42,393 nucleotides of DNA. Origin: a virus. Every line of letters begins with the position of its first letter. Positions within the stretch are counted from its first letter, which is position 1. Below the pieces are notes generated by a model that was not told the DNA's origin, did no database searches, and saw only the letters and a list, made by a program, of their open reading frames with translations. The position numbers were made by a program, and so were the translations under genes. The stretch lies in the UHGV virus genome UHGV-0181047; one strand, given 5' to 3'. This document shows positions 1 to 42,393 of this stretch, one piece after another.

Positions 1-529
1 TCTCCTGCGTCATAGTAGAATACTTCTTGAACAGCACATTCATGAATCGCTGCTTTTCTTTGACAAGATTCTGAACAGCGAAGAAACGTGCCCGTGTGAG
101 GTTTTGGAGAGCTTTATAACGGTAGTCTCCCATATATACCTCTTTGTTGATTCTACCGAAACGCAGGCAGTCAGCAATAACAAAAGAGTCCACATAATCA
201 TTCTTTGGCAAGTCATTGTAAGTATCGTGAAACTTCTTGACTTGCTTAGGATTGAGGACATGAATCTTTCTGTTAAACGGTGCCAGAGTGGCATCTTCCC
301 TTAAGAAGTACACGAGATTGTCTCCGTAAACTGAGGTTGCTTCAAGACCGATCAGAACCGTGTCAAGGGAATGTGAAGTTAAAGCAGAATAGATTTTTTT
401 TACCAACAGGGTAGAACCTTCATGAGAGTTAGCAACAGAAAAGTTGCTGTGTTTATCTCCATTTGGAAGCATTAAGTAAACGACATTGGATTTGCTGCTT
501 ACATCGATACCGACGTAAAGTGTGTTCAT
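1..529 (-). CDS. IS110-family transposase, N-terminal DEDD/RuvC-like part; ORF runs off window start and resumes at window end
   Basis: Reverse complement from ATG at 529 (RBS AGGTGA 6 nt upstream) reads MNTLYVGIDVSSKSNVVYLMLPNGDKH..., a typical IS110/IS116 N-terminus; no stop before position 1. Confidence 0.8.
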   Translation of the reverse strand, partial: MNTLYVGIDVSSKSNVVYLMLPNGDKHSNFSVANSHEGSTLLVKKIYSALTSHSLDTVLIGLEATSVYGDNLVYFLREDATLAPFNRKIHVLNPKQVKKFHDTYNDLPKNDYVDSFVIADCLRFGRINKEVYMGDYRYKALQNLTRARFFAVQNLVKEKQRFMNVLFKKYSTMTQE

Positions 530-544
530 TGTAATCACCTTCTT

Positions 545-800
545 TCGTTGTAGATTAAAGTGTTCAATCGGCTTGGTAAAACCCATGATCATGGAGCATC
601 GACACCCTCGCATATAAGAATCCAGCTTAAGATGGACAGATGCGAAACCACACTGCTAGATGGTTATCCATGAACTTAAGCAAACAGCCAGCCGGTTTGA
701 AGCTAACTTCCATGTCAGGGGAACAGACTTAGTATGAAGCAACCATTACTGGTTCAACAGGAGTGAAAAGAACTATTACCTGATTGACACTGGGACAATT
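545..800 (-). ncRNA. Candidate bridge-RNA-encoding 5' non-coding end of the IS110 element
   Basis: IS110-group elements encode a structured guide (bridge) RNA upstream of the transposase; this ~250-nt block is GC-balanced and non-coding, unlike the flanking AT-rich phage intergenic DNA. Confidence 0.3.
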
Positions 801-908
801 ATATCATGGGCTTTACTAAGCCTATTGAACAAATATTTATTTAGTAACTTATTAACCAAAATATATGTATTTATGTATCTAAAAGATATTATACGAGGAG
901 TGGAGCAG

Positions 909-2936
909 ATGATAGAGATCGATCAGGTTTATAAAGACCTGTTTAACGAATATGGTGGAAAAAGTCTTAAGCTGACTTTTTTTAAAGAAGAATATCATGC
1001 TCTGTACCCGTCTGAAACACTGTATCCTTCAGAGGATTTATATCCGTCTGAAATGTCTGCGGATGCTGTGGATTTTTCTATAGGAGATGATCAGATAGTA
1101 ACGGATTCCCTTACTATCACAGAAAGCCTGTGTTCAGACGAAGATCTAAGCTTTGGATCATGTGAGGCAGCCCAGTTTGAAATTACAGTAACGGGACTGA
1201 CCCAGAGTATTTCGGGCCGGGAATTTATGGCTATAGAGTCATTTGGTGGTTATAACATGGTCCTGGGATTGTTTAAAGTAGAGTCTACACCCAAGCAGGA
1301 AGACAAGAATACCAGAAAGATAATAGCCTATGACAGGATGCAGCGCTTTGATGCAGATGTGTCCGGCTGGTATAATTCACTGGAATTTCCAATGACATTG
1401 AAAGCATTTCGTAAATCACTTTGTGCATTTGTAGGTGTGCGTGAAGAGAATGCGGTTCTTGCTAATGATGAAATGCAGGTAGAAAAGACCATAAATCCTA
1501 CAGCTTTGAAAGGGCGGGAAGTACTGCAGCAGATCTGCCAGATCAATGGAGTATTTGGAAATATCAATAAGAATGGGGAACTGAGGTATATCGTACTTCC
1601 GGAAAAAGAGGATATATCCGCACGGATTACAATCTATCAGAATGCCGAGAGTGAAGAGTACACAGTTCCGGATATAGATACCGTACAGATCCGTCAGGAA
1701 GAGGGGGACATAGGCGGAACCAGCACAGGAGACGGTCAGAATGTTTATATCATTGAAGGAAACATGCTGGTATATGGCAAGACCACATCAGAGATAATAG
1801 GAATTGCCAATAACATTAAAAGCGTAGTAAACGGTCTGGAATACCAGCCCGCAACCATATCTGCAAACGGTTCCCCATGGATCGAAATAGGGGATAGGAT
1901 TAGTCTGGAGACTACAGACGGGATAGTTAATACCCTTGTGATGAAAAGGACCTTTACGGGCATTCAGGGAGCCATGGACAGCTATGAAAGTACTGGAAGC
2001 CAGGAGTTATCAAGACCTTTTAGCATTGAAAGCGAATTGATACAGATAAAAGGCTTATCAGCTATCCTTAAGCGATCTGTAGAAGAACTATCAAATGAAC
2101 TTACCAATCTGGAAGAGGGAACCAATTCCAAGTTTACCCAGATGGCTAATCAGATTTCCCTGGAAGTCACGAGAGCTACCGGTCAGGAAGCAGAACTGAA
2201 ATCAGCTATTAACGTAGTCAGTGATAAGATTGAACTGAAAGTCAGCCAGGGAGATGTATCAAATCAGCTTTCGGTGGAAACTGGTGGGATCAGCATAAAA
2301 GGCAACCGTTTTAGCTGGAACTCTACATATTCCTCTATGACGGCTGACGGTAAATTGACAGCAAGCAGCGGATCATTTACAGGTGATGTGGTGGCAAACA
2401 GTTTTAAAACCAATGATGGAAGCATTACATTGGCAAATGGAAAACTAAAGATTACCGGTGCAGAAATTGATGGGACTGCGAATACGAGTTCAATTGGTGC
2501 GAGTACGATTTACACAAACCATCTGGAAGTTGGAGGTAATGCGGTATTTGATTCAGGAGCGGATTTTTCAGGAGCGATTAACTGCCAAAATATCGATGCT
2601 AATCGAATAAGCTGTGTAAGTGTTTATTCATCCATGGCTGGGGAAACCTGGTCCGACAGAAGATTAAAGCATGACATCAGAGATGTTCATGAAAAGCTTG
2701 CTGTAGAAGTGATAAAAGGGCTGCGGCCGGTAGCTTATGCACTGAATGTAAACGATGCGGAAAGCCTGGGATTTATTGCACAGGAGGTAAAGAAAATGTG
2801 TGCAGATCTGGGCACGGAAATGCCATTATATACTAAAAATGGTAAATACTATTCCATCCCGTATATAAATTACATTCCATTGATAGTAAAGGCATTGCAA
2901 TATATCCTGCGGAAAGTGGAGGTTGAACATGGCTAA
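909..2936 (+). CDS. Tail tip protein (Tal-like / tail fibre) with C-terminal intramolecular-chaperone (peptidase S74) domain
   Basis: ATG 909 with GAGGAG RBS 8 nt upstream (the track's 825 start has no RBS). 675 aa. C-terminus WSDRRLKHDIRDV...GFIAQEV matches the SDxRLKxxI auto-cleaving chaperone motif of tail spikes/fibres. Position after TMP/Dit. Confidence 0.75.
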   Translation: MIEIDQVYKDLFNEYGGKSLKLTFFKEEYHALYPSETLYPSEDLYPSEMSADAVDFSIGDDQIVTDSLTITESLCSDEDLSFGSCEAAQFEITVTGLTQSISGREFMAIESFGGYNMVLGLFKVESTPKQEDKNTRKIIAYDRMQRFDADVSGWYNSLEFPMTLKAFRKSLCAFVGVREENAVLANDEMQVEKTINPTALKGREVLQQICQINGVFGNINKNGELRYIVLPEKEDISARITIYQNAESEEYTVPDIDTVQIRQEEGDIGGTSTGDGQNVYIIEGNMLVYGKTTSEIIGIANNIKSVVNGLEYQPATISANGSPWIEIGDRISLETTDGIVNTLVMKRTFTGIQGAMDSYESTGSQELSRPFSIESELIQIKGLSAILKRSVEELSNELTNLEEGTNSKFTQMANQISLEVTRATGQEAELKSAINVVSDKIELKVSQGDVSNQLSVETGGISIKGNRFSWNSTYSSMTADGKLTASSGSFTGDVVANSFKTNDGSITLANGKLKITGAEIDGTANTSSIGASTIYTNHLEVGGNAVFDSGADFSGAINCQNIDANRISCVSVYSSMAGETWSDRRLKHDIRDVHEKLAVEVIKGLRPVAYALNVNDAESLGFIAQEVKKMCADLGTEMPLYTKNGKYYSIPYINYIPLIVKALQYILRKVEVEHG

Positions 2937-3120
2937 GGTGGAGTACAAAAAAGAGGACATTCGGCTGTTGACGGCATTGCTTAATGCAATGACTGTAACT
3001 GGGCTTGAAAATATAAAACTTATGGCACGGGCTGCAGATATCATTAATACTGGAGTTGTAAAAGAAGTTCCGGAAAAACCGAAGCATACTGGAAAGGAAG
3101 AACAGAATGAAACTGAGTGA
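2929..3120 (+). CDS. Small hypothetical protein (63 aa)
   Basis: ATG 2929 preceded by GGAGG; 4-bp-type overlap with upstream gene. Confidence 0.4.
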   Translation: MAKVEYKKEDIRLLTALLNAMTVTGLENIKLMARAADIINTGVVKEVPEKPKHTGKEEQNETE

Positions 3121-3877
3121 TTTATTTTATGCCATAGTAGGGTGGGTAAACTACCCGGATACATCTACACCGGTGGGAAAAACGAATCTGCGGCATATGG
3201 ATAATGGTATCCTGCAATGTGCTCAGTACATTTTGGGGCTATCTCAGGATAAATTGGAGGTATCAGAAGCAGCAAAATTCATTACAGGCTGGGAAGTGGA
3301 TACCAAGACCTGGATCGTAACGGTAACACATAAGGACGGCACAGTGGAGACGGTAGATTTCCCTATTGAGATGATGCCGACAAAGCTTGACCTTGATGAA
3401 GATGATAATCTCGTGCTGGTCCAGCAGGACGGAACCACAAAGAAGATTAGCTTCCAACGTTTTGTTTATAACGTTTCCAGTACAGCGACGGTTGCCATGA
3501 AGTTGGACGGGACAACCATATCAGCCAATGTAGTAGACGGATCCATTACAGCAAATAAGCTAGAGCCTACATTGCAGAAGACTTTACGGCAGTATATGCT
3601 TGATGCTCAGGCAGCAGCGCAAGAGGCAGAGGCATATAATAAATCATCTATAAGCTATGCTGTGGGTGGTACTGGCTCCAGAACAGGGGAAGATACTGAT
3701 AACAGCAAATATTATAGCGAAAAGGCAAAAGAAGAAGCTGAAAAGGCTGGATCATATGCAAATCTGATATTCCCAGAATTTTATCTGGATACATCAACAG
3801 GGCATTTGATTTGCAAACAAGGAAAAACAGTAACAGTTAAAGTTGAAAATGATCATGTATTAGTGGAGGTGGCATAG
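3107..3877 (+). CDS. Baseplate/tail-fibre protein (BppU-like position)
   Basis: 256 aa between Tal and RBP; NVVDGSITANKL fibre-like motif; Ala/Glu-rich coiled segment. Confidence 0.5.
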   Translation: MKLSDLFYAIVGWVNYPDTSTPVGKTNLRHMDNGILQCAQYILGLSQDKLEVSEAAKFITGWEVDTKTWIVTVTHKDGTVETVDFPIEMMPTKLDLDEDDNLVLVQQDGTTKKISFQRFVYNVSSTATVAMKLDGTTISANVVDGSITANKLEPTLQKTLRQYMLDAQAAAQEAEAYNKSSISYAVGGTGSRTGEDTDNSKYYSEKAKEEAEKAGSYANLIFPEFYLDTSTGHLICKQGKTVTVKVENDHVLVEVA

Positions 3878-4563
3878 TGGCAAGTACAACAGATCTTGGT
3901 AAGTGGATGATTACCAATGGCGGAGAATACAATCCGGAAACAGCATATGAACAACTTACAATGGTAATGTATGAAAACAGTACATATATTACCTTAAAGA
4001 CTGTACAAGGCATCACACCTACAGATGATCATGTTAATTATCAGCTGATGGCCAAAGGTTTTAACCCTACAGCCCTGGCATCAGTGCAGGCAGAGGATAC
4101 CAGCGGAGTGCTGGGAGAAGCAGGAGGCACCGTGTCAGCCCAGGATCTTGTAGACTGGGTAGTAGACCAGGCAGCCAATAAACTGCTCAAATTGACGGAC
4201 CTGGTAAGTGTACAGACCAATGATCCGACCAAGGGTGTATCTGCGGCTCTGGCCTATGCTATGGGCCAGAAGATTGATGAAGTAAATAGTAATTTAGATA
4301 ACCGTATAGGTGTTGGCGAAAAGTTTACATCAGGTACTCTATTAAATATCATAAAGCAAATGTCTGATGGTATACATATGGCATTGGTTAGTGAAACCGT
4401 TTCTGATATTCCTTTTTCAAATACAGAAAACTACATTATTGTATTTAAAGGCACCAGTTACGGTGATCCATATACCAGAATAATGGCATTTCCCATGCCA
4501 AAAAGTTCTGCTCCAAAATGGGGAATGGTCTCATGGGAGAGTAGTAAAATTGTTTGGATCTAA
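3877..4563 (+). CDS. Receptor-binding protein (228 aa) with exchangeable C-terminal head domain
   Basis: GTG 3877 overlapping upstream stop (taGTG), GGAGGTG RBS. Last 88 aa follow the NSNL junction (4285-4296) and are paralogous to the promoterless cassettes downstream. Confidence 0.6.
   Translation: MASTTDLGKWMITNGGEYNPETAYEQLTMVMYENSTYITLKTVQGITPTDDHVNYQLMAKGFNPTALASVQAEDTSGVLGEAGGTVSAQDLVDWVVDQAANKLLKLTDLVSVQTNDPTKGVSAALAYAMGQKIDEVNSNLDNRIGVGEKFTSGTLLNIIKQMSDGIHMALVSETVSDIPFSNTENYIIVFKGTSYGDPYTRIMAFPMPKSSAPKWGMVSWESSKIVWI
4285..4296 (+). repeat. Core site 1 AATAGTAATTTA (NSNL codons) at constant/variable junction of RBP gene
   Basis: Identical 12-mer recurs at 4877-4888 (inverted), 6638-6649 (inverted), 8543-8554 (direct) and degenerate at 9115-9127. 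Confidence 0.7.
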
Positions 4564-4573
4564 AATGATCATT

Positions 4574-4888
4574 TTACTTATGCGTCAACGTAAAATCTCT
4601 ATTGGATATAATGACGCATTCATCCCAAGTACCCATTCCAGTAATTGATAAACGCGCTACCTTTCCCACACTATTGCAAGCCACTTTATATGTAGATCGA
4701 TTTACAAGAGCAGTGACATTTCCAATATTATGAAAAGAATATAGTCCTCCATCAGCTATGACCAAACCGCAAAAATGACTGCTGTCTATTATGGATGTTG
4801 CAAATACTTGTGTGTATTCACCTTCATTGGCAATTTTTTTGATGTATACATTACTGATGCAGCTGCTAACGATTGCTAAATTACTATT
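4574..4888 (-). other. Promoterless RBP C-terminal cassette 2 (inverted), starts at core site, no start codon
   Basis: Minus-strand frame opens with NSNL at 4888-4877 and runs ~100 codons to stop at 4576-4574, tail-to-tail with the expressed RBP across palindrome TAAAATGATCATTTTA. Confidence 0.6.
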
Positions 4889-4921
4889 TACGTCAATTAA
4901 ACTAAGAAAGGAAAATAAAAG

Positions 4922-5332
4922 ATGAATGAAAAATTAAGATTAAAAAATGGGGATGAATTCCCCTTAGTAACTGATGGAGTTACAGAGTATAACGATACTC
5001 TCAAACTGACCTTTCAGTCAGACGAAAAATTAGAAGATTTAATCGCAGATTTTTCAAAAGACTCCAATACAGAGCAGATCAAGGTTATTAATGCAACCGG
5101 AGAAACATTATCAATCTATGACGGTTATACAGTTCTGGGTGATCCAAAAAGCATTAATGAAAATGCTGTTATCACAGCGGCAACATATGACGATGATGGG
5201 GATGTAAAGGCAGAGGCTGTTATAGGAAGAACAGCAACGTTTTCACTTTCAAAGCCAGGAATCACTGAGCAGGTAAAGCAGAACCGCGCAGATATTGATT
5301 TTTTAGCGGTTATGACAGGAAATGACTTATAG
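4922..5332 (+). CDS. Hypothetical protein (XkdW-like position)
   Basis: 136 aa ORF between tail-fibre module and the XkdX-like gene. Confidence 0.45.
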   Translation: MNEKLRLKNGDEFPLVTDGVTEYNDTLKLTFQSDEKLEDLIADFSKDSNTEQIKVINATGETLSIYDGYTVLGDPKSINENAVITAATYDDDGDVKAEAVIGRTATFSLSKPGITEQVKQNRADIDFLAVMTGNDL

Positions 5333-5343
5333 GAGGAAAAAGT

Positions 5344-5475
5344 ATGTTAAGTGTAAAAAATATGGCTGAAAAGTATTATCCTAAATACTGGACCAAAGAG
5401 CGGTTACGGGATTTAGTAGAAGCAAAAAAACTGACAGAAGCAGAGTACTATGAGATCACTGGAGAAAAGTATTAA
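5344..5475 (+). CDS. XkdX-family small phage protein (43 aa)
   Basis: AGGAGG RBS; ...KYWTKERLRDLVEAKKLTEAEYYEITGEKY resembles the XkdX consensus (W..E.L...V....IT..EY..ITG). Confidence 0.55.
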   Translation: MLSVKNMAEKYYPKYWTKERLRDLVEAKKLTEAEYYEITGEKY

Positions 5476-5492
5476 GTTGCACCGGTGCAACT
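5475..5492. repeat. Perfect 18-bp palindrome AGTTGCACCGGTGCAACT (parS-like)
   Basis: Also at 28871-28886 (16/18), 34363-34380 (17/18) and 16667-16683 (one core mismatch). Confidence 0.7.
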
Positions 5493-5508
5493 AAAAGGAG
5501 GACTTTTT

Positions 5509-6228
5509 GTGCGAGATATAACATTATGTCATCCACGGCTGCAGACTTTGGCCCAGGAGTTGATAAAAGTCTGCAACAAAAGTGGATTAAAGATAAAAAT
5601 CGGAGAAACATTTAGGACCAAAGAAGAGCAAGATGATTTGTACGCTCAGGGAAGAACCAAACCGGGAAATGTTGTAACTAATGCGCCAGGATCAAGTTAT
5701 AGCTCTTATCATCAATGGGGGACAGCATTTGATATTTACAGAGCAGACGGAAAAGGTGCGTACTATGACAGTGACGGGTTCTTTTCAAAAGCTGGTGCCA
5801 TAGGAGTAAAACTTGGCCTTGAATGGGGCGGAAACTGGCACAGCATTGTAGATAAGCCACATTTCCAACTTCCAGATTGGGGGAGTGGGACAGCGGGGAT
5901 AAAGAAAATGTATGCTACTCCAGAAGAGTTTATGAAGACGTGGGTCAAGCAGGAAGGCTGGATCCATGACAGTAATGGGTGGTGGTACTGCAACAAAGAT
6001 GGAAGTTACCCAAAAAACAAATGGGGACTGATAAATCATCACTGGTATCTTTTTAACAAAGATGGTTATGCATGCACCAGCTGGCATCGTTGGAATGGAA
6101 GTATTTGCGATCCAGAGGACGGATCTGGAGATTGGTATTATTTCGACCCTACACCCAATGGACAAACAGAATGTGCTTGCTGGAAAAGCAACGACAAGGG
6201 AGCATTAGGAGTGTGGTACGTTGAGTAA
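5509..6228 (+). CDS. Endolysin: peptidase M15 (VanY-like L-Ala-D-Glu / D,D-peptidase) plus cell-wall-binding repeats
   Basis: GTG 5509 after AAAGGAGGA. SYHQWGTAFDI (HxxxxxxD) and DKPHFQ zinc-ligand motifs. C-terminal GWWY/NGxWY choline-binding-type repeats. Confidence 0.8.
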   Translation: MRDITLCHPRLQTLAQELIKVCNKSGLKIKIGETFRTKEEQDDLYAQGRTKPGNVVTNAPGSSYSSYHQWGTAFDIYRADGKGAYYDSDGFFSKAGAIGVKLGLEWGGNWHSIVDKPHFQLPDWGSGTAGIKKMYATPEEFMKTWVKQEGWIHDSNGWWYCNKDGSYPKNKWGLINHHWYLFNKDGYACTSWHRWNGSICDPEDGSGDWYYFDPTPNGQTECACWKSNDKGALGVWYVE

Positions 6229-6370
6229 AAACAAAATGCCACTAACTCAATAGTAAATATGGTTATAACTAAAATAAGGAATAATCCAATAGGAACGCCT
6301 TATAAAATAGAAAGTCTTTCTATGGAATGGGATTCGACAAATTGGCAAAGTGTTGATTTAATATGATCAT

Positions 6371-6649
6371 TTAATCCCAAACGATTTGACTACTGTTCCA
6401 GAAGACCATTCCCCATTTTGGAATCGAGTGTTCAGCCATGGCAAATGCCATTATTCTGGTATATGGATCACCGTAACTGGTGCCTTTAAATACAATAATG
6501 TAGTTTTCTGTATTTGAAAAAGGAATACCAGAAACTTTTTTATCAACCAATGCCATATGTATACCATCAGACATTTGCTTTATGATACTTAATAACTCAC
6601 CTGATGTAAACTTTTCACTAACGCTTATACGATTGTTTAAATTACTATT
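6371..6649 (-). other. Promoterless RBP C-terminal cassette 3 (inverted), mosaic paralogue of expressed head domain
   Basis: Minus-strand frame from core site 6649-6638 (NSNL) to stop 6373-6371. Shares 43-bp and 84-bp blocks of 100% identity with 4347-4389 and 4408-4491. No start codon or RBS. Confidence 0.65.
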
Positions 6650-6672
6650 TCTTAAAATCGGAGGTAAAAAGA

Positions 6673-6861
6673 ATGAAAATTGCAGGAAAAGAATTCAAGG
6701 AAATTTTGGTCATTAAGGATAATGAAGAACTGGTTATAAGCATCACGGATGAGAATGTGATAGAAAAGGAAGGATATAAAGCGATATGTGTGCCGGTGAG
6801 TGATCAGCCTACCGGAAGTAAGTCACACGAAATATCACACGAATGTGATAAGACCGCATAA
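6673..6861 (+). CDS. Hypothetical small protein
   Basis: ATG with GGAGGT RBS, 62 aa. Confidence 0.4.
   Translation: MKIAGKEFKEILVIKDNEELVISITDENVIEKEGYKAICVPVSDQPTGSKSHEISHECDKTA
6820..6850 (+). repeat. Arm-type direct repeats (TCACACG x2) left of attP core
   Basis: aagtcacacgaaatatcacacg; same heptamer repeated 3x at 7020-7050. Confidence 0.45.
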
Positions 6862-6874
6862 ATACGTAATTTAT

Positions 6875-6900
6875 GGCGGGTTCGAATCCCGTCTCGCGCT
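6875..6900 (+). other. tRNA 3'-end fragment (T-arm + acceptor), probable attP core
   Basis: GCGGG-TTCGAAT-CCCGT T-arm followed by 7-nt acceptor strand CTCGCGC and discriminator. No D or anticodon arms upstream. Adjacent to integrase. Confidence 0.5.
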
Positions 6901-6904
6901 TCAA

Positions 6905-6953
6905 TAAAAAACCTTGTAAATACTGGATTTTCTAGCATTTACAAGGTTTTTTC
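6905..6953. terminator. Bidirectional hairpin (15-bp stem) with flanking A/T tracts
   Basis: aaaaaccttgtaaat...atttacaaggtttttt. Confidence 0.4.
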
Positions 6954-7017
6954 ATGCTTTCATAAAAATGAAAAGGACAGTATGCTTCCTTAAAAGGAAA
7001 GTTTTTTACGGTACCTA

Positions 7018-7050
7018 AGTCACACGAAAGTCACACGGAAATATCACACG
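7018..7050 (+). repeat. Arm-type direct repeats (TCACACG x3) right of attP core
   Basis: aagtcacacgaaagtcacacggaaatatcacacg, same orientation as left cluster. Confidence 0.45.
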
Positions 7051-8081
7051 GCAAAATGAGAGAAATGATCAAGGATTTTTTCATTCTGTCGGATCGCTTC
7101 TTCTGTGATCTGGTTGACGTAGACACGGCGCATCATGTAGTTTGAGGACCAGCCCCCACGCTTTTGTATATACAGATCCGGAACGCCCATAGCATGCATG
7201 ATTGAAGCTCCATAGTGCCGCAGATCATGAAAGCGGAAATGGGGAACACCGGATTTTATCAAAGCCTTCCGGAAACGATGAGAAAGTGCTGTAGGTGTAC
7301 AGGTAACCAGAGGACCGTGAAAAGCATGGATCTTTGTGATCACAAAATCCGGAAAAACAACTTTCCGGTAAGACTGGTAAGTCTTAGGTGCCTTGTCGAT
7401 CAACTGGTTGTTGCGGCCATAGACCAGGTTGTGCGAAATGCAGACTGTATTGCCCTGTACATCGGTTGTGGTCAAGGAACACACTTCCCCAAGCCGCAAA
7501 GGGCCAAAGGCCGCCAGAAGGATAGCAATCTCCAGCTCCGGATCATCCTTGACTGTCTGCAGAAGTTTTTTTATATCTGTGTCAGATGGGCAGTACAGAT
7601 CAGTTTGCACTTTTGCGGGAAGTGTGGCAGAGGCCAGTGAGTTTTTGGGGGCAAACATTGCCAGCGCAGGAGTGAAAAGCGCATAGATATTTGCGACTGT
7701 CTTAGGAGACCTGCCTTTAGATATGTCAGATATCCATAGCTGTATATCCTGATCCGTAAGGTCCGCCAGGGCGAAGTTTCCAAAAACTCCGGAAAAATGT
7801 GATTTGAGCAAAGAGTCATATCCTCGGAGAGTGGATCCGGACAAGACTCCTTCTTTTGTCTGGATGTATCTTTCAACAGCATCATGTACGGTCAGGGATG
7901 CTGCAGGTTTGGAAGACTGCAATTTCTTCTGGATCTTCCATTCATCACGGAGAGCTTTAGCTTCAGTCAGAGTGCTGGCGGTAAAGCTCTTGTAGTGCTT
8001 TTTCCCGGTTTCGTCCATGTAGTCAAAGGCCTGGACACGGACAGAGCCGGACGGTAAACGATTTTTCTTCTTTTTGGGCAT
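7044..8081 (-). CDS. int: Site-specific tyrosine integrase
   Basis: 345 aa; R...HDLRH...Y catalytic signature (RFHDLRHYGAS, RVYVNQ) with N-terminal SAM-like core-binding domain; next to attP-like region. Confidence 0.9.
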   Translation of the reverse strand: MPKKKKNRLPSGSVRVQAFDYMDETGKKHYKSFTASTLTEAKALRDEWKIQKKLQSSKPAASLTVHDAVERYIQTKEGVLSGSTLRGYDSLLKSHFSGVFGNFALADLTDQDIQLWISDISKGRSPKTVANIYALFTPALAMFAPKNSLASATLPAKVQTDLYCPSDTDIKKLLQTVKDDPELEIAILLAAFGPLRLGEVCSLTTTDVQGNTVCISHNLVYGRNNQLIDKAPKTYQSYRKVVFPDFVITKIHAFHGPLVTCTPTALSHRFRKALIKSGVPHFRFHDLRHYGASIMHAMGVPDLYIQKRGGWSSNYMMRRVYVNQITEEAIRQNEKILDHFSHFAV

Positions 8082-8212
8082 AATGTATCATCCTCCTGAA
8101 TAAAATTTATATGGGCCACGAAGTTGATAGGGCTTGCATGGCTGCTGGAAGAGTGATACAATATAAACGGTTGGAGTTTGATGTTGTATCACTCAACACA
8201 ATCTTACTAAAA

Positions 8213-8241
8213 GGGTTCCCTGCCGCAAGGGAACCTTTTTT
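8213..8241. terminator. Rho-independent terminator hairpin (both strands T-rich)
   Basis: gggttccctgccgcaagggaacc + tttttt. Confidence 0.5.
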
Positions 8242-8273
8242 ATTGTTTATTTACAAAATATAAAGAGTTTACC

Positions 8274-8302
8274 TTGAAAATTATGGGAAAATACTCTATA
8301 AT
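8274..8302 (+). promoter_or_regulatory. Consensus sigma-A promoter TTGAAA-N17-TATAAT followed by 7-bp inverted repeat
   Basis: Exact 17-nt spacing; aatctgc...gcagatt dyad immediately downstream of -10. Confidence 0.5.
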
Positions 8303-8399
8303 CTGCATTATATAGCAGATTATAGCGCAGAGGGGGTAGGATGTAAAGCGAAAGAATAAAGAAATTTAAAACCGATAGCTTATCGTAGGAGGAATGAAG

Positions 8400-8510
8400 A
8401 TGGATTATCGTGAAAAAATTCTTTACCTTCTGGATAAAACAAAGTCTGAAAAAATACTAAAGAAAGTTTATGATTTTTTGAAATACTTATACATATACGA
8501 AGAAGATTAG
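8400..8510 (+). CDS. Small ORF (36 aa) MDYREKILYLLDKTKSEKILKKVYDFLKYLYIYEED, moron-like
   Basis: AGGAGG RBS 7 nt upstream, own promoter and terminator; below the track's length cut-off. Confidence 0.4.
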   Translation: MDYREKILYLLDKTKSEKILKKVYDFLKYLYIYEED

Positions 8511-8535
8511 CCAGGCAATAAGCCTGGTTTTTTTA
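8509..8535 (+). terminator. Rho-independent terminator
   Basis: gccaggcaataagcctgg + ttttttt. Confidence 0.6.
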
Positions 8536-8542
8536 TGCCAAT

Positions 8543-8845
8543 AATAGTAATTTAATTTCTGTAAAGACGTTTGGAATTGAAGTTACAACCAGATCAACTA
8601 AGGATCCGACATCTGATTTATATATTGGATCATACAAACTTGTTGAATCTCCGTCATATCCCGAAGGAGAAAATATATTAGCAGTAATCCCATATAGTGC
8701 CAGATCGAAATCAGATGCAGGACGTTCAGCTATGGTCGCATATAGAACTAGTGATACACTTATTAGTGTAAATTCACCGAATCAGCCTAACGAGGTATTT
8801 GTTGTAAATATTGCAGTATTTTATTCATTTTCTAATAACAAATGA
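8543..8845 (+). other. Promoterless RBP C-terminal cassette 4 (direct orientation)
   Basis: Begins at core AATAGTAATTTA (NSNL), 100 codons, ends TGA inside palindrome AAATGATCATTT. No start codon. Sequence unrelated to cassettes 1-3. Confidence 0.6.
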
Positions 8846-9303
8846 TCATTTTGTAGCAAATTCTCGCCAGGCTGTCCATGTGTTTGTATCCTCATCTCTA
8901 TATCGTGTGTACAAAGACACTCCATTGGTTGCAATTAAGCATGAGTAATTTCCATTACCATTGTATGGTATATTAATAGCACACACCCAACCTGACGTAG
9001 GTGCATTTTGGGAATTAAACCCAGAATACCAACCTTGTATAGAAATATTATTCCAATCGTTAATATTACCATCTTGAAGATATAAAGGTTGAGGGATCTT
9101 ATCTTGTTTATAGCTTAATTACTATCTTGGACAATACTGTATAAAGGATGACTTCCTTCGGAAGATACTATGCAAAATGAGTAAAGTGTCCTACCAGCTG
9201 GTATATATTTGCTCAGATCAATGCTACCTGTTTTCCCAGTGGTAGAAACAACTTCTCTACCAAAGACTGCTTGTACAGGTAGTAGATCCGTAGTATAAAG
9301 CAA
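8846..9303 (-). pseudogene. Decayed RBP 3' copy / cassette 5 (inverted) with 1-nt deletion in core site
   Basis: Minus strand: ...KLLYTTDLLPVQA...VQDSN then GATAGTAATT-AAGC (core missing one T) shifts frame; downstream 88 codons (SYKQDKIPQPLYL...REFATK) end at TGA in the 8840-8851 palindrome. Confidence 0.5.
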
Positions 9304-9464
9304 TTTCTGTTCTAAATTTTAAAAAAAACACCATCCATTTGACCTTTTTATATTAAAAGTGTTACCGTCACCCGTTTCTTTGAAGTAAATTCGATCATTA
9401 AAATTTTTACATAAGAAAAGAGAACCGTTTTGTTGGCCTCACCAAAACGATTCTCTTTCTTTTT

Positions 9465-9827
9465 TTAGAGCTTCTGAAGTTCTTCCAGGATGTCCTTGAT
9501 CATCTGCCAGTACTTGGCATCCAGCTTAGCGAATTTGATCAGTGTAGATTTGATAAATTCGTCATCCCCGTCCAGGATAGAACTGATAATAGCCTGCGCA
9601 TCACTATTATCGTCCTGGAACATATCACCGGATCCGTAGACAAGCCAGTCATAGTTGACTTTGAATTTTCGGCAAATGTCTTTAAGGGTTCGATCAGATG
9701 GCTTTTTCTGTCCCATTTCAATTTGAGTAACAAAATTTCTGCTTAATTCTAGCTGATCTGCAAATTGTTGTTGCGTCAAAGAAAGGGCTTTCCGAAGCTC
9801 TTTGAATCGATATTTCAACCTACTCAC
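9465..9827 (-). CDS. CI-like phage repressor (XRE-family HTH)
   Basis: HTH LSLTQQQFADQLELSRNFVTQIEMGQ; divergent from the early operon; start codon (GTG 9827 or TTG 9818) uncertain. Confidence 0.8.
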   Translation of the reverse strand: MSRLKYRFKELRKALSLTQQQFADQLELSRNFVTQIEMGQKKPSDRTLKDICRKFKVNYDWLVYGSGDMFQDDNSDAQAIISSILDGDDEFIKSTLIKFAKLDAKYWQMIKDILEELQKL

Positions 9828-9839
9828 CTCCTCAAAATT

Positions 9840-9868
9840 ATATTACTGCAAAATGCTCACAAAGTCAA
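9840..9868 (-). promoter_or_regulatory. Leftward repressor-maintenance-type promoter TTGACT-N17-TAATAT
   Basis: On minus strand upstream of the repressor gene. Confidence 0.4.
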
Positions 9869-9917
9869 CACAAAATGCTTGACAATGCTCCTAAAGTGAG
9901 TTATTATATGCTCACAA
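9853..9917. promoter_or_regulatory. Candidate operator repeats ATGCTCACAA (9853-9862 and 9908-9917)
   Basis: Two direct 10-mer copies flanking or overlapping the divergent promoters. Confidence 0.35.
9879..9907 (+). promoter_or_regulatory. Rightward early promoter TTGACA-N17-TATTAT
   Basis: Perfect -35 with 17-nt spacer; overlapped by the ATGCTCACAA operator repeat. Confidence 0.55.
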
Positions 9918-9926
9918 GGAAACAAT

Positions 9927-10139
9927 TTGTCAGATAAGCAAATCATCAAGGAGGTGAGAAGAACGAAAACATTTAAAAGTCTACACATAGATTTAGAAAA
10001 GAAGATATTTCTTCTTGACGGAGAACCATTGCAGCGGACAGTAGGCTTGTATCTGGATTACGAATTTGGAAAATGGACACTGCAGCTGACTCAGGAAGTA
10101 GATTATCAGATGCAGTGCCCAAATGAGATTAAGGAATAA
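9927..10139 (+). CDS. Small early protein, paralogue of 10537..10716
   Basis: KTFKSLHIDLEKKIFLLDGEPLQ vs KEFKSIHIDPEKKIFLLNGQPMK; the ATG of the paralogue is ACG here, so the start is inferred as TTG 9927. Confidence 0.4.
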   Translation: MSDKQIIKEVRRTKTFKSLHIDLEKKIFLLDGEPLQRTVGLYLDYEFGKWTLQLTQEVDYQMQCPNEIKE

Positions 10140-10443
10140 ATTTTGTAACGTATTCTATTACTTCCTTAAGACCATTTACAAAACGGTTTTCCATATAAAT
10201 GATAGCGGAATCGGTTAGAGTGAAATCACCCAAGATATCAGTTTTAACGAGTCCGGCGCGTTGTAATTCAGCTAATGTTGAATCGCAATCAGACGGGGAC
10301 CAGGAAGAAAAGGCATCATTTTTTGAAAAATAATTTTCTTCAAATTTACGGGCCTTTGATTTAGGAACTCCGTTTTTGCGTAGCTGTAAATAGGTTGCAT
10401 AAATACGGCAAATCATTTTGTCAGCATCTTTAGTAAGCTGCAT
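10129..10443 (-). CDS. Hypothetical protein encoded antisense within the early operon
   Basis: 104 aa, AAAGGAG RBS, flanked by the two paralogous plus-strand genes. Confidence 0.5.
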   Translation of the reverse strand: MQLTKDADKMICRIYATYLQLRKNGVPKSKARKFEENYFSKNDAFSSWSPSDCDSTLAELQRAGLVKTDILGDFTLTDSAIIYMENRFVNGLKEVIEYVTKFIP

Positions 10444-10536
10444 AAAGTTCTCCTTTCTTTAAGTACTAGGCTTTGGCGTAGGCCTGCAAGTACAAGTATA
10501 AGGCGAGAAAACAGAAAAGTAAATGGAGAGGTGAAC

Positions 10537-10716
10537 ATGAAAGAATTTAAAAGTATACATATTGATCCAGAGAAGAAAATTTTTCTTTTAAACGGACAGC
10601 CCATGAAAGATGTTTCAGAGCTGCATTTGAGCTTTGAGGATATCTGGAGACTGCAGGTGAAGAGAGAAAACGGATCAGAAGAAAGTGTAAGTACTGACCA
10701 CATAAAAGAGGAGTAA
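10537..10716 (+). CDS. Small early protein, paralogue of 9927..10139
   Basis: GGAGAGGTG RBS, ATG 10537. Confidence 0.5.
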   Translation: MKEFKSIHIDPEKKIFLLNGQPMKDVSELHLSFEDIWRLQVKRENGSEESVSTDHIKEE

Positions 10717-10883
10717 GAAAAGATGAAGAAAAACTTAATAAGTTGCATTATTGCGCTGGCATGTTCCCATGTATTTGTATTGCTGTCGGGCGGGAATATG
10801 TCCAGGTATGAAGAGGCTAGTATGTTTTGTCTTGCCTATTTATGTGTGAACCAGATTTTAAGTTAAAGAAAGGAGCGAAAGGT

Positions 10884-11042
10884 ATGTCGGAAGAAAAGAG
10901 AAATCTCATCAGAGACGTGACCACGAAGATCAACGATCTCCCGGATTTACAGAAGCAGTATGTGGCAGGTCTTATCAATGGCTTGCTGTTGGCGGCAACA
11001 ACAAATAAACCGGAGGAAGAGGCAAAATGCATGCAGAAATAG
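10884..11042 (+). CDS. Hypothetical small protein (52 aa)
   Basis: AAAGGAG RBS. Confidence 0.35.
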   Translation: MSEEKRNLIRDVTTKINDLPDLQKQYVAGLINGLLLAATTNKPEEEAKCMQK

Positions 11043-11260
11043 CGATGCTGATCGAGACAGTCAAAAAGAGAAACGGGCTGAGAGATGCAGGCATCTGCGA
11101 AAGGCTTAAGATGTCTGTATCACAGCTTCAGCACCTGCGTAGCGCTAAAGAGCTGGACCGGCTGGATTTTTGGAGAGTTGAGAAGCTTGCGGAGCTGGCC
11201 GGTAAGAAAGTAACCTGGGAGGAAGAATGCGAAAGAAAAATGGAGAGTGGGAAGAATTAG
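11027..11260 (+). CDS. Small putative HTH DNA-binding protein
   Basis: AGICERLKMSVSQLQHLRSAKE helix-turn-helix-like segment. Confidence 0.4.
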   Translation: MHAEIAMLIETVKKRNGLRDAGICERLKMSVSQLQHLRSAKELDRLDFWRVEKLAELAGKKVTWEEECERKMESGKN

Positions 11261-11393
11261 AGCAATTCTTCGCAATAGAGGTAGTAAGGAGAGCGAAGAA
11301 AAGAGCCAGAAGGTGGTTTATAGCCTGGCTGGCAACGTTTGTGGTCCTGGTGATCGTGCTGATCATCACAGCATATGGATAGGGAGGGATAGC

Positions 11394-11621
11394 ATGAATG
11401 GGAAGAGAGATCCGCGAAAACCGGATTGGTGGTTCTGGATCTATGACTGGAGTAATGCAGTCAAAAAGAGAACTGGCTGGTCTGACGAAAAACTTGCGGA
11501 TGCCATTGGTGTCAGCGTAAGAACATTGAACCATATGAAAAAAGAAGCCTACACCGGCCGAATGGGAGCTACCTTGCGGCTGCTGGCTTTGTATCAGGAT
11601 GTTACCAAAGGAGGAAAATAA
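11394..11621 (+). CDS. Small HTH protein
   Basis: ATG 11394 after GGGAGGGA; WSDEKLADAIGVSVRTLNHMKK HTH. Confidence 0.4.
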   Translation: MNGKRDPRKPDWWFWIYDWSNAVKKRTGWSDEKLADAIGVSVRTLNHMKKEAYTGRMGATLRLLALYQDVTKGGK

Positions 11622-11622
11622 A

Positions 11623-11838
11623 ATGAGATTTGAGAATCATGAAAATGAAGATGGGATATCTTATATCGCAGTAAGAAGCGGCAAAAAAGGAACTGAGAAC
11701 TACAGAGAGACACGTTTAGATGCGCAGACGATAGAAAACATTATATGGGCTATCGAACTGGTAGCGGCGCTGCTGGCGGCATTAATAGCGATCATTGTGG
11801 GAGCGGTACTGTTGAAGACCATGCTTCCGCTGATATAA
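11623..11838 (+). CDS. Small membrane protein (C-terminal TM)
   Basis: GGAGGAAAA RBS; hydrophobic IWAIELVAALLAALIAIIVGAVLL. Confidence 0.4.
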   Translation: MRFENHENEDGISYIAVRSGKKGTENYRETRLDAQTIENIIWAIELVAALLAALIAIIVGAVLLKTMLPLI

Positions 11839-12010
11839 AAGAAAAACCGCACACCGATGAGGCGATGTGCGGCACAACCAAAGGGTTGCCATTACTTTTA
11901 TCTTCATTCAAAGTATACGGCAACCCTTGAAAAAAGTCAAGTGTAATGCGGCAAAAAGCCGCTTTTACAACTTGTTAAGGTTATTATCTTTAGGACAAAA
12001 GGGGGATAAT

Positions 12011-12760
12011 ATGCCGTATTTCACCAAGATAACGGATGCAGGAGTTACCAGGGCAATAGTTGACTACCATGATAGGGCTAGGCCGGAGCCTGGAGGAAAG
12101 AGATGCAAAAAGGTAAAGCCATCTTCAGAGGCACAGAGAAAGAATAACTTAAGGAGGTCAGCGCAGCGCCTGACCATGGACCTCAATGCCAACTTTGACG
12201 AAGAGTGCTGGTATCTTACCTGGAACTATAAGACAGAACTGAGACCAAAAGATAAAGAGGAGATGCTGCAGCAGGTAAAAAAGACCCTGCGTAATCTCAG
12301 AAAAGTATATAAAAAGGCTGGCCTGGAATTGAAATATGTCTGGGTGCCAGAGATAGGGCCGAGAGGAGCCTGCCATATCCACATAGTGGTGAGTGCGATC
12401 ACGATAAATCTGATCCGGCACTGCTGGGAATATGGAGGCATGTATATAGAGCCACTTCGGGATGATCGGAACTACCGGAAGCTGGCAGAGTATTTTGTGA
12501 AGTATTCCGAAAAGACCAGGGAGACATGGGGAGGAAAGCAGGCCGGTAGGTACAACCCTAGTAAAAACCTGGTGCATCCAGAGACAAAGAAGCATCGGAG
12601 AAGAAAAAAGACCTTCTCCGCCGGGGAGATCCATGTACCGGAAGGCTGGTATCTGGATAAGGACAGCGTGCAGGAGTGGATCAACGATCAGGGATATAAA
12701 TATCTGTATTACATCCTGGTGCAGACACCAGAAAGGAGATTGCCAAAATGCAGGACGTGA
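12011..12760 (+). CDS. Rolling-circle replication initiator (HUH endonuclease)
   Basis: ATG 12011 after GGGGGA. HUH motif CHIHIVVS and Tyr motif YFVKYSEK. Terminator-like hairpin gcggcaaaaagccgc upstream. Confidence 0.55.
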   Translation: MPYFTKITDAGVTRAIVDYHDRARPEPGGKRCKKVKPSSEAQRKNNLRRSAQRLTMDLNANFDEECWYLTWNYKTELRPKDKEEMLQQVKKTLRNLRKVYKKAGLELKYVWVPEIGPRGACHIHIVVSAITINLIRHCWEYGGMYIEPLRDDRNYRKLAEYFVKYSEKTRETWGGKQAGRYNPSKNLVHPETKKHRRRKKTFSAGEIHVPEGWYLDKDSVQEWINDQGYKYLYYILVQTPERRLPKCRT

Positions 12761-13194
12761 ATATCTATCTAGCCGGGTCAATACGCGGTCCGGCCCGTAA
12801 AAGCGGAGGCTATGTGTATGTGCTGGAATGCTTCCGGAACGGGAAGGCAGTCACGCTGCAGAAAGGGAAGTGGCTGGATGATACTACAGAGAACCAGCTT
12901 GCACTCCTGGGCCTGGCGGATGCATTGACCAGGCTGAACTGCCCGTGTAACCTGTCGATCTATACAGACTGCCAGCATATCATAAATGCGATGCAAAACC
13001 ACTGGGCCAGACAGTGGCAGAAAAATAACTGGGTAAATGCAAGGGGAAATCAAGTTAAGAATGCGGATCAGTGGAAGGAGGTACTTGAAAGGCTTGATCC
13101 ACATACCTACACCTTTTCCATGGAAAATCATGCGTATACAGAGTGGATGCGTACAGAGCTTGACCGGGAAAAGGAAAAACATAGAAAAAAATAA
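12748..13194 (+). CDS. RNase H-like (RNase HI fold) protein
   Basis: IYTDCQHI...W..QW.KNNWVNARGNQVKNADQWKEVLERL aligns with RNase HI; two catalytic carboxylates appear substituted by Ala. Confidence 0.55.
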   Translation: MQDVNIYLAGSIRGPARKSGGYVYVLECFRNGKAVTLQKGKWLDDTTENQLALLGLADALTRLNCPCNLSIYTDCQHIINAMQNHWARQWQKNNWVNARGNQVKNADQWKEVLERLDPHTYTFSMENHAYTEWMRTELDREKEKHRKK

Positions 13195-13214
13195 CCGAAA
13201 GAAGGAGAAAAGTT

Positions 13215-13700
13215 ATGTTTGAGAAATTTGGAGAATTTGACAGTGTAGAGGAGCTGAACGCAGCTGCAGAGGGCCAGAAGGAAGAGGGAGATATGGAGGC
13301 TTTAGAAGCTCTGGCAGTAGAAAACGGACTGGATCCGGAAGATGCAGAGGATTATATGAACGGAGATGTGGCACAGCTGGCTAATCCACGTCTGGCAGCC
13401 CTTGGAAAACTGAAAATAGAGGCAGAGCATATAAAATGTGCGGAAATCATGGGGGACTGGCTGGACTATATCAAGGATCAGTGTATAGAAAATGAAGAGA
13501 TGCAAAGAGCAGTCCGAAAGAAGGGAAAGAGCCTGGAGGGCTGTATAGCTGAAATTTTAAAGTGGTCTTTTGCCCATCAGCTCCCTGTTGACAGCCGTAT
13601 CACATCTGTTGCAGGTGTGAAGTCGAACCGAGTTACCATAGGGATCCCAGGAATGGCGACCGTAAAGAAGATCATCAACAAATATTACCTGGGAAGGTAG
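13215..13700 (+). CDS. PcfK-like protein
   Basis: KGKSLEGCIAEILKWSFAHQ resembles the PcfK-like core; immediately precedes the PcfJ-like ORF as in many Firmicutes phages. Confidence 0.45.
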   Translation: MFEKFGEFDSVEELNAAAEGQKEEGDMEALEALAVENGLDPEDAEDYMNGDVAQLANPRLAALGKLKIEAEHIKCAEIMGDWLDYIKDQCIENEEMQRAVRKKGKSLEGCIAEILKWSFAHQLPVDSRITSVAGVKSNRVTIGIPGMATVKKIINKYYLGR

Positions 13701-13709
13701 GCGCAGACC

Positions 13710-15833
13710 ATGAAAAAGAAAGCAATAGAGAGGATACCGTATCTTGGACTGGCACAGGTGATCTCCCAAAAGGCTGTGAAGTATGTGGGAGTAACTGCGG
13801 AGAAGGAGATTGCCGGTGAAAATCATCTTTTTGTTGAGGTGTACAAAAACAGGGCAGAGGCTGTAACGGTGCCTGTGGTGCGGATCGTGCTTACGGAAAA
13901 GGACTTTGGTACTTATTTTCCCGACCGGAAAGAATGGTCCGGGGTGAAGCTGGATGAGAGCAGCCTGCCGTGGGAAAAATCGGATGGACAGAGGCGGAAT
14001 TGGAGTGACTGGCAGAAGAAAGAAGAGAGAAATGTACTGCAAAGTCCGGAAGACCTGGAACGCCTGAAAAAACTTTATACGGCACCATATGGCGTATGGA
14101 ATGGACGGTGGTGGGAGTATATCTGTAAACAGCAAAACCACATTACATTTGAGCGGTGGAACAGGGCAGAGGAAAGGAAGCGCAAACGCCGCCAGGATGC
14201 TTTAAATGACCGGATCACTCATACACCGGAGCTTCCGGAAAAGAAGATCCTTAAAAGGGCGGATCTGCTGTACTTCGGAGGCCAGCATTACCTATATTAC
14301 AAAAAATATGGAAGCTGGGCACAGATTGCCTGTAGCAGCTGTGGCGGTGTAACAGAAAGCCGTTGGAAAAGCAGTATGTCCTATGAATCCCAGTTCCAGA
14401 GACATGTAGAAGAACCGATACAGGGAAAACGGGGAACATGTCCGCTGTGTGGCGTAAAGGGCCTGTATAAATGCCAGGGAAAGACAAAAGAGGATCACAG
14501 CCAGAAGATCTATATGTTTCTGGGGCAGAAGTATCGGGAAAAAGGTGTGGTTATCCGTTATCTTGAGGTGGAAAAGACCTACAAGCTTTATGAAGAATGT
14601 GGACAGAATGGCAATGAAATGACCGGTGCAGCAGAGGTATTAAGCGGAGTGGAGATTGCCAGGACATACTTTGAACCAGGGAAAGAACCGCAGACAGATT
14701 TTCATAAGCATAATCCTTATAAAGGGAAAGACTTCTGGGATGACTGCAACTTAGGCGGTAACTATAACATCCGTATAAAAGACGGCCATGTGATGCGTGA
14801 GACCTTTAAGGAATTACAAGGGACTATGTTTCAATACAGTGCCCTGGAAGAGTATTGCAGGCAGTTTAGCAAGGCAAAACCGATAGATTATCTGAAAAGA
14901 TACACAGAGACCCCGCAGCTTGAAATGCTGGTAAAGCTGGGACTGACAAAAATTGTGGATCAGCTTGTATGGGGTGGATTTGGCATTGTAAATGACATAG
15001 ATGCAAAACGCCCAGATGAGTTCCTGGGGATCCGTAAAGAACGGGTAAAACAGTTGATCAAAGCCAAAGGGGATACCACTCTTTTAAACATTATGCAGAT
15101 GGAAAAGCGCATGGGTGCTTCCTGGACCGATATACAGATCAGCCACATGGCAGAGGCTGGGCTGGATCACAGGGGAGAACTGGGAACTATGCTGCAGTAT
15201 ATGGGGATACAGCAGATCCTTAATCGCATTTCAAAGTATGCAGGTTGTGAGTATGACACAGGAAAACGATCATCAACAGAGCTTCTTCGAAGGACGGCTA
15301 TCACCTATATGGATTATCTGGGTATGAGACATACATTGGGCTATGACCTCACAAATACGGTCTATCAGCAGCCCAGGTCCCTGGAAGATGCCCACGCATT
15401 TGTGATAAGGGAAAGAGACAAGAAACAGAAGGAACTGCGTATACAGGAAGTTATGACAAAATTCCCGCAGATACATAACAACTACAGAAAGCTCCGGAGC
15501 AGATACCTGTATGAGGATGATGAGTACCTGATCCGGCCCGCAAGGTCTGCAGCGGAGATCGTGGAAGAGGGAAGAACATTGCATCACTGTGTAGGTGGTA
15601 ACGGGTATCTGGGCAAGCATAATGATGGAGAAAGCTATATCTTGATGCTTCGGGCTAAGAAAGACCCGGAAACACCTTATATCACGGTAGAGATTGAAGG
15701 GAACAGACCGCATATACTGCAGTGGTATGGGGCAAATGATAAAAAGCCAGACAAGGAACATATGCAGGAATGGCTTGACGGATATATTAATAGGCTGAAA
15801 GCGGGAACACAGGAGCTTAAAACAGCCATGTAG
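13710..15833 (+). CDS. PcfJ-like large protein
   Basis: 707 aa; C-terminal HHCVGGNGYLGKHNDGESYILMLR motif; Cys-pair zinc-ribbon segments; gene-order context. Confidence 0.5.
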   Translation: MKKKAIERIPYLGLAQVISQKAVKYVGVTAEKEIAGENHLFVEVYKNRAEAVTVPVVRIVLTEKDFGTYFPDRKEWSGVKLDESSLPWEKSDGQRRNWSDWQKKEERNVLQSPEDLERLKKLYTAPYGVWNGRWWEYICKQQNHITFERWNRAEERKRKRRQDALNDRITHTPELPEKKILKRADLLYFGGQHYLYYKKYGSWAQIACSSCGGVTESRWKSSMSYESQFQRHVEEPIQGKRGTCPLCGVKGLYKCQGKTKEDHSQKIYMFLGQKYREKGVVIRYLEVEKTYKLYEECGQNGNEMTGAAEVLSGVEIARTYFEPGKEPQTDFHKHNPYKGKDFWDDCNLGGNYNIRIKDGHVMRETFKELQGTMFQYSALEEYCRQFSKAKPIDYLKRYTETPQLEMLVKLGLTKIVDQLVWGGFGIVNDIDAKRPDEFLGIRKERVKQLIKAKGDTTLLNIMQMEKRMGASWTDIQISHMAEAGLDHRGELGTMLQYMGIQQILNRISKYAGCEYDTGKRSSTELLRRTAITYMDYLGMRHTLGYDLTNTVYQQPRSLEDAHAFVIRERDKKQKELRIQEVMTKFPQIHNNYRKLRSRYLYEDDEYLIRPARSAAEIVEEGRTLHHCVGGNGYLGKHNDGESYILMLRAKKDPETPYITVEIEGNRPHILQWYGANDKKPDKEHMQEWLDGYINRLKAGTQELKTAM

Positions 15834-15844
15834 GAGGCAGAGAA

Positions 15845-17113
15845 TTGGAATTAGTAGAATACAGCAGTTATAAAGAATTTAAGGCGGAAACAGACCGTGT
15901 TATGACCAACTTAAAAAGGGCTATGGGAGAGACTGCAATCGGGTTTGTGGAAATGGGATATCAGTTAAAATTGGCCAGAGATACGCAAGTTCTTCAGCAG
16001 AGCGGATATACCAGCCTGACAGCTTTTGCAGCAGCAGAGTATGATCTGGATAAATCATGGGTATCAAGGCTTATCGGGATCAATAACAAATTTTCAGAAA
16101 ATGGATACTCCAAAAAGCTCCGACCCCAGTATGAGGGCTTTGGTGTTGCAAAGCTGACACTGATGCTAAGCCTTCCGGATGAGCTGAATGAGGTTCTGAC
16201 ACCGGATCTGAGCAAAGCGGATGTGCAGGCGATCAAGGCAGAGGTGGACGAAGAAAAGAAGACCTCAGATATTGAGCTGTATCTGGAACAGCAGCAGGAA
16301 CCACCGCAAGAACAGGAAAAAACACTGTTGGGAAAGGCAGTCAAGATCATTCTCCATGATGATCCTGAACTGTATGGAGAGATCCACCACATTATCCACA
16401 CAGACCATAGAGCAAAAGACCTGGCAGAGGCTTTCGCACCGGCTGGAACAAAGGTAGATTTTGCAAGAATTCCGGGTGTAGGCCGTCTGGCTGTGTCTTT
16501 TAAGGGGGCAGACAGAGATATCGAAATAGTCAATGTCAGATCTGGAGCTAAGGAAAATGCAGACTGGGCAAGCCTGGAAGAAATCCTGATCAGATTAATG
16601 CCGAATGAAAATGTGAAAAGTGACTGGAAAGAAATTTACGGGGAAGAATATCCAGAAAAAGAGAAAGTTGCACCGGTACAACCAGGGACGGCCAAGATGC
16701 CGCCTAAGCCTACAAAGGAGAAAAGCAAGGTTACAAGGGCCATCACAGAACGGCCAAAGCCATCCCGAAAAACGGAGCCTGTACCAGTAAAGCCACTGCT
16801 TCATGATGTTGAGCCGTCCATACCGGTGCCGGATCCGATCCCAGAGCCGGAAACTCCGGAAGAACCAGTAAAAGATCCGGAAGCAGAAGAGCAGGTTGAA
16901 GGGCAGGACAGCATAGAAAACCACAGAGAGTGGATGCCAGTGCCAGCCCAAGAAGATCATGTCTGCTTAAGTGAAAAAAATGAGATCTTAAACAAGCTGC
17001 ATGAACTTCGGCGATTGATCATGAAAAATGAAAAAGCTGCAGCTTTGAGCCAGGCAGAGGAAGTTACAAGACTGATAGGAGTGTGGGACTGTGAAAAGCA
17101 TCATACAGACTGA
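15845..17113 (+). CDS. Hypothetical protein with Pro/Glu-rich low-complexity linker
   Basis: TTG start after AGGAGG; 422 aa; globular N-terminal domain then P/E/K-rich tract. Confidence 0.5.
   Translation: MELVEYSSYKEFKAETDRVMTNLKRAMGETAIGFVEMGYQLKLARDTQVLQQSGYTSLTAFAAAEYDLDKSWVSRLIGINNKFSENGYSKKLRPQYEGFGVAKLTLMLSLPDELNEVLTPDLSKADVQAIKAEVDEEKKTSDIELYLEQQQEPPQEQEKTLLGKAVKIILHDDPELYGEIHHIIHTDHRAKDLAEAFAPAGTKVDFARIPGVGRLAVSFKGADRDIEIVNVRSGAKENADWASLEEILIRLMPNENVKSDWKEIYGEEYPEKEKVAPVQPGTAKMPPKPTKEKSKVTRAITERPKPSRKTEPVPVKPLLHDVEPSIPVPDPIPEPETPEEPVKDPEAEEQVEGQDSIENHREWMPVPAQEDHVCLSEKNEILNKLHELRRLIMKNEKAAALSQAEEVTRLIGVWDCEKHHTD
16667..16683. repeat. Palindrome variant AGTTGCACCGGTACAAC
   Basis: inside CDS 15845..17113. 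Confidence 0.5.
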
Positions 17114-17435
17114 GAAAGAGTGCTATTTCTGCCATACAACCAGAATGCTGGAAGATCACCACATCTTTTTTGGAGAGAAAAACCGTAAATGGTCTGAAAA
17201 ATACGGCATGAAAGTGTGGTTATGTCATTATCACCACCGGGACAATGTGAATGGAGTCCATGGCCTGGCAGCTCAGAACAGGATGCATCTTGAAATACTT
17301 GGGCAGGAAATATTTGAAAAGAAATACGGGCACAAGAAATTCATGGATGTTTTTGGCCGAAATTACATAGACGAAGAGGAGCCGCGGGCAGAGGCAGACC
17401 CAGGGCAGGGATCACCGATCCAGTGGTTTGAGTAG
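17091..17435 (+). CDS. HNH-type nuclease-like zinc-binding protein
   Basis: CYFCH...EDHHI...CHYHH motif. Confidence 0.45.
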   Translation: MKSIIQTEKECYFCHTTRMLEDHHIFFGEKNRKWSEKYGMKVWLCHYHHRDNVNGVHGLAAQNRMHLEILGQEIFEKKYGHKKFMDVFGRNYIDEEEPRAEADPGQGSPIQWFE

Positions 17436-17445
17436 AGGTAGACAG

Positions 17446-17625
17446 ATGGATAACAGAAAACAGATAGAAATTGGTGACTACCGGGTACAGCAGGCATCAA
17501 ACCGGCATGTATCCATAGTGCATATGCCGGAAAAACATCTGGTATTTCATGCTGAGGTAGATCACTGGTGTAGTGAAAGTGAGTTAAAGGACTTCTGGAA
17601 ATATTTTGAAGAGATAAAAGCCTAA
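17446..17625 (+). CDS. Hypothetical small protein
   Basis: ATG 17446. Confidence 0.35.
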   Translation: MDNRKQIEIGDYRVQQASNRHVSIVHMPEKHLVFHAEVDHWCSESELKDFWKYFEEIKA

Positions 17626-17663
17626 AAAAGCATATAGACGAAAGCAAAACAGAGGAAAAAGCT

Positions 17664-17864
17664 ATGGAAAGTCACAAAGAAAGAGTTGGATATAAAGAGA
17701 AAGCTAGAAAAAAGAAAATGGCTGAATTGATCGATATGGAGAAGCATCCATCTCCTATGAGCGAAAGCTTCAGGCGGCCGGCATATGACGGCACGGTCCT
17801 TTGCCCAGATCCATCAAGAAGGACCAGAAAACAGGTATCTGCCCTGAAAAGGGATGATACATAG
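17664..17864 (+). CDS. Hypothetical small basic protein
   Basis: ORF only. Confidence 0.35.
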   Translation: MESHKERVGYKEKARKKKMAELIDMEKHPSPMSESFRRPAYDGTVLCPDPSRRTRKQVSALKRDDT

Positions 17865-18044
17865 ATAACTTGTGGTCAGGATCATATGTCACGATATACA
17901 CTCTGACCGATAATTTTACCTGGGCCGGGAGCCTATCACAGTCCTCCTTTTCCCGGCCCCAAAGGAGGGACCACAGAGCAGCACAAAAAAGCCCGCAAAC
18001 ATGAGTAATTACTAATAACGGCGGGAATTTGGAAAGGGGAAAAA

Positions 18045-18365
18045 ATGAACAAAAAAGTACAGAAAATAGAGCCGGAAGAAGGATACAAAGGTTTTCTTGC
18101 TATCCGCTGTGAAAAGTGCGGAATGCTGAATGCGTATTGCGGAAGAAAGAAGTCAGATCATTACAGGTGCAGATGTGGAGCGATCACTCCGCTGCATGAT
18201 CTGGTAAGGGTATATGTTTATTGCGAATGCAGGCGCAGTGCTGTATACAGGACCAATGTAACAGATCCAGTATTTGATATAAACTGCATTTACTGCGGCG
18301 CACCAGTAACAATGAAGTGGAAGAAGAAACACCGGTGCTATCAGACAATACCACATGTGAGCTGA
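18045..18365 (+). CDS. Cys-rich zinc-ribbon protein
   Basis: Four CxxC pairs (CEKCG, CRCG, CEC, CIYCG); GGGGAAAAA RBS. Confidence 0.45.
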   Translation: MNKKVQKIEPEEGYKGFLAIRCEKCGMLNAYCGRKKSDHYRCRCGAITPLHDLVRVYVYCECRRSAVYRTNVTDPVFDINCIYCGAPVTMKWKKKHRCYQTIPHVS

Positions 18366-18380
18366 AAGGAGAAAATAAAG

Positions 18381-18914
18381 ATGAAAATGGCAATTATAGG
18401 CGGAGTTGGAGCAATCTGTGTAATGGCAATGTGTATATTTGGAATCCAGTCCAGCGGAAACAAGGCAATCACATACGAACAGGCCATTGAGGTTGCGGCA
18501 TCAGATATCCGTGTACAAGAGAAGCGCCGTGAGGGCCTGCTGCCAAACCTGGTGGATACCGTAAAGCAGTATGACAAGCATGAGGCAGAGGTGCTTCAGG
18601 CGATCGTAGACGGACGCAGCAGGACAGCTGATATTGAAAATGCCACTACATCAATCGCGGCGGTGGCAGAGGCTTATCCTGACCTGAAAAGTAATGAAAA
18701 TTATAAGCAGCTGATGACAGAACTGGCAACTACAGAAAACCTGATAGCCCAGTATAGAAGCAATTACAACACACAGGTTGGTAAATATAAGAGTTATGTG
18801 AAAGGCTTCCCTACGCGGTATTTCCTTGCATGGACTGGGTACACACCAATAGAGTATGAGCTGCTTGACTATGATGCACCAGAGGATGCACCTGCAAATT
18901 TGTTTGGAGAGTAA
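18381..18914 (+). CDS. LemA-family membrane protein
   Basis: N-terminal TM then QEKRREGLLPNLVDTVKQYDKHEAEVLQAIVDGR, matching the LemA consensus. Confidence 0.7.
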   Translation: MKMAIIGGVGAICVMAMCIFGIQSSGNKAITYEQAIEVAASDIRVQEKRREGLLPNLVDTVKQYDKHEAEVLQAIVDGRSRTADIENATTSIAAVAEAYPDLKSNENYKQLMTELATTENLIAQYRSNYNTQVGKYKSYVKGFPTRYFLAWTGYTPIEYELLDYDAPEDAPANLFGE

Positions 18915-18916
18915 GC

Positions 18917-19630
18917 ATGGAGATAACAAAGCGGGAAGTTATTGCAAGCATCACGATCATAGCAGTTATGATGATCCTGGGATTTGTAATAGCGGGGAAG
19001 ATAGATGCATATCAGATCCGGAAAAACTCGGAGTATTACAAAGCCATTCAGATCACAGAGCCGGATCAATTCCAGTACTGCATGAACACATCTGTAGGGA
19101 GTGCATTTGTTTATGGGAAGCTGGAGGCTGTTGATCCAGTAACCTTTCCTGAAATTGGCGGCGCATATCTGCAGGTGGAAAGAATAGAAGAGCATTACAC
19201 CATGCACACCCGGACTGTTACGACAACAGACAGCCAGGGGAATACACATACCCGTACAGAGATTTATTGGACATGGGATCAAGTGGATAGTGAAGAGATA
19301 CATAGCCAGAGGATAAAATTTCTTGATGTGGAAATGGACTATCAAAAGATTGAAATACCATCGGGAGATTACATAGACACTATAAAAAAGTCTTCGGACA
19401 TCCAGTTTAAATATTACGGAACCCAGACAGAGTGCCAAGGGACGGTATATACAAATCTGAGAAATGGAACCATAAAGGATCAATCAGAGTTTTATACAGA
19501 AAAGGATATTGAAGAGACACTGAAATATAAAACGGCTTCTAAAACATGGTTGTTCTGGCTGATATGGATAGTTTTGACTGGTGGACTGGTATGGGGATTT
19601 TATTATTTGGATAATAGCTGGTTGAATTAA
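18917..19630 (+). CDS. Bitopic membrane protein paired with LemA
   Basis: TM helices at both termini, 4-bp gap from lemA. Confidence 0.5.
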   Translation: MEITKREVIASITIIAVMMILGFVIAGKIDAYQIRKNSEYYKAIQITEPDQFQYCMNTSVGSAFVYGKLEAVDPVTFPEIGGAYLQVERIEEHYTMHTRTVTTTDSQGNTHTRTEIYWTWDQVDSEEIHSQRIKFLDVEMDYQKIEIPSGDYIDTIKKSSDIQFKYYGTQTECQGTVYTNLRNGTIKDQSEFYTEKDIEETLKYKTASKTWLFWLIWIVLTGGLVWGFYYLDNSWLN

Positions 19631-19645
19631 AAGTCAGGAGAAAAT

Positions 19646-19903
19646 ATGGAATATTCGATGCTATGTGGTATGAGAATTATTATAGTGCAGGATGCGGTGA
19701 TTCAGAACAGAAGGCATAAGAAAAAGCGGATCAATAAAAAGTGGAGAAAGCGCTATGGTGTTTCCGTGCAAAAAAGAATGGAAGACGGACAAACTATAAT
19801 GTTTGGAGAAAACTTGTACATGAATAGTGACACATATTTGAAACTAAAAAAGGCAATATCACAGGATCAAATGAATTTGGAGGATAAAAAATATGATGAT
19901 TGA
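19646..19903 (+). CDS. Hypothetical basic protein
   Basis: ORF only. Confidence 0.35.
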   Translation: MEYSMLCGMRIIIVQDAVIQNRRHKKKRINKKWRKRYGVSVQKRMEDGQTIMFGENLYMNSDTYLKLKKAISQDQMNLEDKKYDD

Positions 19904-20324
19904 AATGATAGGAGGCGCTGCTATGCTGGAGCAACTGGCAGAGGAAGCAACGGAACTTGCCCATGCTGCACTTAAGGCCGCGCGGGCTATGAGAGGTGAG
20001 AACCCTACGCCTGTGACGCGGGCAGAGGCAGAGGGTAACTTACGTGAGGAGTATACAGATGTAGTACAGTGTGCCCAGGAACTTAACCTGGATGTAGATT
20101 ATATGCAAATTCAGGCCAAGAAAGAAAGATTTAAAGAACGTATAAATGCTGCTGGATATATGAAAATGGGATGTATATGGGTGCTGATCAATGAAGGATG
20201 CAACGTCTATAACACAGGATGCGGAAGCTATTGGTACTTGGAAAAAGGCACATTGAAGGAAAACAACATCAATTATTGCCCTGTATGCGGAAAAAAGATA
20301 AAAGTAGTCAGAAAATCAAAGTAA
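19893..20324 (+). CDS. MazG-like NTP-pyrophosphohydrolase domain protein with C-terminal zinc ribbon
   Basis: LEQLAEEATELAHAA...EEYTDVVQCAQEL MazG-like helical pattern; CPVCGKK at C-terminus. Confidence 0.4.
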   Translation: MMIEMIGGAAMLEQLAEEATELAHAALKAARAMRGENPTPVTRAEAEGNLREEYTDVVQCAQELNLDVDYMQIQAKKERFKERINAAGYMKMGCIWVLINEGCNVYNTGCGSYWYLEKGTLKENNINYCPVCGKKIKVVRKSK

Positions 20325-20340
20325 AAGGAGGGAAGGAAAA

Positions 20341-20760
20341 ATGATATTTGAGGAAGCAGCAATTATCATAGGCAACATTTCGGTTGATGGAACCGATAAA
20401 TGTTACACGGTGAGCGAATACCAAGAGGCAAAAGGACTTGCTGTAGAAGCTTTGGAAAGGTGGAAAGATACAAGGTGGATTCCGGTGGGGGAGAGACTTC
20501 CGGAAGATTGCGTTCCGGTAAATGTGACATGGATAAATAAAAATCCAGAACCTTATTATAAGGACATAAAAGATGTCCCATTTACAGATACTGCGGTTTA
20601 TTGTAATGAAAAGTGGCATTGGTGGTCTTCCACTTGTATTGATTATCTCAAAGAATATGGTAAATGCGACTGGGAATTAGTGAACAGGGATATTAAGATC
20701 AGGAGAAAGAAGAGATATGGGATATTTGAAAAAAATATATGGAATGGCACTGCTTGGTAA
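20341..20760 (+). CDS. DUF551-like phage protein
   Basis: WIPVGERLPEDCVPVNVTW matches the DUF551 core. Confidence 0.45.
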   Translation: MIFEEAAIIIGNISVDGTDKCYTVSEYQEAKGLAVEALERWKDTRWIPVGERLPEDCVPVNVTWINKNPEPYYKDIKDVPFTDTAVYCNEKWHWWSSTCIDYLKEYGKCDWELVNRDIKIRRKKRYGIFEKNIWNGTAW

Positions 20761-20962
20761 AACGCCGGAGGGAACTTGTCCGGAATGTGCAGTAAAGCAT
20801 GACCCGGAGCAGCCGCACAATCGGGATAGCCTTGCATATCAGTATAAATTTTATGATCAGCATGGGCGTTGGCCTACATGGTCAGATGCTATGGAGCATT
20901 GCCCGAAGGAGATAAAAGAAACTTGGACACAGGCTTTGAAAGATCGCGGTGTAAATGTGTAA
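20717..20962 (+). CDS. Hypothetical small Cys-containing protein
   Basis: ORF; start uncertain (20717 or 20743). Confidence 0.35.
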   Translation: MGYLKKIYGMALLGKTPEGTCPECAVKHDPEQPHNRDSLAYQYKFYDQHGRWPTWSDAMEHCPKEIKETWTQALKDRGVNV

Positions 20963-20982
20963 ATTAAGATTTGGAGGATGCT

Positions 20983-21270
20983 ATGAAAAAATGGGAAGAG
21001 AAAGAAAGCCCCGATGGCACCGTAATTCATACGCTTACATTCGGTCATCATGGGAATAAGCCGGAAGTCATAGCGGCACTATTCAGAGATTCGGAGGGAT
21101 ACTGGTTAACGACATCGGATTTACTCAATACATACTGGGATCAGTTGACTGATAAGGGAATGTGTGAGCATGATGCAAAAATGATGGTGGAAGAAAAGGT
21201 GTATGACTGTTTTGCGGATGAAAAGAGGTATTACGAGGAAATTTGTGAAGAGTTTGATATGGAAAACTGA
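20983..21270 (+). CDS. Hypothetical protein
   Basis: ATG 20983 after TTGGAGGA. Confidence 0.4.
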   Translation: MKKWEEKESPDGTVIHTLTFGHHGNKPEVIAALFRDSEGYWLTTSDLLNTYWDQLTDKGMCEHDAKMMVEEKVYDCFADEKRYYEEICEEFDMEN

Positions 21271-21291
21271 AAGTTAAGATTTGGAGGAAAA

Positions 21292-21798
21292 ATGGAAAAC
21301 TTAGAAGGAAAAAAGATTTTGGACGTCACATGCGGTTCAAAAACCATTTGGTTTGACAAGGACAATCCGGCAGCAGTGTTTTGCGACAAGCGTTGCGTAG
21401 AACTTGCTGGTATTTGGAAGTCTGGAAATGTCAAAGGAAGACGTACATGTATGGTATCTCCAGATGTGCAGTGTGATTTTACATCCCTACCTTTCCCGGA
21501 TGATACATTTCCGCTGGTTGTCTTTGACCCGCCGCATTTAAAAGATGCCGGGGAGACGGCGTGGCTGACAAAAAAATATGGTAAACTCGACGAGAATTGG
21601 CCGCAAATGATACACGATGGATTCTGGGAGTGTATGAGAGTGCTGAAAGAGGATGGCGTACTGATATTCAAGTGGTCTGAATGCCAGATCCCGGCGAAAG
21701 AAGTGTGGGATGCGATAGGCCAGAAGCCATTGTTTGGTCATCGGAGCGGAAAAGCATCAAAGACATTTTGGGGCTGTTATATGAAGGGCGTGAAATGA
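21292..21798 (+). CDS. Small DNA methyltransferase (N6-adenine/N4-cytosine class)
   Basis: SAM motif I ILDVTCGSKTIW and motif IV VVFDPPH. Confidence 0.7.
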   Translation: MENLEGKKILDVTCGSKTIWFDKDNPAAVFCDKRCVELAGIWKSGNVKGRRTCMVSPDVQCDFTSLPFPDDTFPLVVFDPPHLKDAGETAWLTKKYGKLDENWPQMIHDGFWECMRVLKEDGVLIFKWSECQIPAKEVWDAIGQKPLFGHRSGKASKTFWGCYMKGVK

Positions 21799-21826
21799 TT
21801 CAAAACTGAAATTTAGTGGTGAAATA

Positions 21827-22009
21827 ATGAATGATGAAGTGAAAGAAGAGATTATCACAGTACTTGAACTGCTAAAAACTTCTTTGGTGAGGAACCATGT
21901 AGGAATTGGGATTAGTGGAAGGAAGATTTTGTTTTTTGATGTCAACCATTATAAAAAAACAAAAAAATTCAATGGGTTTGAAATACCTATAGATGACCTT
22001 GTTAAATAA
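21827..22009 (+). CDS. Hypothetical small protein
   Basis: ORF. Confidence 0.35.
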   Translation: MNDEVKEEIITVLELLKTSLVRNHVGIGISGRKILFFDVNHYKKTKKFNGFEIPIDDLVK

Positions 22010-22272
22010 CAGGAGGAAGAAACCAGAATGATGTCATGCTATTTTGACAACGGTACAGGTTGGTGTGATTGACAGCGAAAGGGCAGAGGCGGCTTGTATA
22101 GAATTTGCTGGGGTTGCCCAAAGCTTGCCAGCAAGAAAAAAGAGAAAAAAGCCAGAGAAGATCCGGAAAAGGCTGGGCTACTTGAAGACTGGGAACAGAT
22201 AGTAGGACGTATCAAACGAAGTGGCTTTGATCTGTCCGGAATATGTATCACATTGAAAGAAGAATAAAGAGA

Positions 22273-22318
22273 AACGGCAGCTCACCCGCCAAGATGTCGC
22301 TGCCGTTTCCGGTTTTCC
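22273..22318 (+). terminator. Rho-independent terminator (10-bp stem)
   Basis: aaacggcagc...gctgccgttt ccggtttt. Confidence 0.45.
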
Positions 22319-22366
22319 TGAGTCCATTATAACCCGACTCAGGTATAAAATGCAAGGAGGATTATA

Positions 22367-23404
22367 ATGCACGAAGATATAAAGAAAGAGATTATCAACA
22401 ACGTAGTAGTAGCAATGTCTTGTTACATCAGTGATATGGATGTTTTAAATGTCCTGGAAAATATATTGAGTACCGAACTGATCCAGGTCAAAGTGGAGAA
22501 GACAAATTCTCTTCCATCGGAGTGGAAAAGCGAAACTGAAAAAAGAAATCAGTATCTCATCCAGCTTTTTATGATAAAAAAGCGAGGTCTCAGTAAAGAA
22601 ACGATACAAGGATATCTGAGGAGTGTGAAAAGACTGATGCTCATGGTGAGCAAGCCACTGGATCAGGTAGATACACTGGATATTGAATGGTATTTGGCAG
22701 CATATGAAAAGCGGCCAGGGCAGAGGAAAGAAAAGATAGAAAATTCCACATATAACAGCGAGAGGCGCTTTTTGTCAGCTTTTTATACCTGGATGAGGAA
22801 GGCAAAGCTGATAAGCGAAAATCCTGTAGAAGCTACAGAAGCTAAAAAAGTACCGCAAAAGCCTATAGATTACTTTGCCAGAGAAGAAATCATAAAGCTA
22901 AGAGATGCCTGCAGGAATGCCAGGGAAAGGGCAATGGTGGAAGTTTTTAGATCAACTGGTGCCAGAGTAGGAGAAATCGCTGATATACAGCTTGATCAGG
23001 TGGTATTTGATACTGGCAGCATACTGATATGCGGAGAAAAAGGCGGACGATATCGGACTTTGTATTTGGATGATGATGCACGGCATTACTATCAGATCTA
23101 CCAGCAAAGCAGGACAGACAACAGCCCATATCTGTTTACGCAGCTCAGAAAGCCATACGGAAAGTTAGGAAAGAGCTCTTACAGAAACATTTTAAAAACC
23201 ATAGGAAAAAGGGCGGGACTGACAGTAAGGGTATATCCGCATAAAATGAGAAAAACACTGGGCATGGACCTGAAAAACAGAGGGGTAGATATAGGCACGA
23301 TTCAGGAAGTACTTGGACATGCAAGCCCAGCAGTTACAAGTCTCTACTATGCTCAGTCAACCGAAAAGACTTTGAGGGATATAAGAGAAAGAGTTGCAGC
23401 ATAA
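22367..23404 (+). CDS. XerC/XerD-like tyrosine recombinase (second recombinase)
   Basis: 345 aa; ...RVGEIADIQL..., HKMRKTLG, LGHASPAVTSLYY catalytic region; own terminator upstream. Confidence 0.85.
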   Translation: MHEDIKKEIINNVVVAMSCYISDMDVLNVLENILSTELIQVKVEKTNSLPSEWKSETEKRNQYLIQLFMIKKRGLSKETIQGYLRSVKRLMLMVSKPLDQVDTLDIEWYLAAYEKRPGQRKEKIENSTYNSERRFLSAFYTWMRKAKLISENPVEATEAKKVPQKPIDYFAREEIIKLRDACRNARERAMVEVFRSTGARVGEIADIQLDQVVFDTGSILICGEKGGRYRTLYLDDDARHYYQIYQQSRTDNSPYLFTQLRKPYGKLGKSSYRNILKTIGKRAGLTVRVYPHKMRKTLGMDLKNRGVDIGTIQEVLGHASPAVTSLYYAQSTEKTLRDIRERVAA

Positions 23405-23414
23405 GGAGGTAGCA

Positions 23415-23723
23415 TTGAGGACCAGAAAAAAGAAGTTTAGTGATTACGGCATGACGGAGACAGAGGGTGTCAAAGTAAAAGCATATTGTAGGCACCTGAC
23501 TGAAAAAGAAAAAGCACTGTTAAAAGCTATTGCTGAAAAATCCGCTCCCGGTATAGGACTGGCTATCTACGAAAGTCTGATAAGCGGTGTAGGCTACTAC
23601 CAATTGTTGAAAATAAATGCAACATTGCCCAGCGCCAGCGAAGATTTTTACGCATATCGTAGAAAAACAGTAGCAGAATTTTACCAAAAGGTGATTAAAC
23701 CTGCAAATGTGCGGTTACCTTAG
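23415..23723 (+). CDS. Hypothetical protein
   Basis: TTG after AAGGAGG (or ATG 23450). Confidence 0.35.
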   Translation: MRTRKKKFSDYGMTETEGVKVKAYCRHLTEKEKALLKAIAEKSAPGIGLAIYESLISGVGYYQLLKINATLPSASEDFYAYRRKTVAEFYQKVIKPANVRLP

Positions 23724-23741
23724 GCAAAAAAAGACGATAAA

Positions 23742-24200
23742 ATGATAAAAGAAGGGCAGGTGAAATCCATGGCTGGAAGGCCTCCGAAATATAAAAGTAA
23801 AGAAGAGCTGGAAGCACGTATTGAAAAGTATTTTAAAGACTGCAAAGGAGAAATTCTCAGAGACGAAAAGGGTAGTCCGGTCCTGGATAAATACGGCACC
23901 CCCATAGTGATAGATAGTAGACCACCTACGATCACAGGTTTGGCCCTTGCACTTGGCTTTGCCAGCCGTCAGGCGCTGCTTAATTACCAGGCTAAAAAAC
24001 AATTTAATGACACGATAACGCGCGCGAAGGCAAGGGTAGAACAATATGCCGAAGAAAGGCTGTTTGACAGGGACGGATCACATGGAGCGCAGTTCAGTTT
24101 AAGGAACAACTTCAAAGGCTGGAAGGAGACAGAAGGAGAGAATGAAGATGCTCTTAAAAAGCTGGATGATGTACTGAAAGAAATCAAAGGAGCTGTGTAA
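23742..24200 (+). CDS. Terminase small subunit
   Basis: MAGRPPKYKSKEELEARIEKYF...PPTITGLALALGFASRQALLNYQAK, Terminase_2-like. Confidence 0.75.
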   Translation: MIKEGQVKSMAGRPPKYKSKEELEARIEKYFKDCKGEILRDEKGSPVLDKYGTPIVIDSRPPTITGLALALGFASRQALLNYQAKKQFNDTITRAKARVEQYAEERLFDRDGSHGAQFSLRNNFKGWKETEGENEDALKKLDDVLKEIKGAV

Positions 24201-25390
24201 TGCCGTTCAGTAAGAAACAGACAGAATATTTTGAAAATGCAATATGCAGATGGAACTTTAAAACCGGAGCCACACGTTCCGGAAAGACATACATGGATTA
24301 TTTTGTTATTCCCAAGCGGATCAGGGCCAGGATAGGAAAGCCTGGCCTGACTGTTATCCTGGGAGTTACGAAGTCGACTATTGAAAGAAACATCCTGGAG
24401 CCAATGCGCAACATCTGGGGGACAGCCCTGGTAGGTGAGATTAACAGCCAGAATATCTGCTATTTATTCGGAGAGAGAGTGTACTGTTTGGGTACGGAAA
24501 AGGCCAGCCAGGTATCAAAGATCCGAGGTTCTTCTATCAAGTATGTCTATGGTGACGAGGTAGCAGACTGGAATGAGGAAGTATTTGAGCTGTTAAAATC
24601 CCGTCTGGATAAGTCTTATAGCTGTTTTGACGGAGCACTGAACCCACAGGGACCAAACCATTGGCTGAAAGCATTCATTGAAAGTAAAGATTTTGATGTA
24701 TACAACCAACACTACACAATTTTTGACAACCCATTTCTGCCAAAATTCTTTGTAGAAAACCTTTGTAAAGAGTATGCTGGATCCGTGTACTACCGGCGTT
24801 ATATCCTGGGAGAATGGGCGCTGGCAGAGGGGCTTGTATACCCAATGTTTAGTCGTGAAAAGCATGTGGTCAGCGGGCCGGTAGAATACAAAAGAGGTCA
24901 TCTGTACTTTGTATCCATTGACTACGGTACGGTGAATCCATTTGGTGTGGGGATATTTGATTTTGATGGAAGAAAATCAACAATGATCAAAGAGATACAT
25001 TATTCTGGAAGGGAAAGCGGTGCGCGAAAGGATAATGAGGAGTACTACAAAATGATGGATGAAGCGATTGGAGATCTTCCGGTAGAATCTATTACCGTGG
25101 ATCCTTCGGCAGCCGGATTTATCGAAACGATCAAGAAGTATGCAAAATATATCGTAAAGGGAGCGGACAATGATGTTCTCAACGGTATTCAGGAAGTGAC
25201 AAAGTATCTGAATTATGGGCTGCTACAGATTCATGACAGCTGTGTAGAGACCATAAAAGAGTTTGAGGCCTATGCCTGGGATGAGAAAGCCGGAGGTGAT
25301 ACTGTGATCAAGGAAAATGATCATCATATGGACTTGATACGCTATTACATATGGAGTGTAGCGCGAATGTATAACAGATGGGTGGTGTAA
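24200..25390 (+). CDS. Terminase large subunit (PBSX/XtmB-like)
   Basis: Walker A GATRSGKTY; 396 aa; overlaps terS stop. Confidence 0.85.
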   Translation: MPFSKKQTEYFENAICRWNFKTGATRSGKTYMDYFVIPKRIRARIGKPGLTVILGVTKSTIERNILEPMRNIWGTALVGEINSQNICYLFGERVYCLGTEKASQVSKIRGSSIKYVYGDEVADWNEEVFELLKSRLDKSYSCFDGALNPQGPNHWLKAFIESKDFDVYNQHYTIFDNPFLPKFFVENLCKEYAGSVYYRRYILGEWALAEGLVYPMFSREKHVVSGPVEYKRGHLYFVSIDYGTVNPFGVGIFDFDGRKSTMIKEIHYSGRESGARKDNEEYYKMMDEAIGDLPVESITVDPSAAGFIETIKKYAKYIVKGADNDVLNGIQEVTKYLNYGLLQIHDSCVETIKEFEAYAWDEKAGGDTVIKENDHHMDLIRYYIWSVARMYNRWVV

Positions 25391-25391
25391 T

Positions 25392-26849
25392 ATGGGCTTA
25401 ATAACGTGGATAAAGGCGGTGTGGAATAGAGTGTTTAGGTCAGAGATTGTAAAAAGGTTTGAAACAGAAGTACAGCTGTCATCAGAAATGGAAGGCTGGA
25501 TTGATATATTTTACAGGATTACCAGCGGACATCCGATATGGGAAAGCAAAGAGGATGATATCGAAAGCATTAATTTTGCTGGATTTGTTGATGATGTAAC
25601 GGCGGGACTGGTAACACTAGATTTGGGCGTACAACTTCCGGAAACACCAAGAGGTCAGTATCTGCAGAAGCAAGCGGATTACGTGCTTCAGGTCATTGCA
25701 GATAAGGTATCAGAGGGCTTGGGTAACTGTGGTCTCATGTTTAAGCCAAATGGAACAACCATAGACTACATAGAGCCGGGGAATTTCGCACCCACAGACT
25801 CTGACAGCAACGGAAACATTTTAGGATGTGTTTTCCAGTCACAGATCAGCAGAGGCCAGTGGATATATACAAGGCTTGAATGGCATCGATTTGAAGAGAC
25901 AGAAGAAAGAAAGCTGTACAGGATTACAAATTACGCCTATAAAGCTAAAAAAGCACAGGGCACAGGCAATGTTAGGGAAAAACTGGGAGATCCGTGCCCA
26001 CTGACAGAAGTAAAAGAGTGGGCAGGTATTGCACCTGACATTTATCTGGATAACGTTGAAAAGCCATTATTTGCTTACTTCAAGAACCCGGCGCCCAACC
26101 GGTTTGACCGGAGCAGTCCTTTGAGCGTACCGCTTTGGCATAATGCAATCAAAGAACTGAGAGATCTTGATATAGCCTGGAGCCGAAAAGGTACGGAAAT
26201 GGAAGACAGTAAACATATACTGTTTATGCCATTTAGTACTATCCGGTATGCGGAGACGAAGGGAAGCAGAATCAAGGATAAAAACCAAGAGGATAAGATA
26301 TCACTTCCAAGGTTTGTAAAAGGCGTTGAGGTCGGTGTAGGTGTAAACAGCGATAACATGATCCATGAACATGTTGCCACACTTCTGACAGATCAGCGTA
26401 TCAAGGATATCAACTCTATATTGGCTATGATCTCAACAAAATGCGGATTCAGCCAGGGAATGTTTGTTCTGGATGAAAAGACCGGCATGGTCACAGCTAC
26501 CCAGGTAGAAGCAGATGACCAGGAGACGATCCGGACGGTCAAGAATCTTCGTGATGCACTGGAAAGCACAATCAAGGATCTGCTGTATGCTTTGAATGTC
26601 TTTGCAGACCTCTACACCGACACACCAGCGGAGGCTTGGGACAGGCTGATGGACCAGACAACCTTCAATTTCGGGGATATCACATACTCATACAACGAAG
26701 ATCGTGCAAACTGGTGGAACTATGTAGTCCAGAAATACATGCCTGCATGGCTCTACTTTAAGAAGTTTGAAGGCATGGAAGAGGAAGAGGCCAAGGCCTA
26801 TGTGGAAGAAGCCCAGCCGAAAGAAACAGGACTTTTTGAGGAGGAGTAA
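25392..26849 (+). CDS. Portal protein
   Basis: 485 aa immediately after TerL; acidic C-terminus. Confidence 0.7.
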   Translation: MGLITWIKAVWNRVFRSEIVKRFETEVQLSSEMEGWIDIFYRITSGHPIWESKEDDIESINFAGFVDDVTAGLVTLDLGVQLPETPRGQYLQKQADYVLQVIADKVSEGLGNCGLMFKPNGTTIDYIEPGNFAPTDSDSNGNILGCVFQSQISRGQWIYTRLEWHRFEETEERKLYRITNYAYKAKKAQGTGNVREKLGDPCPLTEVKEWAGIAPDIYLDNVEKPLFAYFKNPAPNRFDRSSPLSVPLWHNAIKELRDLDIAWSRKGTEMEDSKHILFMPFSTIRYAETKGSRIKDKNQEDKISLPRFVKGVEVGVGVNSDNMIHEHVATLLTDQRIKDINSILAMISTKCGFSQGMFVLDEKTGMVTATQVEADDQETIRTVKNLRDALESTIKDLLYALNVFADLYTDTPAEAWDRLMDQTTFNFGDITYSYNEDRANWWNYVVQKYMPAWLYFKKFEGMEEEEAKAYVEEAQPKETGLFEEE

Positions 26850-28075
26850 TGCTTGATTCAGAATATCTCTTGAAAGTATCGGAAGGCGCTGAGAACATAG
26901 CGGCAAGCCTCCATGAATACATTATCACGCAGATTGTAGACCGAATGATGCTGCGGATCGGCAAAGGCCGTGACTATCTCTTTACAGCATCGGACCGCTG
27001 GCGCGTACAGATTCTTCAGGATGCCGGATACCTGTACAGTGATATCATAAAAGAGATTGCTGCATATACAGGCAAACAAAGAAAAGAGATAAAATCGGCC
27101 ATGGAGGAAGCCGGCATAAAAGCCATTGAAAAAGATGACAAGATCTACGAAACAGCAGGACTGTCACCGATCCCACTTGAGCAGTCCCCTGTGCTGATCC
27201 GTCTTATGGAAAGAAACATGGAAGCGACCATGGGAGAGTGGAAAAACTATACCAGGACAACGGCAGAGGCAGCACAGAAACTTTTTCTTAACGAGTGCGA
27301 TAATGCGTACAACAAGGTCATGAGCGGGGCTACAGCGTACACACAGGCTGTCAGAGAGGCCATTGAGAGTGTTGCAGCAGGCGGCGTAACGGTAGAATAT
27401 TCTTCCGGGCATAAAGACACCATAGAAACAGCGGTGGCCCGTGCGGTAAGAACCGGAATATCACAAGCAGCAGCACAGATCTCTGTTAAACGCATGGATG
27501 AAATGGACTGGGATATCGTGCTTGTCTCGGCTCATGTAGGGGCAAGAACCGGGGACGGTCAGGAAAATGCGGCCAATCATCACTGGTGGCAGGGAAAGTT
27601 CTATACACGGACCGGGAAAGACACAAGGTTTCAGCCCTTGTCAGTGACCGGATATGGAACTGGAGAAGGGCTGTGCGGATGGAATTGCCGTCATAGCCTC
27701 GGCCCCGGAGACGGAGTAAATAACCCATATACCGCTTTGGCACAAGACGATGATGCAGATGCGGGCAAGCTGGAGAAGTTGGAAAAACGACAGAGAGAGC
27801 TGGAAAGAAGGATACGTAAAACCAAAAGGGCAGTATTAGCCATGCAACATGCGGTGGATCAGTGCAAAGATGAGCCAGTACGATTTGAGCTGCAGCTGGG
27901 ACTGGATAAAAAATCATATCTCTTGCAAAAACAAAATGATGGATATAAAGAATTTTGCCAAAACAACAATCTGCGGCCGCTGAGTGAAAGACTGCAGATA
28001 GCAAAGTGGGGAAGAGAGCAGGCGGCAAAAGCCAGAGGAGCGGCTAAAAGATATGAGGCTGCAAAGGGGGCGTAA
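26849..28075 (+). CDS. Head morphogenesis protein (SPP1 gp7 / Mu F-like)
   Basis: GEGLCGWNCRHSLGP motif typical of the Phage_Mu_F family; position after portal. Confidence 0.75.
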   Translation: MLDSEYLLKVSEGAENIAASLHEYIITQIVDRMMLRIGKGRDYLFTASDRWRVQILQDAGYLYSDIIKEIAAYTGKQRKEIKSAMEEAGIKAIEKDDKIYETAGLSPIPLEQSPVLIRLMERNMEATMGEWKNYTRTTAEAAQKLFLNECDNAYNKVMSGATAYTQAVREAIESVAAGGVTVEYSSGHKDTIETAVARAVRTGISQAAAQISVKRMDEMDWDIVLVSAHVGARTGDGQENAANHHWWQGKFYTRTGKDTRFQPLSVTGYGTGEGLCGWNCRHSLGPGDGVNNPYTALAQDDDADAGKLEKLEKRQRELERRIRKTKRAVLAMQHAVDQCKDEPVRFELQLGLDKKSYLLQKQNDGYKEFCQNNNLRPLSERLQIAKWGREQAAKARGAAKRYEAAKGA

Positions 28076-28114
28076 ACAATGTGGTATAGAAAAGGTTGCT
28101 GATGGAGGCATAAG

Positions 28115-28420
28115 ATGGAGATTGCAAGGATTTTACAAGATGTGCTTGCTGTGTGTGGCGGGATATCGATCATAGGTGGAGCAGTAACGGTAGTGCATAA
28201 GTGGATAGCCCCAGCCATAAAGCTCAACGAGCGGGTAGAAGTGCTGGAGGACCATGACCGAAAAGATTTTGAGACGCTGAAAAGGATATCAGAAAGAGAC
28301 TCACTGATCCTGGAAGTGCTTTTGACCATGCTAGACAATCAGATCGTGGGGGACAATACAGAACAGCTAAAAAAAACGAAAGAGAAGCTGACGGCCTATC
28401 TGGCGCAGAACCAAAAGTGA
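28115..28420 (+). CDS. Small membrane protein
   Basis: N-terminal TM VLAVCGGISIIGGAVTVV. Confidence 0.4.
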   Translation: MEIARILQDVLAVCGGISIIGGAVTVVHKWIAPAIKLNERVEVLEDHDRKDFETLKRISERDSLILEVLLTMLDNQIVGDNTEQLKKTKEKLTAYLAQNQK

Positions 28421-28647
28421 TCATTGAGCTGATAAGGAGTGTACTTTTGAAAGTCTATGATTTTACAGAGCCGGAGCTGGAGATATTCCGGCAATACTGT
28501 AATTTTACAAAGGACGAAAGAGTGCTATTTGAATACCGATCAAAGGGAGTGCCGCTGGACCGGTGTGCAGAGGCCATGAATGTAAGTGTGGCAACGGCTA
28601 AGAGGATAAGCAGGCGGGTAAATGCCAAAATCATACGGATATGCTAA
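28417..28647 (+). CDS. Sigma-70 region-4-like / ArpU-like small regulator
   Basis: LDRCAEAMNVSVATAKRISRRVNAKI C-terminal HTH. Confidence 0.5.
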   Translation: MIIELIRSVLLKVYDFTEPELEIFRQYCNFTKDERVLFEYRSKGVPLDRCAEAMNVSVATAKRISRRVNAKIIRIC

Positions 28648-28669
28648 AAAGAAAATGTAATACTTTTTT

Positions 28670-28703
28670 GAGCCTTTGGTGAACTGCCGCAGGCTCTTTT
28701 TTT
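28670..28703 (+). terminator. Rho-independent terminator
   Basis: gagcct...aggctc + ttttttt. Confidence 0.45.
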
Positions 28704-28745
28704 ATGCCATAATATCCATACAGACCAAGGAAGGGAGAGGGACAC

Positions 28746-29186
28746 ATGAGTGGATATGACCCATATTTAGGTGCAATGGGAAGCTTTCAGGCTGACCAGG
28801 CTATGCTGCAGCAGCGCATCAACCAGTTGGAGCAGATGAAGAGACAGCAGTATCAGCAGCCATATCAGCCAGTTGCACCGGTGCAAAACGTCAACTGGAT
28901 ACAGGTGGCTGGACTGGAAGGCGCAAGAAATCAGATCGTGCAGCCAGGAAACACAGCATGGATGATGGATAACAATGCTCCTGTCTTCTATGTGAAGGCA
29001 GTGGACGGCATGGGAAGCGCCACACTTAAAGCGTTCCGCTTCCAGGAAGTACCGCCAGAGTCTCTGACGGCAATACAGACGGTTCCTAACGGGAAAGACG
29101 ATAAATATGTCACACGAGAGGAATTTAATGCCTTTTTGACGCGATTAGGAGAAAAACCAGAAGAAAGGGAGACTGAGCATGAATAA
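28746..29186 (+). CDS. Gln-rich hypothetical protein
   Basis: GGGAGAGGGA RBS; Q-rich N-terminus. Confidence 0.4.
   Translation: MSGYDPYLGAMGSFQADQAMLQQRINQLEQMKRQQYQQPYQPVAPVQNVNWIQVAGLEGARNQIVQPGNTAWMMDNNAPVFYVKAVDGMGSATLKAFRFQEVPPESLTAIQTVPNGKDDKYVTREEFNAFLTRLGEKPEERETEHE
28871..28886. repeat. Palindrome copy AGTTGCACCGGTGCAA
   Basis: inside CDS 28746..29186. Confidence 0.6.
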
Positions 29187-29436
29187 TCCGTTGATTGGAA
29201 TGTTGGGCGGAAGAAACAACCCTATGGCTGCAATGGGACAGGCCATGCAGATGGTCAACCAGATCAGGCAGTCAGGAAACCCACAGGCGGCCATTACTAT
29301 GATGGCCCAACAGAATCCAAATGTGAAAAAAGCTATGGAGATGTGCCAGGGTAAAAACCCGGAGCAGGTCTTTAAACAGATGTGCCAGCAAAATGGCATA
29401 GATCCCGGACAGTTTACCGGGATGATGGGGCGATAA
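29179..29436 (+). CDS. Met/Gln-rich low-complexity small protein
   Basis: MAAMGQAMQMVNQIRQ...MMAQQNPN. Confidence 0.35.
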   Translation: MNNPLIGMLGGRNNPMAAMGQAMQMVNQIRQSGNPQAAITMMAQQNPNVKKAMEMCQGKNPEQVFKQMCQQNGIDPGQFTGMMGR

Positions 29437-29521
29437 TTCCCAAGTGGGAAAAATCGGATATAAAGCTATCATGACCGGAGCGCGCCCGGTTTGATAAATA
29501 AAAAGCAAGGAGACTCACAAA

Positions 29522-30211
29522 ATGACAGACGGAATGTTAAGCGCTGCTGACGTAGCGGCAGTGACACGCAATAATGACGGATGTAATGACATGTGGGGCG
29601 GCGGTGGCTGGTGGATCTGGATCATACTGATTGCGTTCCTGTTCCCGATGATGGGCGGATGGAACCGCAACGGCGTTGAGACCGGCGTACAGGACAACTT
29701 CATCTCTGATGAATTTGTTAAGCGTGATATCTTCAACACCAACCAGAACGTAAGCAACACTGCATGCCAGACCCAGAGAGATGTACTTGAGAACCGTTAT
29801 AGCGCACAGTTAGGGTTCCAGAATCTTGGAACCCAGGTGCAGATAGGTAACTGCAATACACAGAAAGAAGTGCTTCAGAACCGCTATGATGCGGCACTAA
29901 TGGCACAGAACATCCAGGCGCAGATGGCTCAGTGCTGCTGCGACATAAAAGAAAGCATCTTAGCAGACGGACAGGCAACCCGCCAGCTGATGCAGGAAAA
30001 TACAATCCAGGGACTTCGCGACAAGCTGGCAGACCGAGACAGAGACCTTCAGACAGCATACTGGCAGATCTCCCAGGTCAACCAGACTAAGAACATTGTA
30101 GATGCAGTAAGACCTACACCAGTACCGGCGTACATCACAACCTCCCCGTATTTTGCTTACAATAACGGATGTGGATTTGGTGGATGCTGCGGAAGCGGTA
30201 GCGCACTGTGA
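29522..30211 (+). CDS. Membrane protein with Gln/Asn-rich domain and Cys/Gly-rich C-terminus
   Basis: TM WWIWIILIAFLFPMMGG; C-terminal GCGFGGCCGSGS. Confidence 0.45.
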   Translation: MTDGMLSAADVAAVTRNNDGCNDMWGGGGWWIWIILIAFLFPMMGGWNRNGVETGVQDNFISDEFVKRDIFNTNQNVSNTACQTQRDVLENRYSAQLGFQNLGTQVQIGNCNTQKEVLQNRYDAALMAQNIQAQMAQCCCDIKESILADGQATRQLMQENTIQGLRDKLADRDRDLQTAYWQISQVNQTKNIVDAVRPTPVPAYITTSPYFAYNNGCGFGGCCGSGSAL

Positions 30212-30426
30212 TAAGCACAAAAGAAATAACGGCCCTGGATCTGCTCAACCTGTTTGGAGTTTTCTTACAAACGATGAACTACCAGAGCGATCTGTCACAG
30301 GCCTCAAACGCAGACCTGGCAAAGCACTTGCAGGAGCAGGACCGTCAGTATCTGGATAAAATTTTGGAAAACCAAAAAAAGATCATAAGCATGTTAGAGG
30401 AGTCTAAGGCCGTAAAAGAGCGGTAG
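30208..30426 (+). CDS. Hypothetical small protein
   Basis: ORF, followed by hairpin plus T-tract. Confidence 0.35.
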   Translation: MISTKEITALDLLNLFGVFLQTMNYQSDLSQASNADLAKHLQEQDRQYLDKILENQKKIISMLEESKAVKER

Positions 30427-30482
30427 TGCTTTAAAGGAGAGCTGGATTCCGGCCCTCCTTTTTTGATGGAAAGGAGCAAAAA

Positions 30483-30911
30483 ATGTTAAATGCAATCAAC
30501 GTAGCGGCTCAGACAGTCGCAGCAACCCAGAATGTGCTTTTTAGCAACACCAGGATACAGTCCCGCAGATGCGCATGTACCGGAGGATGGTTGAACCATC
30601 TGGATGGAAGCGGGATCTTTACAGTGACCAACCGCACAAATCAGCCCATGGTGATAGAAGTAGGATTTAACGCAAACGTTACGGCGGCAGCAGCGGGAGC
30701 CACTGCACTTACGTTAAAACTAAACGGAGAGTCTATCGGTGGAACAGAGATGGATTACACAGTAGCCACTGCGAATGTATACAGCAATGTGGGAGCGGCA
30801 GCACTGATCCAGATCCCGGCGGGAAGCAGCCTGACTGTAACGGTAGGAAATATCTCTACAACGGAAGTACTGGTAAAAGATGCAAACATCATCATAAAAA
30901 AAATAGCGTAG
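30483..30911 (+). CDS. Hypothetical Ala/Thr-rich beta-rich protein (possible decoration/fibre)
   Basis: AGGAG RBS; TALTLKLNGESIGG...SSLTVTVGN. Confidence 0.4.
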   Translation: MLNAINVAAQTVAATQNVLFSNTRIQSRRCACTGGWLNHLDGSGIFTVTNRTNQPMVIEVGFNANVTAAAAGATALTLKLNGESIGGTEMDYTVATANVYSNVGAAALIQIPAGSSLTVTVGNISTTEVLVKDANIIIKKIA

Positions 30912-30920
30912 GAGGGGCGT

Positions 30921-31502
30921 ATGATTACCTTCAAGAGCAAAAAAGAAGTGCAGACGGCAGAGGATGTATTTGCCGAAATGAATGCTAGACAGGTAGCTGC
31001 GCTGATGCTGCATGACCAGATGGCGAATTACTTTGCGTTCTTGGGCTTGAGCGGGTATAAAAGGCTGCATGAGCATCAGTACCAGGAAGAAGGAAAAGAA
31101 AGGAGAAAGCTTAACCGGTATTACATCACACGCCATAAAAGACTGATACCGGAACGCTTTGAAGGAACCGTGTCAGAAATTCCGGAAGCCTGGTGGAATG
31201 CAAATGCGATGAGTGTAGGCCGCTCTACCAAACAGAAAGCTGTAGAAGATGGCTTTAACGCATACAGAGAGTGGGAAGAGGAGACAAAAGAACTGTACAG
31301 CCATTACTCCAAAAGATTGAGAGAAATGGGGCAGACTGCTGATGCACTGTATGTTGATAAGATTGTGGAAAAGGTGGATGAAGAGCTGGAAAATCTGGAT
31401 AAGATCATCCTTGCGCTGATATCTACAGGATACGATATGGTCTACGTTGTAGAAAGCCAGAAAAAGATACATGAGCATTACAAGAAAAGGGAAGGTGACT
31501 AA
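30921..31502 (+). CDS. Hypothetical protein
   Basis: GGAGGGG RBS. Confidence 0.4.
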   Translation: MITFKSKKEVQTAEDVFAEMNARQVAALMLHDQMANYFAFLGLSGYKRLHEHQYQEEGKERRKLNRYYITRHKRLIPERFEGTVSEIPEAWWNANAMSVGRSTKQKAVEDGFNAYREWEEETKELYSHYSKRLREMGQTADALYVDKIVEKVDEELENLDKIILALISTGYDMVYVVESQKKIHEHYKKREGD

Positions 31503-31928
31503 ATGAGTGAGATCGTAAAAGTGCTTGAAAGACAGCTGGAAAAGGAAAAGGCTGCGGCGGTAGAAAAACTGACAATCAGTAACCTGGATGCCATAGCAAA
31601 AATAACCACGATACTTTGCAACATGAAATGCCTGGAACGTGATACGTGGGAAAGTGCGCCGGTGGCAGAGGCTGCAGAAAGCATTATAAAGAAATATTCC
31701 AATGGCCGGTATGATCATAATATAGATGCGCTGTACGATGCCTATATTGCAGCCAAACAGGCTTATAAGCAGAACGGAGACCAGGGACATAAAGATAAAC
31801 TTATGGAGGCAGTAGGACGATTGATGGTGGAGATCTATGATATGCTGTCTTCCATGGTAGTGGACTCGGATTTTCTGGATGAAAGAAAAGAGATACAGAG
31901 ACAGATCAGAAAACTGGCAGATATGTAA
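31503..31928 (+). CDS. Hypothetical protein
   Basis: overlapping start/stop with upstream ORF. Confidence 0.4.
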   Translation: MSEIVKVLERQLEKEKAAAVEKLTISNLDAIAKITTILCNMKCLERDTWESAPVAEAAESIIKKYSNGRYDHNIDALYDAYIAAKQAYKQNGDQGHKDKLMEAVGRLMVEIYDMLSSMVVDSDFLDERKEIQRQIRKLADM

Positions 31929-32181
31929 AATGTGCTATCAGTAAAAAAAGAAAAATATGATATGCTGACCATGTGGGGTGAGTGGACCCACAGATCATGG
32001 TATCCTCCTGACTTGATATGCGTCCTTAAAATAAACGGCTTCGGCCGGAGGTTGAAAAGCGGATGAGATTTCCGGCGCATATCCTGCAGCTGTTCCCCCT
32101 TTACAGCTGCATTTCTCCTCCTTTCGGTGTGCGAGAGCATAGCACGTAAAGAATATTGCTAACCGGCAAAATGCCGGTTAA

Positions 32182-32254
32182 GGACCGCTATCTCAGCTGG
32201 AAGAGAAGCCGCCTCATAAGCGGCGGGTCCTGGGTTCGAATCCCAGGTGGTCCA
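32182..32254 (+). tRNA. tRNA with CAU anticodon (elongator Met or Ile2 type)
   Basis: Hand-folded cloverleaf: acceptor GGACCGC/GTGGTCC (one G-U), D-stem TCTC/GAGA with GG loop, anticodon stem GCCGC/GCGGC, loop CTCATAA, T-arm CTGGG-TTCGAAT-CCCAG, discriminator A. Confidence 0.8.
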
Positions 32255-32318
32255 TTTTGCCGGAGGATTACCGGATCAATCTATTGCCGCAATGCGGTCA
32301 AAAATGCAAGGAGGGCAT

Positions 32319-32951
32319 ATGCAGAACTATGAACAGATCTTACAGGAACTGGGAATTGAGGTTCCGGAAGACAAAAAGGAAGATCTTAAAAAGAAAATGG
32401 CTGAAAGCTACTGTACAGTAGATGAGTACAACAAAGCAGTAGAGAAACGGGATGAGTATAAAACATCGCTGGAAAACGTCCAGCAGGAGTTGGAAGGCTT
32501 TAAAGACATAGATGTAGATGACTTAAAGAGCCAGATCACAACGCTCACATCTCAGCTTGATGATGAGAAGAAAGCCCGTGCTGCAGATGCCAGAAAGGTA
32601 GAAGTAGAAAAGACAGTCAACGAATTTCTTGCGTCTACCAATGACAAGGGCGAAAAGATGTATGAGTTCCTGAATGGTATCACAGAGGACCATTACCGTG
32701 CAGCTTTGATGGAGGAACTTGACAAAGACACTGCAAAGGGTAAGTCTATCAATGATATCTTTAAGGGCATGATCACCGATAAAGATGGCAACCAGAAGAC
32801 AGGTATTTTTGTAGATAAGCAGCAGCAGAATCGGGCACATTTTACCCATCCTACTGGGCAGCTGAAACCAGACGGATATAAATATTCAATGTCTGAGCTG
32901 ATGAAAATGAAAAACGAAAACCCTAATTTAGATATCAAGCAGTATATGTAA
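32319..32951 (+). CDS. Capsid scaffolding protein
   Basis: ATG 32319 after AAGGAGGG; charged coiled-coil composition; immediately upstream of major capsid gene. Confidence 0.6.
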   Translation: MQNYEQILQELGIEVPEDKKEDLKKKMAESYCTVDEYNKAVEKRDEYKTSLENVQQELEGFKDIDVDDLKSQITTLTSQLDDEKKARAADARKVEVEKTVNEFLASTNDKGEKMYEFLNGITEDHYRAALMEELDKDTAKGKSINDIFKGMITDKDGNQKTGIFVDKQQQNRAHFTHPTGQLKPDGYKYSMSELMKMKNENPNLDIKQYM

Positions 32952-33029
32952 CTTAAAAACCGACGGATCCAGAGAGAACCGCCGCTAACCTATAGACCTT
33001 TTAAGAGCTATAGGTAGAAAGGATTTTTT

Positions 33030-34103
33030 ATGGCATTATTTGACTTAAAGAATTTTAATGGTGAAGTATTTGGCGCATACGTAGACACAGTGCCGAACCT
33101 TAACCGTAACGCACTTCTTAAATCTGGCGCACTTGTGGAGAAACCACAGTACGCATCTATGCTCCCGGATCAGACCGGTGGCAATTATATTACAATCCCG
33201 ATCAAAGCAAGGATCAGCGGTACTCCAGAGAACTATGACGGTGCAACCAATATTACCGCAGATTCCAGAGACACATACACCCATGGCAGGATCGTTGTAG
33301 GCCGCGCACATGGCTGGACAGAAAAAGACTTTGCTTCTGACATTACAGGAGAGGACTTCATGCCTGCAGCCGAAGAGGTAGCAGAATACTGGGATGATAT
33401 CGACCAGGCTACTTTACTGGCGACCCTGAAAGGTGTCTTTGCCATGACTGGCACTGAAAACAAGAAATTTGTTGATGCCCATACCTATGATATCACTGGA
33501 AACAAGGCTGATGCAGACAATAAATTCAATGAGACAACCCTCAACAATGCGATCCAGCAGGCTCTTGGTGATAATAAATCAAAGTTTGCCCTGGCTATCA
33601 TGCATTCACAGGTAGCAACCAATCTGGAGAACCTGAAGCTTGTAGCCTATATGAAAGGCACAGATGCGGATGGTATTGAAAGAGAGCTTACCCTTGCAAC
33701 CTTAAATGGCAGAACTGTCCTCATTGATGACAATATGCCTACCAAAGAGGTAACTGTTCCAGAATCTTCCAGTGATGCAGGAGACGGCTATACTTACACT
33801 GCGTATACAACATATGTTCTGGGTGTAGGTGCTATCGAGTACACCAATTGCGGGGCAAAAGTACCATATGAAATGGACAGAGATCCAAGCACCAATGGCG
33901 GTGAAGATACACTGTATTCCAGACAGAGAAAAGTGTTCTCCCCATATGGCATCAGTTTCAAGAATACATCTATTGTATCCCCAACAGATGCTCAGCTTGA
34001 AAATGGTGCAAACTGGGAGCTGGCAAACAACAACTCTGCTACCACTAAGAAGTATTTCCCACATAAGGCGATTGCAATCGCACAGATCGTAACCAGAGGC
34101 TAA
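33030..34103 (+). CDS. Major capsid protein
   Basis: 357 aa after scaffold; position and composition. Confidence 0.7.
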   Translation: MALFDLKNFNGEVFGAYVDTVPNLNRNALLKSGALVEKPQYASMLPDQTGGNYITIPIKARISGTPENYDGATNITADSRDTYTHGRIVVGRAHGWTEKDFASDITGEDFMPAAEEVAEYWDDIDQATLLATLKGVFAMTGTENKKFVDAHTYDITGNKADADNKFNETTLNNAIQQALGDNKSKFALAIMHSQVATNLENLKLVAYMKGTDADGIERELTLATLNGRTVLIDDNMPTKEVTVPESSSDAGDGYTYTAYTTYVLGVGAIEYTNCGAKVPYEMDRDPSTNGGEDTLYSRQRKVFSPYGISFKNTSIVSPTDAQLENGANWELANNNSATTKKYFPHKAIAIAQIVTRG

Positions 34104-34116
34104 GGAGGTTTCCGGC

Positions 34117-34599
34117 ATGGCATATGCTGATTATACATTTTATACAAAAGAGTATTTCGGCAATGCTGTGCCGGAATCTGATTTTCCAAGATGTGCAGAA
34201 CGGGCATCAGACTGGATTGATACGATCACATTTGACCATATCCAGTCGGAAGAACTGGCAGAGGAAGAGAAAGCCATGAAACGGATCAGGAAAGCGGTCT
34301 GCGCCATAGCTGAAATCCTTTATCAGATGGATCTTGCTCAGAGGCAGGCGATAAATATCGCAAGTTGCACCGGTGCAACCGGAAAAGGCGGGATCATAAC
34401 ATCCAGATCTGCCGGAAGTGAGTCGATTTCTTATGCCAGTCCCCAGCAGATGGGAACAGGCGCAAAGGAATGGAGTGCAACCTATTCAGCTGCAGGAGAT
34501 GCACAGAAAACGAATGATTTACTAACAAAGACTGCACTGCCGTATCTGATGGGGATAAGAACCAAAGACGGAATGCCAGTGTTATATGCAGGAGTGTGA
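34117..34599 (+). CDS. Head-tail connector/adaptor-like protein
   Basis: MAYADYTFYTKEYFGNAV... N-terminus typical of gp6/gp15-like adaptors; position after MCP. Confidence 0.45.
   Translation: MAYADYTFYTKEYFGNAVPESDFPRCAERASDWIDTITFDHIQSEELAEEEKAMKRIRKAVCAIAEILYQMDLAQRQAINIASCTGATGKGGIITSRSAGSESISYASPQQMGTGAKEWSATYSAAGDAQKTNDLLTKTALPYLMGIRTKDGMPVLYAGV
34363..34380. repeat. Palindrome copy AGTTGCACCGGTGCAACC
   Basis: inside connector-like CDS, different reading frame from the 28871 copy. Confidence 0.6.
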
Positions 34600-34604
34600 T
34601 CAAT

Positions 34605-34919
34605 ATGAAAAAATTATTTATTTCCCAGCCTATGAGGGGGAAATCAGATGAAGAGATCCTTAAGGTAAGAGAAAAAGCAATTAAAAGCGCAGAAAAACAG
34701 ATCGGTGAACCGGTGGAAGTTGTTGACTCTTTCTTCCAGAAAGCACCGAAAGATGCAACACCCCTCTGGTATTTGGGTGAATCCATTTTACTTTTGGCAA
34801 AAGCTGATGTTGCATATTTTGTCAAAGGCTGGGATAAATTCAGAGGATGCAAGATCGAGAACATGTGTGCTATCGAATATGGTATTGAAACTATCATTGA
34901 AGATTACACGGAGGAATAA
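34605..34919 (+). CDS. DUF4406-like (nucleoside deoxyribosyltransferase-fold) protein
   Basis: LFISQPMRG...ADVAYFVKGWDKFRGCKIENMCAIEYGI matches DUF4406 pattern (IY.AGPM.G ... CDA....GW..S.G...E...A..LG). Confidence 0.5.
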   Translation: MKKLFISQPMRGKSDEEILKVREKAIKSAEKQIGEPVEVVDSFFQKAPKDATPLWYLGESILLLAKADVAYFVKGWDKFRGCKIENMCAIEYGIETIIEDYTEE

Positions 34920-34921
34920 AG

Positions 34922-42393: not shown

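Follow-up and report, generated by a model that had tools for sequence, protein, structure and literature searches.

Introduction

Prophages of Bifidobacterium and Eggerthella carry tyrosine-recombinase shufflons (Rin) that act on receptor-binding proteins (RBPs) (PMC6109161, PMC8778435), and recombinase-driven swapping of RBP heads has its precedent in them. The locus analysed here, in a stretch of viral DNA of 42,393 nucleotides (UHGV-0181047; hereafter the window), shares with these shufflons an RBP whose N-terminus is constant (Rc) and is followed by C-terminal cassettes (Rv) that lack promoters and are dissimilar to one another, a short repeat (11-12 bp) ahead of each cassette and also inside the expressed gene, an armless tyrosine recombinase separate from the phage integrase and, in its relatives, inversion isomers that break at the repeats; the recombinase gene lies inside the array in sister loci (L050, L010, L145, L336-L366), as it does in Rin. 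The likeness is one of architecture: the site is AATAGTAATTTA here and TTCCCTAACCC in Rin, the hosts are apparently Firmicutes-type and not Actinobacteria, the cassettes, instead of a tandem, form pairs that meet tail to tail at a conserved palindrome, and no recombinase gene lies in or beside the array of the window, whose modules are divided by lysis genes, attP and int. In tRNA-Met-integrated bifidophages there is a second inversion locus without a flanking recombinase, for which an invertase acting in trans was proposed (PMC6109161). Like the present one, that locus involves a flip of about 500 bp, by which a structural gene exchanges its 3' end at a short repeat, but here sister loci allow the cognate recombinase family to be named, and additional, dispersed cassettes are present.

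The R64 shufflon is driven by the tyrosine recombinase Rci, with multiple inversions at sfx sites that exchange the C-termini of pilV, and Rci avoids deletion between direct sites. A tyrosine recombinase, short asymmetric sites and multiple inversions exchanging an adhesin C-terminal segment make the two systems alike in layout, although a phage tail protein is concerned here and a conjugative pilus adhesin there; in four-site relatives (L002, L003, L314, L336), successive inversions could in principle bring any cassette to the expression site. The Mu G, P1 C and p15B Min segments, inverted by the serine invertases Gin, Cin and Min, are also spliced by inversion, with a constant N-terminus and alternative C-termini placed tail to tail in the invertible segment. 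They depend, however, on another recombinase superfamily, and the window has no serine recombinase among the ORFs scanned, no 26-bp site with 2-bp crossover and no co-inverted assembly (U/U') genes.

The shufflon family considered here occurs in human-gut phages and diversifies the C-terminal head of their tail fibre or receptor-binding proteins; such inversion is widespread and lets phages exchange the part of the tail protein that presumably chooses the host. With moderate confidence, we interpret the locus as an orphan, partly decayed tyrosine-recombinase shufflon in which sites a and b flip, cassettes C to F are leftovers or a reservoir, and the enzyme is encoded outside the array.

Results

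The expressed gene encodes a 228-aa tail receptor-binding-type protein. Its constant N-terminal region (residues 1-136; 3877..4284, + strand), delimited from the ORF and its homologues, is followed by the head now expressed, cassette A (4285..4563, +), with 92 codons and a stop read in frame from the core site. The protein has 574 homologue clusters and, beyond the top five, matches cover the N-terminal constant part alone (61-67% query coverage); weak PHROG tail-fibre matches were obtained for this region. Core site a, AATAGTAATTTA (4285..4296, +), assigned by exact match and site logo, lies within the expressed gene and codes for NSNL. Four exact copies are present in the window, at 4285-4296(+), 4877-4888(-), 6638-6649(-) and 8543-8554(+), each of them starting an open frame of 92-104 codons, while 0.29 copies are expected at one mismatch or fewer and four were reached in none of 100 shuffles. 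The core is conserved at the DNA level: at 90 distinct core sites, Leu is encoded by TTA in 81, compared with 15% TTA usage genome-wide, Ser TCN and Asn AAC never occur, and conservation drops to background within 2 nt of either edge of the site logo. The recombination site spans 12-14 bp, (t)A-AATAGTAATTTA-(g), with a weak dyad, TAAAT-AGTA-ATTTA. Homology between the window and the 99.8%-identical phage L310 stops at 4296, the final base of core a, and relatives from human-gut metagenomes have the same core where the constant and variable parts of this tail protein meet. The proposal of the first-pass annotation that a 12-bp core marks this junction is borne out by the four exact copies and by the same junction in relatives with other heads, and the data support the core as a genuine site of recombination in the DNA at that junction.

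The other cassettes are silent and, as had been noted, none carries the N-terminal constant region. Cassette B (4574..4888, -; 104 codons, core b at 4877-4888) is expressed in L314 (P0085), in opposite orientation to the window and with 93.5% nucleotide identity, and is silent in L003. Cassette C (6371..6649, -; 92 codons, core c at 6638-6649) is a paralogue of A, forming with it an inverted repeat of 87% nucleotide identity over 281 nt, and its head is expressed in L014 (98% identical nucleotides). Cassette D (8543..8845, +; 100 codons) starts at core d (8543-8554), in direct orientation relative to site a, with an intrinsic-terminator-like hairpin directly upstream (8509..8529, +); it has 14 silent homologue clusters and is expressed in L312 (P0137; 89% nucleotide identity, tail junction included). 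Head A is silent in L010, where it lies beside an embedded recombinase. Heads B, C and D are fused in L314, L014 and L312 to the same N-terminus, in agreement with their earlier designation as alternative head domains, and the reading of the silent frames as real alternative heads is supported. Values of dN/dS for the silent cassettes are only moderately below 1 (0.15-0.83, from small counts).

What had been taken as one cassette at 8846..9303 (-) consists of two units. Cassette E (8846 to 9123-9126, -; about 90 codons) has a broken core, GATAGTAATT-AAGC, with a 1-bp deletion relative to homologues of 91-93% nucleotide identity that carry TATAGTGATTTAAGC; such cassettes with an intact core are found in L149, L336 and L346. 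Fragment F (~9115..9320, -; about 66 codons) begins at the half-core AATTTAGA, its stop codon sits within the core of E, and homologue searches with it found none. The statement that every cassette begins at the core consequently holds for A, B, C and D but not for E, with one base lost, or F, and the description of the cassettes as copies of the last ~90-100 codons is right as to position but not as to sequence, B, D, E and F being unrelated to A.

The cassettes are organized as three tail-to-tail pairs, each joined by a AAATGATCATTT-type palindrome (4561-4576, 6359-6372 and 8840-8852). In module M1, the junction palindrome, recognized from its sequence and conserved motif, is TAAAATGATCATTTTA (4561..4576, unstranded); the motif also occurs in modules of L001-L003, L010, L028, L309, L312 and the myophage L145. 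The left half of module M2 (6249..6372, +) appears decayed, with a core-like AATAGTAAATAT at 6249-6260 that matches the core at 9 of 12 positions, a truncated frame and the conserved tail junction TAATATGATCATTT at 6359-6372; a homologue search with this half-module found none, so its assignment is weak. Decay has affected two of the six core sites (near 6249 and in cassette E), a sign that selection on the entire array may be relaxed.

Site orientation allows clean inversion for A and B only, which contradicts the earlier view of the whole 5-kb array as one multi-inversion system. Expressing C would mean inverting the lysis genes too and, the partner core being decayed, this flip could not be reversed. 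Core d and the expressed core are direct repeats, so that recombination between them would delete the lysis genes, attP and int. No inversion in this genome can reach D (direct), E (core broken) or F (truncated).

Interleaving of the array with endolysin, attP and integrase was confirmed. The inter-module segment (4922..6228, +) contains p136, an XkdX-like ORF and a VanY/M15 endolysin gene (5485-6228), and holds the position taken by the recombinase gene in embedded-type shufflons. The attP region (~6800-7040, -), aligned with Group II phages, shows AAGTCACACGAAA arm-type repeats and a tRNA-like 3' end at 6880-6905, next to the gene for an arm-type tyrosine integrase (7044-8081, -). A prophage junction was found in L043.

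Flip-flop isomers were identified in three lineages, with breakpoints on the cores: L004, L024, L032 and L033 versus L030; L015, L017 and L059 versus L053 and L058; and L012 versus L043. L015 and L053 match at 100% identity in the left flank as far as 10378; the segment 10362-11024 lies in inverted orientation, and on the right the flank matches again from 11009. The inverted segments are 99.2-99.7% identical among phages with differing flanks. Modules are likewise replaced exactly at cores, since L310 and L311 follow the window at 99.6-99.9% identity as far as 4296 and then carry a different head, and in L309 homology ends at 4302 and returns at 4878, in core b. A complete second module with perfect cores is kept in several lineages (L002, L003, L314), and the core remains constant while the integrase changes (an unrelated 423-aa Int in L003; a 39%-identical Int and a different attP in L015). 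The search of relatives for the same junction with other heads, suggested in the first-pass annotation, was positive and included precise inversion isomers at the cores. For the phage itself, two weak proxies for read-level heterogeneity were negative: A is expressed in all four near-identical contigs, from four samples, and a collection of 15 billion sequences contains none of the predicted N+B, N+C and N+D proteins.

Cores of this type are also found in other phages, where they flank an embedded gene for an armless tyrosine recombinase. This places the locus in the Rin-like tyrosine-recombinase shufflon family and not with Gin/Cin/Min. The first reading had already set the array apart from the Mu, P1 and p15B segments and reported no serine invertase of their class; none was found among the ~30 ORFs scanned. 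Sister loci with a recombinase gene between cassette modules are L145/L146 (isomers L147/L148), L050 and L010. Most IMG/VR loci with a recombinase at least 53% identical to that of L145 have [AT]ATAGT[GA]AT[TA]T[AG] sites adjoining the gene (exactly TATAGTAATTTA in some), each followed by a frame of 80-200 codons, and complete loci have one site on either side of the gene. The embedded shufflon recombinases show a mutual identity of only 33%.

Within the array of the window, no recombinase or recombinase remnant was found. Overlooked in the first reading, an armless Xer-like tyrosine recombinase is encoded at 22367..23404 (+; Pfam Phage_integrase plus SAM_1/SAM_4), 18 kb away from the array and with no core close by, and is a candidate trans-acting invertase. 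It has an NCBIfam XerA/XerD-like match below cut-off and PDB matches to XerA/XerD. Its alignment with the embedded enzymes is full length, including the ~65-aa N-terminal extension, at 28-31% identity (E 1e-39 to 1e-44), a level that does not establish shared site specificity, since most recombinases closer to the embedded ones (L367 onward, at 32-43% identity) are without this core. In six frames, the window has no further homologues of the embedded recombinases, and the integrase at 7044-8081 has no significant similarity to them. Homologues of the Xer-like protein (61-80% identical) are present on at least 10 of the 21 IMG/VR contigs carrying this RBP family, and for three more on another contig of the same sample; four long RBP-bearing contigs have none among the matches listed. 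A 53% homologue occurs in C. scindens phage phiCs5676-1, whose genome shows no detectable RBP inverton.

Discussion

In an orphan shufflon, crossover would take place at the core, which is read in frame as NSNL where the constant part gives way to the variable one and which also opens every promoterless cassette. Sites a (4285) and b (4877) are inverted relative to each other, and recombination at the two would flip the 580-bp segment between them and put head B in place of A on the constant N-terminus, with the same logic as Mu G or a Rin shufflon. Cassettes C, D, E and F may have been left behind by a larger shufflon of four to six sites, or form a reservoir derived from it, and could return to circulation when their cores recombine with those of other phage genomes. 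As the enzyme, the phage's own Xer-like recombinase or the shufflon recombinase of a co-resident prophage is most likely. An isomer of this exact phage was looked for and none was found, so that we infer both that inversion is still going on and which enzyme inverts the segment; the heads presumably determine host range. The original idea of programmed host-range variation is partly supported, in that the core is a real recombination site and the silent frames are real alternative heads, but not as a single intact array, and the system has a precedent in Rin.

The array could instead be a fossil, an ancestor's embedded recombinase having been lost and switching being over, with heads now varying by horizontal exchange and ordinary recombination. 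We regard this as possible but rather doubtful. The lack of a recombinase or any remnant, the decay of cores g and e, the truncation of F, the identical arrangement in the four contigs, the chimeric proteins missing from 15 billion sequences and the replacement of heads in L309 and L310 by cassettes missing from this genome all go with it, but recombinase-less relatives (L004-type, L015-type, L012/L043) show precise core inversions at 1-4% divergence, the four cores are perfect, the B, C and D frames are intact, and the complete second module persists with perfect cores in L002, L003 and L314. That the cassettes are a donor set for gene conversion or homologous recombination, anchored on the core and the AAATGATCATTT tail palindrome with no site-specific recombinase involved, seems unlikely: anchors of 12-16 bp are very short for RecA-type exchange, the isomers seen are reciprocal inversions in which both cassettes are kept, and dedicated tyrosine recombinase genes are flanked by the same core in sister loci. 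It would nevertheless account for the differing partners of single cassettes (F01, F04, F08, F11, F17), which core inversion alone cannot give, and would fit the conserved tail junction motif and the A/C inverted repeat.

Recombination of the cassette cores by the arm-type integrase (7044-8081), through an attP core resembling them, is suggested by cATAAATAcGTAATTTAtg at 6862-6881, which adjoins the tRNA-like attP segment and matches gTAAATA-GTAATTTAg at 14 of 15 positions with one indel, and by a third core-like site abutting the int 3' end in L014, L015 and L017. We consider it very unlikely, as attP and core do not change together: attP reads CATAAAACCGTTGTATTTTAC but the core AATAGCAATTTA in Group II phages, which have a related Int, L015 has the same core with a different tRNA-type attP, and L003 has perfect cores with an unrelated Int, in addition to the dissimilarity between the integrase and the embedded shufflon enzymes. 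Piv of Moraxella, a relative of IS110/IS492, inverts pilin gene segments, and an IS110-family (DEDD, Piv-like) gene, also overlooked at first, spans the window ends, two genes upstream of the RBP gene. Its role as the invertase is effectively refuted, since it is missing from every relative, those with inversions included. This absence points to a recent passenger insertion; in L310, which is 99.9% identical and also lacks it, the DUF6711 gene adjoins the fibre gene.

Core sites and cassettes in the window

The programmed host-range variation that the first-pass annotation read into these cassettes stands in so far as the system is a genuine shufflon of the tyrosine-recombinase type that swaps heads; judged by its sequence, however, the copy in the window is an orphan and partly decayed, with a candidate enzyme and presumed switching. 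The 12-bp core AATAGTAATTTA, which encodes NSNL at the constant/variable junction, is present in four exact copies, at 4285(+), 4877(-), 6638(-) and 8543(+), against 0.29 expected at no more than one mismatch. It sits inside the expressed gene for the 228-aa receptor-binding-type protein (RBP; 3877-4563, + strand) and opens each of the cassettes A to D described below, and it is rare elsewhere in the genome. The expressed head, cassette A (4285-4563, +, 92 codons), is read in frame from the core, as are the silent cassettes B (4574-4888, -, 104 codons) and D (8543-8845, +, 100 codons); the silent cassette C (6371-6649, -, 92 codons) is a paralogue of A with 87% nucleotide identity over 281 nt. 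The core copies with in-frame cassettes described by the first-pass annotation were thus borne out, while the single decayed unit that it placed at 8846-9303 proved to be cassette material belonging to two units, namely E (8846-9123), with a core broken by the loss of a single T that homologues of 91-93% identity retain, and F (approximately 9115-9320), which is truncated. A putative decayed half-module occupies 6249-6372 and a terminator-like hairpin precedes cassette D.

The cassettes are arranged tail to tail in three pairs, with a AAATGATCATTT-type palindrome at each joint (4561-4576, 6359-6372 and 8840-8852). This palindrome (TAAAATGATCATTTTA or variants) is also kept in the related phage loci L001-L003, L010, L028, L309, L312 and L145, and its outer arms, TAAA/TTTA, resemble the core arms.

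The core junction in related phages

The first-pass annotation had pointed to the same NSNL junction with different heads as something to be looked for in related phages, and it was found there. A protein search gave 574 clusters, the top five of which share head A, while the others match only residues 1 to approximately 140 and then diverge completely; in about 60 loci gathered from IMG/VR and metagenomes via N-terminal similarity, 67 head families could be told apart. Nearly all of these loci have the junction AAT-AG(T/C)-(A/G)AT-TTA, and a second core, inverted, lies 480-900 bp downstream; between the two cores lies a pair of cassettes placed tail to tail. An IMG/VR search for the exact junction of the window gave no match.

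The core is conserved at the DNA level. The conserved stretch covers around 14 bp and similarity falls to background level in either direction, also on the non-coding side of silent sites; codons hardly vary, and the leucine codon is TTA in 81 of 90 distinct sites of the relatives, compared with 15% in genome usage, with some ascertainment bias in this figure since the sites were collected allowing up to two mismatches. With respect to the heads themselves, some of those in relatives are H-type lectin or Gp53-like_C domains according to Pfam, which gave no match in heads A-F of the window. The AlphaFold2 model of the full RBP, built with 37 homologues, was unusable (mean pLDDT 42.5), and dN/dS counts of the silent cassettes were too small to decide. 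The silent frames are real heads, since B is expressed in L314 (inverted with respect to the window), D in L312 and C in L014.

Exchange at the cores

Reciprocal flip-flop isomers were found in three lineages, with breakpoints on the cores. Apart from these lineages, L147 and L148 are inversion isomers of the shufflon in the myophage prophage L145. Phages with differing flanks have invertible segments that lie in opposite orientation and share 99.2-99.7% identity. Close relatives of the window show exchange as well: L310 and L311 show 99.6-99.9% identity to it through position 4296 and have a different head beyond, and in L309 homology ends at 4302 and resumes at 4878, indicating that the entire inter-core module has been replaced. 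Single cassettes also re-assort between pairs; core inversion alone cannot produce this, so exchange may also take place at the tail palindrome. Two weak tests were negative for the exact phage under study: no isomer of it was found, the four contigs available sharing one arrangement (two are interrupted within the repeat formed by A and C), and the predicted chimeric proteins were absent from the protein collection.

In one myophage contig (L149, 10001-10480), an E-like cassette follows directly, at ...SLRSNL, on the first ~61 residues of a baseplate wedge-like protein, and the contig lacks the fibre gene, the remaining cassettes and the recombinase. The arrangement resembles a deletion of about 3.5 kb ending at a core, possibly a product of mis-recombination.

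Sister loci and the candidate enzyme

Homologues of cassettes D and E led to the myophage prophages L145, L146 and L149. Loci of the L145/L146 type hold a compact shufflon made up of a tail-fibre gene, four cassettes and a 331-aa tyrosine recombinase. The same layout was observed in L010, where the myophage fibre ends in LNSNL and an A-like cassette is silent, and in L050, a siphophage carrying the RBP family of the window. A scan for recombinases of this embedded type, i.e. encoded between cassettes, gave at least 80 loci. Among the loci listed, most of those whose recombinase is at least 53% identical to that of L145 have [AT]ATAGT[GA]AT[TA]T[AG] sites beside the gene, and several embedded-recombinase loci carry exactly TATAGTAATTTA. 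The complete loci have one site on each side of the recombinase gene, some 65 bp upstream and 105 bp downstream, and a frame of 80-200 codons follows each site. The presence of core-type sites beside these genes indicates that the core of the window is the cognate site type of the recombinase family that its own array lacks.

Indeed, apart from the integrase gene, no tyrosine recombinase gene, nor any remnant of an embedded-type one, was found between positions 3.8 and 9.4 kb of the window. Its second tyrosine recombinase, an armless Xer-like protein encoded at 22367-23404, is its sole homologue of the embedded enzymes, to which the integrase is unrelated. The alignment is full-length, including an N-terminal extension of about 65 aa, at 28-31% identity, the embedded enzymes being mutually only 33% identical. 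Moreover, among the matches listed, Xer-like homologues with 61-80% identity are present in 10 of 21 IMG/VR contigs with this RBP family, and on another contig of the same sample for 3 more, these genomes being mosaic. Against a role of this gene as the invertase are its distance of 18 kb from the array, the lack of a core in its vicinity and, likewise, near Xer-like genes in the 80 loci listed, the fact that the Clostridium scindens phage phiCs5676-1 has a 53% identical homologue yet no detectable inverton, and the observation that closer relatives of the embedded enzymes are mostly without the core type of the window. An equally mechanistic alternative to the Xer-like gene is that the recombinase would be provided by a co-resident prophage of the embedded type; phages of the embedded and window types do meet, given the cassettes common to both.

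Other candidates were discarded. The integrase had been considered because of a resemblance between attP and core, but this resemblance, probably a chance one, shows no co-variation in Group II attP; besides, the attP of L015 differs and the Int of L003 is unrelated. The IS110 gene, considered as a Piv-like invertase, is a passenger insertion missing from L310 and L001-L017. A 26-nt inverted repeat (22549/24152) across the Xer-like gene and terS is a chance occurrence, not kept in 80%-identical relatives.

Inversions predicted from the sites

From the orientation of the sites we infer what each core pair could do in the window, sites a to d being the cores that open cassettes A to D. Inversion between a and b would flip 4297-4876, exchanging A for B. 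Recombination between a and c would express C but would also invert p136, XkdX and the endolysin, and its reversal would need site g, near 6249, which is decayed. Since d is in direct orientation to a, exchange between these two would delete the lysis genes, attP and int. In the prophage state, the cassette pair containing D would be placed at the end opposite the RBP gene. Both modules are intact in the four-site relatives L002, L003 and L314, where recombination between a and d followed by b and c would swap modules and restore the lysis genes. The position of the lysis genes could be established in about two dozen loci, and in every one of these they have the same direction as the RBP gene.

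A third, lone core-like site, AATAGTGATTTA, lies exactly at the integrase stop codon in L015 (11730-11741), and also in L014, L017, L053 and L060. This site and site b, which are in inverted orientation, lie on either side of attP; sites c and d of the window likewise bracket attP-int.

Relation to known systems and implications

In their logic the core and cassettes resemble the Rin shufflon known from prophages of Bifidobacterium and Eggerthella (PMC6109161, PMC8778435), and not Gin/Cin/Min: a constant N-terminal segment and promoterless alternative C-terminal cassettes are present in the window. A dedicated armless tyrosine recombinase gene within or flanking the array, as in Rin, is present inside the array in the sister loci L050, L010, L145 and L336-L366, whereas in the window only the armless homologue 18 kb off was found. 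Gin/Cin/Min/Hin segments have an adjacent serine recombinase, and about 30 ORFs of the window (the locus plus larger genes) gave no resolvase-family Pfam match; their site is a 26-bp dyad with a 2-bp central overlap, while the site described here is only ~14 bp long with unconserved flanks. A Fis-dependent enhancer is also a feature of serine-invertase segments. Shufflons of the R64 type rely on an Rci-family recombinase and on sfx sites consisting of a conserved 7-bp spacer and a 12-bp arm; one-sided conservation is typical of these sites, whereas here it is roughly symmetric. In Piv/IS110 systems a conserved DEDD recombinase is linked to the invertible segment, unlike the IS110 gene of the window, which is restricted to the immediate lineage. 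Diversity-generating retroelements combine a reverse transcriptase with template and variable repeats; no reverse transcriptase domain was found in the ORFs scanned, and the variants of the window are whole unrelated domains rather than A-mutagenised repeats.

A wider reading, which we regard as rather improbable, would make the 12-14 bp core a docking site common to a network of phages that exchange cassettes, served by N-terminally extended Xer-like recombinases. Such enzymes, with genes either inside the array or at another place in the genome, would invert segments of a single genome, and head cassettes would swap between unrelated phages co-occurring in one host, from myophage fibres to siphophage RBPs. 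Whole modules might swap as well, with the lysis genes between b and c and attP-int between c and d, and the dispersed modules of the window, rather than being debris, would function as junctions at which modules are exchanged. The AAATGATCATTT tail palindrome, through its TAAA/TTTA arms, would act as a second, symmetric site for single-cassette re-assortment.

Host range is the main practical limit on phages, in gut ecology and therapy alike, and a single short site, with a single recombinase family, appears to be shared by a large set of interchangeable heads that spans contractile- and non-contractile-tailed gut phages. Tyrosine-recombinase shufflons would then be far commoner than the two cases in Actinobacteria found in the literature searched. 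If recombinase-less arrays still flip, host-range phase variation can rely on an enzyme whose gene lies far from the array in the same genome or in another resident prophage, and annotation pipelines and inverton finders keyed to an adjacent invertase would overlook such systems. The NSNL junction and the cassette borders also offer a natural, tested splice point for fitting heads to the tail protein.

Genome context and additional features

The window is a complete, circularly permuted, temperate siphophage-like genome of ~42.4 kb and 43% G+C, with near-identical or identical contigs in four human-gut-type metagenome assemblies. A megablast of its 3-10 kb region against GenBank phages gave no match, and genome-contig searches with the RBP N-terminus and with the tRNA-like 25-mer gave none for a host or attB. 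Genes are ordered as DUF6711, a Peptidase_S74 fibre (825-2936), a 256-aa protein, the 228-aa RBP, the VanY/M15 endolysin, attP with an arm-type tyrosine integrase (7044-8081) and a cI-like repressor; a Rep/RNase H/PcfJ block, terS/terL, portal, capsid and the tape measure gene (38297-41122) are also present. Among the collected relatives, whose genomes are mosaic, only L002 and L003 have the same TerL type.

ARAGORN found no tRNA at attP. In the integrated prophage L043 (12370-13450), homology to the phage-form attP stops at 12506 after a tRNA-like 3' end (...ACGGGTCCGATTCCCGTCAGCAGCTT), which defines the identity block at its right end only, and bacterial genes (PEMT-like, GH3, GGDEF-HD and AzlC) lie beyond the junction. 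A palindrome beside attP, cATAAATAcGTAATTTAtg (6862-6881), matches the cassette core at 14 of 15 positions with one indel, probably by chance, as relatives whose integrase is related do not share the match.

The IS110-family gene (408 aa, DEDD_Tnp_IS110 and Transposase_20; 41696-42393 plus 1-529, - strand) wraps around the window ends and separates the DUF6711 tail gene from the Peptidase_S74 fibre gene, having inserted into a structural operon. No relative carries it, including L310, which is 99.9% identical over the empty site, so the insertion is very recent. The replication module (11867-15833) encodes a rolling-circle-type Rep (REP_ORF2-G2P), an RNase H and a 707-aa PcfJ-like protein, a trio also located upstream of the Xer-like gene in phiCs5676-1, and a tRNA-Met (CAT) gene (32182-32254) lies within the head-morphogenesis block. 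Finally, the palindrome GTTGCACCGGTGCAAC occurs four times, at 5476-5492, 16666-16682, 28869-28886 and 34363-34382, with one copy directly 5' of the endolysin ribosome-binding site; possible roles are those of an operator, a terminator or a motif of the methylation/restriction type.

What the first reader, a model, noticed from the sequence alone, without database searches (positions are those of the whole stretch)
4285..9127. Identical 12-bp core AATAGTAATTTA at the 5' edge of every cassette (two direct, two inverted, one degenerate)
Core copies lie at 4285-4296 (+, expressed gene), 4877-4888 (inverted), 6638-6649 (inverted), 8543-8554 (direct) and 9115-9127 (inverted, one T missing). In every case it is read in frame as N-S-N-L and is the first element of the variable segment. 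Flanking nucleotides diverge immediately outside the core in the unrelated cassettes. This points to nucleotide-level conservation, as in a crossover site, rather than protein constraint alone. Three inverted sites would permit inversion with site 1. The direct site 4 would need a prior inversion with site 5, as in multi-step Min/shufflon systems.
Basis: seen in the sequence. Interest (0 to 1): 0.8.

Follow-up and report, generated by a model that had tools for sequence, protein, structure and literature searches.

The report
Phage tail-fibre tip-swapping inversion sites
The repeated 12-base sequence is the crossover point of a DNA-flipping switch that lets a human-gut phage swap the receptor-binding tip of its tail fibre; the principle has been known since phages Mu and P1, but the layout is unusual and the enzyme is not yet identified.

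Summary
AATAGTAATTTA occurs exactly four times (4285+, 4877-, 6638-, 8543+), only at the 5' edge of promoterless, start-less tail-fibre C-terminal cassettes. A damaged fifth copy lies at 9115-9127.

The crossover-site reading is strongly supported from outside the window. In about 65 related gut-phage loci the same core sits at the constant/variable junction, with an inverted copy 470-880 nt downstream. At least five pairs of relatives carry the same two cassettes in opposite orientation, with the breakpoints inside the core. Core positions 6 and 7 change together at both sites of a module. Positions 1 and 12 stay with their flanks. The window's silent cassettes C2, C4 and C5 are expressed as fibre tips in other phages.

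The enzyme is not shown. The IS110 transposase is a passenger, absent from all relatives. The integrase differs among phages that share the core. A Xer-like tyrosine recombinase (22367-23404) is the only recombinase inherited with the system, and is the best candidate (about 0.45).

Use of the distal modules is inferred only. In this genome they are partly decayed, and no flipped form of this phage itself was found.

Closest known system: the Rin shufflon of Bifidobacterium prophages. I rate this a new variant of a known kind.

The parts
3877..4284 (+). Constant N-terminal part (136 aa) of the tail-fibre / receptor-binding protein gene (whole gene 3877-4563)
   Evidence: It lies downstream of the tape measure, Dit (DUF6711), a 675-aa Peptidase_S74 tail protein and a 256-aa protein. 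Weak PHROG tail-fibre hits. 458 protein clusters share this N-terminus with different C-termini. Among 119 of them the C-termini fall into 32 unrelated families, all joined at N-S-N-[L/I/F/M].
4285..4296 (+). S1: core AATAGTAATTTA in the expressed gene, at the constant/variable junction (N-S-N-L)
   Evidence: The homologous position carries the core in nearly all of the 65 related loci.
4285..4563 (+). C1: the currently expressed C-terminal cassette (92 codons plus stop)
   Evidence: Related tips are expressed elsewhere (P0132, P0165; 88-89% identity).
4561..4576 (.). Centre of module 1: perfect palindrome TAAAATGATCATTTTA between the two convergent stop codons
   Evidence: The same motif lies at the centres of modules 2 and 3. 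In close relatives the cassette units abut at TGA|TCA.
4574..4888 (-). C2: silent inverted cassette (104 codons), no start codon at its 5' edge
   Evidence: It is 100% identical (104/104 aa) to the expressed C-terminus of P0236. It is 97% identical to a distal + cassette of L089.
4877..4888 (-). S2: inverted core. With S1 it bounds the proximal invertible segment 4297-4876
   Evidence: S1 and S2 form a 20-nt inverted repeat with one mismatch (I6). Segments of this type are found flipped in relatives.
4922..6228 (+). Block between modules 1 and 2: ORF136, XkdX-like 43-aa ORF (5344-5475), M15 endolysin. Any S1 x S3 or S1 x S5 inversion would flip it
   Evidence: It is always co-oriented with the fibre gene in relatives.
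6229..6368 (+). Tentative decayed left half of module 2: AATAGTAA (8 of 12) at 6249, and a 45-codon open frame ending ..WQSVDLI* in the central palindrome
   Evidence: Weak: this is an 8-mer match in the expected place, not a demonstrated site.
6371..6649 (-). C3: silent inverted cassette, a paralogue of C1 (87% nt identity over 281 nt, no stop or frameshift, dN/dS about 0.5)
6638..6649 (-). S3: inverted core at the edge of C3
8543..8845 (+). S4 (8543-8554, direct core) and C4, a silent cassette of 100 codons. Left half of module 3, beyond attP and the integrase
   Evidence: C4-like tips are expressed in P0212 (84%) and P0232 (81%).
8846..9114 (-). C5: silent inverted cassette, intact as an ORF but out of frame with its damaged core
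   Evidence: P0180 carries a C5-like expressed tip (85% identity).
9115..9127 (-). S5*: damaged core GATAGTAATT-AAG (1-nt deletion plus A>G)
9128..9323 (-). C6: truncated cassette remnant (about 66 codons; shares EVVSTTG with cassette k23 of L092). Preceded by the half-site AATTTAGA, and its stop codon is created inside S5*
22367..23404 (+). Rec2: Xer-like tyrosine recombinase (345 aa), candidate invertase acting in trans. Assignment inferred, not shown
   Evidence: Pfam Phage_integrase 4.2e-28 plus SAM-like domain. Best NCBIfam and PDB matches are XerA/XerC/XerD. Orthologues (62-80% identity) lie on the same contigs as the fibre loci in all three sub-lineages.

Best explanation
The window is a complete circular genome of a temperate siphovirus-like gut phage; its relatives are found in Enterocloster (Lachnospiraceae) assemblies. 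Its distal tail-fibre gene (3877-4563) is built from a constant N-terminal part and an exchangeable receptor-binding tip of about 90-100 aa.

The 12-bp core AATAGTAATTTA lies in frame (N-S-N-L) exactly at the joint. It is the crossover site of a conservative site-specific inversion. Recombination between S1 (+) and the inverted S2 flips the 580-bp segment 4297-4876. The silent cassette C2 then becomes fused to the constant part, and C1 becomes the silent partner.

Strand exchange takes place inside ATAG[T/C][A/G]ATTT (core positions 2-11). The two partner sites must match there. The outermost bases stay with their flanks.

Two further modules of the same polarity (+ site, cassette, convergent cassette, - site) act as cassette stores. 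One lies after the lysis genes (C3/S3). The other lies beyond attP and the integrase (S4/C4, C5/S5*, C6). In principle two nested inversions can bring them to the expression site. The first pairs S1 with the far inverted site. The second flips the intervening block back between its own inverted sites. In this genome the stores are partly decayed.

The most likely enzyme is the phage's Xer-like tyrosine recombinase Rec2 (22367-23404), acting in trans from about 18-23 kb away.

Status of each step:
- Shown in relatives: inversion at the core, and expression of the alternative tips.
- Inferred: that this happens in this phage.
- Inferred, about 0.45: that Rec2 does it.
- Inferred, about 0.5: that the distal modules are reached by the same reaction.
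For: Core restricted to cassette edges and far above chance.

Cassettes lack start codons yet stay open for 92-104 codons.

The same architecture is found in about 65 related loci.

Flipped isoforms:
- L106 vs L145: left flank 100% identical over 1500 nt, right flank 95.8%, interior 95.4% identical only as reverse complement.
- L119 vs L117: interior 98.9% as reverse complement.
- L141 vs L150: interior 98.9% as reverse complement.
- L104 vs L130: interior 90% as reverse complement (all).
- L355 vs L361: interior 88.6% as reverse complement.

Breakpoint mapping: the TRKYY cassette follows GATAG.. when expressed in L093 and TATAG.. when silent in L099, so base 1 stays with the flank.

Across 42 non-redundant modules the two sites differ at position 1 in 15 modules and at position 12 in 8. 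Variants at positions 6 and 7 are shared by both sites in 11 and 5 modules, and discordant in 0 and 2.

The window's silent cassettes are expressed elsewhere: C2 = P0236 at 100%, C4 at 81-84%, C5 at 85%. Some alternative tips carry an H-type lectin domain.

Enzyme: the IS110 element is absent from all relatives. Integrases of relatives are at most 39% identical to the window's, or unrelated. Rec2 orthologues are on the same contig as the fibre locus in 9 + 3 IMG/VR contigs and one ENA scaffold, although TerL, replication module and integrase differ. No other recombinase domain was found in the ORFs scanned.

Distal modules: k07, k09 and k12 occur proximally in one genome and distally in another, each time in the opposite slot.
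Against: No flipped isoform of this very phage was found. Four other assemblies of it (L233-L236) all have C1 expressed. All evidence comes from consensus assemblies of related phages from different samples, not from reads within one population.

Rec2 is not adjacent to the cassettes. It belongs to a family that is also present in phages without an intact invertible module. L353 has lost its silent cassette. phiCs5676-1 has no intact inverted core. Its co-occurrence with the switch is confounded by shared ancestry of the tail module. It could instead be a Cre/Xer-type multimer resolvase.

No relative shows an inverted lysis block, so large S1 x distal-site inversions are unobserved.

S5* and the left site of module 2 are defective here.

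Partners reassort singly at a TGA|TCA centre. Core-to-core inversion alone does not explain this.
Confidence: 0.8

Rival explanations
1. The same inversion switch, but catalysed by something other than Rec2: a host-encoded invertase or Xer protein acting in trans, or the phage integrase.
For: No recombinase gene flanks the cassettes. Rec2 homologues persist in genomes where the module is lost or decayed. A Bifidobacterium prophage locus with an 8-bp inversion site also lacks a flanking recombinase, and a trans-acting invertase was proposed for it (PMC6109161).
Against: The integrase is unlikely. At least three or four integrase types, at most 39% identical to the window's, accompany the same core. 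The attP-like tRNA fragment bears no resemblance to the core. A host enzyme would have to be conserved across all hosts of three phage sub-lineages, whereas Rec2 travels with the system on every sufficiently long contig.
Confidence: 0.35
2. There is no programmed inversion. The core is a conserved linker at which related phages exchange fibre tips by homologous or illegitimate recombination during co-infection. The inverted cassettes are inert leftovers of such events.
For: The group is highly mosaic: TerL, integrase and replication modules are all swapped. The outer flanks of S2-type sites look like remnants of the end of a constant region (for example ctcaacta, agcaaaca). This suggests the cassettes arrived as pieces of whole fibre genes. 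Several cassettes in this window are decaying.
Against: Twelve identical bases are too few for RecA-type exchange. Five independent cassette pairs are found in both orientations with unchanged flanks and breakpoints inside the core. Silent cassettes stay open and the silent cores stay invariant across dozens of genomes. Core variants are shared by both sites of a module. Modules always have + then - polarity.
Confidence: 0.07
3. The IS110-family (Piv-like, bridge-RNA-guided) recombinase encoded across the window junction performs the inversion.
For: A full-length IS110-family gene (408 aa, NF033542, 2.7e-66) lies inside the tail module, about 3 kb upstream of the fibre gene. Piv of Moraxella is an invertase of this superfamily (my own knowledge).
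Against: The 1741-bp element is a simple insertion at TATTAAG^GAGTGG. It is absent from all 65 related loci, which nevertheless have the core, the modules and the flipped isoforms. There is no core-like sequence in or next to the element.
Confidence: 0.02
4. The repeat reflects only protein constraint on an N-S-N-L structural motif at a domain boundary.
For: The motif is translated in the expressed gene and is nearly invariant at the protein level (110 of 120 proteins).
Against: The codon spelling is identical in silent, untranslated copies, where chance gives about 0.009 per copy. Non-synonymous variants (NSDL) and synonymous variants (AGC) both spread to both sites of a module. Breakpoints of real inversions lie in the motif.
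Confidence: 0.02

Closest known systems
Rin shufflon of Bifidobacterium breve/longum prophages, also reported in Eggerthella lenta prophages (PMC6109161, PMC8778435)
   Same: A temperate phage of a Gram-positive gut bacterium. The receptor-binding protein has a constant N-terminal gene part and several promoterless C-terminal cassettes. A short asymmetric repeat (11 bp there, 12 bp here) precedes each cassette and serves as the proposed crossover site. The genome carries a Xer-like tyrosine recombinase distinct from the integrase. Inversions were inferred from comparison of related genomes.
   Different: The core sequence is unrelated (TTCCCTAACCC vs AATAGTAATTTA). In Rin the recombinase gene directly flanks a single compact cassette cluster. 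Here the nearest candidate is 18-23 kb away. The cassettes are split into two-cassette convergent modules separated by the lysis genes and by attP/integrase. The host phylum differs (Firmicutes/Lachnospiraceae vs Actinobacteria). Homology between Rec2 and Rin was not tested.
G segment/Gin of phage Mu, C segment/Cin of P1, Min multiple-inversion system of p15B (Din-family serine invertases)
   Same: The biological logic is the same. Inversion fuses alternative C-terminal tail-fibre segments to a constant N-terminal part. The crossover site lies inside the coding sequence at the constant/variable joint. The result is a switch of host range. p15B has several segments and needs multi-step paths.
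   Different: Those systems use a serine invertase encoded next to the segment. They have 26-bp dyad-symmetric sites with a 2-bp crossover, and a Fis-dependent enhancer. Here no serine recombinase was found in the ORFs scanned, the conserved site is 12 bp and asymmetric, and no tail-fibre assembly gene travels with each cassette.
R64 plasmid shufflon (Rci tyrosine recombinase, sfx sites, pilV)
   Same: Asymmetric short sites in which only the core and one side are conserved. Inversion rather than deletion, so far as can be seen. C-terminal cassettes of an adhesin-type protein. A tyrosine recombinase.
   Different: The sfx sites have 19 conserved bp. The segments are clustered next to rci. The target is a conjugative pilus adhesin, not a phage fibre.
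Second Bifidobacterium prophage inversion locus (8-bp CAGGGTTA, no flanking recombinase; PMC6109161)
   Same: A single roughly 500-bp invertible piece comprising the 3' end of a structural gene plus a small convergent segment. A very short crossover sequence. No recombinase gene next to it.
   Different: Different sequence, gene and host. No dispersed extra modules were described.

Membership tests
Phage tail-fibre inversion switches in general (functional class) | Constant N-terminal coding part followed by alternative C-terminal cassettes, at least one of them inverted and lacking its own start | tested here: met
   cassettes C2-C5 run 92-104 codons and have no start codon at their 5' edge.
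Phage tail-fibre inversion switches in general (functional class) | Both orientations of the segment exist in nature, with breakpoints at the inverted repeats | tested here: met
   Five pairs of related phages. Not observed for this phage itself.
Phage tail-fibre inversion switches in general (functional class) | Alternative cassettes are actually expressed as fibre tips | tested here: met
   C2, C4 and C5 are found fused to the constant part in other phages.
Din-family serine invertase systems (Gin/Cin/Pin/Min) | Serine (resolvase-type) invertase gene adjacent to the invertible segment | tested here: not met
   No resolvase domain in any ORF scanned (gene tables with Pfam). The neighbours are XkdX-like, endolysin and a tyrosine integrase.
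Din-family serine invertase systems (Gin/Cin/Pin/Min) | 26-bp dyad-symmetric crossover sites | tested here: not met
   Only 12 bp are conserved. Flanks differ among sites, and no dyad symmetry is shared across sites.
Rin-type shufflon | Short asymmetric repeat immediately upstream of every cassette and inside the expressed RBP gene | tested here: met
   (12 bp here; different sequence from rix).
Rin-type shufflon | Xer-like tyrosine invertase gene flanking the cassette cluster | tested here: not met
   A Xer-like gene exists (22367-23404) but lies 18-23 kb from the cassettes. The only flanking tyrosine recombinase is the integrase, which has an attP-like tRNA fragment beside it.
Rin-type shufflon | Recombinase orthologous to Rin | not tested
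   No Rin sequence was available. A tblastn of Rec2 against 50,697 phage records gave no Bifidobacterium hit at E<=1e-30.
Rin-type shufflon | All cassettes in one contiguous cluster | tested here: not met
   There are three modules. They are separated by the lysis genes and by attP/integrase. L089, L090 and L137 also have two separated modules.
R64-type shufflon (Rci/sfx) | 19-bp sfx repeats (7-bp spacer plus 12-bp arm) and an rci gene next to the segments | tested here: not met
   The conserved length is 12 bp, and no adjacent recombinase other than the integrase is present.
Piv/IS110-type invertase systems | The DEDD recombinase is conserved together with the invertible locus | tested here: not met
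   The IS110 gene is absent from 65 related loci that have the switch. Insertion boundaries were mapped.
Any tyrosine-recombinase site | Identity between partner sites is required in the strand-exchange (overlap) region, while the outer bases are free | tested here: met
   Positions 6 and 7 co-vary. Positions 1 and 12 vary independently. Positions 3-5, 8, 9 and 11 never vary, and position 2 only once. This is indirect and is also compatible with other conservative recombinases.
Any site-specific inversion system | Recombinase binding and cleavage at the core; both orientations within one clonal population | not testable with these tools
   Needs reads or experiments.

The most novel reading that the evidence does not exclude
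This would be a dispersed, multi-module tail-fibre shufflon of Lachnospiraceae gut phages, driven in trans by a Xer-like tyrosine recombinase encoded about 20 kb away. Silent two-cassette modules are separated from the expression site by the lysis cassette and by attP/integrase. A stored tip would therefore be brought into use by two nested inversions. In the integrated prophage, where module 3 ends up at the opposite end, this would mean flipping almost the whole prophage. A second, palindromic exchange point (AAATGA|TCATTT) at the centre of each module would reassort single cassettes. This would be the first tyrosine-invertase fibre switch described for Firmicutes phages. Its architecture differs from all clustered systems (Mu, P1, p15B, R64, Rin).
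Probability: 0.3. Interest if true: 0.7.

Novelty: new variant of a known kind. Interest (0 to 1): 0.55.

Why it matters
Receptor-binding tips decide which bacteria a phage can infect. This phage group is widespread in human-gut metagenomes. One conserved fibre stem is found joined to dozens of unrelated tips: 32 families among 119 proteins, and more than 450 protein clusters in each of two searches.

A 12-bp site that swaps tips in frame gives these phages rapid, reversible host-range variation against Lachnospiraceae, a major and poorly studied gut family. It also explains part of the apparent hypervariability of fibre genes, and the contig breaks there, in gut viromes.

Practically, the core marks a natural, tolerated splice point for engineering fibre tips. 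The system also offers a testable candidate for a trans-acting phage tyrosine invertase. None of this overturns current understanding: the principle has been known since Mu and P1.

Tried and rejected
1. A megablast of 3000-9900 against 50,697 phage records found nothing. A protein search with the fibre stem found only one distant hit.

2. An exact 16-mer scan of IMG/VR gave 87 single, unrelated chance hits. It was uninformative.

3. The fibre stem found no relative in GTDB representative genomes. The attP-like tRNA fragment had no exact match there. The host was therefore inferred only from Enterocloster and Murimonas annotations of homologues.

4. I considered the IS110/Piv-like recombinase as invertase because of its position in the tail module. 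I rejected it because it is an insertion absent from all relatives.

5. I considered the integrase and rejected it because it is swapped among relatives that share the core.

6. I looked for a flipped form of this very phage through contigs encoding its exact 256-aa neighbour protein. All four have C1 expressed. Two contigs simply break inside C1 because of the C1/C3 repeat.

7. AlphaFold2 on the fibre with a 37-sequence alignment gave mean pLDDT 40.8. The model is unusable, so I did no fold search. The predicted helix across the joint is not to be relied on.

8. Rfam found no RNA family at the locus.

9. I examined phiCs5676-1, the only cultured phage with a Rec2 homologue. It has a related joint sequence and a convergent ORF but no intact inverted core, and an IS200-like insertion next to it. 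It neither supports nor refutes Rec2.

10. The central palindrome AATGATCATT is not over-represented in the window as a whole (6 matches vs 3.5 expected with 1 mismatch). Only its placement at all three module centres is notable.

Full report
OBSERVATION

AATAGTAATTTA occurs exactly four times in the 42,393-bp window, at 4285 (+), 4877 (-), 6638 (-) and 8543 (+). Allowing one mismatch, 0.29 matches are expected and none of 100 shuffles reached four. The 10-mer ATAGTAATTT with one mismatch adds only 9116-9125 (-).

Each perfect copy reads N-S-N-L and opens 92-104 sense codons that end at a stop. None has a start codon near the core. The cassettes are:
- C1, 4285-4563 (+), part of the expressed 228-aa gene 3877-4563
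- C2, 4888->4574
- C3, 6649->6371
- C4, 8543-8845 (+)

The fifth site reads GATAGTAATT-AAG. It has a base change as well as the missing T. It reads D-S-N-stop, which leaves the otherwise intact C5 (9114->8846) out of frame. Upstream of it lies a truncated cassette, C6, with a half-site.

S1 and S2 share 20 nt with one mismatch. C1 and C3 are a 281-nt inverted repeat of 87% identity. With this phage's codon usage, NSNL would be spelled this way about 0.9% of the time. The conservation is therefore at the DNA level.

CONTEXT

The window is a complete circular phage genome. An IS110-family ORF reads seamlessly across the window ends, and an independent contig (L233) spans the junction.

The gene order is: tape measure, Dit (DUF6711), [IS110 insertion], a 675-aa Peptidase_S74 tail protein, a 256-aa protein, then the fibre gene. 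After the fibre gene come:
- module 1 (S1-C1> <C2-S2)
- ORF136, an XkdX-like ORF and an M15 endolysin
- module 2 (decayed left half, <C3-S3)
- ORF62
- an attP-like tRNA 3' fragment (6876-6904)
- a tyrosine integrase (7044-8081, -)
- module 3 (S4-C4> <C5-S5* <C6)
- a cI-like repressor

These assignments rest. All three module centres carry the palindrome AATGATCATT.

RELATIVES SHOW REAL INVERSION AT THE CORE

The fibre stem retrieved 21 IMG/VR loci and 44 metagenome loci, all from human gut. In almost all of them the core lies at the end of the stem, with an inverted copy 470-880 nt downstream. L089, L090 and L137 have a second module of the same + then - polarity.

Clustering the cassettes revealed the same pair in both orientations:
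- k04/k05: L096, L112, L119 and L120 vs L117
- k06/k02: L106, L107 and L141 vs L145 and L150
- k16/k17: L104 vs L130

At the nucleotide level, L106 and L145 are 100% identical over the 1500 nt to the left and 95.8% to the right. The 630-nt interior is 55% identical when read directly and 95.4% when reverse-complemented. L119/L117 and L141/L150 both reach 98.9% as reverse complement. A further pair, L355 vs L361 (k38/k39), behaves the same way. In each case the switch from collinear to inverted sequence happens within the core.

Finer mapping is possible. The TRKYY cassette is preceded by GATAG.. when expressed (L093) and by TATAG.. when silent (L099). Base 1 therefore belongs to the flank.

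Across 42 non-redundant modules the pattern is as follows:
- Position 1 differs between the two sites of a module in 15 modules.
- Position 12 differs in 8 modules.
- Variants at position 6 (T>C) are present at both sites in 11 modules and never discordant.
- Variants at position 7 (A>G) are present at both sites in 5 modules and discordant in 2.
- Positions 3-5, 8, 9 and 11 never vary. Position 2 differs in one module, and position 10 varies in a few.

A caveat applies: the position-6 cases are one lineage. Even so, this is the pattern expected if strand exchange, with heteroduplex formation, happens within ATAG[T/C][A/G]ATTT.

THE CASSETTES ARE REAL FIBRE TIPS

The stem matches 458 protein clusters whose N-termini are at least 90% identical to it among the 120 listed, but whose lengths differ. 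Among 119 of them the C-termini fall into 32 unrelated families, all joined at N-S-N-[L/I/F/M].

The window's silent cassettes are expressed elsewhere. C2 is 100% identical to the tip of P0236, C4 is 81-84% identical to P0212 and P0232, and C5 is 85% identical to P0180. Some tips carry an H-type lectin domain. C1 vs C3 gives dN/dS of about 0.5, with no stop or frameshift over 92 codons.

WHICH ENZYME?

The window encodes three recombinases.

(1) The IS110-family transposase. It is a 1741-bp insertion at TATTAAG^GAGTGG (41550-42393 plus 1-897). It is absent from all 65 related loci, where Dit is followed directly by the next tail gene. It is a passenger.

(2) The integrase next to the attP-like fragment. 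Relatives with the same core carry integrases that are at most 39% identical to it, or unrelated. It is unlikely to be the invertase.

(3) Rec2 (22367-23404), a Xer-like tyrosine recombinase, encoded just upstream of the terminase genes. Orthologues lie on the same contigs as the fibre loci in every sub-lineage:
- 65-80% identity in nine IMG/VR contigs.
- A 62%-identical clade (P0046) in contigs 115982, 113083 and 067708 of the AGC-core lineage.
- The same P0046 clade on the same ENA scaffold as fibre P0349.

The first scan missed the P0046 clade only because none of its peptide seeds match.

Meanwhile the other modules vary. Phages with a TerL 77-87% identical to the window's mostly lack Rec2 upstream of it. 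The replication modules differ too. Rec2 is thus the only recombinase co-inherited with the switch.

This remains circumstantial, for three reasons. Co-inheritance with the tail module may be plain ancestry. L353 keeps Rec2 although its silent cassette has been deleted, leaving a scar with the outer 8 nt of S2. phiCs5676-1 (Rec2 homologue at 53% identity) has no intact inverted core. A role as a Cre/Xer-type multimer resolvase cannot be excluded. I put Rec2 at about 0.45 and a host or other enzyme at about 0.35.

DISTAL MODULES

Cassettes k07, k09 and k12 are proximal in one genome and distal in another. Each time they sit in the opposite slot, + vs -. Exchange through inverted sites predicts this. 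A double crossover between direct repeats does not.

Because every module is + site ... - site, the block between two modules is itself bounded by inverted sites. An S1 x far-site inversion, followed by a flip-back of the intervening block, would swap the modules and restore the lysis genes. This is inference.

No relative shows the lysis block inverted: endolysin 29 of 29 and ORF136 19 of 19 are co-oriented with the fibre gene. In this window S5* and the left site of module 2 are defective. C3 could then be expressed only with the lysis genes inverted, and C4 probably cannot be reached.

Partners also reassort singly. In the close relatives, cassette units end in ..aaaTGA and abut at TGA|TCA. 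This points to a second exchange point that I cannot explain mechanistically.

No flipped copy of this particular phage was found.

COMPARISON WITH KNOWN SYSTEMS

Functionally this is the Mu G / P1 C / p15B Min principle. However, no serine invertase was found in the ORFs scanned, and there is no 26-bp symmetric site.

The closest described system is the Rin shufflon of Bifidobacterium prophages. It has 11-bp asymmetric rix sites before each RBP cassette and an armless XerD-like invertase (PMC6109161). It is also reported in Eggerthella prophages (PMC8778435).

The differences from Rin are an unrelated core sequence, no flanking recombinase, two-cassette convergent modules dispersed across the lysis and lysogeny regions, and a Firmicutes host. 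The same paper describes an 8-bp inversion locus without a neighbouring recombinase, which resembles module 1.

Text searches found no description of such a system in Lachnospiraceae phages.

VERDICT

The crossover-site interpretation is supported by independent comparative evidence. The multi-step use of the distal sites and the identity of the enzyme remain inferences.

Novelty: a new variant of a known kind. Interest: moderate (0.55).

Noticed in passing
window 41550-42393 and 1-897 (wraps the window junction), minus strand: A 1741-bp IS110-family (RNA-guided, bridge-RNA type) element is inserted at TATTAAG^GAGTGG. The site lies between the Dit stop codon and the ribosome-binding site of the next tail gene. 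The element is absent from 65 related loci but present in identical copies of this phage from three other samples. About 340 nt of 5' non-coding sequence (about 560-897) should hold its guide RNA. No Rfam family matched.
   Followed up: partly
window 4564-4573, 6362-6371, 8841-8850: Each cassette module has the palindrome (A)AATGATCATT(T) at its centre, between or overlapping the two convergent stop codons. In the close relatives every cassette unit ends in ..aaaTGA and two units abut at TGA|TCA. Cassette partners reassort singly. This looks like a second exchange point, with an unknown mechanism. More distant relatives lack it.
   Followed up: partly
window 4284-4564 and 6370-6650: C1 and C3 form a 281-nt inverted repeat (87% identity, with the central 85 nt identical) that brackets the lysis genes. 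Homologous recombination here would invert the lysis cassette. Two independent assemblies of the same phage (L235, L236) break inside C1, presumably because of this repeat.
   Followed up: partly
window 32015-32083 and 32182-32254: A RAGATH-21 RNA (73.7 bits, above the gathering score) and a tRNA-Met gene lie inside the head-gene region of the phage.
   Followed up: no
window 6876-6904: A 29-nt fragment looks like the 3' end of a tRNA (T-arm plus acceptor strand). It lies next to the integrase and is followed by a hairpin at 6906-6952, so it is presumably the attP core. It has no exact match in GTDB representative genomes, so the host tRNA and the host are unidentified.
   Followed up: partly
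L353 6690-6760 (ENA scaffold ERZ28601249 scaffold_227): In this relative the silent cassette has been deleted. The fibre stop is followed directly by TTATTTGCTATAtaaaaaac, a scar that keeps the outer 8 nt of the inverted core and its flank. The same scaffold still carries the Rec2 homologue P0046.
   Followed up: yes
L106, L107, L142 and L145, about position 11730 (L142: 2959): An orphan + oriented core copy with no cassette sits directly next to the 3' end of the integrase gene. It is conserved in four related genomes. It may be the relic of a lost distal module.
   Followed up: no
L341 (Clostridium phage phiCs5676-1, OR574845) 12878-14565: This cultured C. scindens phage has a Rec2 homologue (53% identity). 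Its tail protein has a joint CTAAATAGAAAATTGGAA that resembles the core. A convergent 104-aa ORF abuts it, and an IS200-like transposase lies next to that ORF. It may be a decayed relative of the switch.
   Followed up: partly
L355/L357/L359/L360 vs L356/L358: The same L100-type phage is assembled both as an integrated prophage and in its excised circular order. In the prophage form the endolysin is followed by host genes (GH3, a GGDEF protein, glutaminyl-tRNA synthetase). In the circular form the endolysin is followed by the integrase. This places attP about 250 nt after the endolysin in that lineage.
   Followed up: no

Follow-up and report, generated by a model that had tools for sequence, protein, structure and literature searches.

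Convergent tail-fibre tip cassettes of a Lachnospiraceae-type phage meet at stop-codon palindromes that may serve as recombination seams

The hosts a phage can infect are determined by the tip of its receptor-binding protein. Mu G, P1 C and Min use serine invertases (Gin, Cin and Min, respectively) together with an enhancer, and include chaperone genes (U/U'); like Rin, they account for switches within a fixed repertoire of tips and not for renewal of that repertoire. The R64 plasmid shufflon, in which the tyrosine recombinase Rci acts on pilV, a conjugative-pilus adhesin gene, relies on multi-site inversion at sites whose conserved part is short. Its segments carry two convergent alternative 3′ ends with fixed partners, and we know of no evidence for exchange at their 3′ junction. 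Heterospecific lox/FRT cassette exchange is an engineered procedure with 13-bp arms and proven catalysis. At the locus described here, as in Mu G, P1 C and p15B Min, convergent alternative tail-fibre 3′ parts lie between inverted crossover sites; in those systems inversion fuses a new C-terminus to the constant 5′ part, and p15B has several such units (PMC6109161). A constant N-terminal part followed by several C-terminal tip cassettes is likewise found in the Rin shufflon of Bifidobacterium prophages (Mavrich et al. 2018, PMC6109161).

The window, that is the whole stretch of 42,393 nucleotides analysed here (UHGV virus genome UHGV-0181047), is a circular temperate phage of Lachnospiraceae type. 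It carries a shufflon-like system in which multi-site DNA inversion switches tail-fibre tips (Table 1). Homology of the constant N-terminal part to relatives (43–94% identity across 62 related loci; weak PHROG tail-fibre matches) ends at the core site, and it is in this in-frame site that the constant 5′ part of the gene closes. Five core sites, some of them inverted, and five open cassettes are present in addition to fragments. The cassettes are promoterless and constitute alternative 3′ ends, each headed by the common core, whose position is identical in all relatives. Cassettes 1 and 3, in inverted orientation, share 87% identity (repeat I1). The degenerate core S5 carries a 1-nt deletion, and joining there would frameshift cassette 5. 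Among the relatives, 37 distinct units were counted. Inversion isomers, with the same unit in both orientations, were found between L012 and L039, L015 and L055, and L027 and L029, and unit U1 of the window lies in the opposite orientation in L174. These isomers, which come from comparison between related genomes and not from within the window's own population, are established at the sequence level, as is the anatomy of the locus.

Table 1. Coordinates of the cassette locus and of the recombinase genes in the window.
Feature	Position	Strand	Remarks
Constant N-terminal part, tail-fibre (receptor-binding) gene	3877–4284	+	ORF 3877–4563
S1, in-frame crossover core AAATAGTAATTTA (N-S-N-L) of expressed gene	4284–4296	+	repeat I6
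Cassette 1, currently expressed, ends ...SKIVWI*	4285–4563	+	
Junction J1, TAAAATGATCATTTTA	4561–4576		stop of + cassette TAA 4561–4563; stop of − cassette TTA 4574–4576
Cassette 2, silent, ends ...FTLTHK*	4574–4888	−	
S2, inverted core site	4877–4889	−	homology to relatives picks up again at 4876/4877
Passengers between units: 136-aa ORF, 43-aa ORF, endolysin 5485–6228	4922–6228	+	PHROG matches; endolysin, Pfam Peptidase_M15_4/VanY
Truncated + strand cassette remnant, ...NWQSVDLI*	6259–6366	+	stop is the motif's TGA, 6364–6366; repeat D8
Junction J3, ATGATCAT	6363–6370		between cassette 3 and truncated remnant
Cassette 3, silent, ends ...SQIVWD*	6371–6649	−	stop TTA 6371–6373
S3, inverted core site	6638–6650	−	
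attP region and phage integrase 7044–8081, passenger between cassette units	6800–8081	−	Pfam Phage_integrase; at attP, tRNA 3′ fragment (~6877–6900) and repeated TCACACG motifs (repeat D9), no intact tRNA found
S4, core site, direct orientation relative to S1	8542–8554	+	
Cassette 4, silent, ends ...SFSNNK*	8543–8845	+	
Junction J2, AAATGATCATTT	8840–8851		TGA 8843–8845 abuts TCA 8846–8848
Cassette 5, silent, ends ...REFATK*	8846–9115	−	reading frame open
S5, degenerate core GATAGTAATTAAG	9114–9126	−	
Cassette-6 fragment, reads into S5	9127–9318	−	N-terminal part resembles L025 and L178 cassettes
Second tyrosine recombinase, XerC/D/XerA-like, candidate invertase	22367–23404	+	Pfam Phage_integrase and SAM-like N domain

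The first-pass annotation had proposed that convergent cassettes abut at a TGATCA-centred palindrome carrying both stop codons. Indeed, J1 and J2 sit exactly where convergent cassettes meet, with the stops as claimed: J2 reads Lys-TGA | TCA-Lys across the two strands, and in J1 the real stops are the outer TAA and TTA, the inner TGA|TCA being unused. A third junction beside cassette 3 is also real, but had been placed one base too far to the left, at 6362–6369. The possible plus-strand remnant next to it matches a complete cassette of relative L025 at its 3′ end (...NWRSVDLV*). The 10-mer AATGATCATT, thought to be confined to cassette ends, occurs only at J1 and J2 in the window (2 found versus 0.17 expected). 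The shorter ATGATCAT was found 8 times versus 1.5 expected; 3 of these are the junctions and 2 encode Asp-His in tail genes. With at most one mismatch, AAATGATCATTT is found at the three junctions and at 3847–3858, inside the upstream tail gene. No excess of palindromes of at least 12 nt was observed in the window (13 found versus 11.8 ± 3.1 simulated). The non-random feature is the position of the palindromes, not palindromy as such. Hypothetical junctions produced by recombination between two junctions would read GGATCTAAAATGATCATTTGTTATTAG (c1|c4) and CATAAGTAAAATGATCATTTTGTAGC (c2|c5).

Across relatives, the seam mostly consists of two back-to-back stop codons, usually preceded by the codon of a final lysine (AAA-TGA|TCA-TTT). 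In 49 of 85 distinct cassette ends, the dual-stop hexamer TRATYA follows the stop within 12 nt, when about 2.6% would be expected; its flanks are mostly AAA|...|TTT, and 27 of the 85 cassettes end in Lys. The individual hexamers are TGATCA (16), TAATTA, TAATCA and TGATTA (11 each). No excess of palindromic forms was seen among them, the frequencies being those expected if TGA and TAA stops paired at random, and palindromy as a requirement is not supported on this ground. Nor is the motif supported as a requirement for inversion, since units lacking it occur in both orientations (L027/L029 and L015/L055). As such units still invert, neither symmetry nor GATC is required. Of the conserved flanks proposed earlier on both sides of each cassette, the 5′ core heads every cassette and the 3′ boundary is kept within the window's clade; in more distant relatives the latter gives way to TAATCA, TGATTA, TAATTA or long GATC-free spacers.

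The suggested relevance of GATC could not be upheld. A Dam-type methylation-sensitive regulatory or protein-binding site tied to the phage methyltransferase would account for the GATC in the junctions, and ORF 21292–21798 does match PHROG 954 'DNA methyltransferase' (E = 1e-63), but with only sub-threshold Pfam and NCBIfam matches. GATC is not depleted in the window (256 sites, ~6 per kb), which leaves nothing special about the junction sites; 33 of the 49 cassette ends with a dual-stop hexamer carry a form without GATC, and relatives with GATC-free junctions have an equal architecture. We regard this explanation as very improbable. Even less credit can be given to a bidirectional terminator or protective RNA hairpin that would work in either orientation of the unit. 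The palindrome does lie symmetrically between convergent reading frames, and another clade (L015, L017) has a strong hairpin at the corresponding position (−27 kcal/mol, z = −6.6). However, the window junctions show no folding advantage over shuffled sequence (z = −1.5, +0.6 and 0.0) and no terminator-like site was called at them. Moreover, immediately downstream the same strand encodes the lysis genes, and a terminator would cut them off if they shared a transcript with the tail genes.

The cassettes change partners at this seam. Different partners were observed in 9 of the 13 cassette families seen in at least two units. Copies of cassette 2 that are 98–99.4% identical are present beside different partners in L003, L174 and L175, and the cassette is seen paired with c1, VFYF or KLSN; the KLSN cassette (99.6% identical) stands beside VFYF, c2, KMWYR or a remnant, and the GIAYYI and CG cassettes (copies 97–98% identical) also switch partner. 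In every case identity ends within or at the edge of TGATCA, and the bases adjoining the hexamer (AAAA, AAA, ATA, GGA) always travel with their own cassette. Pairs with long motif-less spacers (F00|F01 and F05|F06) stay together at 93–99% identity, an observation limited to two lineages. Tips are also joined to unrelated tail-fibre shafts (L174). As with the back-to-back stops, this re-pairing with breakpoints in the motif is demonstrated by genome comparison, which indicates that the motif acts as a recombination seam in the window's clade, where single tips have been swapped repeatedly. The double-crossover or gene-conversion idea of the first-pass annotation is thereby borne out in part: in relatives, exchange involves cassettes singly as well as in pairs, and its breakpoints fall inside the palindrome.

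One could object that the palindrome is a mere by-product of back-to-back stops and Lys codons, under selection for a short invertible segment, and has no role in recombination; apparent breakpoints would then reflect survival of recombinants with both cassettes intact. Consistent with this, the K-stop|stop-K arrangement is family-wide, all four stop combinations occur near random-pairing frequency and motif-less units invert normally. [quoted passage not shown] Nevertheless, the KLSN stop is 35 nt away from the hexamer, a spacer that would tolerate any crossover, yet the join to each of four different left neighbours is at the hexamer. Most junctions are precise, with a single copy of the hexamer. 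In addition, the motif is kept in J1, in L001 (where the junction is a perfect 18-nt palindrome) and in L003 unit 2, although neither cassette terminates at its stops; coding constraint alone is therefore insufficient to explain its conservation. We consider the by-product explanation unlikely.

Our preferred reading, to which we assign a probability of about 0.5, is that the palindromes are the seams of promoterless tail-fibre C-terminal cassettes arranged tail to tail and re-partnered by crossovers there. Each cassette carries the 5′ core and, in common with the others, a short 3′ boundary, ...(A)AA-TGA; with cassettes packed stop to stop, two such boundaries on opposite strands read AAA-TGA|TCA-TTT. 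On this reading some cassettes have gained an earlier TAA, and the old boundary persists a little further downstream, J1 being an example. The expressed tip is exchanged by inversion between S1 and an inverted core, without use of the palindrome. The seam is the only sequence common to the 3′ ends of unrelated cassettes, and crossovers within these 8–12 nt have re-partnered single cassettes repeatedly. Short homology may direct them when phages co-infect a cell or replicate, selection probably retaining the products in which both cassettes are intact. The tight packing and the published surveys on inversion distance fit this reading as well. Persistence of the motif where neither cassette terminates at its stops counts against it, as against the by-product explanation. 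Moreover, 8–12 nt is very short for homology-guided recombination, and the many precise and recent events (re-partnered cassettes in the window's clade are 96–99.6% identical) hint at an enzyme-directed process.

Such a process could involve the palindrome as a second, symmetric site of the phage tyrosine recombinase, heterospecific to the 5′ core. The two sites would resemble each other in their A/T arms and differ in the 6-bp overlap (AAA|TGATCA|TTT versus AAA|TAGTAA|TTTA), and two non-cross-reacting sites per cassette would allow single swaps, in the manner of engineered recombinase-mediated cassette exchange. Crossovers fall within TGATCA/ATGATCAT, and the flanks are symmetric A/T runs. 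In at least 9 pairings of near-identical cassettes the crossovers lie nowhere but in the hexamer, the 35-nt spacer of KLSN never being broken; motif-less pairs are not re-partnered. WAAA|TGA, brought by every cassette, has the look of a half-site, core and junction agree in their outer bases (10 of 14, TGATCA form; 10 of 12, AAATAATCATTT form), and the phage does encode a second tyrosine recombinase. On the other hand, the conserved arms are of only 3–5 nt, the likeness to the core was noticed post hoc in AT-rich sequence and the hexamers are non-identical in other clades. Near-sites within essential tail genes would be hazardous, yet AAATGATCATGT at 3847–3858 is kept in relatives. Imprecise junctions also occur: L003 unit 2 carries a 1-nt insertion, L002 unit 2 has two hexamers whose starts lie 12 nt apart, and L178, L019 and unit U2 of the window contain remnants. 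Finally, no isomers from recombination between junctions were seen among near-identical genomes. A second recombinase site appears unlikely, and quite unlikely in its most explicit form, in which one recombinase acts on two heterospecific sites per cassette, the 5′ core (TAGTAA) and the symmetric 3′ site (TGATCA). If true, unit inversion and the swapping of single cassettes, between units or between co-infecting phages, would be the work of one enzyme, and recombinase-mediated cassette exchange would have a counterpart in nature.

The candidate invertase is the product of the gene at 22367–23404, which gave partial Xer matches in NCBIfam, below curated cutoffs. It is present in five cassette-bearing contigs (L002, L003, L005, L015 and L017), but lies far from the cassette locus and is widespread in Lachnospiraceae prophages. 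We infer its role as invertase, as we do the mechanism of the crossovers. No serine recombinase (resolvase/invertase family) was found in the 40 ORFs scanned against Pfam, a set excluding some large structural ORFs and all ORFs below 100 aa. A Piv/IS110-type DEDD invertase was rejected: the IS110-family gene is not conserved with the invertible locus, lying on a ~1.74-kb insertion absent from L001–L003, and copies 93% identical to it occur in unrelated contigs.

Taken together, the comparative data show that tips move as single modules and acquire new partners at two fixed boundaries, both very short. Were the 3′ seam enzyme-directed, it would represent a natural cassette-exchange site of a new kind, directly usable as a tool to retarget gut phages. 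If short homology alone is at work, the seam would still define precisely where the receptor-binding modules of Lachnospiraceae phages recombine.

The likeness to lox/FRT exchange holds only under the two-site reading, with like arms, different overlaps and each end recombining with its own kind; the arms there are 13 bp against 3–5 nt here. With R64 the locus shares multi-site inversion by a tyrosine recombinase (here a candidate), sites conserved over a short part only and convergent 3′ ends, R64 differing by its plasmid location and fixed partners. Unlike those of Mu G, P1 C and Min, the cassettes are of ~90–105 codons and include no second gene. The resemblance to Rin extends to cassette size (~95–100 aa, versus 92–104 aa for the intact cassettes of the window), to a short, asymmetric crossover repeat ahead of each cassette (11 bp versus 12–13 bp here), to a tyrosine recombinase without arm-binding domain and separate from the phage integrase (here the candidate) and to isomers between related genomes (PMC6109161). 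However, Rin adjoins its cassettes whereas the candidate lies ~18 kb off, and the small Rin genes are in tandem with rix sites also after their 3′ ends, in contrast to the strictly convergent pairs with back-to-back stops found here, whose units are scattered across lysis genes, attP and integrase; neither a 3′ seam nor re-pairing of single cassettes is described for Rin (PMC6109161). The system belongs, as a variant, with the tail-fibre inversion systems of the Rin/Min/Mu-G type.

The window comprises the complete circular genome of a temperate phage, and the frame of an IS110-family gene runs uninterrupted over the join of its end and start. Tail genes are followed by the tail-fibre gene, lysis genes, attP-like region, integrase, repressor, replication genes, second tyrosine recombinase, and terminase and head genes. 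The tail-fibre gene carries an in-frame core, AAATAGTAATTTA (encoding N-S-N-L), copies of which head four further open cassettes, silent alternatives to its expressed C-terminal tip.

Coordinates of the features discussed (c, cassette; J, stop-to-stop junction)
Feature	Position	Strand	Remark
Tail-fibre gene	3877-4563		
In-frame core	4284-4296		
c1	4285-4563	+	expressed
J1	4561-4576		TAAAATGATCATTTTA; true stops are the outer TAA and TTA
c2	4574-4888	-	
Endolysin	5485-6228		among lysis genes
J3	6363-6370		ATGATCAT
c3	6371-6649	-	87% identical to expressed c1
attP-like region	~6800-7040		tRNA 3' fragment and repeated TCACACG motifs
Tyrosine integrase	7044-8081		
c4	8543-8845	+	
J2	8840-8851		AAATGATCATTT; TGA and TCA abut
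c5	8846-9115	-	behind core with 1-nt deletion
Cassette 6 (fragment)	9127-9318		
XRE repressor	9465-9827		
Small DNA methyltransferase	21292-21798		
Second tyrosine recombinase	22367-23404		

The constant N-terminal part of the fibre is common to 62 related loci (L numbers) from viral and gut metagenome collections, nearly all of which carry a convergent cassette pair (a unit) between inverted cores. Near-identical phages carry one and the same unit in opposite orientations (pairs L012/L039, L015/L055 and L027/L029). The c1/c2 unit of the window is flipped in L174 (1479-3005, 97% identical), where the N-S-N-L core connects it with an unrelated tail fibre, alanine-rich and 508 aa long; the fetched stretch of about 11 kb of that phage showed no similarity to the window besides this unit. 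Whole units, too, therefore move between differing tail-fibre shafts. Between the window and its closest relatives, homology ends at the 5' core S1 and restarts at core S2. Taken together, the cores, cassettes, flipped isomers and homology break show that the locus is a working multi-site inversion system. Since all 5' cores have the same 11-12 nt in common, the crossover point inside them cannot be narrowed further.

Core S4 has the same orientation as S1. Core S5 (9114-9126) reads AATTAAG, not AATTTAG, a 1-nt deletion that shifts c5 out of frame and, for the cassette-6 fragment upstream, creates a stop within the core; with the missing T restored, this fragment and c5 would form one uninterrupted frame. 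The units (4284-9126) straddle the lysis genes, attP and integrase. Distal cores, if used for inversion, would turn the lysis or integration modules round, and integration as a prophage would put units 1-2 at one end and unit 3 at the other, about 38 kb away.

No inversion at the 5' cores can alter which two cassettes are partners. Partners nevertheless differ in 9 of the 13 cassette families found in more than one unit. Copies of c2 (98-99.4% identical) adjoin c1 (window, L174), cassette VFYF (L003) or cassette KLSN (L175), and KLSN (99.6%) adjoins VFYF, c2, KMWYR or a remnant, so that c2, VFYF and KLSN occur in all three pairwise combinations. The KMWYR, GIAYYI and CG cassettes have two different partners each, with copies of the latter two 97-98% identical. 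In the window's clade the partner change is both recent and precise. In every case identity of the re-partnered cassettes ends inside or at the edge of TGATCA, and the adjacent bases (AAAA, AAA, ATA or GGA) always go with their own cassette, which confines the crossover to about 8-12 nt. Imprecise products were also observed, namely truncated remnants, an insertion of 1 nt, and a pair of hexamers whose starts are 12 nt apart. Assembly chimeras were considered an unlikely source of re-pairing, by reasoning, because assembler k-mers exceed the at most 12 nt shared at the join and several samples contributed the contigs.

The three palindromes reported by the first-pass annotation are indeed present at cassette ends; for J3 the sequence was correct and the coordinates had to be moved one base to the right. 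As proposed there, AATGATCATT is confined to cassette ends, occurring in the window at J1 and J2 only (0.17 expected), and the suspected plus-strand remnant beside J3 is real, since its end (...NWQSVDLI-TGA) matches a full-cassette end in L025. No palindrome excess was found across the whole window, so the signal lies in palindrome position. Junction-like sequences AAAATGATCATGT (3846-3858) and AGATGATCATGT (4023-4034) within tail genes, coding Asn/Asp-Asp-His-Val and kept in L002, L003 and L020, are coding coincidences; to any enzyme reading only the junction motif they would present hazardous pseudo-sites. A GC-rich palindrome, (G)TTGCACCGGTGCAA(C), occurs in three exact copies (5475-5492, directly ahead of the endolysin start, 28873-28886 and 34364-34379; 0.16 expected) and one single-mismatch copy (16668-16681), with a related copy in L026, and may be a protein-binding site.

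The comparison of junctions drew on 37 distinct units and on 85 distinct cassette ends. The stop-to-stop gap is 0-10 nt in 20 of the 37 units, and one more unit has a 14-nt overlap. Of the ends, 49/85 (about 2.6% expected) have a dual-stop hexamer, TRATYA, no more than 12 nt downstream of the stop, flanked mostly by AAA and TTT, and 27/85 have Lys as terminal residue. The general form is Lys-stop / stop-Lys, and J2 has exactly this form; at J1 and J3, as in several relatives, a TAA ends the cassette a few bases early, and the old boundary persists downstream. The hexamer counts (TGATCA 16; TAATTA, TAATCA and TGATTA 11 each) equal those expected for random pairing of TGA and TAA stops, so palindromy and GATC are not the conserved features. 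That the palindrome is purely a by-product with no role in recombination seems to us improbable. Between the KLSN stop and the hexamer there are 35 nt, a spacer in which no break ever occurs; the breakpoint position therefore takes more than survival of intact cassettes to explain. Two pair families with long motif-free spacers have remained together at 93-99% identity.

Other roles were examined. Units without the motif still invert, showing that it is unnecessary for inversion. A terminator or hairpin role was rejected, as shuffled sequence folds at least as well as the junctions, at none of which a terminator-like site was called. An Rfam scan returned RAGATH-21 and one tRNA only, with no match at junctions; the RAGATH-21 RNA (73.7 bits, 32015-32083) and a tRNA-Met gene (32182-32254) lie between head genes. 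The suggestion that GATC is linked to the phage methyltransferase did not hold: the enzyme is present, and with 256 GATC sites in the window the three at junctions are no plausible methylation switch, leaving the motif uninformative in this respect. In another clade (L015 and L017, both 10634-10687; also L055, L057 and L060) a 48-nt spacer separates the convergent cassettes and folds into a strong hairpin (-27 kcal/mol, z = -6.6), in which relatives differ by a compensatory change (CUGC/GCGG versus CUAC/GUAG); such pairs were never seen re-partnered.

From comparison of relatives, the seam is the shared 3' boundary of the cassettes and seems to be the point of single-cassette re-assortment, and the earlier idea that conserved flanks serve cassette exchange gains comparative support. 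We favour short-homology recombination plus selection, at a probability of roughly one half. That the phage recombinase uses the junction as a second, symmetric site is an unlikely reading; the outer bases are alike (AAA/TGATCA/TTT at the junction, AAA/TAGTAA/TTTA at the core). Exchange between junctions would predict c1/c4 as GTTTGGATCTAAAATGATCATTTGTTATTAGAA and c2/c5 as GACGCATAAGTAAAATGATCATTTTGTAGCAAATTC. Among the near-identical two-unit genomes, of which there were only four, no isomers from junction-to-junction exchange occurred.

As to the invertase, the second tyrosine recombinase (XerC/D/XerA-like) is the best candidate, by inference only. It co-occurs with cassette loci in five contigs, and homologues are found in genome records of Enterocloster, [Clostridium] asparagiforme, Hungatella and other Lachnospiraceae. 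The window ORFs scanned include no serine recombinase. Beside the integrase, repeats of AAGTCACACGAAA and TCACACG (6810-6832 and 7007-7029) on either side of the tRNA-fragment attP core are probably arm-type integrase binding sites. The IS110-family DEDD recombinase was rejected as a Piv-like invertase, since it sits on a mobile insertion without counterpart in the closest relatives. This insertion (about 1.74 kb, 41550-42393 plus 1-895, absent from L001-L003) lies directly after the stop of a DUF6711 tail gene, encodes a 408-aa DEDD/Transposase_20 protein on the minus strand and has 93% identical copies in unrelated viral contigs. IS110 elements encode a guide RNA in their upstream non-coding region, which here spans about 290 nt (532-~825) and holds the palindrome CCATGATCATGG (583-594).

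No GenBank phage matched 3000-10500 by megablast; a tail-fibre profile search of GTDB species genomes gave no confirmed relative, and comparison of the fibre with PDB sequences nothing meaningful. In kind, the locus belongs with the tail-fibre inversion systems Mu G, P1 C and p15B Min, and the closest known system is the tyrosine-recombinase Rin shufflon of Bifidobacterium prophages (PMC6109161). Programmed inversions are known to have short distances between the genes that they target (PMC9881135). The new elements relative to known tail-fibre inversion systems are the seam and the re-assortment of single cassettes.

Follow-up and report, generated by a model that had tools for sequence, protein, structure and literature searches.

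A site-specific multiple-inversion system (shufflon) very probably accounts for the long inverted repeat of this circular phage genome (42.4 kb), whose two arms, E and B, would be allelic C-terminal tips of a single tail-fibre gene. Self-comparison of the window (the whole stretch of DNA analysed, 42,393 nt) gives a 281-nt ungapped inverted repeat, 4284-4564 versus 6370-6650, with arms that are 87% complementary. An earlier note on this DNA had described three perfect blocks, and the alignment bears these out: 43/43 for 4347-4389 against the reverse complement of 6545-6587, 84/84 for 4408-4491 against that of 6443-6526, and 19/19 for 4513-4531 against that of 6403-6421. The intervening stretches, said to be about half identical, match at 12/18 and 11/21 positions. 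Over 279 coding nt, E and B differ at 37 positions, and the longest perfect run is 85 nt. So few permutations of the mismatch positions reach such a run (~1/100,000) that the clustering exceeds chance; the mosaic is genuine (permutation p ~1e-5), with none of the uniform divergence that the note had named as the contrary outcome. Twenty-two codons differ, 18 of them with a change of amino acid and 12 with at least two base changes. ORFs, translations and alignment also place arm 1, as had been claimed, in the expressed C-terminal domain of the tail-fibre gene and arm 2 in a silent cassette.

The tail-fibre ORF (3877-4563, + strand) has a GTG start and encodes 228 aa. Its constant N-terminal part (3877-4284, +), which has weak PHROG tail-fibre matches, is common to 573 homologues. 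All but five of the best 120 of these match ~61-94% of the query, which corresponds to the constant part, and have other C-termini; 119 of the 120 carry the junction motif, and their tips, ~91 aa long, form at least 35 unrelated clusters. With a mean pLDDT of 37, the AlphaFold model obtained for the fibre was too poor for use. Deposited phage genomes yielded one weak match to the fibre protein and, by megablast with 3100-8100, no matches, and no relatives were found in reference bacterial genomes scanned with the fibre alignment.

The junction between constant and variable parts is marked by a 12-bp site, AATAGTAATTTA (s1, 4285-4296, +), in frame as Asn-Ser-Asn-Leu. Four exact copies are present in the window, every one opening a cassette frame: s1, s2 (4877-4888, -) at the start of cassette A, s4 (6638-6649, -) at the start of cassette B, and s5 (8543-8554, +) at the start of cassette D. 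Two more copies are degenerate. Control phage DNA (512 kb) does not contain this pattern. Across 103 distinct site contexts conservation extends over a 13-bp core but not into the flanks. In the majority of 57 related loci the site lies at the constant/variable junction, with an inverted copy 480-700 bp downstream; the junction site is degenerate or undetected in a few (e.g., L005 and L006), and both sites are mutated in the closest relative, L171. With two of six sites degenerate here as well, parts of the site and cassette system are decaying.

The cassettes form three convergent pairs, or modules: E/A directly after the fibre gene, C'/B past the endolysin, and D/F beyond the integrase. Four of the six (E, A, B and D) are intact, with frames open from site to stop, and C' and F are decayed. 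In module 1, alignment and translation identify cassette E (4285-4563, +) as the expressed 92-aa tip, a type-1 allele that forms one repeat arm; P0001-P0005 and L172-L174 also express tips of the E type. Cassette A (4574-4888, -, including s2) encodes a silent 104-aa alternative unrelated to E. It recurs in L172 and L173, protein-identical from the fourth residue on and again paired with E, and in L003 and L100, where it is distal and on the + strand rather than proximal as here. Between the two convergent stop codons of the module lies a 12-bp palindrome, AAATGATCATTT (4563-4574), and related forms (AAATRATYATTT) occupy the junction of many modules in other loci.

Three genes separate modules 1 and 2. 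The first (4922-5332, +) encodes a 136-aa protein, the second (5344-5475, +) a member of the XkdX family, and the third (5485-6228, +) an M15/VanY endolysin that carries cell-wall-binding repeats; Pfam and PHROG matches support the assignments. In module 2, cassette C' (6249-6368, +), recognised by homology to a silent cassette of L108, is truncated in its 3' part. Of its site, s3* (AATAGTAA), just the left 8 bp remain, with an apparent deletion of ~20 nt relative to L108. Its partner, cassette B (6371-6649, -, including s4), encodes an intact silent 92-aa tip, a type-2 allele with 81% amino-acid identity to E, and forms the other repeat arm. Between modules 2 and 3 we identified a 62-aa ORF (6673-6861, +), a tRNA 3'-end-like sequence (~6876-6904) flanked by TCACACG repeats, and a tyrosine integrase with Phage_integrase and SAM_3 domains (Pfam; 7044-8081, -). 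The T-loop-like GGTTCGAATCC and the repeats suggest that the tRNA-like sequence is a putative attP. In module 3, cassette D (8543-8845, +) is an intact 100-aa open frame that begins at s5, and cassette F (8846-9126, -) is decayed and frameshifted. The site of F, s6* (GATAGTAATTAA, 9115-9126), is degenerate, with its Leu codon now a stop; the intact part of F is 89% identical to cassettes in L148 and L156.

Evidence for inversion comes from related human-gut phages, in which segments bounded by the same site occur in both orientations. L103 and L104 differ by the inversion of a 597-bp module, 99% identical, between collinear flanks, and between L015 and L131 a 663-bp module is inverted with flanks 100% and 98.6% identical. 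In L124 a 680-bp segment is flipped relative to L015 and L129 exactly between two sites, here with non-cassette DNA. Cassettes also change position among relatives, with identity ending at the site. We infer that inversion occurs in this phage too. In none of the related loci examined is the endolysin module turned round with respect to the fibre gene, and none of the 573 homologues fuses the fibre N-terminus of this lineage to a B-type tip.

In the mechanism we propose, every tip cassette starts with AATAGTAATTTA, read Asn-Ser-Asn-Leu, so that recombination of the site in the expressed gene with an inverted site would flip the intervening DNA and fuse the constant N-terminal part in frame to another tip. 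E/A would be the intact two-way switch; B and D are intact tips whose partner cassettes and partner sites have decayed. Since access to B would require inversion of 4285-6649 (2.4 kb), which would turn the endolysin genes round too, and since its partner is decayed, B is most likely a stranded reserve cassette. Tip switching probably alters the host used by the virus. A broader extension, which we regard as doubtful, is that the sites bracket whole modules (the endolysin; attP and integrase) and that a remote Xer-like recombinase, or one of another prophage, inverts these or exchanges them between phages, amounting to genome-wide shuffling in many human-gut Lachnospiraceae phages.

How did the block pattern arise? 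The earlier note had read it as recent patchy gene conversion between the two copies and had seen in the 84-bp repeat a substrate for RecA-dependent inversion. The blocks are indeed perfect and significantly clustered, and 84 bp exceeds the minimal length for RecA-type recombination and would suffice as a substrate. However, the comparison across related phages that the note had called for gives a pattern that is family-wide and not particular to this genome: E-type and B-type alleles of different, unrelated phages show the same blocks, with 0-7 differences in the 146 nt of the blocks and 32-38 outside. The total E-B distance here (37 nt) lies inside the range for pairs from different genomes (35-43). 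Within the three blocks E and B have no differences here versus 3-7 for pairs from different genomes, which is a weak excess in favour of conversion, but B is 99% identical to a tip expressed in another phage lineage (L014 and L118). Cassettes that share a genome are not more alike in patches, as they are in RecA-dependent silent-cassette conversion of the pilE/pilS type. Recombination at some point in the history of the allele family is plausible, given that the four-gamete test fails for 83 of 561 site pairs, a result that also counts in favour of conversion. Chimeric or inverted isomers were not found among the homologues searched, and the real inversion breakpoints of the relatives fall at the 12-bp sites. 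We therefore consider recent homogenisation within this genome, coupled to RecA-driven inversion, improbable. RecA-mediated inversion is not needed, since a conserved 12-bp site opens each cassette and the breakpoints fall there, and the 84-bp block could still serve as a low-frequency homologous substrate. The mosaic is instead a property of the tip allele family, a constant scaffold with a few hypervariable patches. A diversity-generating retroelement in which one copy served as template for the other, the variable region, would likewise confine variation to short patches in a tail-fibre tip, the usual target of such elements. The chance of this seems negligible: the substitutions involve all bases without adenine bias, on which ground this origin was rejected, and the copies are inverted, each a full cassette with its own site. 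No reverse transcriptase was detected by Pfam scans of 40 ORFs of the window, a set that includes part of the small ORFs.

Returning to the shufflon, we asked which enzyme might invert it. By association and homology, we infer an Xer-like tyrosine recombinase: genes for such enzymes directly adjoin sites and cassettes in L010, L108 and L125 and in many of L138-L169. In the Pfam scans of 40 ORFs, which cover some of the small ORFs, the recombinase-type matches were two tyrosine recombinases and an IS110 transposase only, with no serine recombinase. One of the tyrosine recombinases is the integrase, and the other, Rec2 (22367-23404, +; 345 aa), has Xer-like Pfam and NCBIfam matches. Rec2 is 28-31% identical over its full length to the recombinases of L125, L010 and L108, and an N-terminal domain is common to Rec2 and the cassette-adjacent recombinases (hhalign 89%, E 2e-6). 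As the sole homologue in the window of the recombinases beside the shufflon cassettes of relatives, Rec2 is the leading candidate invertase, acting from a distance, although we put this forward tentatively and at somewhat less than even confidence. The sole Rec2 orthologue in a deposited genome (53% identity), that of Clostridium phage phiCs5676-1, accompanies an unrelated tail module and no such sites, which makes us less confident in Rec2. Within the tail region of phiCs5676-1, an in-frame inverted repeat of 11 nt (12801/13927) was judged compatible with chance.

The same shufflon might be served by an invertase from the host or from a co-resident prophage that carries a cassette-adjacent recombinase, with another role for Rec2. 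One 12-bp site is used in many lineages, the cassette-adjacent recombinases are just 26-39% identical to one another, and any one enzyme could serve every site present in a cell. The phiCs5676-1 orthologue without sites fits this, as do near-complete shufflon contigs (L009, L014 and L016) without a Rec2 match among the best 80 of 124. These co-occurrence data come from searches of viral contigs with two Rec2 proteins (best 80 of 124) and with the terminase (best 80 loci), and the phages are mosaic. Among the matches listed, however, Rec2 and a shufflon share a contig in L002, L003, L015 and L017, Rec2 is also found on the L005 contig, in which the one site visible is degenerate, and no contig has both a Rec2-type and a cassette-adjacent recombinase. 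With the N-terminal domain common to Rec2 and those enzymes, this makes supply in trans rather unlikely in our view. Very unlikely is a double role for the phage integrase. Its gene lies between modules 2 and 3, and in another lineage (L014, L015, L017, L129 and L131) a third site abuts the integrase stop codon. Yet L103, L104 and L105, with a proven flip, and L172 use the same sites with an integrase only 26% identical to that of this phage, and L125 has both an integrase and a cassette-adjacent recombinase. The integrase here has arm-type repeats of its own and a tRNA-like core that does not resemble the 12-bp site, and its similarity to the cassette-adjacent recombinases is not significant.

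If the shufflon reading is true, temperate phages of human-gut Firmicutes harbour a large shufflon family, for which we found no description in the searchable literature. Hundreds of homologues of the fibre N-terminal part would belong to it, with at least 35 unrelated tips (among the closest 120) joined at one 12-bp site, and the same tips would circulate among phage lineages. This would be a concrete, testable mechanism for rapid host-range change in gut prophages. It would also account for many small "hypothetical" reverse-strand ORFs downstream of tail genes, and assemblies of such phages would show just one isomer out of several. A split layout with no recombinase next to it raises the question of the reach of the invertase: at what distance from its sites, and on which elements, it can act.

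The general kind of DNA-flipping tail-fibre system is already known. In the shufflon of R64/IncI plasmids, the Rci recombinase, encoded by a gene adjacent to the shufflon, targets PilV, a pilus adhesin of the plasmid. Common to that system and the one proposed here are a tyrosine recombinase, multiple inversions among asymmetric short sites with a conserved core and non-conserved flanks, and a swap of the C-terminal part of one surface protein by segments that invert singly or in groups. The systems differ in target (plasmid PilV versus a phage fibre) and in the adjacency of rci, and the site sequences are unrelated. Gin, Cin and Min of Mu, P1 and p15B are serine invertases with a Fis-dependent enhancer. 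As is generally known (see also PMC6109161), their inversions swap the C-terminal part of a tail fibre and change host range, and Min of p15B, like this locus, has several cassettes; in contrast, the serine recombinase expected within such an element is lacking among the window ORFs scanned.

In the manner of a tyrosine-recombinase shufflon, one expressed gene here has a constant 5' part and several alternative promoterless 3' cassettes, the crossover site lies in the gene and, inverted, at cassette starts, and both orientations are seen in relatives, where the breakpoints fall at the sites. Unlike in such a shufflon, no dedicated tyrosine recombinase without arm-binding domain adjoins module 1; Rec2, the one Xer-like gene of the window, lies 18 kb away. 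The Rin shufflon of Bifidobacterium prophages (Mavrich et al. 2018, PMC6109161), reported for Eggerthella lenta prophages too (PMC8778435), likewise has a constant N-terminal receptor-binding or tail-fibre gene with several promoterless C-terminal cassettes behind it. The crossover site, again short (8-11 bp in Rin, PMC6109161; 12 bp in this phage), lies within the gene and before each cassette, and isomers are seen through genome comparison. A further likeness, at the level of type only, is an XerD-type tyrosine recombinase without arm-binding domain, separate from the phage integrase. Unlike Rin, which has actinobacterial hosts, this phage presumably infects Lachnospiraceae-type Firmicutes; its site sequence is not the same, its cassettes form convergent pairs at three places, split by lysis genes and the attP-integrase segment, and no recombinase adjoins them. 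A second inverted locus in tRNA-Met bifidophages, in which a ~500-bp segment flips at a short repeat with no adjoining recombinase, led its authors to propose an invertase acting in trans (PMC6109161). There, as here, the segment inverted between relatives spans a small convergent gene together with a structural gene's 3' end and has no recombinase alongside, but that locus is a single module with unrelated site and proteins. On sequence comparison, the present locus appears to be a shufflon of the Rin/R64 type, because site-bounded segments of relatives occur both ways round and Xer-like recombinases often adjoin their cassettes.

The tail-fibre ORF (3877-4563, plus strand; 228 aa) has weak PHROG tail-fibre matches and lies after a 703-aa tail protein (endosialidase-chaperone domain) and a 256-aa protein. 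Its last 92 codons (tip E) form the plus-strand arm of a single ungapped inverted repeat (4284-4564 versus 6370-6650; 281 nt, 87% identity). The other arm holds tip B (6649-6371, minus strand), an open frame encoding 92 aa, 81% identical to E. The earlier note's reading of an expressed domain and a silent cassette is right: E ends the fibre ORF and B lacks a start codon. Both tips open with AATAGTAATTTA, translated as Asn-Ser-Asn-Leu. The three perfect blocks that the note had picked out (43/43, 84/84, and 19/19) all fall within this repeat and are exact on computed alignment. Over 279 coding nt, E and B differ at 37 positions; their longest uninterrupted match, 85 nt, is reached in only about 1 in 100,000 permutations of mismatch positions. 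Among the 22 codons that differ, 18 alter the amino acid and 12 have two or three base changes; the E/B substitutions show no adenine bias.

We identified further cassettes. Tip A (4888-4574, minus strand; 104 aa) is unrelated to E and B, opens with AATAGTAATTTA, and lies tail-to-tail against E. Frame D (plus strand; 100 aa) begins at a fourth exact site copy at 8543. Two others are decayed: C' (about 6249-6368), homologous to a cassette of related locus L108, is missing the right half of its site, apparently owing to a 20-nt deletion, and F (8986-8846) is frameshifted, 89% identical to cassettes of L148 and L156, with the site GATAGTAATTAA. The cassettes therefore make up three modules of convergent pairs, E/A, C'/B, and D/F. 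Matches to the 12-mer site pattern number four in the window and zero in 512 kb of DNA from unrelated phages.

Modules 1 and 2 are separated by genes for a 136-aa protein, an XkdX-family protein, and an M15 endolysin. The interval from module 2 to module 3 holds a 62-aa ORF, a tRNA 3'-end-like sequence flanked by TCACACG repeats, which we infer to be attP, and a tyrosine integrase. Intact inverted sites at 6638-6649 (minus) and 8543-8554 (plus) surround this second interval and would enclose nearly the entire prophage once integrated. The palindrome AAATGATCATTT, generally AAATRATYATTT, occurs where convergent cassettes meet (4563-4574 and 8840-8851, with a variant at about 6362-6372), and the general type is also present in many modules of other loci. 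It overlaps or separates the cassette stop codons in differing reading frames, which points to a DNA-level role. Another 62-aa ORF (9115-9303, minus strand) continues without a frame change into module 3's degenerate site and ends ...QDSN plus stop. It looks like what is left of a second fibre gene's constant part, and module 3 may thus be a piece captured from another phage's fibre locus.

Searches with the fibre protein recovered 17 viral loci and 40 from human-gut metagenomes (L-numbers). Most have a site at the constant/variable junction and an inverted copy 480-700 bp downstream; across 103 distinct site contexts, conservation covers 13 bp and does not extend into the flanks. Inversion is seen directly between relatives. 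A 597-bp module is inverted between L103 and L104 (99% identity, collinear flanks), and a 663-bp module between L015 and L131 (flanks 100% and 98.6% identical). In L124, relative to L015 and L129, a 680-bp segment between minus and plus sites, carrying a 100-aa ORF and an attP-like region, is inverted with its breakpoint at the site; non-cassette DNA therefore also flips when bracketed by sites. The RecA-mediated inversion proposed in the earlier note is, given inversion at the sites in these relatives, not needed. Another phage lineage has a third, plus-oriented site overlapping the integrase stop codon (L014 7412-7424; L015 7729-7741; L017 7744-7756; L129 2958-2969; L131 8730-8741); this site and the minus site before it delimit the 680-bp segment that is found in both orientations.

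Cassette positions vary among phages, and identity stops at the site. Cassette A occupies the distal position, on the plus strand, in L003 and L100, and B is the expressed tip in L014 and L118 (99%). L172 and L173 also have the E/A pair with an identical A protein, yet flanking genes are only 60-91% identical. More broadly, the N-terminal part of the fibre is common to 573 database proteins. Among the best 120 of these, 119 carry the junction motif, and the tips, about 91 aa long, fall into at least 35 unrelated clusters.

Recombination between s1 (4285, plus) and s4 (6649, minus) would fuse the fibre to B, and the 136-aa gene, XkdX, and the endolysin would be turned round with it. In L002 and L003, which have four sites, inverted sites bracket the lysis module, so it could be turned back there; the window counterpart of that bracketing site, s3*, is destroyed. 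Fibre and endolysin have the same orientation in all related loci containing the fibre gene and an endolysin match, and the predicted fibre-B fusion used as a query retrieved only E-type full-length relatives (86-89%). We conclude, on sequence comparison, that E/A is probably the working switch of this phage, and that B, likewise D, would be an intact but stranded reserve cassette. Phage_holin_5_2, the sole recognisable holin in relatives, lies upstream of the tail genes and not beside the endolysin (L171 367-633; L172 509-775); the stretch separating modules 1 and 2 thus falls short of a full lysis cassette.

The closest relative is L171, whose neighbouring proteins are 95-100% identical. Both of its module sites (10409-10420 and 10907-10918) are mutated (AATAGTAATATA, AATAGTAATTTT) and its second cassette is shortened; it may represent a locked switch. 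In the window, an inserted 1,739-bp IS110-family element (41550-42393 joined to 1-895) separates the distal-tail (DUF6711) gene from that for the 703-aa tail protein; L171 has no such insertion, and there the flanking sequences meet in a clean junction. The element's transposase ORF, about 408 aa counting from its first Met, continues from the window end into the start of the window, which is thus a complete, circularly permuted genome. A tRNA-Met gene (32182-32254) lies amid the head genes.

The exact, clustered blocks had been attributed to recent gene conversion between E and B. The mosaic stands; recent conversion is not supported. Six distinct E/B-type sequences from different phages form two allele types, 35-43 nt apart, and every type-1/type-2 pair shows the same blocks (0-7 differences per 146 nt of block, 32-38 per 133 nt elsewhere), so the mosaic is a family property. 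The same-genome pair, 37 nt apart overall, is no closer than cross-genome pairs; its zero block-internal differences, against 3-7 for the others, are a weak excess. On these alignments, tips of the E/B family share a constant scaffold interrupted by a few hypervariable patches. The alleles have plausibly recombined in the past, since the four-gamete test fails at 83 of 561 site pairs.

Which enzyme acts on the sites is a matter of graded likelihood. The window encodes two tyrosine recombinases, and no serine recombinase was found among 40 ORFs scanned. An Xer-like recombinase of about 331 aa adjoins sites and cassettes in L010, L108, L125, and many of L138-L169, and its sole window homologue is Rec2 (22367-23404; 345 aa). 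Identity of Rec2 to these enzymes (28-31%) is on a par with that among the enzymes themselves (26-39%), and Rec2 shares with them an NCBIfam profile and an extra N-terminal domain (hhalign 89%, E 2e-6). Rec2 orthologues share a contig with the shufflon in L002, L003, L015, and L017, and one is on the contig of L005, where the only visible site is degenerate. Among the matches listed, no contig has both a Rec2-type and a cassette-adjacent recombinase. We tentatively propose Rec2 as the invertase, at somewhat below an even chance.

Counting against Rec2, three near-complete shufflon contigs have no match to it among those listed (best 80 of 124). Also against it, Clostridium phage phiCs5676-1 has a 53% orthologue, yet its tail module is unrelated and it lacks 12-bp sites, so this recombinase family may serve some other function. 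This cultured [Clostridium] scindens phage (OR574845.1) has its own integrase, and its orthologue (36127-37173) occupies the same position, after replication genes and before packaging genes. Supply of the invertase by another element is somewhat less likely than Rec2. The phage integrase is an improbable source, since in phages that have the same sites and a proven flip the integrase shares just 26% identity with the window's. The remaining probability falls to an absence of present inversion activity.

No description of this shufflon family was found in the searchable literature. Among described systems, the Rin shufflon of Bifidobacterium and Eggerthella prophages comes closest, followed by the R64 shufflon; Mu Gin, P1 Cin, and p15B Min follow the same logic with a different enzyme class. 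Rec2 homologues occur in Enterocloster, Lacrimispora, Hungatella, and other Lachnospiraceae. Unlike Rin and R64, the window system has Lachnospiraceae as its likely host group, its own site sequence, cassettes without an adjacent recombinase, and modules dispersed around the lysis and attP-integrase segments, which they bracket.
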